A DNA stretch of 64,000 nt from Candidatus Latescibacterota bacterium (GTDB lineage: Bacteria > Latescibacterota > UBA2968 > UBA8231): assembly GCA_965219385.1 (NCBI GenBank), contig CBDCNM010000002.1, forward strand, positions 220,639 to 284,638, written 5' to 3'. The translations under genes were made by a program, and so were the position numbers. The notes under the pieces were generated by a model. That model did not search any database. It was given only the letters and a program-made list of their open reading frames with translations, and was not told the DNA's origin. Positions 1-64,000 of the stretch are shown here, piece by piece (position 1 is the stretch's first letter; the number at the start of each line of letters is the position of its first letter).

Positions 1-1116
1 CGTGGTCTTGCGCGGGTTGACGGGGATATTGCCGCTTTCCATGGCCGAGCGCGCCATGGCCGGGATGCCGCGGGCACGGACCCCCACTTCGCCGAGTTTT
101 TCGGGGATGCCGAGATCCTGATTAAGTTCCCGGACCGCGTCGATGGCGGCCTCGGCGGCCTCGCGTGGATTAAGCTCGTCGGTGTCGGCGCCCAGGGCCG
201 TGGCAATGGCGGCGAATTTCTCGATGCGGGCGGACAGGTTGAATTCCATGACGTAGGGCAGGAGGATGGCATTGGCGGTGCCGTGGTGCACCCCGAAGTG
301 GCCTCCCACCGGGTGCGACATGGCGTGGACGTTGCCCAGACGGGTCTGGGAAAAGGCCATGCCGGCCATGGCGCTGGCGATCAGCATGTTTTCCGAAGCC
401 TCGAGCTCGTGGTCATTGGCACAGGCCAGACGGAGGTTGCCGCCGATGAGCCGGATGGCGGTCAGGGCGATGCCGTCGGTGAGGGGAGTGGCCATCAAGT
501 TGGTATAGGATTCCAGGGCGTGGGTCAGGGCATCCATGCCGGTGGGGGCGCCCATTGAGGCGGGCAGGGCCACGACCAACTCGGGGTCGAGGATGCCGGC
601 CTGGGGCGCGATCTTCCAGCTGATTACCGGATCCTTGCTGCGGGTCTTGAGATTGGTCAGGACGGCAAAGGGGGTGACCTCGCTGCCGGTGCCGTAGGTA
701 GTGGGCACGCAGATCAGGGGCGGCGGATCGGTGGCAAATTTATTGGCCCCCACGTAGCGTTCGATGCGGCCTCCGTTGGTGGCCAGGATGCCGATCATCT
801 TGGCCACATCCATGGGGCTGCCGCCGCCCACGGCCAGGATACCGCTGCACTTTTCCCGGGCGTAGAGGCGGTGCCCGGCATGGACGCAACGCGCGGGTGG
901 ATTGCCCAGAACCCCGTCGAATACCACGTGTGGAATACCAGCCTTGTCCAGGACCCTGGTGGCCTGCTCGACCACGCCGGCGGCCACCAGGCCCTTGTCC
1001 GTGACGGCCAGTAGCTTCTGGTCTTTGGAAAAAAATCTGGACAGCCGGTTTATGGAGCCGGGTCCGTGTACCAGGCGAGTGGGCGAGCGGAAGTCGAAGG
1101 AGGTCTGGAAGGGCAT
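1..1116 (-). CDS. Iron-containing alcohol dehydrogenase (3' end runs off the window; absent from the ORF track)
   Basis: Manual translation from ATG at 1116: MPFQTSFDFRSPTRLVHGPGS...VGGGSPMDVAK...VPTTYGTGSEVT...GMDALTHALE...HAMSHPVG...HHGTANAILLP, which are the Fe-ADH motifs. Confidence 0.93.
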   Translation of the reverse strand, partial: MPFQTSFDFRSPTRLVHGPGSINRLSRFFSKDQKLLAVTDKGLVAAGVVEQATRVLDKAGIPHVVFDGVLGNPPARCVHAGHRLYAREKCSGILAVGGGSPMDVAKMIGILATNGGRIERYVGANKFATDPPPLICVPTTYGTGSEVTPFAVLTNLKTRSKDPVISWKIAPQAGILDPELVVALPASMGAPTGMDALTHALESYTNLMATPLTDGIALTAIRLIGGNLRLACANDHELEASENMLIASAMAGMAFSQTRLGNVHAMSHPVGGHFGVHHGTANAILLPYVMEFNLSARIEKFAAIATALGADTDELNPREAAEAAIDAVRELNQDLGIPEKLGEVGVRARGIPAMARSAMESGNIPVNPRKTT

Positions 1117-1230
1117 ACCGATTTTTCCCTGGGTTTTAGGGTGCGGAAAAGGTTAGAAAAATATGCCTCGAGTGTCAAGACAAAGGATCAGCAGGGCCAG
1201 GGTTGCTCCAATCGCCCGGTATTTTCATCT

Positions 1231-2256
1231 CTAGTCGTCCTCAAAGAGGTGGGTTATTTCATCGGTGGGAAACCGGGGAAGGCTTTCCGTCTGGTCGCCG
1301 CGGTGGAGCACAAGGCCAAAATCAAGGGGGCGTGCCGTGCCGATCCGGGCGCTGCGAATGCCGGCTTCTTTCAGGGCCGCGACCACGGCTGGAGCGGCAT
1401 CTGCACCGCAGCCTATGAGCAGAGCTCCGGAAGAGATGATACCCAGCGGATCGAGATCGAATTCGGCACACAGGCGGGCGGATTCCGGGGCGATGTAGAG
1501 GGCGTCGGCGAAGATCTCCAGGCCGACCTCGGAAGCGGCAGCCAGCTCGAAAAGGCCGGTGGCTACCCCGCCTTCGGTGGGATCGTGCATGGCGTGGAGG
1601 GCGCCGGCCTCAGCGGCGATCCGGGCGTCGCGGACCACGCTGATGCCGGGGTCTTGCAGGTAGTTACCGGACCGTTCGAGGAAGGCCTCGGCATACCCCC
1701 GGTCGAGCAGTTCCCGGCGTTTTTCACGGGCGATGATGGCGGTGGCCTCAATGGCCAGCCCCTTGGTCAAGATCAGGGCGTCGCCGGGCTTGAGGCCCGA
1801 TGAGCGCACCAGGCTTGCCGGCTCGACTTCGCCCAGCATCTGACCGACGACGAGGGGGCGGTCGATGCCGGGCGTGATTTCCGTGTGGCCGCCGCAGACT
1901 GTGATGCCGAGCTGGCCGGCGGCCTGGTGAATGGAGTGGAAGATCGACTCGATCAGGGCGGGCCTGGCCTGGTCGGCGGGCACCAAAATGGTGGCCAGAA
2001 AGAAACGGGGTTGCGCCCCCATGGCCGCAATATCATTGGCGTTGACGTGCACCGCGTACCAACCGATTGCATCCGTGGCAAAGGTGATGGGATCGGTCTT
2101 GGCCACTAGGTAGCGGTCGCCGAATTCGACGACTGCGGCATCCTCGCCCAGGCCAGGAGGCACCACCAGTCGGGGATCCTGGTGGGTGTAGGAGCGGATC
2201 AGGCGCTCCAGTAGATCGTGCGGCAGTTTGCCGGGCGGATAGGAAGTCTGATTCAT
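1231..2256 (-). CDS. AIR synthase (PurM/HypE/ThiL-like) family protein
   Basis: GEDAAV, KTDPITF, VNANDIAAMGA, GGHTE, MHDPTEGG motifs; 4-bp overlap with the upstream cobA-hemD gene. Confidence 0.85.
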   Translation of the reverse strand: MNQTSYPPGKLPHDLLERLIRSYTHQDPRLVVPPGLGEDAAVVEFGDRYLVAKTDPITFATDAIGWYAVHVNANDIAAMGAQPRFFLATILVPADQARPALIESIFHSIHQAAGQLGITVCGGHTEITPGIDRPLVVGQMLGEVEPASLVRSSGLKPGDALILTKGLAIEATAIIAREKRRELLDRGYAEAFLERSGNYLQDPGISVVRDARIAAEAGALHAMHDPTEGGVATGLFELAAASEVGLEIFADALYIAPESARLCAEFDLDPLGIISSGALLIGCGADAAPAVVAALKEAGIRSARIGTARPLDFGLVLHRGDQTESLPRFPTDEITHLFEDD

Positions 2257-3797
2257 GGGATGGGGTCGCTGTAGTGGGCGCAGACGGCCTGGACCAGGGC
2301 CGCAATGCTGCTGTCCTGGGGCTGGATGTCTGCCCGGAGGCCAAGGGTGTGGATGGCCCTGGCTGTGGTGGGGCCGATGCAGGCAACAGTGATGTGTTGC
2401 AGGATTTCCCGGGCGCGTTCGTCTCCGAGCACCTCCTTGAAGTTGTCGACGCTGGATGGGCTGGCAAAAATCACCAGGTCGAGCTGGTTGTCCATAAGAG
2501 CCGGCGGCAGCTCTATCTGGTCGGGGGCGGGGAGGCGATTCTGGTAGGCCACGACCCGCCGGATTGAAGCTCCGCGTTCTTCCAGGCTTTCGGCCAGGAG
2601 GGTGCGGCCGATGGAGGAGGTGGGGAGCAAGATTTCACGGCCCTCCACCGGGATGGGCCCAAAGGCCTCGACCAGGCCCTCCTGGGAGTGTTTTGCAGGG
2701 ATCAGGTCGGGGTACACGCCTTTTGTGCGCAGGTGCTCGGCCGTGGCCAGGCCCACGGCGGCGACGGCGGCTTTGCCAAAGGCGCGGGTATCGCGTCCCA
2801 GGTGGCGCAGGCGTTCGCAGAAAAAATCCACACTGTTGGGACTGGTGAAGACCACCCAGTGGAAGTTTGCCAATCCGGCGATGCTGCGGTCCAGCTCGGT
2901 GCAGTCCTCCGGTGCCTGGATCTGGATCAGAGGCAGGGTCAGGACCTGGGCGCCCTGGGCTTCGAGGAGGAGCTGAAGATCGCCGGCCTGCTCGCGGCTG
3001 CGGGTGATCAGGACCTGTCTGCCGAAGAGCGGCTTGCTCTCGAACCAGTCGAGGTGTCGGCGCAGGCCCACCACCCCGCCGACGATGATCAGGGTCGGCG
3101 ACTGGATGTCCTGCCGGGCGGAGACATCGGTCATGTGCTCCAGGGTGGCCAGCACGGTGCGTTGTCGGGGCCAGGTGCCCCATTCGATCAGGGCCACCGG
3201 GGTGTCCGGGAGGCGGCCGTGGCGCAACAGATCATGGCTGATTTGCGCCAGCTTGCGGACCCCCATGAAGATGACCAGGGTGGTCTCTAACTGGGCCAGT
3301 TTCTCCCAGTCGATGGCCGGGGTGGTACGGGTGGGATCCTCCTGGGCCGTGACCAGAACGGCGGCCCCGGCCAGGCCCCTGTGGGTCAGGGGAATGCCGG
3401 CGTAGGCAGGCACCCCGGCCGCGGCGGTGACACCCGAGACGATCTCGAAAGCGACCCCCGCTTCTCTGAGCACCAGGGCTTCTTCGCCGCCGCGGCCGAA
3501 GACAAAGGGGTCGCCGCCTTTGAGGCGGACGACGACGAGGTTTTGCAAGGCGTGGCGCACCAGCAAGCGGTTGATTTCTTCCTGGGATGGGCCCTGGCGG
3601 CCCCCGCGCTTGCCCACGTATATTTTCTGGCAGTCCGGCGGGCACAATTCAAGGAGGCGGTGGTCCAGAAGATCGTCGTAGAGGACCACGTCGGCGCGCT
3701 CCAGGTAGTGAGCTCCTTTGAGGGTGAGAAGACCAGGGTCACCCGGACCGGCGCCCACGAGGTACACGCATCCCGGGGATGGATCGGGCAGCCTCAT
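2253..3797 (-). CDS. cobA: Fused uroporphyrinogen-III C-methyltransferase / uroporphyrinogen-III synthase (CobA-HemD)
   Basis: VYLVGAGPGDPGLLT, RLKGGDPFVFGRGGEE, then HemD domain (PLFGRQVLITR, FTSPNSV, FASPSSV, CIGPTTA). Confidence 0.95.
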   Translation of the reverse strand: MRLPDPSPGCVYLVGAGPGDPGLLTLKGAHYLERADVVLYDDLLDHRLLELCPPDCQKIYVGKRGGRQGPSQEEINRLLVRHALQNLVVVRLKGGDPFVFGRGGEEALVLREAGVAFEIVSGVTAAAGVPAYAGIPLTHRGLAGAAVLVTAQEDPTRTTPAIDWEKLAQLETTLVIFMGVRKLAQISHDLLRHGRLPDTPVALIEWGTWPRQRTVLATLEHMTDVSARQDIQSPTLIIVGGVVGLRRHLDWFESKPLFGRQVLITRSREQAGDLQLLLEAQGAQVLTLPLIQIQAPEDCTELDRSIAGLANFHWVVFTSPNSVDFFCERLRHLGRDTRAFGKAAVAAVGLATAEHLRTKGVYPDLIPAKHSQEGLVEAFGPIPVEGREILLPTSSIGRTLLAESLEERGASIRRVVAYQNRLPAPDQIELPPALMDNQLDLVIFASPSSVDNFKEVLGDERAREILQHITVACIGPTTARAIHTLGLRADIQPQDSSIAALVQAVCAHYSDPIP

Positions 3798-4717
3798 GCT
3801 GTCGTGCCCGAGTGGTTGAGGATGGTAAAAGCCCCCAGGCGGCCCAGTTCAGCGGCCAGTTCGGCGCCCAGGAGTTCGGCTTCTTCCAGAGGGCCGCTGG
3901 TCTGGGCGCGCAGCAGCCGGGTGCCATCCGGACGAGCCACCAGGCCATCCAGGTACAGGATCGTGCCCTGCGGGCGCGCCCAGGCGGCAATCGGCGCCTG
4001 GCACCCGCCCCCCAGGTGGGCCAGAAGGCTGCGTTCGGCGGTTATAGCTGCAAAGGTAGGGTTGTGATTTACGGCTGCAATCCGGGGAATGTGGGGATCC
4101 CGGCGCCGCATTTGCAACCCCAGGGCGGCCTGCCCTACGGCCGGCAGCACCTGTTCCTGCTCCAGGTAGGCGCTGATCCGTCCTTGCCAGCCCAGGCGGT
4201 GAAGGCCTGCCGCGGCCAGCACAATACCGTCGTATTCGCCCTCTTTGACCTTGTTGATGCGGGTGTCGAGGTTGCCGCGTATATCGGCAAAGCTCAGGTC
4301 CGGCCGCAGGGCCAAAAGCTGGGCCTGGCGTCGCCGGCTGCCCGTGCCGAGCCGGGTACCTGGGGGCAGCCCTTCCAGGTCGGACTTCCAACGGGTTATG
4401 AGTACGTCGCGCACATCCTCCCGAGGAGGGGTGGCCGCCAGCACTAGGTCGGAGTGGAAACGGGTGGGCAGATCCTTGAGACTGTGGACGGCCAAGTCGA
4501 TGCGGCCGTCCAGGAGGGCGTCTTCGATCTCCCGGGTGAAAACCCCCTGGCCGCCGAAGTTGCGCAGGGAACCCCGGGTCGAATCGCCCGTGGTCTGGAT
4601 GATCTCGATCGCGACTTCGAGGCCAGGGTGTCGTTCCAGGAGCAGGGTGCGGACTATGTGGCTCTGAGCCAGTGCGAGCTGGCTGCCGCGGCTGCCGATG
4701 ACGAGTGTTTCTGCCAA
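3794..4717 (-). CDS. hemC: Hydroxymethylbilane synthase (porphobilinogen deaminase)
   Basis: IGSRGSQLALAQ, AVHSLKDLP, IRGNLDTR, GGGCQAPI; start placed at TTG 4717 (the ORF track extends to 4786). Confidence 0.95.
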   Translation of the reverse strand: MAETLVIGSRGSQLALAQSHIVRTLLLERHPGLEVAIEIIQTTGDSTRGSLRNFGGQGVFTREIEDALLDGRIDLAVHSLKDLPTRFHSDLVLAATPPREDVRDVLITRWKSDLEGLPPGTRLGTGSRRRQAQLLALRPDLSFADIRGNLDTRINKVKEGEYDGIVLAAAGLHRLGWQGRISAYLEQEQVLPAVGQAALGLQMRRRDPHIPRIAAVNHNPTFAAITAERSLLAHLGGGCQAPIAAWARPQGTILYLDGLVARPDGTRLLRAQTSGPLEEAELLGAELAAELGRLGAFTILNHSGTTA

Positions 4718-4968
4718 GGCCGGTTCCCCCAAAGTTGCGGTTGCGGTGAACTGGGTTGAATATAGGAAAAGAACGGGCGGGATCAACCGCGGAGGTCGGG
4801 TTTTGAAAGGGAAGGCGAGGGGGCTAAATTTAGAAGGCTTCTCAGAAGGGAGATGCCATCCCGGAGCGAAGGACGGAGCGGGGCAGCTTCAATCGCCTGA
4901 AGGGCAAGCACAGGATTGGTCGAATCCGCTCGGTCGGAAGATGGCACCTCCCTGGATTTTTTTATTTA

Positions 4969-6426
4969 TCAGACATCGAAGTAGAGGGCGAATTCGTGGG
5001 GATGGGGGCGCAAGCGGACCGGGTCGACCTCCTCCTGGCGCTTGTAGGCGATCCAGGCCTGGATCAGATCCGGGCTGAACACCTCGCCCTGGAGCAAAAA
5101 GTCGTGGTCGGCTTCCACCGCCGCCAGCACCGCCTCCAGCGAGCCGGGCGTTTGCGGCACCTGCGCCGCCTCCTCAGGGGCCAGATCATACAGGTCCTTG
5201 TCCAGCGCCGCGCCCGGATCCCGCCGGTTCTGAATCCCGTCCAACCCGGCCATGAGCATGGCCGACAAGGCCAGATACAGGTTGCAACTGGGATCGGGAC
5301 AGCGAAACTCCACCCGCTTGGCCTGGGGACTGGCCGAATACATCGGGATGCGCACCGCCGCCGAGCGGTTGCCCTGCGAATAGGCCAGGTTCACCGGCGC
5401 TTCGTAGCCGGGCACCAGCCGCTTGTAGGAGTTGGTCGTCGGATTGGTGAACGCCAGCAGGGCCGGGGCGTGATGCAACAGCCCGCCAATGTAGTGCAGC
5501 GCCATCTCGCTCAACCCGGCATAGCCCGACCCGGCAAACAGCGGGCGGGCCCCTTTCCACAAACTCTGGTGGGTGTGCATGCCCGTGCCGTTGTCCTCGA
5601 ACAGCGGCTTGGGCATGAACGTGGCGGTCTTGCCGTGCTTGAAGGCCACATTCTTGACCACGTATTTATACAGCATCATCCGATCGGCGCAGGTGAGTAG
5701 GGGACAGTATTTAATGTCGATCTCGCCCTGCCCGGCGGTGCCCACCTCGTGGTGGTGCACCTCCACCTCGATGCCGCACTGGATCATGGTCAGGACCATC
5801 TCCGAGCGCATATCCTGCAGCGAGTCGGTGGGCGGGACGGGGAAATAGCCGCCCTTGTAGTTGGGCTTGTAGCCCAGGTTGGGCTGTTCGGCCCGGCCCG
5901 AATTCCAGCGGCCTTCCACCGAGTCGATCAAGTAATAGCCTTGGTGGGCCGTCTGGTCGAAGCGGATCTCGTCGAAGATGAAAAACTCGGCCTCGGGGCC
6001 GAAAAAGGCGGTGTCGGCCAGGCCGGTCGCCTGCAGGTAGGCGGTGGCGCGCTGGGCCACCCCGCGCGGATCGCGGGGGTAGGCCTGGCGGGTGATGGGG
6101 TCTTGGATGGAGCAGATCAGCGAGAGGGTGGGCACCTGGGTAAACGGGTCCATGATCGCCGTGGTCGGATCGGGCAGGACCAGCATGTCGCTTTCGTTGA
6201 TGGCCTGCCAGCCGCGGATGCTCGACCCATCGAAGCCGAGGCCGTCGGTGAACATGGCCGGTTCCAACTCGGCGGCGGGAATGGAAAAGTGCTGCCAGGT
6301 GCCGGGCAGGTCCACGAACTTGAAGTCCACGATTCGCGCCCCTTCCGAGCGGGCCTTGGCCAGCACCGAGGCGGCCGGTGCCGAGCGTTGGGGACGCGGT
6401 TTGCTCTTGCTCTTGGTCTTTGCCAT
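4969..6426 (-). CDS. glnA: Glutamine synthetase type I
   Basis: [46 protein letters not shown], adenylylation-site-like [10 protein letters not shown] at 6426 after AGGAG. Confidence 0.97.
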
Positions 6427-6567
6427 GTGATAACTCCTGCTGGGTAGTGATAGAGAAAGATCGAGACGTCTCACTGCGCTCAAGACGCCCCTTTACAATA
6501 CGACGTGCGGCACCAACTGGTCAATTCCGACTGGTGCCGCACAGTACTCCTCTCGTGAGTCGGGGCC

Positions 6568-7230
6568 CTAAAAACTTTTCCCGAATACGAGGAAGGTGGA
6601 TTCCCGGTCCAGATTAATTATATAGGAAGCCCAATAGTCGCCCTTGGCCATGGAGACGCCCGCATTGGTCACCGGCACCGGCCCGTTCTCGGTGATGTAG
6701 TCGTCAGTGCCCACACCGGCGAAAATACTCACGCCAATACCCTCCATCTCGCCCAGATCGTAGCCCACTTCGGCGTAGATGGAATTCTGCGTCTCGCCGT
6801 CATCATCCTCGGTCTCGAGCACATTGACAGCTCCCGTCAGACTGATAGGGCCCTGACCGAAAGAGACCATGAGCTCGATGGTGTGGCCGCCTTCGCTGCT
6901 GTAATCGAGAAAACTGTCGTCTTCGCTGAGCGCCGGGAAAAAGTAGTCGGTCACGGTAATGGACAGCGAACCGGCCGAATAGGTGATATACAGGTCGTTC
7001 TCATTGGCTGCAGGTGAAGTCAAGGCCCAGGAAGACCAGGCCCCTACTTCCACAGCGCCGGTGGTGTAAAAAAGGTAGGGTTGAACACTGGCGGCATTGC
7101 CAAAATCCGTGCCGCGCCACACATAGCGACTTACCAGATCCGCTCCCAGGCCGACCTCGGCTTGGGCAAGAGCAGGAATCGAAAAAACCAGACCGGCCAG
7201 AACTGCGATGATTGCGATTCGTTTTGCCAC
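6568..7230 (-). CDS. Outer-membrane beta-barrel, TorF-like putative porin
   Basis: Signal peptide (ALA-QA), SRYVWRG and ENDLY motifs, terminal Phe; this family is commonly next to glnK/amtB. Confidence 0.75.
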   Translation of the reverse strand: MAKRIAIIAVLAGLVFSIPALAQAEVGLGADLVSRYVWRGTDFGNAASVQPYLFYTTGAVEVGAWSSWALTSPAANENDLYITYSAGSLSITVTDYFFPALSEDDSFLDYSSEGGHTIELMVSFGQGPISLTGAVNVLETEDDDGETQNSIYAEVGYDLGEMEGIGVSIFAGVGTDDYITENGPVPVTNAGVSMAKGDYWASYIINLDRESTFLVFGKSF

Positions 7231-7300
7231 TTTATCCCTCCATGAATAGTTAGGTTTATATTGAGATTGTTGAGTTTAGGGGTATGCCGGGCCCCCCCTT

Positions 7301-7640
7301 TTACAGGGCGCTCTCGCCGCTTTCGCCGGTAGCGAATGCGCACGGCTTCGGCAATGGGCACGACAAACACCTTGCCGTCTCCCACCTTGCCTGTTTTGGC
7401 GGCCTCGACAATGGCGTTGACCGCCGGATCCCGGTTGCACTCAGAGACCGCTATTTCAACCTTGACCTTGGGTACAAAGTTGATCTGGTACTCGGCCCCC
7501 CTGTAGACCTCCCGGTGACCCCGCTGGCGTCCGAATCCGCGCACTTCGATTACCGACATGCCGGCGATGCCCAGGCTGGCCAGGACCTTTTGTACTTCTT
7601 CGAGTGCAGCCGGCCGCAAGTAAGCTTCTATTTTGTCCAT
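7301..7640 (-). CDS. glnB: P-II nitrogen regulatory protein (GlnB/GlnK) with a +1 frameshift near the 3' end
   Basis: MDKIEAYLRP...GFGRQRG...YRGAEY...TGKVGDGKVFV; one extra base at about 7331 separates ...VRIR from TGESGESAL*; the span of 340 nt equals 112 codons + stop + 1. Confidence 0.92.
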
Positions 7641-7693
7641 CGCTTTTCTCCCTCCTTCCTCATTTGTCCATCGCTTTTCTCCCTCCTTCCTCA
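7632..7693. repeat. Perfect 31-bp tandem duplication covering the RBS and first three codons of the P-II gene
   Basis: TTTGTCCATCGCTTTTCTCCCTCCTTCCTCA at 7632-7662 and 7663-7693. Confidence 0.95.
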
Positions 7694-7800
7694 AATGAGT
7701 ACCGGGGCTGCAGGAGATCAGGGCCGTTCTCTTCCTCTGCGCCAACCCGCAGATTTACTAAGGTAATTGCCTGGACATTGTTGCTTCGGGACAGATTTTA

Positions 7801-7817
7801 AGCAAGGGATGTGCCAG
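7801..7817 (-). promoter_or_regulatory. sigma54 (-24/-12) promoter of the P-II/porin/glnA operon
   Basis: Minus strand CTGGCAC-ATCCC-TTGCT, an exact match to TGGCAC-N5-TTGCW. Confidence 0.9.
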
Positions 7818-7846
7818 AAGGGGTTCAGATCGAGATATAGTATGAT

Positions 7847-7859
7847 TAATATATTGATA
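7847..7859 (-). promoter_or_regulatory. Putative IHF site between enhancer and sigma54 promoter
   Basis: TATCAA-TATA-TTA matches WATCAA-N4-TTR in an AT-rich tract. Confidence 0.6.
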
Positions 7860-7910
7860 ATTAACAGGTTATGGATTTTAAAATAAGAGAGCATAGAGGG
7901 CCATGGAATC

Positions 7911-7950
7911 ACAAAATCGTATGATAAATAAAAAACAATGACAATTTTGT
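7911..7950. promoter_or_regulatory. Putative enhancer: two ACA-N4-YGT boxes 30 bp apart
   Basis: ACAAAATCGT (7911) and ACAATTTTGT (7941); the same pair and spacing recur at 9557/9587. Confidence 0.6.
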
Positions 7951-7960
7951 GAAAAAGAGT

Positions 7961-9511
7961 TTAGGGTTTATACTGCCGTGGGTCAATGCCCAGCTTGTCG
8001 GCGCGGTAGGAAAAAATTCGGGTGGTGGTACCCAACAGGCGTGCGGCCTTGCTCATGTTGCCCCGGGTATTCTTCAGAGCCTCGACCAGGATCTCGCGCT
8101 CGTACGAGGACAACATCATCTCAAACGAGCCGGAAACAGGGGTGCCGGTGGCGTCTGCGGTTTGCAGAGAGGGGGGCAGGTGGTGACCGTGAACCGTGCC
8201 ATCGGTACTGAGGATGACGGCCCGCTCAATGCAGTTTTCCAACTCGCGCACGTTGCCGGGCCAGTGGTAGCTCATCAACATATCGATGGCCGGTGTGGAG
8301 ATCCGCTTCATTTCCACTCCGTGCTGACGGGCGTATTTCTCCAGAAAGTGGTCGGCCAGCAGGAGGATGTCCGACTTGCGTTCGCGCAGCGGCGGCATAA
8401 AGATGGGAAAGACGTTGAGGCGGTAGAACAGGGCTTCCCTGAATCGAGCTTTGGAAACGGCCTGTTCCAGGTCCACATGGGTGGCGGCGACGACGCGGAC
8501 ATCAATGGGGATTGGGTCGGTCCCCCCCAGGCGTTCGACTTCCCGGGCCTGCAGTACCCGCAGCAGTTTGATCTGGATCGAGGGGCTCAATTCGCCGATT
8601 TCGTCCAGGAAGATGGTGCCGCCATTGGCGCGTTCAAAGCGCCCGGGTTTGCTGCTGGTAGCATCGGTAAATGCGCCGCGCTCGTAGCCGAATAATTCGC
8701 TTTCTATCAGGGTCTCCGGCAGGGCTGCGATATGGACCTTGACAAAGGCTTTGGGAGCGCGCAAACTGTTGTAGTGCAGCGCGTCGGCCACCAGTTCCTT
8801 GCCCGTGCCGCTCTCGCCGCGGAGGAGCACCGTAGCATCGCTCTGGGCCACCTGGCCGACCAGATCGCACAGTTCCTGCATGGGACGAGAATTGCCGATG
8901 ATATTGGCCGGGTGGAAGCGCTCGCGCAATTGGTTTTGCAGCCTTTGGTTCTCGTCGAGGAGGCGGGTTTTTTCCTGGCGCGCGGTTTTGCGGGCGGTTA
9001 CGGCCTGGCCGATCATGGCCGAGACGATGGAGAGCAGGCGGACATTTTCCTGCAGGAGGGTGTCATTTTCATAGGGGGTGTCCACGCTCAGGGTGCCGAC
9101 GACGTCCTTTTGCAGGAGGATCGGCACGCAGATGAACGAGGTCTGGGACTTGCTGCCGACCCGCTTGCGGGCCCCTGTGCGGTTGAGGAAGAGGGGTTCG
9201 TTGCTGATGCGGGGTACGATCACTGGTTTGCCGGCTTCGACCACCTTGCCGGTGATGCCTTCGCCGATCTTGTAGCGCCCCTTTTCCATTTCGGGTTTGG
9301 ACAGCCCGTAGGCGATATCGATGGCCACTGCCCCCTCCTCCTGGTGCAAAAGACTGAGGGTGCCCAGCCTCATTTCCATGCGGTCGCACAGCAACTTGAG
9401 GATGTCATAAAGGGTTTCCTCGAAGTTGGTAGCAGCGCCCAGGACCTGCCCAACTTCGTGCAGCGCAGCGACCTGGCGGCGGGCGTATTCCTGGTAGGTT
9501 GGGGTGGACAT
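7961..9511 (-). CDS. NifA-like sigma54 activator (GAF - AAA+ - Fis HTH)
   Basis: N-terminal GAF (GEGITGKVV, SFICVPI), GESGTGKE, GAFTDA, WPGNVRELEN, C-terminal HTH; ATG 9511 after GAGGAG. Confidence 0.92.
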   Translation of the reverse strand: MSTPTYQEYARRQVAALHEVGQVLGAATNFEETLYDILKLLCDRMEMRLGTLSLLHQEEGAVAIDIAYGLSKPEMEKGRYKIGEGITGKVVEAGKPVIVPRISNEPLFLNRTGARKRVGSKSQTSFICVPILLQKDVVGTLSVDTPYENDTLLQENVRLLSIVSAMIGQAVTARKTARQEKTRLLDENQRLQNQLRERFHPANIIGNSRPMQELCDLVGQVAQSDATVLLRGESGTGKELVADALHYNSLRAPKAFVKVHIAALPETLIESELFGYERGAFTDATSSKPGRFERANGGTIFLDEIGELSPSIQIKLLRVLQAREVERLGGTDPIPIDVRVVAATHVDLEQAVSKARFREALFYRLNVFPIFMPPLRERKSDILLLADHFLEKYARQHGVEMKRISTPAIDMLMSYHWPGNVRELENCIERAVILSTDGTVHGHHLPPSLQTADATGTPVSGSFEMMLSSYEREILVEALKNTRGNMSKAARLLGTTTRIFSYRADKLGIDPRQYKP

Positions 9512-9556
9512 AAAGGGCTCCTCACTGAGGAAGGGCAAAAGAACGATCCAGAAAAC

Positions 9557-9596
9557 ACAAAAATGTAATATTAATCAGATATCTTTACAAAATTGT
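9557..9596. promoter_or_regulatory. Putative autoregulatory operator of the NifA-like gene
   Basis: ACAAAAATGT (9557) and ACAAAATTGT (9587), just downstream of a minus-strand TTGACA at 9627-9632. Confidence 0.55.
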
Positions 9597-9641
9597 GAAA
9601 TTAAAATAAAATCCATTTTCCCTGCCTGTCAATGGAGCGGT

Positions 9642-9670
9642 TTGACATTTCCCTGCTGGTAAGGTATCAT
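9642..9670 (+). promoter_or_regulatory. sigma70 promoter
   Basis: TTGACA-17bp-TATCAT, followed by AAGGAGG and the ATG at 9694. Confidence 0.75.
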
Positions 9671-9693
9671 ACCGGTGTTAAAGGAGGAGACCC

Positions 9694-10488
9694 ATGAGCC
9701 AGGACATCAGTCGCGTGCTGGAGGAGTGGGAGTTTGATCCCGAGGCCAATGTGCGCAGGGTGTGGGGAGATGATGGGGTTCAGAAGGTGCAGGTAAGGAT
9801 CGACCAGGGTGCCTTTCAGGGAATTCTGCAGCTGAGCCTGGATGGTCGGCCGGACGGAAAAAGACCCCATGGATTCGAGTTCGTACTGGATTACTATCGC
9901 CACACCCTGGAGAAATATCGCCGGGCGCACGAGGGGCATGAGACGGGTTTTTCCCTCGACCGGCAGGCCTGTGAAGAGCTCTTCGACGAGGGGGTCCGGG
10001 TGTACGGACGGTATGGATTCCTGCTACAGCTCAACAAAGATTACGAACGGGTCATCCGCGATACCGAGCGCAATATGGGACTTTTCCGCTTTGTCAATGC
10101 CTATGCTCAGGAGGAGGAGGACCGGTCGAATCTGGAAAAATGGTGGCCCTATATCCTCCGCATTCACGCCACCGCCCGGGCGCTGCTGGCCTGCCAGAAG
10201 GAAAACTTCGACCAGGCTCTCGAAGTCGTTCGAGAGGCCAGGGAGAAAATCGATGAATTGCCGGAAGTGGAAGCCGAGGAGTTCTTCATTGAACGCGAGC
10301 GTTCTCAGCAGGCCTTGGTCGAACTCGAGAAAGAACTACAGAATAGTAAACCGCTGAGCCATAAAGAGCAGCTGCAACAGGACCTTCAGGATGCCATCGA
10401 GCGCGAAGAGTTCGAAAGGGCAGCCTTACTCCGGGACGAGTTGAAGGAGTTGGGGGCGCCGAACCAGGATCGGGATGTGGACAATTAA
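9694..10488 (+). CDS. Conserved protein with C-terminal UvrB/UvrC (UVR) motif; paralog of 28503-29279
   Basis: Strong RBS; C-terminal LQDAIEREEFERAALLRDEL; GRPDG motif shared with the paralog. Confidence 0.8.
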   Translation: MSQDISRVLEEWEFDPEANVRRVWGDDGVQKVQVRIDQGAFQGILQLSLDGRPDGKRPHGFEFVLDYYRHTLEKYRRAHEGHETGFSLDRQACEELFDEGVRVYGRYGFLLQLNKDYERVIRDTERNMGLFRFVNAYAQEEEDRSNLEKWWPYILRIHATARALLACQKENFDQALEVVREAREKIDELPEVEAEEFFIERERSQQALVELEKELQNSKPLSHKEQLQQDLQDAIEREEFERAALLRDELKELGAPNQDRDVDN

Positions 10489-10514
10489 GCAATGGTGGGG
10501 GGCACACTGGTCAA

Positions 10515-11447
10515 TCAAGACCAGTACAAACAGGCCGATTCCGACAAATCCCAACAGTCCGGTAGCCGCGAATCACTACACACTCCGGTCTCGTCGATCA
10601 GAGCTAGAAGCGCCTGGCAGCGGGCCGGGTGGCGGAGTTTGCTGAGGGCGCGCTCCTTGAGCTGGCGCACCCGCTCGCGGGTCAGATTCATCAGGCCGCC
10701 GATTTGTTCCAGGGTGAGGGCTTCGTTGCCGTCGAGACCAAAGTACAGGCGGATGATGCGCAGCTCGCGCTCATCGAGGCTGTCGAGCACGCCTTCGAGT
10801 TGTTCTCGGGCCGAGTCGCGCAGGATCTCCCCATCGGGGGATTCCTGGCTGTTGTCGACGAGGATATTCAACAGGCTGCGCTCGTCGTCTTGTTCAAAGG
10901 CTTCGTCCAGGGAGCGCACGGTGCGGGCACTGAGCATGGTTTCCACTATCTCCTGGGCCGGTACATCCAGTTCCGCGGCGATTTCTTCTACATCGGGATC
11001 CGCTTCACGGCCCTGCCCCAGCCGTCGGGAAGCCTTGGATATATCCTTGAGCAGACTCAGTTTGTTGAGGGGCAGACGCACGGTGCGAGCGTGTTCGGCA
11101 ATGGTCTGAAGAATGGATTGTTTGATCCACCACACTGCGTAGGAGATGAACTTGTAGCCCTTGGCCCCGTCAAAGCGTTCGGCCGCGGTGAGCAACCCCA
11201 CGTTGCCGGCGCTGATCAGGTCGGAAAGCGACAGCCCCCGGTTCTGGTAATTCTTGGCCACGTCGACCACAAAACGCAGATTGGCCTGGACCAGTTCGTC
11301 GCGGGCATTCACGTCGCCTTTTTTGATGCGGGCAGCCAGCTCGATTTCTTTTTCGCGCGCGAGCGGCTTTGAATCAGCGATATCATCGAAATAGAGGCGC
11401 AGCGTGTTTTCTTCATCGTTCAGTACTTCCTGCATAGCGTAGCCCAT
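10515..11447 (-). CDS. Alternative sigma70 factor (group 2/RpoS-like, no region 1.1)
   Basis: ANLRFVVDVAK, DLISAGNVGL, KFISYAVWWIKQ, LTRERVRQL. Confidence 0.93.
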   Translation of the reverse strand: MGYAMQEVLNDEENTLRLYFDDIADSKPLAREKEIELAARIKKGDVNARDELVQANLRFVVDVAKNYQNRGLSLSDLISAGNVGLLTAAERFDGAKGYKFISYAVWWIKQSILQTIAEHARTVRLPLNKLSLLKDISKASRRLGQGREADPDVEEIAAELDVPAQEIVETMLSARTVRSLDEAFEQDDERSLLNILVDNSQESPDGEILRDSAREQLEGVLDSLDERELRIIRLYFGLDGNEALTLEQIGGLMNLTRERVRQLKERALSKLRHPARCQALLALIDETGVCSDSRLPDCWDLSESACLYWS

Positions 11448-11466
11448 TTACCCCTCTCTTCTCTAT

Positions 11467-11985
11467 TTAGGAGACGGTATGTGACGACAACAGGTGATAA
11501 AGATCCTGCGAAGAAGCGCAGTGCAGCAAAGCGTTTTTGAATTCTATGTTGGTGAAGGTTCGGGCCAGGGTGGCCAGGAGTGAAATATACTGGTGGGAAG
11601 CGCGTGCCGGCACGGCGATGAGGCAGAGCAGCTGGATGGATCCGCGCTCATCGCCCGAAGGAAAATCAATGGGCCGGCGGGCAATCCCCAGCGCCATTCC
11701 CATCTGATTGACGGCCAGGCTGCGAGCATGGGGAAGGGCCACATCGTGCAGAATGGTGCTGTGAAGGGCTTCCCTTTCAAGAACGGATTGCAGAAAACTG
11801 AGACTATCTTCAACCACACCTTTGGCGTGCAACCGGTCTACCAGTTCCTTGATGGCCCCGATTTTGGTGTCTGCATCCAAGTTGGGAACCAGGAGATCAG
11901 GGTCTATGATTTCCTCAATCGTGGTCAGGCCATTCCGTGCAATTCTTGCATCGGAAGTGGAAAAACCTTGATACGTAACGGCCAA
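11467..11985 (-). CDS. Stand-alone PTS EIIA (fructose/nitrogen-type) domain protein
   Basis: VLERE...VALPHAR phospho-His motif; start codon uncertain. Confidence 0.85.
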   Translation of the reverse strand: MAVTYQGFSTSDARIARNGLTTIEEIIDPDLLVPNLDADTKIGAIKELVDRLHAKGVVEDSLSFLQSVLEREALHSTILHDVALPHARSLAVNQMGMALGIARRPIDFPSGDERGSIQLLCLIAVPARASHQYISLLATLARTFTNIEFKNALLHCASSQDLYHLLSSHTVS

Positions 11986-12264
11986 AATCTCTTCTTTCTT
12001 CAGAACTTACAAATAGTTCCAGAAAAAGGTGCAAAAGGTGCAAAAATTGCGGTGCTGGATTTTGATCCTTGCCCTAGGCAATCTACCCGGCGCGCTTGTA
12101 GGTGCGGAAAAAATCTCGCTAGTCCTGGATAGACACAAGGTTAAAAATCTCAACGGAATTTGTCTACGAGATTCTGCCCCAAGGTGGGACGCGATTTATC
12201 GCGGTTGTAGCCCCTTCGCAGCCGCTCTCGGGGCACAAAGTGAATTGCCGTATAGGCTCTTAGC

Positions 12265-12280
12265 TGCAAATCCGGTACCA
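12265..12280 (-). promoter_or_regulatory. sigma54 promoter for the EIIA-sigma70 operon
   Basis: Minus strand TGGTAC-CGGAT-TTGCA; GG-N10-GC spacing intact, one mismatch to consensus. Confidence 0.75.
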
Positions 12281-12378
12281 ACAAGTTTTTTAAAAAATTA
12301 ACACATTGTTAAATAGGAGGTTATGCATTGCAAACAATAAAATAGGGGAAAAAGTAGAAAGCGCAAGACAGATAAAAG

Positions 12379-12393
12379 GTGCAAATCTTGCAC
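12379..12393. promoter_or_regulatory. Palindromic enhancer candidate for the adjacent NtrC-type regulator
   Basis: GTGCAA-ATC-TTGCAC about 100 bp upstream of the sigma54 site; related GTGCAA-AAA-TTGCGG at 12038-12052. Confidence 0.55.
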
Positions 12394-12424
12394 TGGAAGA
12401 AGCCAGCAGTATTCCGCAGGCTTT

Positions 12425-13783
12425 TCAATTGATATTGTACTGTTTCAATTTGTACTGGAGCGAACGCACGCTGATCCCCAGCATGGCCGCGACCTCGCGG
12501 CGATTGGAGGTGACGCGCTCCAGGGTTTGGCGGATCAACTCCGCTTCTACTTCCTGGATGGAACTCCCTAGTTTTATGGTGAAGTGTCTCGCGCCCGGTT
12601 CCGTTTCTCCGAGGACCTCGGGCAGGTGTGGAGGCCGGATGACCTTGCCAGGGCAGGTGACGACCAGACGTTGAATCAGATTGCGGAGTTCGCGAACATT
12701 GCCCGGCCAGGAATGGTTGATCAGGTGTTCCACGGCCTCCGGGCTTATCTTTTTGCGGGTTTGTGCATGGGCCCGGCAGGATTCTTCGAGAAATATTTCT
12801 ACCAGGATGGGAATGTCGGCGCGGCGCTCGCGCAAGGGCGGAATGTCGATGGGTATTACTTCAAGACGATAGTAGAGATCCTCGCGAAATATGCCTTCCT
12901 CGACCCCGGCTCTCAGATCGCGGTTGGTGGCCGCGATAATGCGGACATCGGCGCTGTAGACCTTGGTAGCGCCCAGAGGCTGGTATTCCCTGGCTTCCAG
13001 GGCTCGCAAAAGCTCTACCTGGTTTTTGAGCGGCACCTCGCCGATTTCGTCCAGGAAAAGGGTGCCGCTCTCGGCCAGGGCAAAGCGGCCGGGTCGATCG
13101 GCGTGCGCCCCTGTAAAAGCCCCGCGGATGTGGCCGAAGAGCTCGCTGGAGAACAACTCTTCGGTAAAACCCCCGCAGTTCACGGCCACGAAAGGTCCGT
13201 CCCGACGTTTGCTGCGCTCGTGTATGGTGCGGGCGATCAATTCCTTGCCGGCACCGGTTTCGCCCCGCAAAAGCAAGGGCACGTCGGACATGGCAACCTG
13301 CTTGATGGTCTGGACGGCGGCCTGCATGGCCGGGCTGCGCTGGACTATTTTGCGGAAGGAATCCTGGTTTTCCAGCTGGTGGTGGAGTTTGCGGTTTTCC
13401 TGCATCAACTCGATGCGATCCAGGGCCCGGTCCAGCAGCAGCCGCAGATGGTTGATGTCCACCGGCTTGGTAACAAAATCATAGGCCCCCTTCTTCATGG
13501 CCTCGACCGCCGTGGAGATGCTGCCGTGGGCCGTGAGCAGGATGGTCTGGGTATCGGGATAATTATCGCGGATTTCCTCGAGTAGTTCCATGCCGCTGGG
13601 GCCGGGCATGCGCAAATCCAGGAAGACCAGGTGGTAGGACTTGCCGCTCAACATCTCCCGGGCCTGGTACCCATCTGCAGCCAGGTCGATTTTAAAACCG
13701 GTTTTCTGCAGGGCCTCCTGCAGACCTTCGCGGATGAAAACCTCGTCGTCGGCAATGAGTATGTGAACTTGGCTGGCTGGCAT
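12425..13783 (-). CDS. NtrC/AtoC-family sigma54 response regulator
   Basis: Receiver (IADDE, FLDLRMP), GETGAGKE, GAFTGA, WPGNVREL, HTH. Confidence 0.95.
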   Translation of the reverse strand: MPASQVHILIADDEVFIREGLQEALQKTGFKIDLAADGYQAREMLSGKSYHLVFLDLRMPGPSGMELLEEIRDNYPDTQTILLTAHGSISTAVEAMKKGAYDFVTKPVDINHLRLLLDRALDRIELMQENRKLHHQLENQDSFRKIVQRSPAMQAAVQTIKQVAMSDVPLLLRGETGAGKELIARTIHERSKRRDGPFVAVNCGGFTEELFSSELFGHIRGAFTGAHADRPGRFALAESGTLFLDEIGEVPLKNQVELLRALEAREYQPLGATKVYSADVRIIAATNRDLRAGVEEGIFREDLYYRLEVIPIDIPPLRERRADIPILVEIFLEESCRAHAQTRKKISPEAVEHLINHSWPGNVRELRNLIQRLVVTCPGKVIRPPHLPEVLGETEPGARHFTIKLGSSIQEVEAELIRQTLERVTSNRREVAAMLGISVRSLQYKLKQYNIN

Positions 13784-13792
13784 AGGCTTGGG

Positions 13793-14881
13793 TCAGGCCG
13801 GGCAGGGGAGGCGGATTGAGACCGTGGTTCCCACACCGGCCTGACTTTCTACTTCCAGAGTGCCCCCGTGCTGGTGGAGAATGCGCTGGGCAATGGACAG
13901 GCCCAGGCCGGTGCCCGAATCTTTAGTAGTATAGTAAAACTCGAAAATCCGCTCCAGGTTTTCTTCGGGCACGCCGTGACCGTTGTCCCCGATTTGCAGG
14001 ATGACGGCGCGGCCGGAGCGGTCCAGCCACGATTGCAGGACCACGCGCGGCTGGTACCCGGTTGCCTGAAAGGCGTTGATCAGGATATTCAACAGGGCCT
14101 GACTCAGCTGATTCTCGTCGGCGGTGATGGTCGGCAGATCGTCCTCCAGGTCGAGGACGAGTTCGATGTTGCGCTCCCGGGCTTCGGGTTCGACCAGGGC
14201 AAAAATGTGCCGTAGCAGATCGTTGGGTACCACTTGTTGCAGGTGCAGGGCCGGAGGCCGGGAAAAGCGCAGAAAGTTCTGCACTATGCCGTCCAGCCGG
14301 CGCATTTCCGCCCGGGCGATGTCCAGCCGGCGGCTCACCCTTTCGGCCAGTTCGCCGTCCACCGCGGCGGTATCCTCCTGCAGCAGCTGCAGCTGGATAT
14401 CTATGGCCCCCAGGGGATTGCCGATTTCGTGCGCAACCGATGCCGCCAGGCGGCCCAGGGCGCTCATTTTCTCGATTTGCCAGATCTCGCGTTCGGCGCG
14501 TTTCAGATCGGACACCTCCCTGATGGTCAACATGGTGCCCAGGGGTTGTTCCCGGGCGTCTTTGAGGAGCACGGAGTTGACCCGTAGCCAGCAGGACTCG
14601 CCGGATGGGATTTTGCGCTGGATGTCCTTGTTGCGGGCCATTGTGCCCTGGAGGGCCTGGTGCATGATCCGGTAGAGTTCGTCCTCCGGCTCGAAGAGGT
14701 GCTGGAGCAGGGCGTCTTTGTCGATCTGCAGATCCAGCATGTCCAGAAAGGCCGGATTGACCACCTGAACGCGGCTGTCACCGTCGAGGACCACCACCCC
14801 TTCGGTCAGGCTGGCGAGGATATTCTCCGCGTAGGAATGAGGTGGTAGGGGCGCCGGCGCGGTGCCTTTTGCCGTGGACAT
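13793..14881 (-). CDS. Cytoplasmic PAS histidine kinase
   Basis: PAS region, H-box VAHEIGNPL, N/G boxes (NILINA, DNGHG, GTGLGL); no transmembrane segment visible. Confidence 0.93.
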   Translation of the reverse strand: MSTAKGTAPAPLPPHSYAENILASLTEGVVVLDGDSRVQVVNPAFLDMLDLQIDKDALLQHLFEPEDELYRIMHQALQGTMARNKDIQRKIPSGESCWLRVNSVLLKDAREQPLGTMLTIREVSDLKRAEREIWQIEKMSALGRLAASVAHEIGNPLGAIDIQLQLLQEDTAAVDGELAERVSRRLDIARAEMRRLDGIVQNFLRFSRPPALHLQQVVPNDLLRHIFALVEPEARERNIELVLDLEDDLPTITADENQLSQALLNILINAFQATGYQPRVVLQSWLDRSGRAVILQIGDNGHGVPEENLERIFEFYYTTKDSGTGLGLSIAQRILHQHGGTLEVESQAGVGTTVSIRLPCPA

Positions 14882-14959
14882 ACAAACTCCTTTAATGGCT
14901 CTTATTGACACTGCAACGGGATTTGGCTAGGGTACCCGTTCTTCAGGATAAGCTATATT

Positions 14960-15682
14960 ATGGAGAATATACAAGAGCGCAAGCGCCGCATCCAGGAGAT
15001 GTTCAACAGCATTGCCCGGCGCTACGATCTGCTGAACCACCTGTTGAGTGGGGGAGTGGATATCTACTGGCGCCGTCGGGCCCTGACCCGGGTCCGCCAA
15101 CCCCGACCTCGGCGGATTCTGGACCTGGCTACGGGCACCGGCGATTTTGCCCTCAGTTCCACCCGTCTGCAACCAGAGCGCATCGTCGGGGTGGATGTGG
15201 CCCTGAACATGCTGCATCTGGGGGCCCACAAACTCGGCAGGGGACGGACGGCTGTACCGGTGCAGTTGTTTGGGGGCGACGCCGAGCAGCTGCCTTTCGG
15301 GGATGAGTGTTTCGACCTGGTCACAGTGGCCTTTGGGGTGCGCAACTTTGGTTCCATAAGCGCAGGGTTGGAGGAAGCCTGGCGGGTGCTGCGGTCCGGC
15401 GGCGAGATTCTGGTGCTCGATTTTGCCGAGCCGGAGGCTTGGTTTTTCAGGCGCCTCTACCGTTTCTACTTTACCCGCCTACTGCCCCTGGTAGGCGGGG
15501 TGATTTCGGGCAATCGCCAGGCTTACGCCTACCTGCCCAGATCGGTTGGCACTTTCCCACAAGGACAGGCGTTTTTAGCGCTGCTCGAAAAGGCCGGTTT
15601 TGCCGAAACCGCGGCCACGGCCCTGACCCTGGGAATATCCAGGGTCTACCAAGGCAGGAAGCCGGCGGTGCCGATTGACTAA
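14960..15682 (+). CDS. menG: Demethylmenaquinone methyltransferase (MenG/UbiE)
   Basis: MFNSIARRYDLLNHLLSGG, LDLATGTGD, VAFGVRN, AYAYLPRSV. Confidence 0.93.
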   Translation: MENIQERKRRIQEMFNSIARRYDLLNHLLSGGVDIYWRRRALTRVRQPRPRRILDLATGTGDFALSSTRLQPERIVGVDVALNMLHLGAHKLGRGRTAVPVQLFGGDAEQLPFGDECFDLVTVAFGVRNFGSISAGLEEAWRVLRSGGEILVLDFAEPEAWFFRRLYRFYFTRLLPLVGGVISGNRQAYAYLPRSVGTFPQGQAFLALLEKAGFAETAATALTLGISRVYQGRKPAVPID

Positions 15683-15745
15683 ATAAAGAGGTGTTGGTAT
15701 TATCAATAGATTGCCGCAAGTCGTATATTTTTTCTGGAGCACGTT

Positions 15746-16873
15746 TTGGTCTTCGAGGAGTTGATCGACAAGGTCGGACTGGCGGATATCCATGCCAAGG
15801 TCCTGGCCGGCCAGCGCCTCAGCGCGGAGGATGGGCTGCGCCTGTATGCTTGTGACGACCTTTCCGCTCTGGGCTATCTGGCCAATATAGTGCGCCAGCT
15901 CAAGCATGGAGACACCACTTATTACGTCCGCAACCAGCACATCAACTACACCAATGTCTGCAACAAACTCTGCCGCTTTTGTTCCTTTTATGTAAAGCCG
16001 AAAGACCCGCTCGGGTACGTACTCTCGCCCGAGCAGGTACAGCAGCGCATCCGCGAGTACATGGAGGTGCCGATCAGCGAAATCCACATGGTCGGCGGCG
16101 TCAATCCCAGGCTGCCCTACGACTATTACCTGGACCTGCTGCGCGCCATGAAGGAAGCCCGGCCCCAGGCGCACCTTAAGGCCTTCACCATGATCGAAGT
16201 GGCGCAGATCCAGCGCATCGCCAAAAAGCCGCTGGAAGAGGTCCTGGCGGAAATGAAGGAGGCTGGCCTCGAAAGCCTGCCCGGTGGTGGCGCCGAGGTC
16301 TTCAGCGACCGGGTGCAGGGGGATCTATTCTGGACCAAGAGCGACTCGGAAGAATGGCTGCGGATCGCCGCCGCCGCTCACCGGGTCGGCCTGCCCTCCA
16401 ATGCCACCATGCTCTACGGGCACATCGAAAATACCCGGGAAAAGGTGTACCACCTGAGTCGGCTGCGCGAAATCCAGGATGAGACCGGGGGATTTCTGGC
16501 CTATATCCCGCTCTCTTTCCATCCGGAGCGCACCGAGCTGGAAGACCTGTCCGGTCCCAGTGGGTGCCTGGATTTGAAGGAGATTGCCGTGGGGCGCCTG
16601 ATGCTGGACAATTTCCCCCACGTCAAGACCTTCTGGATCATGAACACCATCGAGATTTCTCAGGTCGCCCTCTGGTACGGGGCCAATGATATCGACGGCA
16701 CCATCATGGATTACGAAATCACCCGCTCCAGTTTTACCGAAACCAGGCAGCGGCTGACCCAGCAGCAGCTGCTGGAGCGGATCGTCGAGGCCGGGCGCAA
16801 ACCCGCGGAGCGCGACAGTCTCTACAATCTCGTCGACGGCGAAAGCCAATTCGCGGAAGAGGCCGCCGGCTGA
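15746..16873 (+). CDS. mqnE: Aminofutalosine synthase (radical SAM)
   Basis: CNKLCRFC, EIHMVGG, LKAFT, PGGGAEVF, SNATMLYGHIE, GANDIDGT. Confidence 0.9.
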   Translation: MVFEELIDKVGLADIHAKVLAGQRLSAEDGLRLYACDDLSALGYLANIVRQLKHGDTTYYVRNQHINYTNVCNKLCRFCSFYVKPKDPLGYVLSPEQVQQRIREYMEVPISEIHMVGGVNPRLPYDYYLDLLRAMKEARPQAHLKAFTMIEVAQIQRIAKKPLEEVLAEMKEAGLESLPGGGAEVFSDRVQGDLFWTKSDSEEWLRIAAAAHRVGLPSNATMLYGHIENTREKVYHLSRLREIQDETGGFLAYIPLSFHPERTELEDLSGPSGCLDLKEIAVGRLMLDNFPHVKTFWIMNTIEISQVALWYGANDIDGTIMDYEITRSSFTETRQRLTQQQLLERIVEAGRKPAERDSLYNLVDGESQFAEEAAG

Positions 16874-16908
16874 GTCAGGATATTCACTCCTTCCCCCCAA
16901 GAGCCCCC

Positions 16909-18051
16909 ATGATTCAGGACATCGCTGCAAAGATCTATCGAGGGGAGCGCATCGACGCGGACGAGGCTTTTCAGCTCTACGCCCATCCGAACCTGGGCGA
17001 GCTGGGTATGCTGGCCGATCTGGTGCGCCGGCGCAAGCACCCCCAACCCATCGTCACCTACAATGTGGGACGGAATATCAACTACACCAATGTGTGCTGG
17101 GTGAAATGCGATTTCTGCGCCTTCTACCGGGCGCCGGGCTCGGAGGAAGGCTATGTGCTGCCGCAGGAGGAGATCTTTGCCAAGATCGACCAGCTGGTGG
17201 ATTTTGGGGGGGACGAACCCAAATCCTGTGAATTGCTCATGCAGGGCGGCCTGAATCCCAGGCTGCGCCTGCACTACTACGAGGATCTCCTGAGCGCGAT
17301 TCGCGACCGCTATCCCATGGTCCAGCTACACTGTCTGTCGGCCACCGAAATCCTCTACATCGCCCACCTTTCGCGGCTCTCCTTGAAAGAGACCATTCAA
17401 CGGTTGCAAGCGGCCGGTCTGGACTCCATCCCGGGGGCCGGCGCCGAGATCCTCAACGACGAGGTGCGGGATATAATCGGCTTTCGCAAGGACCGCACCG
17501 AAGAGTGGCTGGAGGTGCACCGGAGCGCCCATGAACTGGGCATGCGCACCACCGCCACGATGATGTACGGGCACGTGGAAACCCTGGAGCAGCGCCTGGA
17601 ACACCTCCAGCGGCTGCGCGACTTACAGGACGAAACCGGTGTTTTTACAGCCTTCATCGCCTGGAATTTTCAGCCCGACTCCACGGATCTGGGGACCGAT
17701 TCCGCGCGCTGGGACGGGGTAAAGGCCACGGGGTACGACCACTTGCGGACGGTGGCCGTCGCCCGCCTTTTCCTGGACAATATAGACAACTTCCAGGCTT
17801 CCTGGGTGACCCAGGGACCTAAGATCGCGCAGGTCAGCCTGCGCTATGGCATCAACGATTTCGGCAGCACCATGCTGGAAGAGAACGTGGTCAGCGCCGC
17901 CGGTACCAGCCACACCAATGAGATGACCCTGGAGAAAATGGAACAACTGGTCCGCGATGCCGGGTACGAATTGCGTCGGCGCAATACCCGCTATGAGTTC
18001 GTCGGCGCCGATCCCCGGCCGGAAGCCTTGAGAGAGGCCGTTTCCGAATGA
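16909..18051 (+). CDS. mqnC: Cyclic dehypoxanthine futalosine synthase (radical SAM)
   Basis: RNINYTNVCWVKCDFCAFYR, LMQGG, QASWVTQG, DFGSTMLEENVVSAAG. Confidence 0.92.
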   Translation: MIQDIAAKIYRGERIDADEAFQLYAHPNLGELGMLADLVRRRKHPQPIVTYNVGRNINYTNVCWVKCDFCAFYRAPGSEEGYVLPQEEIFAKIDQLVDFGGDEPKSCELLMQGGLNPRLRLHYYEDLLSAIRDRYPMVQLHCLSATEILYIAHLSRLSLKETIQRLQAAGLDSIPGAGAEILNDEVRDIIGFRKDRTEEWLEVHRSAHELGMRTTATMMYGHVETLEQRLEHLQRLRDLQDETGVFTAFIAWNFQPDSTDLGTDSARWDGVKATGYDHLRTVAVARLFLDNIDNFQASWVTQGPKIAQVSLRYGINDFGSTMLEENVVSAAGTSHTNEMTLEKMEQLVRDAGYELRRRNTRYEFVGADPRPEALREAVSE

Positions 18052-18842
18052 GCGTTCGTCTGGGGGCAGTAGCATTTCTGAACGCGCGCCCTCTGGTCGT
18101 ATCCCTGGAGACCAACCCCCGGTTCGAGTTGAGTTATTCAGTCCCGGCGGTCTGTGCCGCCGCGCTGCGGGAGGGGCGGATTGACCTGGGACTCATTCCC
18201 TCCATCGACTACGCCCGCAGTCCAGAGCCTTACTTCATTGTTCCTCAAGTCGCCATTGCCTCCCGTGGGGAAGTGCTCACCGTGCGTCTTTTTTACCAGG
18301 GGGCTCCCGACCAGATCGCACGGGTTGCAGTGGATCTGAGTTCGCTGACCTCGGTGGCTCTGGTGCGGATTCTCCTGCGCGAGCAGTACCAGCTGGATCC
18401 CGAGTTTATCGAGGCCCCGCCCGATCTGGCGGGCATGCTCGAAGTAGCGGATGCGGCGCTGCTCATCGGCGATCCGGTTTTTCGCACCATGGACGCGGAA
18501 CCAGCCAGCCTGGATCTGGGGCGGGAATGGACGGAGTTGACAGGGCTCCCCTTTGTATTTGCTTTCTGGGCCGGGCGCAGGGGGGCGCTCTCGCCGGCCC
18601 AGACGCGGCAACTGGTGCAGGCCGGGCGCCAGGGACAGGGGCAAATTTCCGGGATCGCCAGGGCCTTCCAACAGGAGTGGTCCGGCTCTGCCGAACTCTA
18701 CGAACGCTATCTCAGGGAGCACGTCTATTTCGATCTGGGGAAGGCCGAATTGGCAGGGCTGCACCGGTTCTACGTCCTGGCTTGCGAGCACGGCTTGATC
18801 GAGGCGGTTCCGGAACTGCGCTTTTACCAGATGGAGTGCTAA
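18048..18842 (+). CDS. mqnA: Chorismate dehydratase
   Basis: VAFLNARPL, SLTSVAL, LLIGD, DLGREW..TGLPFVFAFW. Confidence 0.9.
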   Translation: MSVRLGAVAFLNARPLVVSLETNPRFELSYSVPAVCAAALREGRIDLGLIPSIDYARSPEPYFIVPQVAIASRGEVLTVRLFYQGAPDQIARVAVDLSSLTSVALVRILLREQYQLDPEFIEAPPDLAGMLEVADAALLIGDPVFRTMDAEPASLDLGREWTELTGLPFVFAFWAGRRGALSPAQTRQLVQAGRQGQGQISGIARAFQQEWSGSAELYERYLREHVYFDLGKAELAGLHRFYVLACEHGLIEAVPELRFYQMEC

Positions 18843-18846
18843 AGGG

Positions 18847-19737
18847 ATGAGCCTGTTGAACGCGGTCGTGGTCTATGGCCGCATGATCAAGTTTTCCCAC
18901 AGCATCTTCGCGTTGCCCTTTGCTTTCAGCGGCGCTGTTATGGCGGCGACTCAGATTGCTATAAGTCCGGGACAGATCGGCTGGATTGCGGTGGCCATGG
19001 TCGGGGCGCGCAGCGCGGCCATGGGCTTCAACCGCCTGGTGGACCGACACATCGACGCGGCCAATCCACGCACTCGGAATCGGGATTTGCCCCGCGGGGT
19101 TGTATCGCCTCTGGCGGTAGGACTTTTCGTGCTGCTCTCGGCGGCCGTGCTGGTGCTGGCGGCTTCTCAGCTCAATCCGCTCTGCCTGTCCCTGTCCCCC
19201 CTGGTTCTGGGCATCCTGTTCTCTTATTCCCTGACCAAGCGTTTCACCTGGGCATCCCACTTGATCCTGGGTCTGTGTCTGGGAGGAGCCCCTCTGGGCG
19301 CTTGGATCGCCATCACCGGCGGCTTTGATCTGGTGCCGATTCTTCTGGGCCTGGCGGTTCTGAGCTGGGTCGCCGGCTTCGATATCATCTATGCGTGTCA
19401 GGACTTCCAGTTCGATCGGGCCTCCGGGTTGCATTCCATCCCGATCCGTTTCGGCCTGGCCGGCGCCCTGCACATCGCCCGGATTTTGCATCTGGTTGCC
19501 GCGGTTTTGTGGGTGGTGGTGGGGCAGGTGATGGGGTTGAACCTGATCTATTTTGCCGGGGTGGCCGTGGTCGCGGGTTTGCTGGTCTACGAACACCGGC
19601 TGGTCAGAGCCGAGGACATGTCCAGGGTGGGGATGGCATTCCAGACCATGAACGGCATCATCAGCGTGGTCTACTTCGCGTTTATTTTGGCGGATCTTTT
19701 GATTCTGGGCGATGCTACGGCCCTGCTAAAACTATGA
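18847..19737 (+). CDS. mqnP: UbiA-family prenyltransferase (MqnP-type)
   Basis: MIKFSHSIFALPFA, ARSAAMGFNRLVDRHIDAANPRT, FDIIYACQD. Confidence 0.9.
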   Translation: MSLLNAVVVYGRMIKFSHSIFALPFAFSGAVMAATQIAISPGQIGWIAVAMVGARSAAMGFNRLVDRHIDAANPRTRNRDLPRGVVSPLAVGLFVLLSAAVLVLAASQLNPLCLSLSPLVLGILFSYSLTKRFTWASHLILGLCLGGAPLGAWIAITGGFDLVPILLGLAVLSWVAGFDIIYACQDFQFDRASGLHSIPIRFGLAGALHIARILHLVAAVLWVVVGQVMGLNLIYFAGVAVVAGLLVYEHRLVRAEDMSRVGMAFQTMNGIISVVYFAFILADLLILGDATALLKL

Positions 19738-19796
19738 GTTAAAGACTCGGACCAGCAAATTAACTCTCGGACGAACCCTGAAGGAGTGCTTTTCTG

Positions 19797-21809
19797 ATGA
19801 ACCAAAATGACTCAAGTTCGATTCGCTTTGCCCAGATGGTGGAATCCTCCGACGAATCCGTGTACCAGATCCGCACCCGGGCTCCCGGCCCCGAGGGCCG
19901 TCTGCCCCTGCAGATAGAGCAGGTCGTAGATGCCCCCAGCGGCGATATCTTCGGGTACAGCCAGAACGCGGGTATGGGCTGGAGCCCGGATCAACTGGGT
20001 CGCAGGGAATTTCTCATCCTCAGCACCATGGGGGGGGTGCGCGCTCCCGATGGCCGGCCGATTGCCCTGGGCTACCACACCGGGCACTGGGAAGTGGGGC
20101 TTCTGGTGGAAGCGGCGGCGGCAGAGATCCAGCGCCTGGGCGGCATACCCTTTGCCGGCCATTGTTCGGATCCGTGCGACGGCCGCTCCCAAGGCACGAC
20201 CGGTATGTTCGACAGTCTGCCCTACCGCAACGACGCGGCCATGGTCCTGGGCCGGCTGATCCGCTCGTTGCCGACCCGCAAGGGAGTCATGGGGGTGGGC
20301 ACCTGTGACAAGGGCCTGCCGGCCGTAATGATTGCCCTGGCCGGGGCGCGCGATCTGCCGGTGATTGCGGTGCCCGGCGGGGTGACTCTGCCGCCCGAGC
20401 GCGGAGAGGATGCCGGTAGTATCCAGTCGGTGGGGGTGCGTCTGGCGCACGGCGAGATGACTATGGAGGAGGTCAACGACCTGGGGTGCCGGGCCTGTGC
20501 CACCGCCGGAGGAGGCTGCCAGTTTCTGGGCACGGCGGCGACCTCGCAGGTGGTGGTGGAAGCCCTGGGACTGTCCCTGCCGCACGCGGCCTTGGCGCCT
20601 TCGGGCGAGGAGGCGTGGCGCGATATGGCCCGGCGTTCGGGCCGTGCTTTGATGGCCCTGGAGGAGGCTGGTATCCCATCCAACCAGATTCTCACCGACG
20701 CGGCCTTGCACAACGCCATGGTCACCCACGCGGCTTTTGGCGGTTCGACCAACCTGATTCTGCACATACCGGCCATCGCCCATGCCGCCGGGCGGCGGCG
20801 TCCCACCGTGGAGGACTGGAACCGGGTCAACCGCCAGGTGCCGCGCCTGGTCGATGTATTGCCGAACGGTCCGGAGTACCACGTGACGGTGCGGGCTTTT
20901 CTGGCCGGTGGGGTGCCCGAGGCCATGCTGCATCTGCGGCGTCTGGGGCTGCTCGAAGAGGAGGCATTGACGGCAACGGGAAAGACCCTGGGCGAGAACC
21001 TGGATTGGTGGGAGGGCAGCCAAAGGCGGCAGCGATTCCGCCGGAAGCTGCAGGAGTTGGACGGGGTCAATCCCGACGACGTCATCATGGACCCGGCCCG
21101 GGCCCGGGCCAAAGGCCTGACCAGCACCGTGTGTTTTCCAACCGGCAATCTGGCTCCGGAAGGATCGGTGGTCAAGAGCACGGCCATCGCTCCTTCGGTA
21201 GTGGACCCGGATGGAATCTACCGGCACAGGGGGCCGGCCAGGATTTTCACTACCGAGAAGGCGGCCATGGCGGCGATAAAAGGGCAGGAGATTCGTCCCG
21301 GGGATGTGATGGTATTGCTCGGCCGCGGACCCATGGGCACGGGCATGGAGGAAATAGCCCAGGTCACCATCGCCCTCAAGTACCTCGAGTTCGGCAAGCA
21401 GGTAGCGGTGCTTACGGATGCGCGTTTCTCAGGGTTTTCCACCGGGGCCTGCATCGGCCATATCGGACCCGAGGCCCTGGCCGGCGGTCCGATCGGCAAA
21501 CTGGTCGAGGGCGATATCATCGAGGTCTTCATCGACTGCGAGAACCTGCGTGGCCGCATCGATCTGGTGGGTCACAAAGACGAGACGTTTAGTCCTGAAA
21601 CAGGGGAACAGGTGCTGGGACAGCGTCCCCTGCGTCCCGACCTGGCCCCGGAAGAAGAGTTGCCGGACCATACCCGGCTGTGGGCCGCCCTGCAAAATGT
21701 GGGCGGTGGAACCTGGAGCGGGTGCGTCTACGATGTCGATGCCATCGTAGAGACCCTGGAGGCGGGTCGGGAAAGTCTGGCAGTTAGGAAGGCCAAAGAT
21801 CCCTCATGA
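19797..21809 (+). CDS. YjhG/YagF-type sugar-acid (D-xylonate) dehydratase, IlvD/Edd family
   Basis: [49 protein letters not shown]. Confidence 0.9.
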
Positions 21810-22438
21810 CTTCATCGGTCAAGCAGATTGTCGTTGCGGTCACCGGCGCCAGTGGGGCGATTTACGCCGGCCGTTTGCTCCGCGCTTTGCTGGTGCAGGG
21901 GCACGGAGTCCATCTGGTGCTCTCCAAGTACGGGCGCTACCTCCTCCACGAGGAGTTGGGCTTCAGGCCCGACAAGGAGTCGGTGCTGGAATTTCTGGAG
22001 CGGCTCTACGGGGCTCAGGTGCGCAATGGCCCCCTCCGCAAGTACGGTATCAACGATCTGGCCTGCACCATCGCCAGCGGCTCAGTAGCGGTGGATGGCA
22101 TGGCGGTCGTGCCCTGTTCGGTCAAGACGCTGGCGGGGATCGCCCACGGGAGCTCGGCCAATTTGATCGAGCGGGCCGCGGATGTGACCCTGAAGGAGCG
22201 CCGGCCCCTGATCCTGGTACCGCGCGAGACCCCGCTCAACCTGATCCAGTTGCGCAACCTGACGCTTGTAGCCGAAGCCGGAGCTATTGTCCTGCCCGCT
22301 ATGCCGGCCTTCTATCAAAAACCCAAAACCTTTGAGGATCTGGGTGACTTCATCGCGGGACGCGTGTGCAACCTGCTCCACATTGACCATCATCTCTTTC
22401 CATCCTGGCCCGGGGCAAAGGAGCTGCGGGAGGAGTGA
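21806..22438 (+). CDS. ubiX: Flavin prenyltransferase
   Basis: [42 protein letters not shown]. Confidence 0.95.
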
Positions 22439-22577
22439 ATCAGAGGGCAGCACAGACGCGAACACAAGATGTAGAAATCGGGAGTGATGGGAAAGAGATG
22501 CGGGCGGATTGAAAAAGGGGAAATTTTTACAGCCGGGCAGCGAAGAAAATTCCCATCGAAATAGTGGGAGCGAAACA

Positions 22578-23597
22578 ATGCACATTCTTGTAACCGGCGG
22601 TGCAGGTTATATCGGCAGTCATACCTGCCTGGCACTTTTGCAGGCAGGCCATCAAGTTGTCGTGGTGGACAACCTGGTCAACAGCAGGGAAGAACCGCTG
22701 AAGAGGGTGCAGGAAATCACCGGCAAGACGCTGGAATTCCATCCGGTCGACCTGCTCGACAAACCTGCTTTGAACGCGGTCTTTGCCCGCGCTAAAGTGG
22801 AGGCCGTGATCCACTTCGCCGGCCTTAAATCCGTAGGAGAATCCGTGGAAATCCCCCTGCGCTATTACCAAAACAACCTCATCGGCACTCTGGTGCTGTG
22901 CGAGGTCATGGACAGGCACGAGGTGAAAAACCTGGTTTTCAGCTCCTCGGCCACGGTGTACGGCGATCCTCACGAAGTGCCGATCGGAGAGGATTTTCCC
23001 CTTTCTGTAACCAACCCCTATGGCCGCACCAAATTGATGATCGAAGAGATTCTGCGCGATTTGTACGTGGCCTCCGAGAGGTGGAGTATCGCTCTTTTGC
23101 GCTATTTCAATCCGGTCGGCGCCCATGCCAGCGGACGCCTAGGAGAAGACCCCCAGGGGGTCCCCAACAATCTACTTCCCTACATCTCTCAGGTCGCCGT
23201 GGGCAAGCGTACCGAACTCCTGGTTTTCGGCGACGACTATCCCACCCCTGATGGTACGGGTGTGCGCGATTACATTCACGTAGTCGATCTGGCTCGGGGC
23301 CATCTCAAAGCCCTGGAAAGACTCATCGCCAATCCCGGCGTCGCTACCTACAATCTCGGTACGGGACGTGGATACAGCGTCCTGGAAATGATCGCGGCGT
23401 TTGAAAAAACCTCGGGCAGGGAGGTCCCCTATAAAGTCGTCGGTCGCCGCTCCGGGGATATCGCCACATGTTATGCGGATCCGTCCCTGGCCAGGCGGGA
23501 ACTGGGCTGGTCGGCCGCGCGCGGCATCGACGAGATGTGCGCTGATGCATGGCGCTGGCAGGTCGACAATCCGGATGGTTTTTCAGACGGCTGCTGA
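22578..23597 (+). CDS. galE: UDP-glucose 4-epimerase
   Basis: [47 protein letters not shown]. Confidence 0.96.
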
Positions 23598-23630
23598 ATG
23601 TAGATACATATCCTTTGCAAGGCAAGGCAC

Positions 23631-24305
23631 ATGGACGCAACGATCTCTTTTATCGTCAGCGACCTGCACTTGGGTTCAGAGCACTTCCACCACCAGAACT
23701 TCCTGTCCTGGCTCGACGGATTGCCCCGCGATGCCCGGCTGATTCTCAACGGCGATACCATTGACGATACACGGCAGCCTCTTTGTCCGGAGCACCAGGC
23801 CGTGCTGGTACGGCTGGTGCGCGAGTCTTACCAGCGTCCGCTCATCTGGGTCTACGGCAACCACGATGCCGGTCTGATCCTGGAGGATCCCGGCCAGATC
23901 CGCTTTGTGCAACACTGGGAGATCGGTCGGCGTCTGCTGGTCGTGCACGGAGATAGTTTTGACCAGCTCATGCCCCGCCACGGTCTTTTCAGAACCTTAT
24001 TCAAGCTCTTTCATCGCCTGCGCATAGCCCTGGGCTTCCGCAATGTGCACGTGGCCCAATACGCCAAGAAGTGGGATTTCCTCTACCGGGTCCTGAACCG
24101 GCACGTTGCGCACAATGCCCTGGGAACAGCCGGGGGACGGGGGTTTCAGGCGGTAACCTGCGGACACACCCATGCGGTCATGGCCCTGGAGCAGGACGGA
24201 GTACGCTACCTCAACACTGGAGCCTGGACCGAGGAACCCCTCTGCTATATCGTAGTCAATCCAGCCACAATCGATCTGCGCCAGTACCAGGACGCCAGGG
24301 ACTGA
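23631..24305 (+). CDS. Calcineurin-like metallophosphoesterase (LpxH-like)
   Basis: SDLH, NGD, GNHD, HGD, CGHTH, NTGAW. Confidence 0.85.
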   Translation: MDATISFIVSDLHLGSEHFHHQNFLSWLDGLPRDARLILNGDTIDDTRQPLCPEHQAVLVRLVRESYQRPLIWVYGNHDAGLILEDPGQIRFVQHWEIGRRLLVVHGDSFDQLMPRHGLFRTLFKLFHRLRIALGFRNVHVAQYAKKWDFLYRVLNRHVAHNALGTAGGRGFQAVTCGHTHAVMALEQDGVRYLNTGAWTEEPLCYIVVNPATIDLRQYQDARD

Positions 24306-26584
24306 TGGGACGGTGTGCCCCATACTGGACGGCATTCGCCTGTTTTTTGCTGGTAGCGGAGGGTAGTGGGGCGGCGGAATTTGGCTGGCCCCTGGCGGTT
24401 AAACCGGCCCTATCCTCGACCTTTGGAGAAACCCGTCCCACAGCTTTTCACGCCGGTGTCGATCTCAAGACCTGGGGCAAAACCGGTTGCGAGGTCCGGG
24501 CCCTCGGCGCCGGGCAGGTGTGGCGTTTGCGAACCTCTCCCTGGGGCTACGGTCGCGTGGTCTATCAGAAATTGGAAGACGGCCGCATCCTGGTCTACGC
24601 CCACCTGCAAGGCTTTGCACCCAAACTGGCCCAGAGGGTGAAACAAGCTCAGCGGCAAAAGCAGCGCTATAGTGTAGATGTCTGGTTTGAGGAAGGAGAA
24701 CTGCCGCTGCAGGCCGGGGAAATCATTGCCTGGACCGGCAAGAGCGGTGCTGGTCCGCCCCACTTGCACCTGGAACTGCGCAACCAGGACAATGTTCCGG
24801 TCAATCCCCTGGTACACGGCTTTGCGATCGAGGATGCAATAGCGCCCACCCTCCAGCGCATCGCCCTGCTTCCCTTCGGCCTGGAGAGCACGGTCGAAGG
24901 GAAGCACGAGGCCGCGTCCGTGGGCCTGAGTTGGAGCCGCGATCACGGGTACTTTAAAACTCCCGAAGTCCTCTCGGTATACGGGCGGATCGGGGTGAGC
25001 GTACTGGGGTACGACCGCACCGATGCAGCCACCAACAAGCTGGCGCCTTATCGCCATACCCTGATTGTGGATGGGCGTCCGGTATTTGCCACGGCCTACG
25101 ACCGGATCCCCTACTCCGACGGCCACCAGGTCTTCCTGGATCGCATGCGGCTGGAATATCCTGGAGGAGCCGGTCGTTTTTACAACCTCTTCCTGCCGCG
25201 GGGCAATCGCCTGAGTTTTTACGAACGCATCTCAGGGGGAGATGGTTTGCTGCACTGTGGTGCCGGGAGCGGGGCGATCTTCCTGGAAAAGGGCTTGCAC
25301 CAGCTAGTGGTAGAATCCGAGGATGTGACCGGCAATAAAAGCCGGGCCCTCCTTTACATAAAGGTAAACGCTCCTCCTTCCATCGGTCCGCTGCAACTCG
25401 ACGAGGAGGAGGGAGGTCATTTTTTGCGCGCGGCACTAAGAGACGCCGACGACAGCCATCTGGAGGTAGAACTGGCCCGTTCCAGCCGCGGCGAGAAATG
25501 GGAGATCGTGGAGAGGGGGCAGGTACGCCCTTCCTCTTCTGAGTCCATGCGGTGGCGGCTGTCCTCAGGAGCGGCTTTGTGGCGCTTGCTGGTGCGGGAT
25601 GGCGCGGGGGGAGAAAACTTCAGGACCTGTGTTGTGCCCTGGCGCGAAACAGGTGAAAACTTCCCGAGCCTGGTCATAGAGCGCAGGGCGCACCCCGATT
25701 TAGTGGAGTTGATGCTCCGTTTTGATCAGGTACTGAGAAAGACGCCCCGGATCCAGGTGCAAGACGGTTCGCGTCGTTATATCCTGCTGCCCCGACAGAT
25801 GGGCTTGAAAGAATACCGGGGGGCCATCCCGCTGCGTCCGAACGGGGCCTCGACCTTGAAAGTGACTGTGCGAGCTCAAACTGTGAGCGGGACGCAGATG
25901 GAGGAAAAGCTGAGCCTTGCCCAGCAGCCCATTGTCCCCGGTAGGGAGACGCGGATGGAATGGGACAACGGCCAGGTCCAACTGCGGGTTCCCCGCAACA
26001 GTGCCTACGAGATGCTCTTTCCCCAGGCCGAGCCCATCTCGCCCACAGGCACGGAGCACCTGGTGGGCACCGGGATAGGTTACGCTTTCGGCCCGGATGG
26101 AGCCAGTTTCGACCGCAAGGTAGAGCTGGCGTTGCGCTACCCTGAGGGCACCCAAAATCCGGAGAAGCTGGGAATCTACAGGGAGGGCAGCGATGGGCGC
26201 TGGCGGTTTGTGGACAATGAACTGGATCTGAGGCAGCGACGGGTGAGCGCCCAGGTCCGGCGGTTTTCCCGCTATGCGCTCATGGGGGATGTGAAGCCGC
26301 CTGTCATTGACCGCGTACAGCCGCCTTCCGGCGCTGTGGTCGAGACCCGGCAGCCGCGCCTGGGGGCCTGGATCCGCGACCGGGGATCGGGGATCGGCCG
26401 GGAGGAAGACGTGGTTTTGGAACTGGACGGGAAACCCTTGATCAGCACCTACGATCCAGAGGAGCACACGGTGGAATACCTGGTGGAGGAGGACCTGAGG
26501 CCGGGATCCCATCGCCTGGTGGTCCGGGTGCGGGACAACAGCGGCAACCGGGCCTCTATCCGGAGCGATTTTGTGGTCGAGTGA
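24305..26584 (+). CDS. Secreted M23-family metallopeptidase with long C-terminal extension
   Basis: Signal peptide; HAGVD, YAHL, GPPHLHLE motifs; ATG overlaps the upstream TGA. Confidence 0.85.
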   Translation: MGRCAPYWTAFACFLLVAEGSGAAEFGWPLAVKPALSSTFGETRPTAFHAGVDLKTWGKTGCEVRALGAGQVWRLRTSPWGYGRVVYQKLEDGRILVYAHLQGFAPKLAQRVKQAQRQKQRYSVDVWFEEGELPLQAGEIIAWTGKSGAGPPHLHLELRNQDNVPVNPLVHGFAIEDAIAPTLQRIALLPFGLESTVEGKHEAASVGLSWSRDHGYFKTPEVLSVYGRIGVSVLGYDRTDAATNKLAPYRHTLIVDGRPVFATAYDRIPYSDGHQVFLDRMRLEYPGGAGRFYNLFLPRGNRLSFYERISGGDGLLHCGAGSGAIFLEKGLHQLVVESEDVTGNKSRALLYIKVNAPPSIGPLQLDEEEGGHFLRAALRDADDSHLEVELARSSRGEKWEIVERGQVRPSSSESMRWRLSSGAALWRLLVRDGAGGENFRTCVVPWRETGENFPSLVIERRAHPDLVELMLRFDQVLRKTPRIQVQDGSRRYILLPRQMGLKEYRGAIPLRPNGASTLKVTVRAQTVSGTQMEEKLSLAQQPIVPGRETRMEWDNGQVQLRVPRNSAYEMLFPQAEPISPTGTEHLVGTGIGYAFGPDGASFDRKVELALRYPEGTQNPEKLGIYREGSDGRWRFVDNELDLRQRRVSAQVRRFSRYALMGDVKPPVIDRVQPPSGAVVETRQPRLGAWIRDRGSGIGREEDVVLELDGKPLISTYDPEEHTVEYLVEEDLRPGSHRLVVRVRDNSGNRASIRSDFVVE

Positions 26585-26652
26585 GCCCTAGGGTCCCCCC
26601 GACCTCGGGGCGAGTTGTTCCTGGAGATAGGCGAAGACCTTGGTCGGCATTT

Positions 26653-27456
26653 TTAGTCCCGCTGTCCATTCAGGGCTTCGACGATCTGTCCGGCCATGTG
26701 TTCGAGGGCCTGAGCGGCGGGGGATTCAGGAAAGGCCTGCACCAGGGGGGTTCCGGCATCGGCGCTTGCGCGCATCCGTGGGTCGAGCGGGACCTGTCCG
26801 AGGAGGGGCACACCAAAGGCCCGGGCGGTTTGCTCGCCGCCGCCTTCTCCAAAAATTGCGCTGGTTTGCTGGCACCTGGAACAGACAAAATAGCTCATAT
26901 TCTCAATCAGGCCGAGGATGGGGACTTCGGTCTGGCGAAACATCTCGACCCCGCGGCGCACGTCTTCCAGGGCAATGGCGGATGGGGTCGTAATGATGAC
27001 CGCACCGGTCAGGGGAGCGACCTGGGTCAGGGTGATCTGGACGTCGCCGGTGCCCGGGGGCAGGTCCAGGACCAGGATGTCGATCGCGCCCCACTCCACC
27101 TTAAAGAGGAACTGGCTTACCATTTTGGCCAGCATGGGCCCCCGCCAGATAATCGGAGTGCCCGGATCGATGAGCAGCCCCATGGAGATGGCTTTGAGGT
27201 CGTGGATGCGAGGCGGCAGCAGACGTTGGGATTCTCCGGCTACCTCGGGTTTGTCTGTAAGTCCCAGTATACCCGGGATATTGGGCCCGTATATGTCGGT
27301 ATCCATAAGGCCGACCTTGAGACCCTGTCGGGCCATGGCCACGGCCAGATTGGCACTGAGGGTGGATTTGCCCACCCCGCCCTTGCCACTGGACACGGCT
27401 AGCATATCTTTTACGCCGGGAATGGGTTGACGATCGTGGGTTTGTACCGTAGTCAT
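26653..27456 (-). CDS. mrp: Mrp/ApbC (NBP35) Fe-S cluster carrier ATPase
   Basis: SGKGGVGKST, WRGPM, DLPPGTGD, ENMSYFVCSRC. Confidence 0.93.
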   Translation of the reverse strand: MTTVQTHDRQPIPGVKDMLAVSSGKGGVGKSTLSANLAVAMARQGLKVGLMDTDIYGPNIPGILGLTDKPEVAGESQRLLPPRIHDLKAISMGLLIDPGTPIIWRGPMLAKMVSQFLFKVEWGAIDILVLDLPPGTGDVQITLTQVAPLTGAVIITTPSAIALEDVRRGVEMFRQTEVPILGLIENMSYFVCSRCQQTSAIFGEGGGEQTARAFGVPLLGQVPLDPRMRASADAGTPLVQAFPESPAAQALEHMAGQIVEALNGQRD

Positions 27457-27560
27457 GGGAACCGCCGGAGGGTTTGGAGATTATAATAAGGTGTATAGAA
27501 TATCTGTTCTGTCCGGACACTGCAAGTACTGAGGTTCCATTCACAGTTGGGAAGGCTGCA

Positions 27561-28424
27561 ATGATGCTCCCTGTATATGCCCTGCTGGCCGTACTCGCGC
27601 TCGAGGGCTGCACCAATGTGTCGAGTATGCAGAAGAAGTACGAAGCCGGGGATGTGAAACAACTGGACAAGCTCATGGAGATTGTCGCGCGTCCAGACTA
27701 CCCTTATGCCACGCGCAGACGGGCGGCCAGGGCCCTGGGCGAGATCGGCGATCCCCGGTCCGTGCCCGTACTGATCGGCGCGCTCAACGACTACGATCAG
27801 CGCACCACCCTCAAGAAAGAGGCCCTGGAGGGATTGGGGCGGATCGGCGACACCACGGCGGTGGGGCCGATCGGCCGTTTGCTGGACTACTCCCTGAGGG
27901 AGGACAACGCCGAGTTGCGGATGGCGGCTATTCCAGTGTTGGGGAATCTGGGGGGGCGTAGAGCGGCCCAGATTCTGGTCAATGCCCTGCGCTGGTACGA
28001 CGTCCTCACGCTCCGGGAGGAGCAGCGCACCCGGCGCGGAATCTACAGTGGGGAGGAACTTCCCGATCCCTACCTGTACGGAGCCGGGCGGACCGATTCG
28101 CTGGGCCGACAGGTGGGGGATCCATCCGTGGGGCTATTTCCGCAACAACGAGGTGGTGGTGGTTTCTTCGGCCTGGATTCGAGGTTTCTGGTGCAGGAGG
28201 CCTACAATCCCACCCCGGAGGAGCGGCAGCTTACCCACGCGGCTCTGGTGCGCACGGGAAAGGTGGCATTACCCGTGATCGAGGAGTACCTGACCAACAA
28301 GGAGTCCACCCCCACCCTCAAACAGGAGCTTCTGGCCATCATCGCCGAAATCCAACATCCGGGGGAAAGTCCGGCGGATTCGAGTCAAGTGGTTCCCCCA
28401 CCCTCTAATCAAGAGGATGGTTGA
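27561..28424 (+). CDS. HEAT-repeat lipoprotein
   Basis: Lipobox LEGC; repeated AARALGEIGD / ALEGLGRIGD / AAIPVLGNLG. Confidence 0.8.
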   Translation: MMLPVYALLAVLALEGCTNVSSMQKKYEAGDVKQLDKLMEIVARPDYPYATRRRAARALGEIGDPRSVPVLIGALNDYDQRTTLKKEALEGLGRIGDTTAVGPIGRLLDYSLREDNAELRMAAIPVLGNLGGRRAAQILVNALRWYDVLTLREEQRTRRGIYSGEELPDPYLYGAGRTDSLGRQVGDPSVGLFPQQRGGGGFFGLDSRFLVQEAYNPTPEERQLTHAALVRTGKVALPVIEEYLTNKESTPTLKQELLAIIAEIQHPGESPADSSQVVPPPSNQEDG

Positions 28425-28449
28425 CAAAAATAGGGCGATCTTCTATAAT
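28421..28449 (+). promoter_or_regulatory. Perfect-consensus sigma70 promoter
   Basis: TTGACA-17bp-TATAAT. Confidence 0.85.
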
Positions 28450-28502
28450 AGGACGATTCCCGACTGCACAGGATGGATTTTTTCAAGTTTTTAAATGGTC
28501 GT

Positions 28503-29279
28503 ATGAGCAAGGACATCAACGCGATTCTCGAAGGTTGGGAGTACGTTCCCGCCGAATTGAAGGTGCGAAAAATCGAAGGCAACGACGGCCAGGCCAAGGT
28601 GCAGATCCGCATGGATCTGGGCCTTATGCAATTGGAATGGACCGGACGACCCGACGCATCCCAACCCCATGGTTGCGCTTCTCTACTGGACTACTACCAG
28701 GAGAAGTACCGGAACTGGAAATCAGAGGGGCGAGTCGGGGCTTTTACCCTGTCGCGCGCAGACTGCTGGGTCCTGGCACAGGAGGCCTTGCAGTACTACT
28801 GGCGTCGCATCGGCTTTTTTGGCTTGAAGGAATACGAGCGGGCCGAGCAAGACGCAGAGCACAACCTGGCTATCCTGGATATGTGCCAGGAGTTTGCCGA
28901 ATGCGAAGAAGACCAGCAGATTGCCCGGCATTACCGCGTCTTTGTAAAGGCCCATCGCATACAGGCCCGGGCTCTGGCCCTGCTGGAGCACCAGGACTAC
29001 GATGGAGCCCTGGCGCAGATTAGAGAGGGGATCCAGGAAATCGAGGAGATACTGGAGCAACAGGGACAGTTCGAACCTTTGGAGGAGTCGCCCGAGTTGC
29101 TCTATTTGCGAGAATGGGAGGCCGAGGTCAAACGTGCCCGGCCGCTCTCCCTCAAGGAGCAGTTAAACGCGGATTTACAGGCCGCCGTAGAGCAGGAAAA
29201 ATTCGAACTGGCGGCCTCACTGCGGGACCGCCTGCGCATCCTGGGGGCGGCTTCACCCACAAAGCGCCGCGATCTCTGA
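28503..29279 (+). CDS. Conserved protein with C-terminal UVR motif; paralog of 9694-10488
   Basis: MSKDINAILEGWEY, KVQIRMD, GRPD..PHG, C-terminal LQAAVEQEKFELAASLRDRL. Confidence 0.8.
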   Translation: MSKDINAILEGWEYVPAELKVRKIEGNDGQAKVQIRMDLGLMQLEWTGRPDASQPHGCASLLDYYQEKYRNWKSEGRVGAFTLSRADCWVLAQEALQYYWRRIGFFGLKEYERAEQDAEHNLAILDMCQEFAECEEDQQIARHYRVFVKAHRIQARALALLEHQDYDGALAQIREGIQEIEEILEQQGQFEPLEESPELLYLREWEAEVKRARPLSLKEQLNADLQAAVEQEKFELAASLRDRLRILGAASPTKRRDL

Positions 29280-29293
29280 GTGCGAAACGCCAT

Positions 29294-31078
29294 ATGCAGG
29301 AGGGCCATCGGGACAGGCCGAGCAGGATTGCTGGATCCTCTCGGCCCTTCTATTTGATTGGGTGCTGGGCGCTGATGGTCTGGGGGGTGGGAAGCTGCAG
29401 CCTAGTCAGGCAACAGCAAAGCCCTCACCTCGAGGTGGAGGTATTCCAGCCGGCCAGGCTGAGGTTGGGCAAAGACCGGTTGGAGCTACAGATTTTCAGC
29501 CCTGGTCGGCGCGCTCGAGCCCTGGTCGCCTATCTGGAACTGGAAGCGCCTTCGGGGAAGAGACTAGGATCCGAAGCCCAGTGGCAGGTGCCCGGGGGAG
29601 TGGCCAGTCGGTTCGAACTGGAGTTTCGGGTCCAGGAGCCGGGTCTTCATCGCGCCGATTTGAGGATCTACGAACCCGCGAGTGGTGACCTGGTATTCAG
29701 ACGGGAAGATCTGCACTTGCGGGTCTGGCCGCGGCTGGAATTTACCCACGACCGCTCGTACTATACCACCGAGGAGTTCATGCGGTTTCGGGCCCGGCTG
29801 CACGGGGTTGAGGAGGGGGTAAACAACCTGCAGGTGGAGTTGCGCGGCGACGCCATCTTTCACGAACAGGTCGAACGGGTTTTTCGCGGTAGCGAGGTAT
29901 ACGGCGACCTGTCGATGGCCTCCCTGCCCCCGGGAAGCTACACCTTGCAGGCCCGACTGAGCGGCGTCGAGGGGGTAGAAGATTCGGTTTCTCTGCAGGT
30001 CTACAAGTACCTCCCGGGCGAGCGGGAAATCAAGATAGACTTATTCACTCGGACGCTTCTGAGGGATGGGAAGCCTTTTTTTCCCATCGGTCTTTACTGG
30101 CTGCGCACCGAGGTGCTGGGAGAAGTCAGGCGGCTCCGCTTCAATGCCGGAGATTATTACTACAAGCTCCAGGCCGGGGAAATAGCCGAGTTGATGGACG
30201 CGGCGGCGCAGGAGGATGTCGCTATTCTCCTGGAACTGAGCGATTTTATCCGCCGCCAGGAAGAGCCCGATTACCGCGGCATCGAAGCGGTGATAAAGCG
30301 CTACCGCAACCATCCTGCTCTGCTGGCCTGGTACCTTATTGACGAGCCGGCCGAAACGGGCGTTGAACCAAGCCACACGCGGGAGATTTACGAACAAATC
30401 CGGGAACTGGATCCTTATCACCCGGTCTATTTAGTCAACAATCGGCCACATTTGTACGCGGCTCACATAGACGCCAGCGATATCCTGGGCATTGACGTAT
30501 ATCCCATCCCCAAGTACCCGATCACCCGGGTGCGGGAGTACATGCGGGAGGCGCACTGGAGTTCTCTGGGGCGCAAGCCGGTGTGGTTGATTGCCCAGGC
30601 TTTCGGCGGGGTGGAACACTGGCCCCGGGCCCCCACCCCGGCGGAGTTGCGCAACATGGTCTACCAGGGCCTGGTACAGGGAGCCAGCGGGGTGCTGTTT
30701 TACCGTTTCTGCCAGGAGGATGAACGTCATATTCAGCCCGCGGCCCTGTGGCGTGAGGTGCGGACCCTGGCGGTGGAATTGGCGGAATTGACGCCGGTTC
30801 TGGTGGCGCCTGATTGGAGCGGCCGGATTGATCAAAGGGTCGGAGAACCGGGTGTAGATATAATGATCAAACAGTATGAGAAGTCGTTTTACCTTTTTGT
30901 CGTCAACTACACCAGGACGCCGCAGCGGGTGCGTTTCAGCACCAGGGATTTGCCCCCTTTCAGTCGTGCACAAGCACTCTACAGGGCGTCGCGACTCCGC
31001 CGCCAAAACGGCTTGTTGGAAGCGAATCTGGCTCCTCTGGGGGTAGGGGTGTACCGACTGGAGTCGGCCGATATATAG
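29294..31078 (+). CDS. Probable lipoprotein with glycoside-hydrolase-like C-terminal barrel
   Basis: Hydrophobic stretch ending VGSC; DGKPFFPIGLY, HPALLAWYLIDEP, DVYP, PVWLIAQAF; start uncertain. Confidence 0.65.
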   Translation: MQEGHRDRPSRIAGSSRPFYLIGCWALMVWGVGSCSLVRQQQSPHLEVEVFQPARLRLGKDRLELQIFSPGRRARALVAYLELEAPSGKRLGSEAQWQVPGGVASRFELEFRVQEPGLHRADLRIYEPASGDLVFRREDLHLRVWPRLEFTHDRSYYTTEEFMRFRARLHGVEEGVNNLQVELRGDAIFHEQVERVFRGSEVYGDLSMASLPPGSYTLQARLSGVEGVEDSVSLQVYKYLPGEREIKIDLFTRTLLRDGKPFFPIGLYWLRTEVLGEVRRLRFNAGDYYYKLQAGEIAELMDAAAQEDVAILLELSDFIRRQEEPDYRGIEAVIKRYRNHPALLAWYLIDEPAETGVEPSHTREIYEQIRELDPYHPVYLVNNRPHLYAAHIDASDILGIDVYPIPKYPITRVREYMREAHWSSLGRKPVWLIAQAFGGVEHWPRAPTPAELRNMVYQGLVQGASGVLFYRFCQEDERHIQPAALWREVRTLAVELAELTPVLVAPDWSGRIDQRVGEPGVDIMIKQYEKSFYLFVVNYTRTPQRVRFSTRDLPPFSRAQALYRASRLRRQNGLLEANLAPLGVGVYRLESADI

Positions 31079-31163
31079 ACGATACATGCGCAAGTAAGGT
31101 GGAGTCAGGGGAGAAATCCAAACAGGGGATCAACACCAAGGGCTCTAAATAAAGAGAGGTATT

Positions 31164-31655
31164 ATGGTCAAGAAGGCTGCGCTCAATAAACGGGACCGGG
31201 ACAGGGTCAAGAAACAGCTGTTGCAGCGACGTGCCGAACTCCTGGCTGATCTGGATGGCACGGAGCACGAGATAGATACTCTCCAGGATCCCAAGGCAGA
31301 TGATCTCGATCGCGCGGTGGAGGCCGGGGCCATGGAATTGCTGGTAACTCTGGGGGACACGGAAAGGCGCGAGCTGGAAGAGATCACCCTGGCTCTGGAG
31401 AAGCTCGAACACGGCATGTACGGCCAGTGCGAGGCCTGTCTCGAAACGTCGCTCAATCTCTGCTCAACCTGCCCTTTCATCGCCCAACTCAGACTGGAAG
31501 CTCTGCCCACGGCGCGTCTGTGCGTCGCCTGTCAGGAGGCCGAAGAGAAGAACCAGATCCCTTCCTACACCCGCCTGCGCCCCCGGCGCCAGCTCTTTGG
31601 CGAGGACATCGAGGAATTCAGCCATCCGCTGATGGATTCCAACGACGACAACTGA
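31164..31655 (+). CDS. DksA/TraR C4 zinc-finger protein
   Basis: Coiled coil with DDLDRA (DxxDxA), YGQCEAC...RLEALPTARLCVAC. Confidence 0.88.
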   Translation: MVKKAALNKRDRDRVKKQLLQRRAELLADLDGTEHEIDTLQDPKADDLDRAVEAGAMELLVTLGDTERRELEEITLALEKLEHGMYGQCEACLETSLNLCSTCPFIAQLRLEALPTARLCVACQEAEEKNQIPSYTRLRPRRQLFGEDIEEFSHPLMDSNDDN

Positions 31656-31661
31656 ATTATT

Positions 31662-33134
31662 TTACTCCACCAATTCGTCCAGCTCCGCCATGGTTGCCAG
31701 GCGCAGATCCACAAGGCGACGCTGGTAGAGGATAATGGAATTCAGCCCGGCGTTTCTGGCGCTGGTCAGGGCGATCTGGGCTTCGAGTAACTGCCGGCTT
31801 TCGGCCTGGCCCATTTCAAAGCGGCGCTGCTGCACCTCGTAGGTGCGTTCGGCTACCTCCAGGCGCGCCTCTCCCAGTTCGATCTGACGTTCTGCTTCCC
31901 TGAGGCCACGCACTGCATTTTTGATTTCCAGAATGATGTGCCGACGCTGGATGGCGCGATCAATCCGGCTTTCCTCCAGGGCGATTTTTGCCCGGCTGAG
32001 CTGGCTGCGGCGGCGGCCTTTGTCGATCAAGGGGACCTGGATCTGGATTCCCATACTCCATAGATTGCGTTCGAAATTGCGGCTGATGTCGCCGATCTCC
32101 GAACCCTGTCCACGCAGGCTCATCCGGGCATCCAGCCGGGCTGTGGGGCGGGCGCTTTGGCGGGCACTTTTGAGGTCCAGTTCCCCGATCTGCTCGTTGA
32201 TCTCGGCGATGCGGATTGCGGCGTGCCGCTCGAGGCCCAGTTCCAGGGAGCGTTCCTCACTGATGGAGTACTGCTGGTAAGCCACTTCGGTGATTACGTC
32301 GAGTGGTTCGTCCAGATCCACGCCCAGCTGCTGGCGCAATACGTCGCGCTGGCGCTCGATATGGGTTTCAGCCGCGGCGTAGTCGGCTTCGGCCTCGAGC
32401 AGAGCCACTTCCAGGGTCAGGGCGTCCACTTCGGCGATCAGGCCGATTTCGAATTTGCGCTGGGCCAGGTCCAGAGACGCCCTGGACTGGTCGAGGCGCT
32501 GCGCCTCGATTTCGAGCCGGCGAATGCTTTGCACCAGGTCGTAGTAGGCGTCGATGACCTGGCCTTCGATTTGGAGGCGCTGGCGCTCGAAGCCAGAGCG
32601 GGTATTGGCAAAGCGGAGTTCAGCCTGATTCAGGTTGATCTCTTCCTGGGCCCGGGTGAGGATTGGGCGGGTGTAGCCCAAGACGATGTCGCCGTTGTAG
32701 TCGAGAAAGTCCTCGCGCCGGTTGGAGGTGAAATCGCGGCGCGACCCACTGGAATCAATGGTAAATCGTCCCAGATGGGAAATGCGTTGCTCCAGATGGA
32801 GGTTGCCGGTATAGCTAAAATCGCTGTCTTCCGTGCGGACCCGGGTTGGCAGGGCCTCCAGTTCCGTGGTTTCGCGTCTCTGGCTGTAGCCGGGCAGGGT
32901 GAGCCCCAGATTGGCCTGGAGGCCGAAAGGGGCGCGGGCCTCCAGCAAGCTGGTATGGCCGCGCTTCAGGTTTTGCTGGTCGAGGAGGTGCTGCGGATTC
33001 TGTTCAAGAGCTAAATCGATACACTCCTGGGGGGAGAGGGGGGACCGGGCCCAGGTCTGTCCGGGATCTCCAGAGAGGAGCAATAAACCCAGGGGGATGC
33101 AGTAGCGGATTGGGCGGCGGAGAAAGCAGTTCAT
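31662..33134 (-). CDS. TolC-family outer-membrane efflux protein
   Basis: Signal peptide; ALEQNP; two halves with AYYDLV...RKFEIG and IQVPLID...RRFEMG. Confidence 0.88.
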   Translation of the reverse strand: MNCFLRRPIRYCIPLGLLLLSGDPGQTWARSPLSPQECIDLALEQNPQHLLDQQNLKRGHTSLLEARAPFGLQANLGLTLPGYSQRRETTELEALPTRVRTEDSDFSYTGNLHLEQRISHLGRFTIDSSGSRRDFTSNRREDFLDYNGDIVLGYTRPILTRAQEEINLNQAELRFANTRSGFERQRLQIEGQVIDAYYDLVQSIRRLEIEAQRLDQSRASLDLAQRKFEIGLIAEVDALTLEVALLEAEADYAAAETHIERQRDVLRQQLGVDLDEPLDVITEVAYQQYSISEERSLELGLERHAAIRIAEINEQIGELDLKSARQSARPTARLDARMSLRGQGSEIGDISRNFERNLWSMGIQIQVPLIDKGRRRSQLSRAKIALEESRIDRAIQRRHIILEIKNAVRGLREAERQIELGEARLEVAERTYEVQQRRFEMGQAESRQLLEAQIALTSARNAGLNSIILYQRRLVDLRLATMAELDELVE

Positions 33135-33426
33135 GGAAAAGTCCTGTTAGTTTTTGTCGATTGTGTGTATTTTTATTGAGTCTAAGTAAACAGGTGGACA
33201 TTTACAAGGGAATAATGGCCGATAAAAAGCGGAAGCCCAAGGCCTGGGTGATGGAGACGGGAACAATTACCAGGTCCAGACGCTCTGCAATGCCCTTGAG
33301 GATTGGCCGGTGGACCTGACGATGCCGACCAACGAGCAATACGAACTGGAGGATTGGCCCCATCCCTTTGCGCCCCCTTTTCTTTCCGCTCGAAAGTTAC
33401 CTCCTCCAGGAGAATCAAACCACGAT

Positions 33427-34719
33427 ATGAAGATCGCAGTTTTTGGCCTTGGGTACGTGGGTTCGGTTACCGCGGTTTGTCTGGCTTCAGGTGGACACGA
33501 GGTCTGGGGGGTCGACAAGGATGCAACAAAGGTGGAAAGGCTCGGGAACGGCCTGGCTCCAATCCGGGAACCGGGTCTGGACGAGGGGCTTGCCGAGGTA
33601 TTGAAAACCCGAAAACTGACGGTTACCCTCGATGCCCATGAGGCGGTCCAGGCGACCGACCTGGCGCTTGTATGTGTGGATACGCCGACGAGTTCCGAGC
33701 ACGGCACCGACATCTCTTTTGTCCTGAAAGTAATCGAAGAAATAGGCAGTGCACTCCAAAAAATCTCCCGACCCTATAGCGTCCTGCTCCGGAGTACTGT
33801 ACCACCCGGGACGACGAGAGATCGGGTGCTCCCCAGGTTGGAAGAGGCTTCGGGGAGGGTATTGGGGCCGGAGTTGGAGTTGTACTTCAATCCGGAATTT
33901 TTGCGCCAGGGCAGTGCTCTGGCGGACTTTCACCAGGCCCCGTTTACGGTTATCGGGACCCACCCGGACCAGGGCGGTCTGGATTCAGATGGCGTCCAAA
34001 AGGTCTACGGAGCAATGGATGTCCCGCTGCTGGTGATGAATTACCAGGAAGCGGAACTGCTTAAACTTGCCTGCAATGCATTTCACGCGCTCAAGATCGA
34101 CTTTGCCAATGAGATCGGCGCTCTTGCCCAGCACCTCGATGCCGACCCCACCCGCATCATGGGCGCTTTTGTCCTGGATACCAAGCTCAATGTCTCCAGT
34201 GCGTACCTGCGCCCTGGGTTTGCATTCGGTGGCTCGTGCCTGCCAAAGGATGTGCGCTCGTTGAATTATATTGCCGCGCAGGCTGGAATGGATTTGCCCG
34301 TGCATCGGGCCATTCTGCCGAGCAACGACGGCCATCTGGCGCGGATTGCTTCCCAGCTCATAGAGACCGATTGTCAAACCATGGGCATGATCGGTCTGGT
34401 CTTCAAGCCCAATACAGACGATTTGCGCGAAAGTCCGGCCATGCGCCTGGTAGAGAGGTTGCTGGCTGTGGGCAAGGACATTATCGCGTACGAGCCCGAG
34501 ATAAATGTAGAGCTTCTCATCGGGACCAATTTGCAATATTTAAAGGAGGTATTGCCCAACTTCACAGATCATCTGGTGGATTGGGATACATTGCGGACGC
34601 GTTCCGATCTGTTGTTAATCACGCGTTCCGGCATAGTTCCAGAGGAAGAGGTCGACAACCTCGAATTGCCGGTAATCAATCTGGCTCAGCTGGGCCCTCG
34701 GAAGGTCCAGGTAGAGTAA
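33427..34719 (+). CDS. Nucleotide-sugar 6-dehydrogenase (GDP-mannose dehydrogenase AlgD-like)
   Basis: MKIAVFGLGYVG, RSTVPPGT, NPEFLR, PGFAFGGSCLPKD, FKPNTDDLRESP. Confidence 0.92.
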   Translation: MKIAVFGLGYVGSVTAVCLASGGHEVWGVDKDATKVERLGNGLAPIREPGLDEGLAEVLKTRKLTVTLDAHEAVQATDLALVCVDTPTSSEHGTDISFVLKVIEEIGSALQKISRPYSVLLRSTVPPGTTRDRVLPRLEEASGRVLGPELELYFNPEFLRQGSALADFHQAPFTVIGTHPDQGGLDSDGVQKVYGAMDVPLLVMNYQEAELLKLACNAFHALKIDFANEIGALAQHLDADPTRIMGAFVLDTKLNVSSAYLRPGFAFGGSCLPKDVRSLNYIAAQAGMDLPVHRAILPSNDGHLARIASQLIETDCQTMGMIGLVFKPNTDDLRESPAMRLVERLLAVGKDIIAYEPEINVELLIGTNLQYLKEVLPNFTDHLVDWDTLRTRSDLLLITRSGIVPEEEVDNLELPVINLAQLGPRKVQVE

Positions 34720-34745
34720 AATCCACAAATTATGGCTGTAGAGAT

Positions 34746-35589
34746 ATGCCCCAACCTGCAAAAAGCATCCTGGTCACGGGTTCGAGCGGTCTAATTGGAT
34801 CTGAAGCGGTTATCTATTTTGAGCGCGCAGGATATCAGGTTTTGGGTATCGACAACAACATGCGAGCCGATTTTCTGGGGCCCAGGGGAGACACCTCCTG
34901 GAATTTGCAACGGCTCCAGGATCAGACCAGGGATTTCACCCACTACAAGCTGGATATTCGCAACCGGGCCGAGATGCTCGATTTTGTCAAGGCGCAAAGG
35001 CCCGATTCAATCGTCCACTGTGCGGCTCAGCCCTCACATGAGCTGGCCAAGGATCGCCCGTTTGACGATTTTGACGTGAATGCGGTCGGCACCCTCAACC
35101 TTTTAGAGGCGACGCGCCGCTACGCCAGGGACTCTCCTTTCATATTTATGAGCACCAACAAAGTGTACGGCAATGCCCCCAACGAGATCCCGCTGGTGGA
35201 ACTGGAATACTGCTTCCATTTTCGGGTACAAAGGCAAACAGGTGCGCGACCAGATCCACAGCGAAGATGTGGCCAGAGCCATGGATGCTTTCATCCAGGC
35301 CCCCAGGTCGGGAGAGGTATACAATATGGGGGGCGGACGCGAGAGCAATGCATCGCTTCTCGAGTGTATTCAAAAGATCGAGGAGCGCATCGGGCGCAAG
35401 GTGCATACCAAATACCTGAATGACAACCGCATCGGAGATCACATCTGCTACATCAGTGACACAACGAAGCTCAAGTTGCACTATCCCCACTGGCGGCTGA
35501 CCAAGGCGGTCGACGACATCATCGACGAAATGGTCGAGAGCGAGCTTCGAAAGCAAGAAAGAGGGACTTATGGGGAAAATTTGACATGA
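34746..35589 (+). pseudogene. NAD-dependent epimerase (CDP-tyvelose/RfbE-like) with internal deletion and frameshift at about 35205
   Basis: TGSSGLIGS...AAQPSH...STNKVYG in one frame; IFGYKGKQVRDQIH...YNMGGG in another; the central catalytic segment is missing. Confidence 0.8.
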
Positions 35590-35748
35590 GCCAAAGGTTG
35601 GTTATCTTGGCCTGTGCCAGCACTTTGTCGAGTGTGTCTCTCAGGGAAAGACGTCGCGGAGCGATGGGCTGGATGGGTGCGGCTGGTTCAGTGAAAAGGC
35701 AACTGGAAAAAAGGCTTCTAATAAATGCGGGAAGGAGCGCTAGTTGAT

Positions 35749-36684
35749 ATGGCGGTTTATCTGGTAACCGGTGGGGCTGGTTTTATCGGTTCTCACCTGG
35801 TCGAGGAATTGGTTAAACGCGGCGAACAGGTGCGGGTACTGGACAATTTCTCTACGGGCAAACGAGAAAATTTGACCCCCTTTCTGGACAGGATCGAACT
35901 GGTCGAGGGCGATATCCGCAGTTATCATATCGTGCGGGAGGTGGTAAAGGGAGTGGACTATGTACTGCACCAGGGTGCCCTGCCTTCGGTGCCGCGTTCG
36001 GTCAACGATCCGATCACCACCAATGAGGTCAATGTGGGGGGGACCCTGAACATCCTCGACGCCTCCCGCAATGCCGGGGTCAAACGGGTAGTCTACGCCT
36101 CCTCTTCCTCGGTGTACGGGGCGAATAAGGAGCTGCCCAAGCGCGAAGATATGTTGCCTCAGCCCATTTCTCCCTATGCCGTGGCCAAGCTGACCGGCGA
36201 GAAGTACTGCCACGTGTTCTCGCGGACCTATGGTCTGGAGACCGTGGCCCTGCGCTATTTCAATGTGTTCGGCCCGCGGCAGGATCCCAAATCCCAGTAC
36301 TCGGCGGTCATTCCGAAATTCGTCGTGGGCATGATGGAGGGAGAGGAGTTGAAGATTCACGGGGACGGGACCCAGTCGCGGGATTTCACCTATGTGAGCA
36401 ATGTGGTAGAGGCCAACCTGCTGGCAGTCCAAGCCAAGGGGGTAAGCGGCGAGGTCTTCAACCTGGCCTGTGGGCGCAGTCTGAGTCTCAACGAGATGGT
36501 CGAGCATATCGCCCAGGTGCTGAATCGCAAGGAGAATATTGTGTACGGCCCGCCGCAGTCCGGGGATGTGACCCATTCCCTGGCCGATATCAGCCGGACG
36601 CGCCAATACCTGGGTTATGAGCCCCGGGTGCCGGTCAGGGAGGGGCTGGAGCGGGTGATGCTATGGTTCCGCAAGGGGGAATGA
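35749..36684 (+). CDS. Extended-SDR nucleotide-sugar epimerase (WbpP-like)
   Basis: TGGAGFIGS, ALPSVPRSV, SPYAVAK, LRYFNVFGPRQDP. Confidence 0.92.
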   Translation: MAVYLVTGGAGFIGSHLVEELVKRGEQVRVLDNFSTGKRENLTPFLDRIELVEGDIRSYHIVREVVKGVDYVLHQGALPSVPRSVNDPITTNEVNVGGTLNILDASRNAGVKRVVYASSSSVYGANKELPKREDMLPQPISPYAVAKLTGEKYCHVFSRTYGLETVALRYFNVFGPRQDPKSQYSAVIPKFVVGMMEGEELKIHGDGTQSRDFTYVSNVVEANLLAVQAKGVSGEVFNLACGRSLSLNEMVEHIAQVLNRKENIVYGPPQSGDVTHSLADISRTRQYLGYEPRVPVREGLERVMLWFRKGE

Positions 36685-36937
36685 AGTTGCGCGAGGTTGG
36701 GGCCTTTCTCCCTTGATGGCTCCGGCTGAGGAGTCTTGCCCACGCCCGTGTCGCTCACGCTCGGGGCACACCGGGAATTTTAAGAAGGTTTCCAAGGGGA
36801 TGAGAAACAGTAAAAGTCACCTCTTTTTGTTGTAAACCATTGAAAAATTATATTTGCGCGAAAAAAATAGTGCGTAATTGACGGGGGCGGAGTCCATAGA
36901 GACCAGGCCGAATGACTACGCCGAAGAGAATTTTTAC

Positions 36938-38617
36938 ATGACGTTGCAAGATAGGGTGGCTATTGTAACGGGAGGAGGACGGGGTATTGGTGAGGCCATC
37001 GCTCTCACACTGGCGCGCCAAGGGGCCAGGCTGGTTGTCGCATCCCGTACTCAGGCAGAACTTGATCGAGTAGCTGCTCAGATTTGTGAGGCTGGAGGAC
37101 AGGCCGAGGCTATCCCTGCAAATGTAGGCCAGCAAAGCGATGTGATCCAGCTGGTGGAAAAGACCTTGAAAACCTTTGGGCAGATAGATATTCTGGTCAA
37201 TGCAGCGGCAATTTATGGTCCGATTGGGCCTATGTGGGAAGCCGATATAAGAGAATGGACTCGGGCGCTACAGATTAATCTGGGCGGGACCTTCATGTGC
37301 TGCCACGCGGTGCTGTCCCATATGATTGGCCGTCGGCAGGGCAAGATCATCAACTTTTCTGGAGGAGGGGCAACTTTTCCACTCCCCCGGGCGACGGCTT
37401 ATGGCACCTCAAAAGCAGCTATTGTGCGCTTAACAGAAGCCCTGGCCGAAGAAGTTAAGGATTACAATATTCAAGTTAATGCTGTTGCGCCTGGGGCAGT
37501 AGATACGGCAATTCAGGACCAGGTGCTCGAGGCCGGAGAACGCGCGGGTTCCCTACTGGATCAGATGAAACGGTTGAGGGAGACTGGAGAGGGCGGGGTT
37601 CCGCGCGAGCTGGCCGCAAAGTTGGTCCTCTTTCTCGTCTCCGGAGAAGCTGGAAAACTTACAGGTAAGTTGATTGCTGCCCCCCATGATGGATGGCAGG
37701 CCTGGGATGCGGATCGGGTTGAAGAATTGCTTGCGGCGCCCTGGTTCACCCTGCGTCGAATGGACCCGTTTACCCTGAAGCCATTTTTGCAAAAGTTAAA
37801 GGAAGAGGAAGAGGAAGAGGAAGAGGAAGAGGAAGAGGAAGAGGAAGAGGAAGAGGAAGAGGAAGAGGAAGAGCTCCAGGTTGCGCAAATTATGATGTGG
37901 GTGGATTCCTTAGAAAAACTCAGGGTGAAAATTTTTGCCGACGGGGCTGACAGGGCCGGTATGCTGGAGATGTACCGCAACCCTTTGATCAGGGGATTTA
38001 CCACCAATCCGACGTTGATGCGCAAGGTCGGCATTGCCGATTACAAGGCTTTTGCGCTCGATATCCTAACGGAGATTCCAGACCGTCCGATTTCATTTGA
38101 GGTCTTCACTGATGAGTTTGAAGAAATGGAACGCCAGGCCGTGGATATTGCGTCGTGGGGTGAAAATGTGTACGTCAAAATTCCAGTGACAAATACGCGT
38201 GGTGAAGAAAGTTATGCCCTGATACATAAATTGTCGCACGCCGGCGTCAAGGTGAATATTACTGCCCTCATGCTCCTGGAGCAGGTGAGAGAAGTCGGGG
38301 CCGTGGTCGCGGGAGGGGCGGCCAGTTGCGTTTCGGTCTTTGCCGGCCGGATTGCGGATACGGGCCGCGACCCTGTGCCGGTGATGGCCGCGGCGGTGGA
38401 ACTTTTGCGGCCCCATCCCAACGCCGAGTTGATCTGGGCCAGCCCGCGCGAGTTGCTCAATATCTTCCAGGCCAATGCAGTGGGTTGCCACATCATCACC
38501 GCCACCAACGATGTGCTCGCGAAGTTGCCGCTGGTGGGCAAGGATCTGAGCACCTATTCGCTGGACACGGTCCAGATGTTTTACGAGGATGCCCGGGCAG
38601 CCGGGTTTCAGTTGTGA
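36938..38617 (+). CDS. In-frame fusion of SDR oxidoreductase, poly-Glu linker and transaldolase
   Basis: TGGGRGIG and YGTSK (SDR); 24 Glu; IFADGAD, GFTTNPTL, VYVKIP, SVFAGR, WASPRE (transaldolase). Confidence 0.85.
   Translation: MTLQDRVAIVTGGGRGIGEAIALTLARQGARLVVASRTQAELDRVAAQICEAGGQAEAIPANVGQQSDVIQLVEKTLKTFGQIDILVNAAAIYGPIGPMWEADIREWTRALQINLGGTFMCCHAVLSHMIGRRQGKIINFSGGGATFPLPRATAYGTSKAAIVRLTEALAEEVKDYNIQVNAVAPGAVDTAIQDQVLEAGERAGSLLDQMKRLRETGEGGVPRELAAKLVLFLVSGEAGKLTGKLIAAPHDGWQAWDADRVEELLAAPWFTLRRMDPFTLKPFLQKLKEEEEEEEEEEEEEEEEEEEEEEEELQVAQIMMWVDSLEKLRVKIFADGADRAGMLEMYRNPLIRGFTTNPTLMRKVGIADYKAFALDILTEIPDRPISFEVFTDEFEEMERQAVDIASWGENVYVKIPVTNTRGEESYALIHKLSHAGVKVNITALMLLEQVREVGAVVAGGAASCVSVFAGRIADTGRDPVPVMAAAVELLRPHPNAELIWASPRELLNIFQANAVGCHIITATNDVLAKLPLVGKDLSTYSLDTVQMFYEDARAAGFQL
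37802..37873 (+). repeat. Hexanucleotide microsatellite (GAAGAG)12
   Basis: 72-bp perfect polypurine tract, counted directly. Confidence 0.97.
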
Positions 38618-38633
38618 GTATTGGCGAGGACCG

Positions 38634-39242
38634 ATGGGACATATTGATTCATATCTGGCCGAAGCTGTGCAGGTTATTGAACGACTTGACCGCAATGCGA
38701 TCGATGAGATGGTACAGCTGTTCGTTGAGACCCGCTCCCAAGAAGGGCGCTTGTTTATTCTCGGGGTTGGCGGCAGTGCAGCCAATGCTTCACACGCGGT
38801 CAATGATTTTCGCAAAATTGCCGGCATCGAGGCTTATACTCCGGTGGACAATGTTTCCGAACTCACCGCTCGAATCAACGACGAAGGCTGGGATCGTGTT
38901 TTTTCAGCATGGTTGGCCGGCAGCCGGCTCAACGAGAAGGATCTGGTGTTCGTCCTGTCTGTGGGGGGGGGAAACAGGGAGATGAATATCAGTATCAACC
39001 TTGTGCAGGCGCTGGAATATGCTCGACAGGTCGGCGCCAAAATATGCGGGATCGTGGGACGGGATGGAGGTTATACCGCTCAGGTTGCCGATGTCTGTGT
39101 GATCGTACCAATGGTTAACCCTCAATCCGTTACCCCCTTGTCCGAGTCGTTTCAGGCTTTTATCTGGCATCTCTTCGTCTCGCATCCTGCCCTACAGAGA
39201 GCAGAGATGAAGTGGGAGTCGGCTGTGACGCTGAAAGGTTGA
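38634..39242 (+). CDS. SIS-domain sedoheptulose-7-phosphate isomerase (GmhA-like)
   Basis: GVGGSAANASHAVND, LTARIND, LSVGGG, GRDGG. Confidence 0.85.
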   Translation: MGHIDSYLAEAVQVIERLDRNAIDEMVQLFVETRSQEGRLFILGVGGSAANASHAVNDFRKIAGIEAYTPVDNVSELTARINDEGWDRVFSAWLAGSRLNEKDLVFVLSVGGGNREMNISINLVQALEYARQVGAKICGIVGRDGGYTAQVADVCVIVPMVNPQSVTPLSESFQAFIWHLFVSHPALQRAEMKWESAVTLKG

Positions 39243-39248
39243 GTAGAT

Positions 39249-39773
39249 TTGGGAAACTGTTATCTGGTGACGGGATGTGCTGGCTTTATTGGGTCTAAAG
39301 CAACCGAGTTTTTGCTGGATGATGGACAAGCTGTTATAGGGATTGACAACCTCGACAATAGCTACGATATAAGGTTAATCACGGTATACGGGTCGGCCGG
39401 GAGACCTGATATAAGTCCTTTCCGCTTTGTGCAGTGGATAAGCGGAGGAATGCCGGTTACCATATATGGAGACGGCAAATAGGAGAGAGATTTCACCTTT
39501 GTCGATGATATTGCCCGTGGAACGGTGGCAGCACTCAGGCCTCTGAGATACGAAATTATCAACCTGGGATGCGATCATCCTGTTGCGCTTAGTGAACTTA
39601 TCCATCTGGTGGAGGAGATGGGGGGCAGAAAAGCGCAGCTGGAGTTTGGACCTGCCCATGCAGCCGATATGAAGGCAACCTGGGCGGATAATCACAAGGC
39701 ACGAGAGCTTTTAGGGTGGAAGCCCTACCATTGGTGGATTGGTACCGGGAGGGGATGGGCAAAAGAAATATAG
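39249..39773 (+). pseudogene. NAD-dependent epimerase (UDP-glucuronate 4-epimerase-like) remnant
   Basis: TGCAGFIGS...YD joined directly to TVYG..GRPD (large deletion); GDGK*ERDFTFVDD with TAG at 39480. Confidence 0.85.
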
Positions 39774-40576
39774 ACCCAATTAACCTTTTGATTGACGATT
39801 CCTACAGTTTGGGAACGAAGCATTACGACGCTGCATACGACCTCAAGAAGGATTTGGTGGACAGGGACTTCTATCTCGATCTAGCCAATGAGTATGGTGG
39901 ACCGGTCCTCGAATTTGGCTGCGGCACTGGGAGAATTACCTTGCCGCTGGCGCGACAAGGTGTTGATGTCACCGGGCTAGATGCTTCTCATTCAATGCTG
40001 GAGGTCTTGCGCGCCAAGCTCGCCAAAGAACGTGAAAGCGTACGACGGCGAACACGAGTTATAGAGGGAGATTTTCGGACCCATTATTTGGGTGATCAAT
40101 TTTCCTTGATAGTAATTCCATTCAGACCCATGCAGCATATGTACACTACGGAAGATCAACTAGCGGCCCTGAAAAACGCCGGGAGACACTTGGCAGATGG
40201 TGGTATCCTCGCGTTCGATGTGTTCAATCCCCGTTTCGACAAAATTCTATCGGGCGTCGGCGAAGAGTACTTGGACTTGGAGTGGCCTGCACAAGATGGG
40301 ACGGATCGGATGATCCGACGGTACTTTGTAAAGGACGAGATTGACCTGATCAATCTGAATTTCTCGGGTAGGTTTATCTTCCGGTTGTGTGAGGGTGATA
40401 AAGTTCTGTCTGAGGAAGTGTAGCCGTTGAAGATGAGTTTCTATACTTATCCTCACCTCAAAGTGCTTTTCTGCGCTGCAGGTCTTGAAAGTGTAGGAGA
40501 ATTCGGATCATTTGATCGGAGACCAATAGGGCCCGAGGCGCCCGAAATGATATTCCTACTGAAGCGTCGACAATAG
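39755..40576 (+). pseudogene. Class I SAM methyltransferase interrupted by in-frame TAG at 40421
   Basis: VLEFGCGTGR, GLDAS, GGILAFD; the frame continues after TAG as PLKMSFYTYPHLKVLFCAAGL...GSFDRRP...MIFLLKRRQ*. Confidence 0.8.
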
Positions 40577-40720
40577 TTTTTTTTCGAAGCCGCCTGTAGA
40601 GGCGTTACCCTTGGTCGTCGCATCTCATCTCATTGATGCGTCGCTCTCGCGCTTGCGAGGCCGGGCGCTTCGGTGCCCGAATCTGGGGGCAAGCCCGCTC
40701 TCGAAACACGGCACCCACAC

Positions 40721-41061
40721 GGAAGTGGAGGCCACTGTTCTGGGCACCGCGGTCGAGGGCTTGACCATCGAGTTTTCCCGCTCCATCTCCGGCCGGCGGG
40801 GCCACTACGCCTGGAGCGCGGTCACCGACGGGGCTGGAAGGTTGGAGCTGACCATCTCCAGCTCGGACCGGGCTGGAGTGAGCGGCTGCTACCAGGCCCG
40901 GGCCCGCACTACCGACGGCGAAGTTCCAGCCCGTCGGCTTCTACAAGGCCCACTGGGACGCCCGTGACCAGGGGGGCTCAGTAGTGGCGGCGGGGGTCTA
41001 TCTTACGCGCCTGCACCACCCCGGCGGGGTAGAGATCCGGCGGCTACTCTACCTCAAGTAG
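40721..41061 (+). pseudogene. Remnant of a secreted protein with FlgD/T9SS-like C-terminus
   Basis: EFSRSISGRR..YAWSAVTD segment, then after a frame change GFYKAHWDARDQGGSVVAAGVYLTRL...RRLLYLK*. Confidence 0.65.
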
Positions 41062-41245
41062 CCGGCTTTCGGCAACCTGTGGTACTGGGAGCCCGAACAG
41101 TTCGGCGGCGCTCCGCCTCGGCCTTCGGCAATGCGGGTTCGGCAACTGGAAAAACATGGGCCGCCATAAAGCCGCCGCCTCATTATGAGAAAATGCAGCC
41201 TACAGAAGTGGCCACCCCTGGCCGCTAATGAATAAGGAGACAAAC

Positions 41246-42262
41246 ATGAATGTACTGGTCACAGGTGGAGCAGGATTTATAGGCTCAAACTTTGTAAGAT
41301 ATTGGGCTGCGGAACATCCCAAGGATCATATTGTAGTCCTTGACCTCCTTACCTATGCCGGCAATCAAGCCAATCTGACCGATATAGATCATCCGTTCAA
41401 GTTTGTCCATGGCGATATCGCTGATTCAAGTTTAATTGAGAAGCTTTTTCATACTGAAAAAATCGAGGTAGTTGTCAACTTTGCAGCCGAGTCCCATAAT
41501 AGTTTAGCTGTGCTAGATCCATCGCTTTTTTTTAGTACCAATGTTCTTGGAACACAGAATCTATTGGAAGTGGCTCGGAAAATGGGTGTGAAGCGGTTTC
41601 ACCATATATCGACGTGTGAGGTATATGGTGATCTTGCTCTTGATAGTGATGAAGTGTTTACGGAAGAATCGCCGTACCGACCTCGCACGCCGTATAATGC
41701 ATCCAAGGCAGGTGCAGATCATGCGGTTCGTGCGTATTATGAGACCTTTGGCCTCCCGGTGACCATTTCAAACTGCTGTAACAACTACGGGCCGCATCAG
41801 TTTCCCGAGAAAGTGATTCCGCGTTTCGCCACGCTTGCATTAGATGATAAGCCACTCACTCTTTATGCCTCAACAACAAATCAGAGGGAATGGTTACACG
41901 TGCTGGACCACTGTCGTGCTATAGACCGCATCCTTACAGAGGGAGGCTTAGGGGAAACCTACAATGTTGGGAGTCAGGTGGAAAAAAGTATTGAAGAAAT
42001 CTCGGATTGTATTCTTGAGACGCTTGGGAAATCTCCTTCTTTAAAAATCATCGTTCCGGATCGTCCTGGACATGATCGTCGCTATCTTTTGGACTCGTCT
42101 AAAATCAAGGATGAACTGGGTTGGACCTCTGAGATTGAATTTGAAGCAGGCATGAAAGAAACCGTTCATTGGTATGCCGATCATCGTTCTTGGTGGGAGC
42201 CCTTGTTAGAAAAGGCCACTGTGGCAGAGGGAGACTGGAAAACCCACACACCTTCGGTCTAA
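41246..42262 (+). CDS. rfbB: dTDP-glucose 4,6-dehydratase
   Basis: TGGAGFIGSNF, LTYAGN, FAAESH, PYNASKA, NNYGPHQFPEK, DRPGHDRRY; visibly more AT-rich than the flanks. Confidence 0.93.
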   Translation: MNVLVTGGAGFIGSNFVRYWAAEHPKDHIVVLDLLTYAGNQANLTDIDHPFKFVHGDIADSSLIEKLFHTEKIEVVVNFAAESHNSLAVLDPSLFFSTNVLGTQNLLEVARKMGVKRFHHISTCEVYGDLALDSDEVFTEESPYRPRTPYNASKAGADHAVRAYYETFGLPVTISNCCNNYGPHQFPEKVIPRFATLALDDKPLTLYASTTNQREWLHVLDHCRAIDRILTEGGLGETYNVGSQVEKSIEEISDCILETLGKSPSLKIIVPDRPGHDRRYLLDSSKIKDELGWTSEIEFEAGMKETVHWYADHRSWWEPLLEKATVAEGDWKTHTPSV

Positions 42263-42646
42263 TCGGTCTCCTTGAGAAGTATTCAGAGCTTGACCAATAG
42301 ATCTCATTCGATTATCATTGTTTCAGTTGATGATTCTTTCACTTTCTTGAGCATAAAGGATGGTTGCGTCGCATTGAAAAGCGGCGATGGTGGTAGTGGT
42401 AACTGGTTCGACAACTTGATCATCACGTCTATTGCTTCTGGAGGCTCTCAACAGTCCCTGAAAATTCGCTCTGACACCCTTAGACAAATAAAATTAAATA
42501 ATTAAGAGGCTATTGAAGAAACGCGGTTTTGGGCGCCGTAAAGCGCCCAAGAAAAAGCACATTGGCGCCCTCTCAGCGCGATGCGAGGTCTCTTTTTCTA
42601 TTTTCTATTTTGCAACAAGTCTAAACAAAAAGCTCAAGAGGAAAAA

Positions 42647-43636
42647 GTGATTCTAGCGCGGGCTCCCTTTCGCATTTCCTTAGGTGGTGGTGGAACGGAT
42701 CTGCCATCCTACTATACCCAGTTTGGTAGTTTTATACTCAGCGCTGCCATCAGTAAATACCTCTACATTTATGTGAATCGTCCTTCCGCTGATGAATTCA
42801 TTCGCGTCAAGTATTCCCTCTACGAGCAAGTAAGTACTCCAGACGAAGTCCAACACGATCTCGTGCGCCCCGCGCTCAAGCTGCTCGATCTGAGCGGCAG
42901 TCTCGAAATTGTCTCTATGGCGGATGTGCCGGCGGGGACAGGATTGGGGTCTTCGGGGACGTACCTGGTCGCGCTGCTTACCGCTCTTTACGAACTAAAG
43001 CGCGAAAAAGTGCCCACCCAGGTCCTGGCGGAAACCTCCTGTCATATCGAGATGGATCTGGCCGGCCATGCCATAGGCAAACACGATCATTACCTGGCGG
43101 CCTTCGGAGGTATCACCTGTCTGGATATCGAGACCAGCGGCCGCGTCAAGGTCAGCTCGCTGGATATTTCCCTCACGACCGCGGAAGAATTCCGCAGTAA
43201 TGTTTTGCTATTCTATACAGGCCTTACCCGGCCGAGCCGGGATATTCTCGAATCTCAAAAGCGGGATACTGAGAAGGGAGCTACCGCGGTCGTGGATAGC
43301 CTGCATCGAACCCGGGAATTGGGCTACCGCATCAAGGAAGCCCTGGAGGAAGGGGATCTGGATCGCTTCGGGCTGCTGCTCGACGAACACTGGCAAAACA
43401 AGAAGCGTCGTTCCGACCAGATCAGTGATTCGCGAATTGATGAGTGGTACGCACTCGCCAGAGAACAGGGCGCTTTAGGAGGCAAGATTATAGGAGCGGG
43501 TGGTGGAGGATTTCTGATGCTGTATTGTGCCGCTAATAACAAAGCCAATCTACGCCGGACCCTTTCCGACGCTGGTTTGCGAGAGATGTCCTATGACTTT
43601 GATTTCGAGGGAGCCAAAACAATAGTCAATTTATGA
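42647..43636 (+). CDS. GHMP kinase, D-glycero-D-manno-heptose-7-phosphate kinase (HddA-like)
   Basis: APFRISLGGGGTD, PAGTGLGSS, GAGGGGF; GTG start. Confidence 0.88.
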   Translation: MILARAPFRISLGGGGTDLPSYYTQFGSFILSAAISKYLYIYVNRPSADEFIRVKYSLYEQVSTPDEVQHDLVRPALKLLDLSGSLEIVSMADVPAGTGLGSSGTYLVALLTALYELKREKVPTQVLAETSCHIEMDLAGHAIGKHDHYLAAFGGITCLDIETSGRVKVSSLDISLTTAEEFRSNVLLFYTGLTRPSRDILESQKRDTEKGATAVVDSLHRTRELGYRIKEALEEGDLDRFGLLLDEHWQNKKRRSDQISDSRIDEWYALAREQGALGGKIIGAGGGGFLMLYCAANNKANLRRTLSDAGLREMSYDFDFEGAKTIVNL

Positions 43637-43707
43637 TGCAGCCTTGCAAGCCGGACCTTCAGCCATGATTAAACCATATGACGTAGTAATAGAGGAGAAG
43701 AGGAAGG

Positions 43708-44751
43708 ATGTATGTTGGTCTGGTCGGCTGCGGTCAGATTGGCCGCAGACGGGCGGAGGTGATACGTCGATCGGCCAGTGACGAGCTGGTGGTTGTAGCG
43801 GATGTGGCCGAGGCCAGGGCTCGTGCGCTAGCCAATGAGATGGGGTGCCAGGTGGCGAGTACCTGGGAGCAAGTTGTGACCAGGGCGGATGTGGATGCGG
43901 TGATTGTGGCGACTACCCACGACTGGCTGGCATCTATAGCGACGGAAGGGTTGAGGAACGGAAAACACGTCCTGGTAGAAAAACCCATGGCCCGGACTCC
44001 GGCAGAAGCAGAGGCCGTTCTGCAGGCGGCAACCGGATCGTTGGTTGTAAAGGTCGGCTTTAACCACCGGCACCATGCCGCTGTCTGGAGAGCTCGAGAG
44101 CTTTTTGAGCAGGGCGCGATTGGCCGGCTTCTTTTTATTCGTTGCAGGTACGGCCATGGAGGCCGGCCTGGATACGAGCAGGAATGGCGTCTGGATCCGC
44201 AGAAATCCGGAGGCGGGGAACTGCTGGACCAGGGTATCCACGCCCTAGACCTTTGCCGCTGGCTTCTGGGCGACTTTTCAGAGGTTAGCAGCTTCATCGG
44301 AACCTACGTCTGGACCACTGCGGAACAGGCGACAGTGCATGGCAATCAGGCGCCTTCTGCTGGTGGAGTCGAGGACAACGCCTTTGTGTTATTGCGCACG
44401 GTTAAAGGTCAGGTGGCTTCTCTCCATGTCAGTTGGACCCAGTGGAAAAATTTGTTCTCTTTTGAAATCTTCGGCCAGGAGGGCTACCTCATCATCGAAG
44501 GGCTTGGGGGGAGCTATGGAGCTGAACAGCTGAAAGTCGGGCTAAGAAATATGCAGGGCGGCCCCGCGCGGGAAGAAATCTTGAACTTTCCGGAAAGGGA
44601 TGTATCCTGGGAAGCCGAGTGGGAGGAGTTCAGCGCTGCTATCCAGGAAGGCCGGCAGCCCCTGGCCAACGGCCATGACGGATACCAGGCTCTCAAGGCG
44701 ATCCACAGTGCCTACGAAGCGGCGCGCACGGGGACCGTGGTCAGAATCTGA
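43708..44751 (+). CDS. Gfo/Idh/MocA oxidoreductase
   Basis: VGCGQIG, HVLVEKP, GFNHR, GGGELLDQGIH. Confidence 0.92.
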   Translation: MYVGLVGCGQIGRRRAEVIRRSASDELVVVADVAEARARALANEMGCQVASTWEQVVTRADVDAVIVATTHDWLASIATEGLRNGKHVLVEKPMARTPAEAEAVLQAATGSLVVKVGFNHRHHAAVWRARELFEQGAIGRLLFIRCRYGHGGRPGYEQEWRLDPQKSGGGELLDQGIHALDLCRWLLGDFSEVSSFIGTYVWTTAEQATVHGNQAPSAGGVEDNAFVLLRTVKGQVASLHVSWTQWKNLFSFEIFGQEGYLIIEGLGGSYGAEQLKVGLRNMQGGPAREEILNFPERDVSWEAEWEEFSAAIQEGRQPLANGHDGYQALKAIHSAYEAARTGTVVRI

Positions 44752-44772
44752 GCATCTCGTTGCGCAGGAATC

Positions 44773-45162
44773 CTAGGTAAAGGCAGGATTTTTGAGGTAC
44801 TCTGCGAGGCTTGTGGCCTTTTGGTCACGACTGGATAGCAGGGGGTCGTCAAACGGCCAGTCTACCCCGATATCCGGATCGTTCCAGGCAATGGAGCCCT
44901 CAGAGGATGGAGTGTAATAGCCGGTACACTTGTACTGCACCTCGGCAAAGTCCGTCAGCGTGACAAAGGCATGGCCGAATCCGCTCGGCAGCATGAACTG
45001 CTTCATATTATCCGCCGAAAGTTCTACGCCTACCCATTGTCCGAACGTGGGCGATTTAACTCGCAAATCGACCCCTACGTCAAAGATCGCTCCCACTGTA
45101 CAGCGGATCAGCTTTCCCACCGGTGCGCTCATGTCCTGATAGTGGAACCCTCGCAATACCTT
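44773..45162 (-). pseudogene. rfbC: 5'-truncated near-identical copy of rfbC
   Basis: Matches 52520-52909 with few substitutions; lacks the N-terminal ~56 codons. Confidence 0.9.
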
Positions 45163-45230
45163 CCTGTGGACTGGTCGCGAATGCCAAACCAAAACGACCA
45201 AGGCCTGAAGGCTGACCTGCGCTTGTATCC

Positions 45231-46735
45231 GTGAGCCGCTTCGTTGGGACCCCGGGTGCGGCTTTACATTTCTCCGGGAGAGCTGGGCAAGACAAGCTAT
45301 TCAGTATATGGGGAAATATTGGTAGGTTCAAACTCGAGGTCGTTGCGCTGGGAGGAGAGCGGCGATTACAGGCGCTTACTCCGTCCAGCAGCCGGATACG
45401 AGCCCAGGCGGTAGGCTCGCGCCTGCCGCTGTTCGAACAGGGTCGGAAGGGGGATCAGAAGGAACCCCCCGAGAAAGGACTTTTGCAGTGAACGATATCA
45501 CCGTACAATCGAGACCTATTGCCATTCTATATGTTGTATCTCCGCAGTACGTTGGGGGTTTTTAGAGCCGACATGCCGCCGATCGAATTCCTCGACCAGC
45601 AGGGAGCCGTTGGTGCTGTTAATTCCACAAGAGGCACATCTTGGGGACCTTCGTTTACCTTTGGACTGGGCGTTCGTTTTAGGGTGTTTTCCCGTTGGAG
45701 CCTTCTGCTTGAAAGTTCCTATAGAGCAATGGTGAACCGAGGTAAGCAGATCGGCGAGGTTCGTGTAAGCAGTACGGCAGGTTTGAAGGATGTTCAGCTT
45801 AAGAGGCCCTAACAAAACTCTTTGAGGTACTTCCAACAGATGAGAATACATCCGATGTCGAGAAAGGCTTCATGGAGATCACCTCGTCGCTCCCAGCGGA
45901 CTCGAAGCCGACGGAATTGGTGCAACCATGCCAACGTTCGTTCCACCACCCACCGATAGACGCCCAAGCCGCTGCCGTGGGCTTGCCCTCGCCGAGCCAA
46001 CACCGAGCCGATGCCCCGCTTACGCAAGGCGCGCCGATGGGCTTGCGAATCATAGGCCCGATCCCCTTGCACCCGATCCGGCCGACGGCGCGGGCGGCCG
46101 ACCCGACCGGCCACCGGGGGTATGCGATCCACCAACGGCAACAGCTGCGTCACATCATGCCGATGGGCCCCCGTCACCCCCGCCGCCAACGGCACCCCTT
46201 GGGCATCGGTGATTACATGGTGTTTGCTACCGGGTTTGCCGCGGTCCGTCGGATTGGGACCGGTGTGCGCCCCCCCCCAACCGCCCGCACCGAGGCACTA
46301 TCGACCACCGCACGAGACCAATCAATCCGGTCGGCGGCCCTCAGTCGGTTCAACAGGATATGATGGACTCTTTTCCAGACCCCGGCTTGTTGCCAAGCGT
46401 GCAGGCGACGCCAACAGGTCATCCCCGAACCGCACCCCATCTCTTGAGGCAAATACTCCCAAGGGATACCCGTCTTGAGCACAAAGAGAATGCCGGTCAG
46501 CACCCTACGGTTATCCAGCCGAGGCCGCCCCCCTTGGGGGCCAACGGTTACGGGGGGCAAAACCGGTTCAATCAAGGCCCATAACCCATCGTCGAGTAAC
46601 GGCTTGGCCATCAAAAACACCTCCATATCAAGACGGTAGAAGCAATACCGAAGAGGATAAGAATATAATGAAGCCTATACGCGATTCCAAGGTTTTGTTA
46701 GAGACTCTAAGTCAGGTTTAGAATTCCAGCTTTGA
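45231..46735 (+). pseudogene. Outer-membrane beta-barrel gene fragment interrupted by the IS at 45803-46707
   Basis: SWGPSFTFGLGVRFRVFSRWSLLLESSY...DVQL, then after IS removal KSGLEFQL*; in-frame TGA at 45489; 5' limit uncertain. Confidence 0.55.
45803..46707 (-). mobile_element. IS5-family element (IS427-like two-ORF transposase: orfA 46213-46611, orfB to 45809)
   Basis: IRs GAGGCCCTAACAAAAC / GAGTCTCTAACAAAAC, TAA direct repeats; GILFVLKTGIPW, DRAYDS, RWVVERT; -1 join at a G9 run (46270-46278). Confidence 0.92.
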
Positions 46736-48031
46736 ACCTACCTTGCTAAGGATGTGCAGTTTACTCCAAAATCGCCAGTCCGTCAATCCGCAGGACGGAC
46801 CGTCACCTGCGTGCTGGGATGGCCGATGTCTGTCCTGACGTAAACGATGGTCCGGGTTTGGTCGTCGGAGTTGACTTGCTGAATGATCTCGCCGCCCTCG
46901 ACGGCATAAGTGCCGCTGGCCATGGCGAACTTGAGGCGACCTCCCTGGATCGCGATGGGGTTGTCGCCGGGGTCCCTGTAGATCGTGGCACTGAGCGCGG
47001 TTTCCGTCCCCTGGTTGAGGACCGCGGCCGGGCCACCTACCCGTCTCGGGCACCGCGTACGTCACCTCGAACTTTAGCAGGGTGCAGTCGCGCACCAAAT
47101 ACCCGCTGGCGACGTAGGTGTCGCAGGTGGGCAGTCGCGCTTCCTTTTCGACCACCGTGCTGTAGTTGGTCTGTGCCAGGACTGAGTCGACGGCCACCTT
47201 GCCTAATCGGCGGTTGCGATTCGATGAGGCCCTTGCCCAGTCTGGGGTCGTCCGCCGCCAGTCCCGATATCTCCAGCAGACCGATGAGTTCCAGTTCCGG
47301 GGATTTGGCCAAACCCCCGTAGTAGGTAGGCACCGGGCCGCGGTGGATGTGCCGTCATCGGTCCGGTGGGCTCGCTCGAGCAGGACCAGATCCAAACCGT
47401 ACTGTTCGTCGAAGAAGGTCGGTGATCTGCCACGGCTCGCCGTCGCGGCGCCTCCAGGTGAGGTGGTGACACATAAGGAGCCGCAAGCCGCTTTGTTGGT
47501 GGGCCAGCAGATCTTCCTTGAGCCAGCGGTCCTGGTTCGGGCGGATCGCATGGGCTCCCCACTGGTCCGGGCAGTAGGGCAAGACGACGTGCAGTGAGCC
47601 GATGTCGCGGGATTGGTATCGTGTGCTGAAGTAATGTCGGTAATACTCGATGCTCATCGGCTGGTCGGGATAGGGCTCGTGGGGGTAGTGCCCGTAGTCC
47701 GCAATGCCCCCGCGGTCGTGGTTCCCGAGGCCTTGGAAGTAAGGCACGTCCAGGTGTCGGGAGGCGGCGTCGGCGATGCGGGCGACGACGCGCTCGTCCT
47801 CATAGCCTATATCGTCGACATTGGCGTAGAAGGCGGGGCGGATGATGTTGACCGTCTCCCGGAAGAGGGAGGCGATCTCCCCATCCACCGCGATCCGGTG
47901 CGAGTCGAGGGCGTGATGGAAGTTGCCGATTAGGTAGGTGGGGTCGGGATATTCCAGCAGTACGTTGACGGCGTTCAGTTGGAAGGCCGTCCCCAGGGAG
48001 CTGGACACCTGTAGGTCGTACAGCTCCTTAG

Positions 48032-49478
48032 CTCGACTTTATCCATTTATGTAGCGTACGAGACGGTGTGTATCAAGCGGTTGAGTAGGCTTCGAGGGAT
48101 TTTTATCAGGTCGTGTTGGTTGGGCAGGTTGGAAAAAGCCTGCCAGAGCCGTTGTCGGACCCAGGCCACGGCATCGGAAAAGGTGGGTTTTCGTTTGCCA
48201 TACCAGGCCGTGGCATGGCAGGGGGAGGCGCTTTTGGGGGCCAGCCGATTGGCGATGAGGGCGACCAGACTAAACAAGGCCAAGATGACCGGCGTGGTCC
48301 GGGCAATGGCCCGCTCATTCCATTGGCGTTGGGTTTCCATGCCCAGATGGGCGCGGGCTTCCTCAAAGGTAGTTTCTACCGACCAGCGTTGGAGAAAATA
48401 GGTCAGCATTTGCCGAGGGGACAGACGCACATCGGTCGAGAGCAAGGCTTGGGGCGCGAAGCGGCCGGCCGGGTCTCGGATCAGCAGCCAGCGGAGGGGC
48501 ACGGCGGGCAAGCCAGTGTGATACCACAGCGCCGTTTGGCTGTAGGTTTCCACTGTATAGGGGCCGGCGGCATACCACCGGTCCAGGGTGAGGGGGTGCC
48601 AAGGGGTAGTCGGATCGTTCAGGTGCTGCTGGAGGGTGGGCTGCCGGGCGCCTTTGCCGCGGGGGCGTCCCCGCGTGTGCGGCGTGCGGGTTGGTGGTGG
48701 GTCATACAGGGCCGCATCCAACCGCAAGCGGGTAATCAGCCCCACGTGGGGCCGAACCGCGTCGAGAAAGGCCAAGGCGGAGAAGGTGCTATCGGCGACC
48801 ACGACCAGCCGGCGGGTGGGCAGCCAGCGCGCTACCAGCTTGAGCATAGTCTGCCCCCGTTGCAACAGGGTGAGGGGGGTGCGCTGGCGCTGAGTATAGT
48901 AGCGGGCCGACGGACACAGCACACTCATAAAGGGTAAGGCCCAACTTCGATCCGCCCAAGGGATAGGCGCTACCAGCATCAACGACAGCCAGCGCAAGCC
49001 GCTAGCCTTGACCAGGTGGGGCCCACTCGAGCGGACGGGATCCCGGTAGATGCCTCGGGCCCCAATCTGGGCGCCCCGGCGCCGCTCGATGGTCTCATCC
49101 AGGCCCAGGACCAGGGGCCCGTGGGGGGCAAAGGCGGCCACCAACGCCTGGAGGAGTAGCTTACTGCCGGCCAGGGGCGACCACACACAGCGGTTGAGGA
49201 TCCGGTGGTAGGTTTGAAAGGTAGGCTGTTGGCTCAAGCCCAACACCTCCAACACGGCGCTGACCGTGCGTTTACCCGGGGCTAACAGCGCCCCGACCAA
49301 CAGCGTCTGAGCCTGCGGCCAAACGCGGCTCGAAAAAAGGGGGGCAAAGGGCGACAAAATCGTTATTATATCTTTCGGCAGGGGGCTCATCGGTTTCTCC
49401 TGGGCTGTCGATGCTTGGATACCATCAACAGTACGGAGGATACCGGCCTCCTGCCATGCGCGTTTGGATAAAATCGAG
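48032..49478 (-). mobile_element. IS701-like element copy 1 (transposase 48047-49390)
   Basis: 14-bp IRs CTCGA(C/T)TTTATCCA, CTTAG direct repeats, DDE motifs (LDET, VADS, RWSVETTFEE). Confidence 0.92.
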
Positions 49479-49482
49479 CTTA

Positions 49483-50411
49483 GAAGCTGTTTTAGAATTC
49501 AGATTTTCCACCGATTCTCTTGACCAAGAGGTGAATCATCGCAATGTAAATAAAGGCTTCGCTATTTCGGGGTAGGACTTCATAGTCCTTGGAAAGGCGC
49601 CGAAAATTCAATAACCAGGCAAAGGTGCGCTCCACCACCCAACGCCATTTCATCACTTGAAATCCCTGGCCTTCTCGCTGGACCACTGCCAGGTCAATTT
49701 TGTGCGTCCGCTTCAAACTTGCAACCCATGCCTTGATGGCCTCGCCGCGATACCCACCATCGACCCATAGCTTTCGAAGGCGGGTCAAGCCAGCGGCAAA
49801 ATAGGCTTTGAGCAACACCTTCAACCCGTCCGGATCGGCACCGTCGGCAGGCGAGACAAACGCGGAGATGATAAGCCCCAAGGGGTCAACAAGGAGAGGG
49901 CGCTTGCGGCCATTGACCTTCTTGCCAGCATCATAACCCTTTGATTCACCTTGGGTTGCAGTCTTGATGCTTGGGCTGTCTATAGAGCCTGCCGAAGCGG
50001 TGGGCTTGCGGCCTTGACGGCGCCTTTCCCTTCTGGAGAGTGCCGGATGGATCTGCCTCCAGATGCCTTTTTTGCTCCAGGTGTTGAAATACCCATACAC
50101 GGTTTGCCAGCACCCATACTCCTTGGGCAGCATCCGCCACTGACCGCCCGTTTGGGTCACATACACAATGGCGTTGAACCCCTCGCGCAGAGGAACCGGT
50201 GGACGACCGCGACTCCCGGGATGCCATTTGCGTTTGGGAAGGAGGGTGAGGAGAAGTTGCCATTGCGCTTCGATCAAATCGGTCGGATATTGTCTGAGCG
50301 TATTCATCTTCATCCTTTCGTTTCAGGTGGTTTTGGACAACCTGAATTTGGATAGATGAATACGCGCTTTTCAACTCTTTTTTTAACCCCTCACATTTTT
50401 AAAACAGCTTC
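49483..50411 (-). mobile_element. IS5-family element (IS1031-like, single transposase 49492-50313)
   Basis: IRs GAAGCTGTTTTA; YPTDL, GYDAGKKVNGRKR, VDGGY, RWVVERTFAW; flanks TTA/TCA. Confidence 0.9.
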
Positions 50412-50801
50412 TCAGGGGTGTCGGGCGGTATCTGGACGCGGAGGCGCCATCCTGGCTCCACGTCGTGTCGGATCATCCAACGTCCGTATTCCGTCCGCAG
50501 TATCCGCAGGGGGCGGGAGAAGTGTTCAGTGCACAGGGAGACAGACCAGTCCCGTACGGCGCCGTCAGCGTCGATTTCGATGGTGAGAGAGTCTCCGGCG
50601 AGGCGGGTGACGGCGCTCGTCAGTCGGGGAGACACGATGGTCGAGAACAGCGGTCCCGGGTTAGGATCATCGACAGGTCGGATTTGCCGCCCGACTCCAG
50701 GTCTATCTCGGTCTCCTGGGGGAGGAAGCCCCAACGGGATGCCCTGACGGTGCAGGAACCTGGGTGGAGACCGGAGGCGGCCGACAGGTCAATGTCAAAA
50801 G

Positions 50802-52268
50802 GTAACCGTTCACAATTTTTCTGATTGACCATCGGCTTCTACGGTCCGATTCTATGTTCCATGCCTACGACGGTCCCCGATCCTGCCTGCCCTGGTTGCG
50901 TTGCTCTTCGAGCCGAAATGGCCGAGATGAAGCGGCAAATGGTGGCCTTGCAAGAGGCGCTGGCTCGGTCGAGAAGAATTCATCCAATAGTTCCAAGCCG
51001 CCCTCCTCCGATATCGTCAAACCGCCTAAACCGGCGGCGAAGCGAGGGAAAAAGCGCCGTCCGGGCGGCCAGCCTGGTCATGCCCAATACGAGCGGACCT
51101 TGTCTATAGAGCAGGCCGATGTGATCCACGCGCATACCTTGGATCGGTGTCCAGGCTGTGCCGACGATAGGCGGCTCCATTTGGTCGGTGCGGAGCAGAC
51201 GCGCTATCCGTATGAGTTGGTCGAAAAACCGATGTCTTGCAGGCGCATCAGTCCCCCCTCTACTGGTGTGCCTCCTGTGATCGAATCCAGGCGGCGCCCT
51301 TGCCTGCGGCGCTTAGCCAGGGGGGCCTGGTGGGCCCTCGACTAACCGGCTTGATGGGCTGGGGGCCATGTGTCCTATACGACCCTGCAGGCCTTGCTGG
51401 CCGAAGGGCTGGGCGCCCCCCTTTCGACGGGGTTGCTGGCCAAGGTCGTCGAAAGGGGGGCGCCCAGCCCTTGAGCCGATCTATCAGCCCCTACTCGAGG
51501 CTCTGCCCCATCAGCCGCAGCGCAACATCGACGAGACGGGCCCCAAAGACCAGGGCCATCGGTTATGGACCTGGGTGTTGGGCGCGCCCTCCTTTACCCT
51601 GTTTCACATCGCCCCCTCCCGAGGCAGCCAGGTCCTGGAAAACCTCTTGGGCGACGCCGGCGCCGCGGTGCCGGGGCACGATTACTTTTCGGCCTATCGC
51701 GCCTACATGCACAAGGCGCCGGTGACGGTACAGTTTTGCTTGGCGCATCTGATTCGCGAGGTGTGCTTTCTCACCCAGTCGACCGATCGAGCCATTGCCC
51801 AGTATGGCCAACGGCTCCTGGACGAGCTCAAAGCGCTGTTTGGCCTGATCCACCGGCGCGAGCACCTCCATCCGGAGCCCTTTCAACGCCGACTCGAACA
51901 GGCCCGCGAGCGCTTCTTGCAAAAAGCTCGACGAACCCAGGCCGGGGGGGCCGCGGCCAACCGGGCCCAGCGCTTGGGCACCCACGGCCGAGCTTACTTC
52001 ACCTTTATCACCTGTCCCGCTATCGAGCCGACCAACCATGGGGCCGAGCGGGCGTTGCGCTTTTGTGTGATCGACCGACGCATGACCCAAGGCACCCGAG
52101 GCCGCAAGGGTCAACAGTGGTGTGAGCGGTTCTGGACGATCCAAGCCACCTGCCGGCAACAAGGCCGGCGTGTGTGCCGCTTTATCCAACAAGCCGTTTA
52201 CGCGTATTTCCAGGACACGCAACCACTCTCCTTGATCCCGGCCTAATTCAAAAGCTGTGAACGGTTAC
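50802..52268 (+). mobile_element. IS66-family element, tnpC-only, frameshifted
   Basis: IRs GTAACCGTTCACA; NSSKPPSSD, GGQPGH, DET, QFCLAHLIR, PTNHGAERALR spread over several frames; flanking 8-mers do not match. Confidence 0.9.
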
Positions 52269-52358
52269 GGTTCATGTATGCATATGTATGGTAGGCCGAA
52301 AAGTAATCGTGGCCCACGACGGCGGTGCAGTCGGTGCCCAGGATGTCTTCTAGCTCGC

Positions 52359-52460
52359 GTGCAACCCTCTTCATAACCATTCACTCCCGATCAAAGTCAG
52401 CAAAAGCAGAAGCGGCGTCAAGATCGCTTCCGCTCATCAGGGTAAAAATAACTGCTGTTG
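52359..52460. repeat. Non-coding repeat copy A (internally deleted)
   Basis: GTGCAACCCTCTTCATAACCA joined to CCCGATCAAAGTCAGCAAAAGCAGAAGCGGCGTCAAGA...; homologous to 53229-53430 and 59235-59433. Confidence 0.85.
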
Positions 52461-52519
52461 ATCCGGGCACACCACGAATCCGAATCGACTGAAAAAGAGT
52501 GTGCGGGATTCGGCGCGAC

Positions 52520-53077
52520 CTAGATAAAGGCAGGGTTTTTGAGGTATTCTGCGAGGCTTGTGGCCTTTTGGTCACGGCTGGATAACAGGGGGTCGTCAAA
52601 CGGCCAGTCTACCCCGATATCCAGATCGTTCCAGGCAATGGAGCCCTCAGAGGATGGAGTGTAATAGCCGGTACACTTGTACTGCACCTCGGCAAAGTCC
52701 GTCAGCGTGACAAAGGCATGGCCGAATCCGCTCGGCAGCATGAACTGCTTCATATTATCCGCCGAAAGTTCTACGCCTACCCATTGTCCGAACGTGGGCG
52801 ATTTAACCCGCAAATCGACCCCTACGTCAAAGATCGCTCCCACTGTACAGCGGATCAGCTTTCCCACCGGTGCGCTCATGTCCTGATAGTGGAACCCTCG
52901 CAATACCTTGTAGGCCGAACGAGAGTGGTTGTCCTGCACGAACTCGTAGTTTAACCCATGATCTGAAAAGTGCTGTTTGTGGTAATTTTCAGTGAGGAAC
53001 CCCCTTTCATCGCGGAAGATTCTGGTTTCAATGATGATAAGGTCTTCTATATCGGTTGGGCCCACACTGATGTCCAT
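52520..53077 (-). CDS. rfbC: dTDP-4-dehydrorhamnose 3,5-epimerase
   Basis: DERG, FVQDNHSRS, VLRGFHYQ, VDLRVKSPTFGQW, GFGHAF. Confidence 0.95.
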   Translation of the reverse strand: MDISVGPTDIEDLIIIETRIFRDERGFLTENYHKQHFSDHGLNYEFVQDNHSRSAYKVLRGFHYQDMSAPVGKLIRCTVGAIFDVGVDLRVKSPTFGQWVGVELSADNMKQFMLPSGFGHAFVTLTDFAEVQYKCTGYYTPSSEGSIAWNDLDIGVDWPFDDPLLSSRDQKATSLAEYLKNPAFI

Positions 53078-53185
53078 AAATCCGCCTGGTTGATCTGGAG
53101 AGTGGCGGACTTGCTTTTGGTCCGGATTTTCCTCGGAAAGCCTCACCGCGTCTCCCCCTTTGCGGACGATTTGTAGAGCAGAAAG

Positions 53186-53214
53186 AAAAGCCCTGGATTT
53201 TCCAGGGCTTTTTT
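53186..53214. terminator. Bidirectional intrinsic terminator
   Basis: AAAAGCCCTGGA-TTT-TCCAGGGCTTTTTT. Confidence 0.85.
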
Positions 53215-53228
53215 ATATGGTAGCCCGT

Positions 53229-53430
53229 TTGCAACCCTCTTCACGACCACTCACCGTCAGGCCCGAGAGAAGAAAGCCTTGTATTTGAAGGACTTATGGA
53301 AAGTCGGGGCTTTGCGCGGAGGCAGAAGCGGGGTTGAAGCCAAATTCTCCTTTTCCGAATTAATGTCAGCAAAAGCGGAAGCGGCGTCAAGATCACTTCC
53401 GCCCTTCAGGGTCAAAACAGCCGCTGTTGG
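53229..53430. repeat. Non-coding repeat copy B
   Basis: TGCAACCCTCTT...CACTCACCGTCAGGCCCG...GGTTGAAGCCAA...GTCAGCAAAAGCGGAAGCGGCGTCAAGA...CAGGGTCAAAACAGC. Confidence 0.85.
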
Positions 53431-53538
53431 GACATGGGATCCAGGATCTCCGGGTCGTCGTCGTTGACGACGCTGTTCGGCAAGAGTAAGACCCCAATAA
53501 AGCCCCTAATAGACCCCAATTAAATACGCCTCTACTAG

Positions 53539-54985
53539 CTCGATTTTATCCAAACGCGCATGGCAGGAGGCCGGTATCCTCCGTACTGTTGATGGTATCC
53601 AAGCATCGACAGCCCAGGAGAAACCGATGAGCCCCCTGCCGAAAGATATAATAACGATTTTGTCGCCCTTTGCCCCCCTTTTTTCGAGCCGCGTTTGGCC
53701 GCAGGCTCAGACGCTGTTGGTCGGGGCGCTGTTAGCCCCGGGTAAACGCACGGTCAGCGCCGTGTTGGAGGTGTTGGGCTTGAGCCAACAGCCTACCTTT
53801 CAAACCTACCACCGGATCCTCAACCGCTGTGTGTGGTCGCCCCTGGCCGGCAGTAAGCTACTCCTCCAGGCGTTGGTGGCCGCCTTTGCCCCCCACGGGC
53901 CCCTGGTCCTGGGCCTGGATGAGACCATCGAGCGGCGCCGGGGCGCCCAGATTGGGGCCCGAGGCATCTACCGGGATCCCGTCCGCTCGAGTGGGCCCCA
54001 CCTGGTCAAGGCTAGCGGCTTGCGCTGGCTGTCGTTGATGCTGGTAGCGCCTATCCCTTGGGCGGATCGAAGTTGGGCCTTACCCTTTATGAGTGTGCTG
54101 TGTCCGTCGGCCCGCTACTATACTCAGCGCCAGCGCACCCCCCTCACCCTGTTGCAACGGGGGCAGACTATGCTCAAGCTGGTAGCGCGCTGGCTGCCCA
54201 CCCGCCGGCTGGTCGTGGTCGCCGATAGCACCTTCTCCGCCTTGGCCTTTCTCGACGCGGTTCGGCCCCACGTGGGGCTGATTACCCGCTTGCGGTTGGA
54301 TGCGGCCCTGTATGACCCACCACCAACCCGCACGCCGCACACGCGGGGACGCCCCCGCGGCAAAGGCGCCCGGCAGCCCACCCTCCAGCAGCACCTGGAC
54401 GATCCGACTACCCCTTGGCACCCCCTCACCCTGGACCGGTGGTATGCCGCCGGCCCCTATACAGTGGAAACCTACAGCCAAACGGCGCTGTGGTATCACA
54501 CTGGCTTGCCCGCCGTGCCCCTCCGCTGGCTGCTGATCCGAGACCCGGCCGGCCGCTTCGCGCCCCAAGCCTTGCTCTCGACCGATGTGCGTCTGTCCCC
54601 TCGGCAAATGCTGACCTATTTTCTCCAACGCTGGTCGGTAGAAACTACCTTTGAGGAAGCCCGCGCCCATCTGGGCATGGAAACCCAACGCCAATGGAAT
54701 GAGCGGGCCATTGCCCGGACCACGCCGGTCATCTTGGCCTTGTTTAGTCTGGTCGCCCTCATCGCCAATCGGCTGGCCCCCAAAAGCGCCTCCCCCTGCC
54801 ATGCCACGGCCTGGTATGGCAAACGAAAACCCACCTTTTCCGATGCCGTGGCCTGGGTCCGACAACGGCTCTGGCAGGCTTTTTCCAACCTGCCCAACCA
54901 ACACGACCTGATAAAAATCCCTCGAAGCCTACTCAACCGCTTGATACACACCGTCTCGTACGCTACATAAATGGATAAAGTCGAG
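53539..54985 (+). mobile_element. IS701-like element copy 2 (transposase 53627-54970)
   Basis: Same 1447-bp length and IRs as copy 1, inverted; TACTAG direct repeats; proteins differ at one visible residue (N/D). Confidence 0.92.
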
Positions 54986-54990
54986 TACTA

Positions 54991-55944
54991 GGCTGTGTAC
55001 GATAAAAGGTTTTTGAGCCAAATACGGATGAAAGCGAGTATGATCATCGCCTGATACCTGTCGGCGTGTTTTTCATATCGGGTGGCAATGCGTCGGTTTT
55101 CTTTGAGCCGTCCGATGAGTCGTTCCACCACATTGCGCTGCCGATATAAGTCCTTGTCGAATCCGATGGCCTCAGGGGGATACTCCCCCTGCCGATTTTT
55201 TCGATGGGCGATCACGGGCTTGGTTCGCCGTTGGCGCAGTTTCTCGCGGATGGATTGACTATCATAGGCTTTATCACCGGCCAGGGCTTCAAACCGGGTG
55301 CGCTTGGGACCGGGTTTGCCTCCAATGGCCACTGAATCGAGCAAGGCGTCTACCTGGGTGGATTCATGCTGCTGACCCGGGGTTATGGTAACCGTGATGG
55401 GCTTGCCCGCCCCTTCACAAAGGACATGAATTTTGGTGGTATAGCCGCCACGGCTTTGCCCAAGCCCCTGTTTTTGAAGGCTTTCTTCACGGCTTATGGA
55501 AACACCATTTATGTTTTTTTTGCCCCGGCGGCTGCTTTATGCGCCCGAACGATGCTCCCATCGAGGGCGGCGAACGTAAAATCGATCTGATCCATATGGC
55601 GCGCTTGGGCTTCTAACGCATCCAGGATCTGTTGCCATAAGCCTTTTTGTTCCCAACGACGAAACCGGTCGGCCCCCGTGCTCCAAGGGCCGTACCGGGG
55701 GGGCAAATCGCGCCAAGGCGCGCCGGTGCGTAAAATCCAGAAAATGCCGTTGAGCACTTGGCGATGACTCCGATAAGGGCAGCCCGGTTTGCCCGACCGT
55801 TCGGCAGGTAACAACGGCTTTAGCAGGGCAAATTCTTCATCGGTTAAGTCGTAGCGGGCCATCGGTATCCCCTCCTTCGATTCAATGGTTGAAAGAGAGT
55901 ATACCACGTCCCAATACTATTTCAAGCAATTATCGTACACAGCC
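54991..55944 (-). mobile_element. IS5-family element (IS427-like, programmed -1 frameshift at A8)
   Basis: IRs GGCTGTGTACGATAA, TA duplication; GIFWILRTGAPWRDLP, SRGGYTTKIH, DKAYDS, RNVVER. Confidence 0.92.
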
Positions 55945-56063
55945 TAGCCTCGTACACGCCTCCACCGCGCCGCTGGACCGCGACCAGTGGATGCCATGCC
56001 GCCAGCCTGCGATTTTTCAACACTGCTAAGGCCCTGCCGTTCGCTGGCGTGAGGGATTAGTTA

Positions 56064-57938
56064 GAGCTTATTCGAAAAGTATTGTTTAGATCAAAAAAAT
56101 CTATACGGCGCAAAAAATAGGGATGTAAAAAAGTGCCATAACCATTTATCTTAGATGAAAGTTACTGACCGGTAATTTTCCCTAAGAGGACGATTATGGC
56201 ACACCAATCGGACGCGCGTATGTGGTGGTCGGAGCCGCTGGTTTGGGCGGCCGGTGATTGTGAAATGAAAAAAGTCTTGGACGAGGCGCTGACCTTGTTG
56301 GCGCGGTGCCCTGCGATTCTCACCCGTATTGAAGCCGACCAGGACCGGTGGGCCAAAGCCAAGAAAAAGATACGCCAGGCCGACCAGCGTTGGCAAGCGG
56401 CCCAGACCTTGCCCCTGCCCGGGTTGGTCTGGGACGAAGCGCCGGCGCCGTCGGCCGATACGCTGGAGTTGGCCTCGGGTCGTCCGCGCATGGGGGCAGA
56501 GCTGGTCTATGTTTGCAGTGTGTTGCGTGGCTATTTGGGCTCGCTGACCGACCAGGCCGCCAAGGATCGGCTGCTCGATTCGACGACGTTGCACTTGTAT
56601 TGGCATAGCCGCGGCCTGTATTTTCCGGGCTGGACGACGATGGTAGAAAATGTCAATGCCCTGTCGAAGGAGACCCGCCACTACATCCTGGATGCGCAAC
56701 TGGCGATGATCCTGGACGAAGGGCTGGACGATTTTTCTCAGGCCCTCCTCGATAGCACGGCGGTGGAAGCCAACTCGGCCTGGCCCACCGATGCGCGCAT
56801 CCTGCTGGGCTTGCTGGAACGCGCCTTTCGGCGCAGCCAACAACTGACCCGCTTTGGGCTGTCGAATATCCCTAAATGGTGGGTTCCTCAGTGGCTCAAG
56901 AAACTGCGTCAATTGCTGTTTAAGATCAACAATACGGTGGGCCAACCGAAATCGAAAGGGAATTTGAAGAAACACTACCGGCAGTTTTTGCATAATGCCA
57001 CCAAGATCCTCGCATACTTCCTGCCCTACGGCGTCGACCGCGATCCGGTGCAGGAAGCAGCCGACCGGCCGCCTAGCCAGCAGGCCTTGGTGGGGCGGTT
57101 GTGGGACCGACTGATAGCCGACCTGAGCGATGCCTGTGCCGTTTATCAATATACCGAGGAGCGAATTTTTGAGGGCAAGGTGCGGCCGGCCGCCCAGAAA
57201 CGGTTGAGTCTGGCCGACGACGATGCCGCCTTCATCACCTCGGTCATTGGTTACAAGCCGCAGCTGGTGCGCTCGGAGCACGGGTTTATCCCCGCGCTGA
57301 TCGTGCCCCAGGGCAATGAAGCCGACAGCCCCCAGTTGGTGCCGCTGGTCCGACAGATCAAGGCGCGCATCGGCGTCTTGCCTAAAAAGGTCAGTGCCGA
57401 TGACGGCTATACTTCGGAAGAGGGCCGCAACGATCTGATCAAAGACGGGGTGCAGCAGGTGTCGTTTAGCGGCAGCCAAGGGAAACAGCTTTTGTCGGAA
57501 GAGGAGTGGAGCCATCCCGACTATGTGTGCGCCCGCAAAGGTCGATCGGCCGTCGAATCGTTGATCTTCGTACTTAAGCATGTGTTTGCCTTTGGTCGCT
57601 TGCGGCGAAGAGGCCACTCAGAGGTCGAGGCGGAACTGATGGAAAAAGTGATCGCCTACAATTTTCGGCGCATGGTCGAGGTGCGCCAGGCCCGGGAAGG
57701 CCCCACCCAGAAAAAAGCCGCCTGAAAACCTCCCCAGACGACCGGCCGATGAGCGAACACGTCGCTTCATTAGGAGTCGTGCGGCTAAAAGGAACGGGGG
57801 GCCGATGCGCCGCCGACAAAAAGGACTCAGACCAGGCCACACCGGCTAAACAACCCAACAAAGGATACCTCGTTTAAACCAACAACAGCGAGACACAACG
57901 AAAAAGGGACTTTCACAAAAGGCTTTTCGAATAAGCTC
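56064..57938 (+). mobile_element. IS with 509-aa DDE transposase (56196-57725; IS5/ISNCY-like, family uncertain)
   Basis: 16-bp perfect IRs GAGCTTATTCGAAAAG, TAGTTA direct repeats; DST, ADDGY, RSAVES motifs. Confidence 0.9.
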
Positions 57939-58012
57939 TAGTTAGGCACAAATCTCACGCAGCGCCAGACCGTCATCCGCACGATCCAACAGGGCGAGGA
58001 TGTCCTGCGCCC

Positions 58013-58975
58013 CTACTCTTCAATAATGCCGTGCCGATAGAAGGTACGAGCAATCAGTGGATTCCACGGCAGGGACTCGTGCGGTGCGAACAGTTTCTCC
58101 AGGGTCAACCCGAAATGCAGCGTGCCGGAAGAGGTCACCTCCACGCGGTCGTCGTAGACCGCCACGCCCACGGAGCCGCCGCCAATCGAGTAATCCCGAT
58201 GGCACAGAGCGTTTGCCAGCGACTCACGCGTTGCCAGGGGTGGGTAGAGCGGTTTGTCGATCCGTTCGATGCGATCCGCTTCGATCCGACCGGCAATGGG
58301 CAGGGTCTCGCGTAGGAAGCGTTCCGCACTCGCGAGGAGCGCGAAGGCGTTGCCGTGGAACTGTCGGTTGTCCAGAAACTCCGTGCGGTCGACGCCCCGA
58401 AAACGGGCGACACGGAGCAGGCACTGCGGCATTTCGACCTCGATACGCTCGGCGTTACCGAACAGCACCACCGCCGCGCGCCACAAGACCCCATCCCGGA
58501 AAAGCCCCAGGCCGCGCAGCAACTCGTCGGGTCCCTGAGTCCCCGGGTCCTCCAATCGGCCTCGCCGTATCGCCTCCGCGACGGTGCGTCGGATCTCTGC
58601 CACATCGAGATCTTCGACCGATCACCCGGTGGCGGGCTGGTCCTCCCAGCGTTGTTCGCTGTGCATGCGCTCGAAGAGCATGCGGTTGTACTCGTCAGCC
58701 GACATCGCCACTGTGGTGTTGCCAACCCGTCGATAGGCGGTACCCCGGTATTGGTACGGTCTCGCAGACCCCTGACTCACGTGGACTACGACTACCTCTC
58801 GGTTTCCCGCTACTTGAACCCGCTCAACCGCTAGAAAGGCCGGTGGCTCGATCCTTTGGACTTCGGAGCTCAGCTCCTCAATCGTCCGCTCGCTCACCTG
58901 CTGGCCGACCACATCTCCCGTCGGCGTGACACCCAGGACATGCCCGCCGCGCTGGTTGAGCATGGCACACATTCG
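58013..58975 (-). pseudogene. Fragment of an AlbA_2/Schlafen + RecG-C (HATPase_c_4)-type protein
   Basis: CAMLNQRGG..LGV, AYRRVGNTT, RESLANALCHRDY, DRVEVTSSG, NPLIA; frameshifts, both ends missing. Confidence 0.8.
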
Positions 58976-59234
58976 ATCTCTCGCTTTATTGAAAATATAT
59001 GAAGGAACGATAGGGTAAACCAGTCCAAGACAGGGCAGGTGAGTGACATTCACTGGCCGGGGACGGGCATGCCGGGGAAGCGATAGTCCTGAAGGAGGAC
59101 CGGTATACCCTCGAAGAAGCGCTGGACAAGGCAGTGCGGGAGTTCGTGCCGACCAGGAGAATCGACAGGAAGGTAGGCAAGCCGCGCTAAGGAATCAGCC
59201 AAAGGTGGCGGCTGGCTATTTCTGGTAGGCCGTG

Positions 59235-59433
59235 TGCAACCCTCTTTATAACCACTCACCGTCAGGCCCGGGAGAATAACTCCTTTTTGGTTCAATGAGT
59301 TATGTAAATCCGGCCTGACGGAAGAGGGAGGAAGGAGGGTTGAGGCCAATTTCTCCTTCCCGATCAAAGTCAGAAAAAGCGGAAGCGGCGTCAAGACGAC
59401 TTTCGCATTCCCAGGGTTAAAACAGCGTTATTG
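59235..59433. repeat. Non-coding repeat copy C (most symmetric)
   Basis: Nested inverted repeats CAACCCTC/GAGGGTTG, CCGTCAGGCC/GGCCTGACGG and ATAACTC/GAGTTAT, plus the conserved right arm. Confidence 0.85.
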
Positions 59434-59595
59434 AGGCGTGAGGGCCAAGGATGTCCAGGTCGTCGTTCCCGAAGCTGGCGAGGGGACCGCCTTCAAGCAG
59501 AGGTTGCTTTTGTCCCCCGTTTGTGGTACATTGTCCCCTGTTGATGAAAGGCGGAGGTACGCTGATGCCACCTGTCGATGAAGGCGGAGGTAGCT

Positions 59596-59853
59596 ATGGC
59601 TAAGACCGAAATGATCCGTGCCCGCGTTGAACCGGAGTTGAAGTGCCAAGCTGAAGAGGTCTTCTCCGAGCTTGGGCTGTCGCCAACCGAGGCGATCACC
59701 CTGTTCTATACCCAAGTCACCCTGCATCGCGGTTTGCCCTTCGCGGTGCGGGTTCCCAACGACGAGACCATCGAAGCGCTGCGCCAGGCCCGCGCGGGCG
59801 AGGGGCTCACCGAATACGCCGACCTGGAGGCGCTCAAAGCCGAGCATGGTTGA
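59596..59853 (+). CDS. RelB/DinJ antitoxin
   Basis: IRARVEPELK...LGLSPTEAI...GLPF..PNDETIEA; upstream TTGTCCCC direct repeat may be the operator. Confidence 0.92.
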   Translation: MAKTEMIRARVEPELKCQAEEVFSELGLSPTEAITLFYTQVTLHRGLPFAVRVPNDETIEALRQARAGEGLTEYADLEALKAEHG

Positions 59854-59856
59854 TCC

Positions 59857-60123
59857 ATGCGCCTGCTCACCACGAATCGATTCGAAAAGGACCTCAAGCG
59901 TGCCGGGAGACGCGGCAAGGATCTCGATAAGCTCTGGCGTGTCGTTGAGCAACTCTTGTCACGACAGCCCCTCGACCCACGGAATCGGCCACACCGTTTA
60001 CCGGGTGATTGGTCTGCCTGCTGGGAATGCCACCTCGAACCGGACTGGCTGTTGATCTGGAACCAGGGGGAGGATGTCCTCATCCTGGTGCGAACCGGAA
60101 CCCACGCCGATTTGTTCGACTGA
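59857..60123 (+). CDS. YafQ-family mRNA interferase toxin
   Basis: FEKDLKR, HRLPGDW, ECHLEPDWLLI, RTGTHADLF. Confidence 0.93.
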   Translation: MRLLTTNRFEKDLKRAGRRGKDLDKLWRVVEQLLSRQPLDPRNRPHRLPGDWSACWECHLEPDWLLIWNQGEDVLILVRTGTHADLFD

Positions 60124-60505
60124 GTTCCCAGCCGGAAGCCATTCGTCGGCTCTCGGAATAAGTCTCTATTTTTCAGCAGGTTACCGAAAGGCTTGAAAGC
60201 GATCTGTTTGGGGTAACGCGCTGTTTCTTCGGACCTTACGGCACAACTCCTGATCGGTATTGGCCGAAAGATTGCGACCAAAATAGGCAAAAATAGTGGA
60301 CCAATGAGCACGTTATCCGCCAATCAACAAAAGTAGTACTATTCCCTGACTTCCAGTAACGGCGCGAGCTAGGAAACGTCGACATCGGGCGGGACGGGGA
60401 GGCGGCGATCGAGGATCTGCTGCGCCGGGCCGAGGCCGCGGGCGTGGTGCCGCCGGCGGACGAGGGATTGTTTATCGAGCGGCCTTGATTTTTCTAGCCG
60501 CGCGC

Positions 60506-61000
60506 CTATTCCTCCTCTGCGGGGCCGAGTAATTCGTCTAGTTTAGTCTTGAGCTTCTGCCCGTCTCCGGGCCGATACCCCTGGTGCTTGTACCATACTG
60601 TTCCATCGGTCGCAATAATCAGGGTCGCCGGGATGCCCACCAGGTGGAATTGCTTGAGCACCTCGTTGGTCTTGTCCAGCAAAACCGGCAACGCTAGCTT
60701 GTGGCGCTGCATAAAGGGATGCACCTTGGGCAGGTTCCTGGGGCCATCGACATTGATCGTCAGCACCTGTACACCGCGCTCGGCGTATTTTTCGGATAGG
60801 GATTGGAGCTTGGGCAGGCCCTTGATACAGGGCTTGCACCAAGTCGCCCAGAAGTCGAAGACCACCGGCCCTTTTTTGAGCGCCTCCGCCAGCGAAAAGG
60901 TCGATCCGTCGAGGTTTTCCAGCACCAGCTGCGGTGCCTTTTCTGCGCGGACCGTGCCGCCGAGCAGCAAGTAGGCCGCCAACGCAAAGATTGGTTTCAT
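60506..61000 (-). CDS. Exported TlpA/ResA-family thiol-disulfide oxidoreductase
   Basis: Signal peptide, DFWATWCKPC, cis-Pro GIP. Confidence 0.92.
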   Translation of the reverse strand: MKPIFALAAYLLLGGTVRAEKAPQLVLENLDGSTFSLAEALKKGPVVFDFWATWCKPCIKGLPKLQSLSEKYAERGVQVLTINVDGPRNLPKVHPFMQRHKLALPVLLDKTNEVLKQFHLVGIPATLIIATDGTVWYKHQGYRPGDGQKLKTKLDELLGPAEEE

Positions 61001-61057
61001 TTGAGGATGCCGTTCTCCATTTTGTATCTAGAGCAATTCATCTACAGGAGCCAAGCC

Positions 61058-62581
61058 ATGCGTTCGATTTTCGTGTTCACACTGCTTCTGGTGGCCCCCC
61101 TCCAGGCCCAGCTACGCCTTTCGACTCTGACCGAAGCCCAAGTCGGCAACCTACCTGGCGACCAGCCCAGTGACCTGCGCACAATTTACCACCAGTTCAG
61201 CCTTGACTACGCACTTGATGCCTTCCAGCTCGGGGTCCGCGGCGAGACCTTCGGCGCCAGCGCACCTAACCGCAACTACGGCCAGATCCTCCAGCGCTCC
61301 GCCTCCTACCGCCGGGGGCCTTTCCGAGCTACCGTCGGCCATTTCTACGCCATTGTTGCCAGCGGTCTTCTCTTTCACGCCTTTGAATTGCCCGGCGTCA
61401 TCACCGAAGAGCGGGGCGCCCGCCGCCGCTACCAGATCGTGCGCGACCTCGACGGCGTTCAGCTGCACTACCGTGCCGCCCGGGCCGAGGTGCTGCTTTT
61501 GCGCGGCGCTCCGGTCAACAGCAACCTGCCCCCCGGATTGGAGGGGGTTGACCGCCGCCCCGACGCGCTCCAGGGCGGCTCGCTCCAGCTCAAGCCGCAC
61601 CCGCACTTCGACGCTGGTTTCAGCGCTATCCGCTACGAAATCGGCAGGCGGCAAGAAACGGGCGCGGCTCTCAACGCCCGCTGGCGGCTCGCGCCCCTGC
61701 TCGACCGCCTCGGCCTCGCCGGGGCCTACATCGATCTCCACGGCGAGTACGCCCAGCGGGACGTTGCGCTCGATCGTTTCTTCTCGCTCGACCGCACACT
61801 GGGCCGCGCCCTGTACCTTGCGGCCACCCTGGCTTCCGGGCCCTGGGGATTGAGCCTGGAGTACAAAGACTACCAGGACTTCGCCCTCGAGCACATCAAC
61901 AATCCCCCACCCCTGATCCGCGAACACTCGGCCTACCTCCTCAACCGCAACACCCACGACCTGCTCGCCGACGACGAGCAAGGCTACCAAGCCGAGCTGA
62001 GCTGCGCCCTGGCCGGCGGCCGGACCCTCACCGCCAACCTCACCCACGCCGTGCGCCGCCGCGCTCCGGGCGCGGCCGACGACGAAGTCCTGCGCGAACT
62101 CTTTGTGCAAATGGATTCACCGCTGGGCCAACGCGTCGATGTGCAACTCTTTGCCGATTTCAGCCGCAATCGGATTCTCATTGACGACGAGAGCCGCTTT
62201 TTCGGCACGCGCTGGGCGTGGTCTCCGGACGGGTCCCACACCCTCGAGTTCGACGCCCAGTTCCAGGACGTCGATCGGCGCTTCGGCACTCTCGCCCTGC
62301 CCTACACCAACTTCTACTACGCCCTGGCGGCCCACCGCGCCCCCGGCCTCTCCGCCGCCGTGCAGGTCCAACGCACCTCCGACGAATTGGAAACCGGTGC
62401 CGATCCCTCCGGCGTGACCTGGTGGCGGGGCCTCAACCTCGGTGCTGATATCCGCGACGGCCACAGCCTCAATGTTTTCGCCGGCCAGCGCCGCTCGGGC
62501 CTGGCCTGCACGGCCGGTATCTGCTACGAGGTTTTAGGGTTTGAGGGGGTCGAAGTCCGGCTGCTCAACCGCTTCTTCTGA
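61058..62581 (+). CDS. Outer-membrane beta-barrel with C-terminal CxxxxC (DUF6029-like by recollection)
   Basis: Signal peptide (LQA-Q), amphipathic strands, NNPPPLIREH, GQRRSGLACTAGICYEV, terminal Phe; ATG 61058 after AGGAG. Confidence 0.7.
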   Translation: MRSIFVFTLLLVAPLQAQLRLSTLTEAQVGNLPGDQPSDLRTIYHQFSLDYALDAFQLGVRGETFGASAPNRNYGQILQRSASYRRGPFRATVGHFYAIVASGLLFHAFELPGVITEERGARRRYQIVRDLDGVQLHYRAARAEVLLLRGAPVNSNLPPGLEGVDRRPDALQGGSLQLKPHPHFDAGFSAIRYEIGRRQETGAALNARWRLAPLLDRLGLAGAYIDLHGEYAQRDVALDRFFSLDRTLGRALYLAATLASGPWGLSLEYKDYQDFALEHINNPPPLIREHSAYLLNRNTHDLLADDEQGYQAELSCALAGGRTLTANLTHAVRRRAPGAADDEVLRELFVQMDSPLGQRVDVQLFADFSRNRILIDDESRFFGTRWAWSPDGSHTLEFDAQFQDVDRRFGTLALPYTNFYYALAAHRAPGLSAAVQVQRTSDELETGADPSGVTWWRGLNLGADIRDGHSLNVFAGQRRSGLACTAGICYEVLGFEGVEVRLLNRFF

Positions 62582-62583
62582 CC

Positions 62584-63414
62584 TCACCTGAGCAGCAGCA
62601 GCTTGCGGATCACCACGTGCCCGCCGGCCCGCAGCCGGTAAAAGTACACCCCGCTGGTTACCTCTCGCCCCGTCTGGTCGCGGCCGTCCCAGCGCACCGC
62701 GAACGCCCCGGCCGCGGCGGGCCCCTGCACGAGCACCGCCACCGGCTGGCCGAGCAGATTGTAGATTGCCAGCTCGACCTGGCTCGGCCGCGGCAGCGCG
62801 AAGCGGATCACCGTATCGCTGTTGAAAGGATTGGGCGCGTTCTGCGCCAGGGACAGGCCCCCGGGCGCGGACGCCCGAGCAGACGCCTCCACCGCCGTTT
62901 CGGTCACCTCTTCCGGGGGGGGCAGCGCAGCAAGGGCCAGCACCACCTCGTCGCGCAGCTCGTCCATGGGTACCAGGGAACTGGTCTTGTAGCGGAAGAG
63001 GCCCTCGTGGTCGATGATGGCAAAGGTCTGATTGGCTTGCCCATACGCGGTTGCCATCCGGCTGGCGTTCAGCAAGAGGGGCATCGTAACCCCCTTGTCC
63101 ACGCGCCAGCGGGTCCGCAACTGGGCCTCGGTGCCGTCCCACACCTCGGCCCCCAGCGCGATAAAGGGCTCGTCGGCAAATTCCTGCCAGATTTCTTCGA
63201 AGCTCTCGGCACGCGAGAGACAGGCCGGTCAGCTATGGCCGAAAAAGAAAATCAGCACGACTTGGCCGTCGAAGTCGCTCAGGGCCGCGGTGCCGCCGTC
63301 GAGCCGGTCCAGCAGGAAGGCGGGGGCCGCCTGTCCTACTTGCGGCGCCTGGGCGCCTAGGGCAGAAGCCCACAACACCGCCAAACTCGCCAAACGCAAC
63401 AAAGACTTGCTCAT
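62584..63414 (-). CDS. Predicted selenoprotein: signal peptide - redoxin (UxxC) - FlgD-Ig/T9SS-like C-terminal domain, 276 aa
   Basis: ORFs 63229-63510 and 62584-63144 share a frame and are separated by a single TGA (63229-63231) in FFFGHS-U-PAC; tail QNAPNPFN...IYNLLGQ...WDGRD...SGVYFYRL. Confidence 0.88.
63203..63219 (-). promoter_or_regulatory. Bacterial SECIS-like hairpin
   Basis: CUCUCG-CGUGC-CGAGAG starting 10 nt after the UGA; the loop begins at +16 with GU at +17/+18. Confidence 0.7.
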
Positions 63415-63658
63415 GGTGAATCTCCTTAGTTTTGCCGCACAAACTTCTGCATGCCGTGGGCACAGCCCGGGAACCACCCCGGGGGATTGATGCGCTCGCC
63501 CGCGCTCCATTCGAATACCACAAACGGGTCGTCTGGACCAATCGCGCTCCGTTCTTGCCGTGCGGTGGTGCGGGCCATTTATTTTAACTTACTCCATGGA
63601 CGCCTCAGCCGCAACCTTCATCTCTTGAACCCCCAGGCTGAATGGAGCTATAAACGCT

Positions 63659-64000
63659 ATGAAACTAGTGCAATTCATCGATCCAGGCGACGGCCTGCGC
63701 GTCGGCCTAGTCGAAGGCGACGAGGTCTTGGACCTGACGGGCGCGGAAGAGCATCCGCGCACGGTGCATCAACTCTACTACTACGGCGGCGGAGACGAAA
63801 AGGGGCTGGTCGCGGCAGTAGAACAACGGCGAGGCGCGGCCTCGCGCCGCTTGCGTTTAGACGAACTCCTGGCCACTCGCGGCACCAAAACGTCCTGTCT
63901 AACCAAGCCGGTGAGCGGCCCGCCCGGGCATCCTCACGCCCTGCGGGTGTGGCTGGCTGGAGTCACCCACGAGGTCAGCGCCAAGTTGCGCGAGATCGAG
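63659..64000 (+). CDS. 5' part of a fumarylacetoacetate-hydrolase-family protein (runs off the window)
   Basis: ATG after GGAG; MKLVQF..RVGLVEGDEVLDLT...VWLAGVTHEVSAKLRE. Confidence 0.6.
   Translation, partial: MKLVQFIDPGDGLRVGLVEGDEVLDLTGAEEHPRTVHQLYYYGGGDEKGLVAAVEQRRGAASRRLRLDELLATRGTKTSCLTKPVSGPPGHPHALRVWLAGVTHEVSAKLREIE

Follow-up and report, generated by a model that had tools for sequence, protein, structure and literature searches.

A predicted selenocysteine-containing, apparently surface-sorted redoxin next to a TlpA-DUF6029 gene pair in Candidatus Latescibacterota

When examining a stretch of 64,000 nucleotides from the Candidatus Latescibacterota assembly GCA_965219385.1 (hereinafter, the window), we considered a locus in which two open reading frames predicted with translation table 11 (63229-63510 and 62584-63144) lie in the same frame and are separated by a TGA codon. 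The question raised by this locus is whether the TGA terminates a gene or specifies selenocysteine (Sec) within a longer one and, in the latter case, where the product would act and how it would be supplied with electrons. We consider it probable that the locus encodes a surface-sorted Sec thiol-redox enzyme that faces outward within an envelope redox unit of three genes; the parts of this reading differ in strength and are discussed in turn.

A single reading frame with an internal TGA

The two frames, as the preliminary description had it, are parts of one frame with a lone TGA between them. The strand, which that description did not give, is the minus strand: the frame (63414-62584) opens with an ATG, runs for 276 codons up to its closing TGA and contains a single further TGA, at codon 62, flanked as in GQVVLIFFFGHS-*-PAC (VVLIFFFGHS-*-PAC). 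The following features were delineated in and next to this frame.

62584..63414, minus strand: whole predicted selenoprotein gene of 276 codons, closed by a TGA (translation; homologs share the KLLLLR end, followed by TAG or TGA)
63422..63427, minus strand: Shine-Dalgarno-like AAGGAG located 7 nt upstream of the ATG (read off the sequence)
63229..63231, minus strand: in-frame TGA, predicted Sec62, the U of U-P-A-C (family codons, alignment with PDB 3kcm, Cys in P0196 and P0200)
63220..63222, minus strand: Cys65, putative resolving residue of UxxC (64/64 family rows; invariant in 39/39 sequences of alignment A4)
63203..63219, minus strand: hairpin of the bacterial SECIS type with a stem of 6 bp and the loop CGUGC from +16 (comparative analysis)

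As had been suspected, standard annotation misses this gene: the public gene calls contain only its downstream half, the 186-aa P0002. The name given to close relatives is 'T9SS type A sorting domain-containing protein', and relatives at 70-76% identity come from records titled Ca. Latescibacterota or Gemmatimonadetes MAGs. The listed covering contigs from the public runs X1, X4, X10 and X11 (of which X10 and X11 are sponge metatranscriptomes; the low-share runs X14-X16 were left out of this comparison) contain no other letters at the TGA, so an assembly error is not the explanation, and TGC or TGT, the reading that the preliminary description had named as counter-evidence, does not appear in these contigs from independent runs. 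The gene stretch is present in four sponge metatranscriptome runs, all of one study; being contigs, the RNA runs show presence of the sequence rather than its strand, level or transcription. The promoter scan of the locus revealed no sigma-70 promoter site, and the terminator scan revealed no excess of terminator-like sites over chance.

The host genome (94% complete, 2 contigs) encodes all the components of the Sec machinery that were sought. In profile searches, selA (553 bits) adjoining selB (343 bits) and selD (358 bits), which carries an in-frame TGA of its own, scored over the curated cut-offs, as did tRNA-Sec at 69 bits, and an ordinary tRNA-Trp(CCA) is present as well; at the default threshold, tRNA-Sec is the only tRNA with a TCA anticodon. 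Among the 168 genomes of the phylum, selA is present in 131, including every genome of the window's family that has the gene described here. The five family genomes that lack selA, which are related to one another and so not independent, have no full-length redoxin among the 150 listed rows and no match to DUF6029. Among the best 150 of the approximately 2500 rows obtained from the 168 genomes, full-length and redoxin-domain matches occur only in the window's family, and the family matches so listed carry one TGA each, with an additional TAG in one of them.

The codon was extracted at 91 loci, which gave 82 non-duplicate rows, 64 of them family members. All 64, down to approximately 34% identity, contain TGA followed by Cys at +3 (UxxC), with no TAA or TAG at the position of codon 62, and the tail pattern is recognizable in 58 of them; the remaining 18 rows are generic TlpA-like or Prx-like genes with TGC or TGT. 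Two natural Cys versions were identified, namely, P0196 (GFRCPVC) and P0200 (GHNCPVC), whereas Trp, another potential objection raised beforehand, was never found in the rows seen. In the alignment with 3kcm, whose motif is WCPPC, the TGA falls on the first, nucleophilic Cys of this ResA/TlpA-type CxxC, where it had originally been placed. At one locus (L175, 1844-4997), three tandem copies of the redoxin gene follow TlpA-DUF6029, two with TGA and one (P0196) with Cys, a natural Sec/Cys comparison.

If the TGA were a true stop, the locus would represent either a pseudogene or a pair of ORFs translated independently, in keeping with its database annotation. The public call of the downstream half alone would be in line with this interpretation, and so would the frequency of TGA, which ends more of the long frames of the host genome (423/896) than any other stop does, but a product of the downstream half by itself would have neither the strand nor the helix of the active site, the synonymous sites of the hairpin are frozen, and the retention of TGA at the same catalytic position throughout the family, never as TAA or TAG, refutes termination in practice, making it highly improbable. 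Even less credible is a changed genetic code that assigns TGA to Trp, Gly or Cys, for which we found no support and which stop usage already refutes, since TGA ends the large share of long frames noted above, and this very gene where homologs use TAG, so that the code is not globally changed, and since the sole tRNA with a TCA anticodon, at the default threshold, is tRNA-Sec. Thus, the two short genes produced by gene callers are pieces of a single gene that, judging from the comparative evidence, encodes a selenoprotein, with insertion of Sec at codon 62 strongly supported.

The hairpin (CUCUCG-CGUGC-CGAGAG) was described beforehand as lying 16 nt downstream of the TGA and as matching the bacterial SECIS (bSECIS) consensus. 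The 6-bp hairpin is indeed there, but the figure of 16 nt applies to the start of the loop (a 15-nt spacer), the stem itself beginning closer to the UGA, at a distance of 10 nt. According to the consensus, the loop consists of 3-9 nt with a G in its first two positions, the stem of 4-16 bp, the distance from UGA to loop is 16-37 nt, and the minimum free energy is -7.5 kcal/mol or lower (PMC13188914). The hairpin agrees with the consensus in loop size, stem length and the loop G; its spacer is borderline, the 15 nt being at or just under the minimum, with the same offset in 61 of the 64 family genes, and its energy is -8.4 kcal/mol for +1 to +33 with flanks compared to -6.8 kcal/mol for the hairpin alone. 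The 72-nt fold from the UGA is no more stable than expected (z = +0.38 against shuffles).

Accordingly, the case for this putative element is comparative rather than thermodynamic, and the comparison is decisive. Such a hairpin is present in 64/64 family genes as opposed to 296/1268 control positions of the same genes, and only 33/1268 at the same offset. Across 38 distant members, the four conserved codons of the hairpin are represented by a single codon in 100, 100, 89 and 100% of the sequences, whereas 54 other conserved codons average 59%, and only one of them reaches at least 90%. At the pair +13/+23, 24 genes have U-A and 38 have G-C, a difference that runs between subfamilies and represents one compensatory event. 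Similar hairpins, with loops from +18 to +22, accompany the TGA of SelD and of five more candidate genes in the host genome. In the proposed mechanism, SelB would bind the hairpin just 3' of the UGA, leading to the insertion of Sec at codon 62.

The redoxin domain and the sorting tail

The predicted protein consists of four regions.

63352..63414, minus strand: predicted Sec-pathway signal peptide, residues 1-21, ending in ALGA, with Gln as the mature start (sequence and hydropathy)
62920..63351, minus strand: redoxin domain (AhpC-TSA / ResA-TlpA-like thioredoxin fold), residues 22-165 (PF00578, PF08534, 3kcm alignment, alignment A4)
62851..62919, minus strand: Pro/Glu/Thr/Ala linker, of very variable length among homologs (homolog comparison)
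62587..62850, minus strand: T9SS type A / FlgD-Ig C-terminal sorting domain (TIGR04183, PF13860, genome matches)

The redoxin domain scores 51 bits with PF00578 (AhpC-TSA; residues 26-141, spanning the TGA; cut-off 26) and 34.4 bits with PF08534 (Redoxin), over the gathering score, so that with its UxxC the protein falls within the definition of the PF00578/PF08534 class of UxxC redoxins. More specific models give low scores, 31 bits for ResA against a cut-off of 170 and 23 for PRK09437 against 140, and none of the 39 family members strongly matches any NCBIfam selenoprotein model. A deiodinase-like dehalogenase, which would be appealing for a symbiont of sponges, was considered and rejected because the 17.5 bits obtained with NF038285 (cut-off 250) are non-specific, below even the 25.3 bits of the neighbouring TlpA. 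The single-sequence AlphaFold model of the selenoprotein has a pLDDT of 37, too low to be of use.

By sequence and profile, the closest solved relatives are the proteins of the ResA/TlpA/DsbE group (PDB 3kcm, 4nmu), with U62 falling on the first Cys. In the TlpA/ResA disulfide reductases, a cis-Pro loop faces the CxxC. By contrast, the selenoprotein has Sec in place of this Cys, no Trp before the CxxC and no cis-Pro, the Pro of 3kcm being aligned with Gln or Asn and no conserved Pro being detectable in alignment A4; it also differs from these relatives in having a predicted soluble signal peptide and a surface-sorting tail. The peroxiredoxin signature, PxxxT/SxxC(U) with an Arg, is absent as well, the family having GHS-U-PAC with an invariant Gly at -3 from Sec (alignment A4). 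Lacking both the cis-Pro and the peroxiredoxin signature, the protein cannot be assigned a reaction or a substrate. By analogy with thioredoxin-fold chemistry, the selenolate of Sec62 would attack a disulfide or peroxide at the surface, and Cys65 would then resolve this intermediate to a selenenylsulfide.

The N-terminus, with K3 and R7, a hydrophobic stretch at residues 4-21 and ALGA-Q, was judged by eye and by hydropathy to resemble a cleavable signal peptide. At the opposite end, the T9SS/FlgD-like tail noted in the preliminary description is borne out by TIGR04183 (residues 194-273, 38.3 bits, cut-off 23) and by FlgD_ig, PF13860 (residues 203-260, 34.6 bits, cut-off 27), with the protein ending in RKLLLLR; Pfam Por_Secre_tail (PF18962) gives 21.1 bits, below its cut-off of 27. 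The tail region is included in 87 of the 91 other matches of the selenoprotein in the genome, and many of these proteins are very large.

The check for T9SS genes suggested at the outset had a mixed outcome. SprA (633 bits; G000:C2:2511657-2516312), seven PorV-family genes over the cut-off, and PorU (657 bits; C2:295074-299459), followed by PorV and located 11 kb from the selenoprotein gene, are all present in the host genome, and SprA was found in 163 of the 168 phylum genomes. GldM and GldN, however, were found in 0/21 genomes and no GldK scored over the cut-off, the control genomes yielding no match to any of the three either; possibly, the type IX system of Latescibacterota employs a motor different from that of Bacteroidota. 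PorV acts as the shuttle for type A cargo, and PorU cleaves this cargo, which is anchored or released (PMC10202324). Given the domain match and the available machinery, the selenoprotein would be exported via the Sec pathway and then through the SprA/PorV translocon by virtue of its type A tail, which PorU would probably cleave before the protein is anchored or released, so that a surface location appears likely.

A precedent is HBP35 of Porphyromonas gingivalis, a surface-attached thioredoxin-motif protein with a C-terminal domain that is conserved, which shows thioredoxin activity in vitro and binds hemin (PMC2907840). The motif and the C-terminal domain of this kind are shared with the selenoprotein, whereas HBP35 is a Cys-only, hemin-binding protein from Bacteroidota that is compared here by description; it is absent from the PDB sequence matches. 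Because HBP35 is both surface-attached and active, a thioredoxin-motif protein with a tail of this kind can be both.

Alternatively, the Sec enzyme might be periplasmic, with the tail being a generic FlgD-Ig module, and might work with TlpA there, for example, keeping the cysteines of the barrel described below reduced during assembly. The missing GldM and GldN, the subthreshold scores of GldK and Por_Secre_tail, and the existence of relatives without a type A tail are compatible with this possibility, but the TIGR04183 match, the presence of SprA, PorU and PorV, and the approximately 87 other proteins, many of them very large, with the same C-terminal region argue against it, and we regard a periplasmic location as unlikely.

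The relatives without a type A tail belong to sister families in which the same redoxin is joined either to an Ig-like and dockerin-like EF-hand tail (L173-L177, L179, L187, L208) or to a short SWGxIK-type end (L190, L191, L213). These ends may be alternative surface-sorting signals, and such a tail swap is as expected for a swappable display module. A beta-lactamase-family domain is inserted before the tail in two members of the family comparison; in L165, L166 and L200-L204, the combination of Sec redoxin, beta-lactamase-family (PF00144) domain and T9SS tail amounts to 640 aa, and these fused genes still adjoin TlpA-DUF6029. Among close relatives (L058-L066), the linker has grown into long acidic ET/EA repeats, with up to approximately 100 extra residues. 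Only one longer Cys-bearing fusion was found among 8000 scored candidates of 411-2000 aa, which is weak evidence that such fusions are rare.

The TlpA-DUF6029 pair and the supply of electrons

Two neighbouring genes, which the preliminary description did not mention, carry most of the mechanistic interest.

61058..62581, plus strand: DUF6029 outer-membrane beta-barrel (PF19494, 49 bits; Atlas 0.98; AlphaFold pLDDT 94.8; linkage)
62507..62524, plus strand: barrel Cys484-x4-Cys489 codons (CxxGxC), in the hairpin before the last strand (homologs, secondary structure)
60506..61000, minus strand: TlpA/ResA-like periplasmic thiol-disulfide reductase with WCKPC (PF00578, 87.7 bits; ResA model 102, below 170)

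The DUF6029 gene is convergent with the selenoprotein gene, with a 2-bp gap between the stops, and divergent from the TlpA gene, so the trio, not being co-oriented in the host genome, is not one operon. Nevertheless, the selenoprotein gene lies within 4 kb of DUF6029 in 47 of the 50 family genomes that have DUF6029 and a listed Sec redoxin, and the trio occurs in five different gene orders or orientations, a variety that speaks for selection on the linkage and not just for its inheritance. At 20 further DUF6029 loci (16 from sister families and 4 from the window's family), TlpA is adjacent in all 20; a TGA redoxin accompanies the pair in 10, the downstream half of one in 2 more, and a WCAPC lipoprotein in 1, with no redoxin of this family detected within approximately 5 kb at the remaining 7. 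Conversely, 21 of the 69 listed family copies are not beside DUF6029, and the Sec enzyme is thus an optional member of the trio. On a distant metagenome contig (L210), recovered in a scan with one distant family member as the query, TlpA, DUF6029 and the redoxin are all co-oriented. At L188 and L189 (genomes G099 and G098), TlpA-DUF6029 is preceded by a 905-aa T9SS-tailed protein, and the redoxin copies are elsewhere in these genomes.

The AlphaFold model of DUF6029 is a barrel of approximately 24 strands by count. Foldseek found no close solved relative, the nearest folds being usher pores (TM ~0.5) and generic large barrels. Cys484 and Cys489, located between the last two strands, have been retained together in 96 of the 97 homologs, and the mature portion has just two Cys in 84 of the 97; strand parity would place the loop that bears them on the outward side.

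These observations are compatible with an envelope redox unit that would comprise a periplasmic TlpA, the DUF6029 barrel and an outward-facing Sec enzyme. A surface redox enzyme raises the question of its electron source, for which the conserved TlpA-DUF6029 pair is a testable candidate. An enzyme outside the outer membrane needs recharging, and a relay would be an economical route, the simplest version of which would run from DsbD to TlpA, then to the barrel Cys pair and finally to the Sec enzyme. The known cascades that connect DsbD/CcdA with TlpA/ResA operate by thiol-disulfide exchange from an inner-membrane donor and end in the periplasm. Such an exchange chain would be common to the two systems, and a DsbD-type gene is present in the host genome; however, the proposed relay would extend through an outer-membrane barrel, an extension of which we found no description in the papers searched. 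Transfer of thiol/selenol equivalents across the outer membrane, from DsbD via TlpA and the barrel Cys pair to a T9SS-displayed selenoenzyme, is therefore offered as a tentative proposal. If it holds, these sponge-associated Latescibacterota would possess a continuously rechargeable surface reductase or peroxidase; if it does not, a solid correction of annotation, of modest interest, is left.

Just as conceivable, and just as speculative, is the possibility that the barrel imports a disulfide- or selenium-containing solute that the Sec enzyme would reduce or release outside and TlpA would handle inside, with no passage of electrons via the Cys pair; this is a variant of the preferred reading of a three-gene envelope redox unit rather than an exclusive competitor. 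The large size of the barrel with its resemblance, if distant, to usher pores, and the outward Cys loop, which is not obviously reachable by TlpA, speak for import, as does the suggestion, from HHpred similarity, that DUF6029 is a polysaccharide porin (PMC9603273). On the other side, no TonB plug or substrate-binding gene recurs beside the trio in the loci inspected, and most barrels (84 of 97, as noted above) have two cysteines and no more.

Relation to catalogued selenoproteins and other features of the genome

The enzyme class itself is already catalogued: Table 1 of PMC13188914 includes predicted selenoprotein classes with PF00578 (UxxC/UxxU) and PF08534 (UxxC), named 'Prx-like thiol:disulfide oxidoreductase' and 'Redoxin family protein', respectively, which have in common with the protein described here the Pfam domains, UxxC, and a TGA with a downstream hairpin. 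In contrast to it, no class in that table is given a T9SS/FlgD tail. The same table lists GOS_C (NF045500), another UxxC class, which shares this motif but matches neither the selenoprotein nor any of the 39 family members by profile. The term 'secret' has 0 occurrences in the main text of this review. BSepDB has been built by tblastn over GTDB (PMC13326102), and the gene may be listed there under a generic class. A literature search that covered mainly openly accessible papers brought up no publication dealing with a selenoprotein that bears a T9SS tail, with T9SS or selenocysteine in Latescibacterota, or with the TlpA-DUF6029-Sec redoxin trio, and no mention of DUF6029 beyond that in PMC9603273, which concerns polysaccharide export. 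What is added, then, is a mis-annotated family of selenoproteins that are apparently directed to the cell surface, a location absent from the main text of the prokaryotic catalogue PMC13188914, together with a first functional lead for DUF6029 other than polysaccharide export.

Six more candidates with an in-frame TGA and a hairpin were identified in the host genome (G000), at C2:185448 (+), C2:785808 (+), C2:480728 (-), C2:3407715 (-), C1:40078 (-) and C1:39298 (-). One of them is SelD; the AhpC-TSA type is represented by three, namely, a BCP-like peroxiredoxin with TxxU, a Prx-like protein with UxxC and a ResA-like protein with WUGC; the other two, tandem paralogs on C1, belong to one further family, tentatively DUF3179. 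A TGA read-through scan based on coding potential only gave 542 candidates, mostly adjacent genes or shadows, a number that is no count of the selenoproteome; the scan was of use only to spot the two C1 paralogs.

Just beyond TlpA, the window contains genes for a RelB/DinJ-like antitoxin and a YafQ-like toxin (59578-60123, +), and farther on, a cluster of DDE transposases (51368-59053; 53627-54970, 56196-57725 and fragments), within which lie an rmlC-like epimerase gene (52520-53146) and a split AlbA_2/Schlafen gene (58013-59053).
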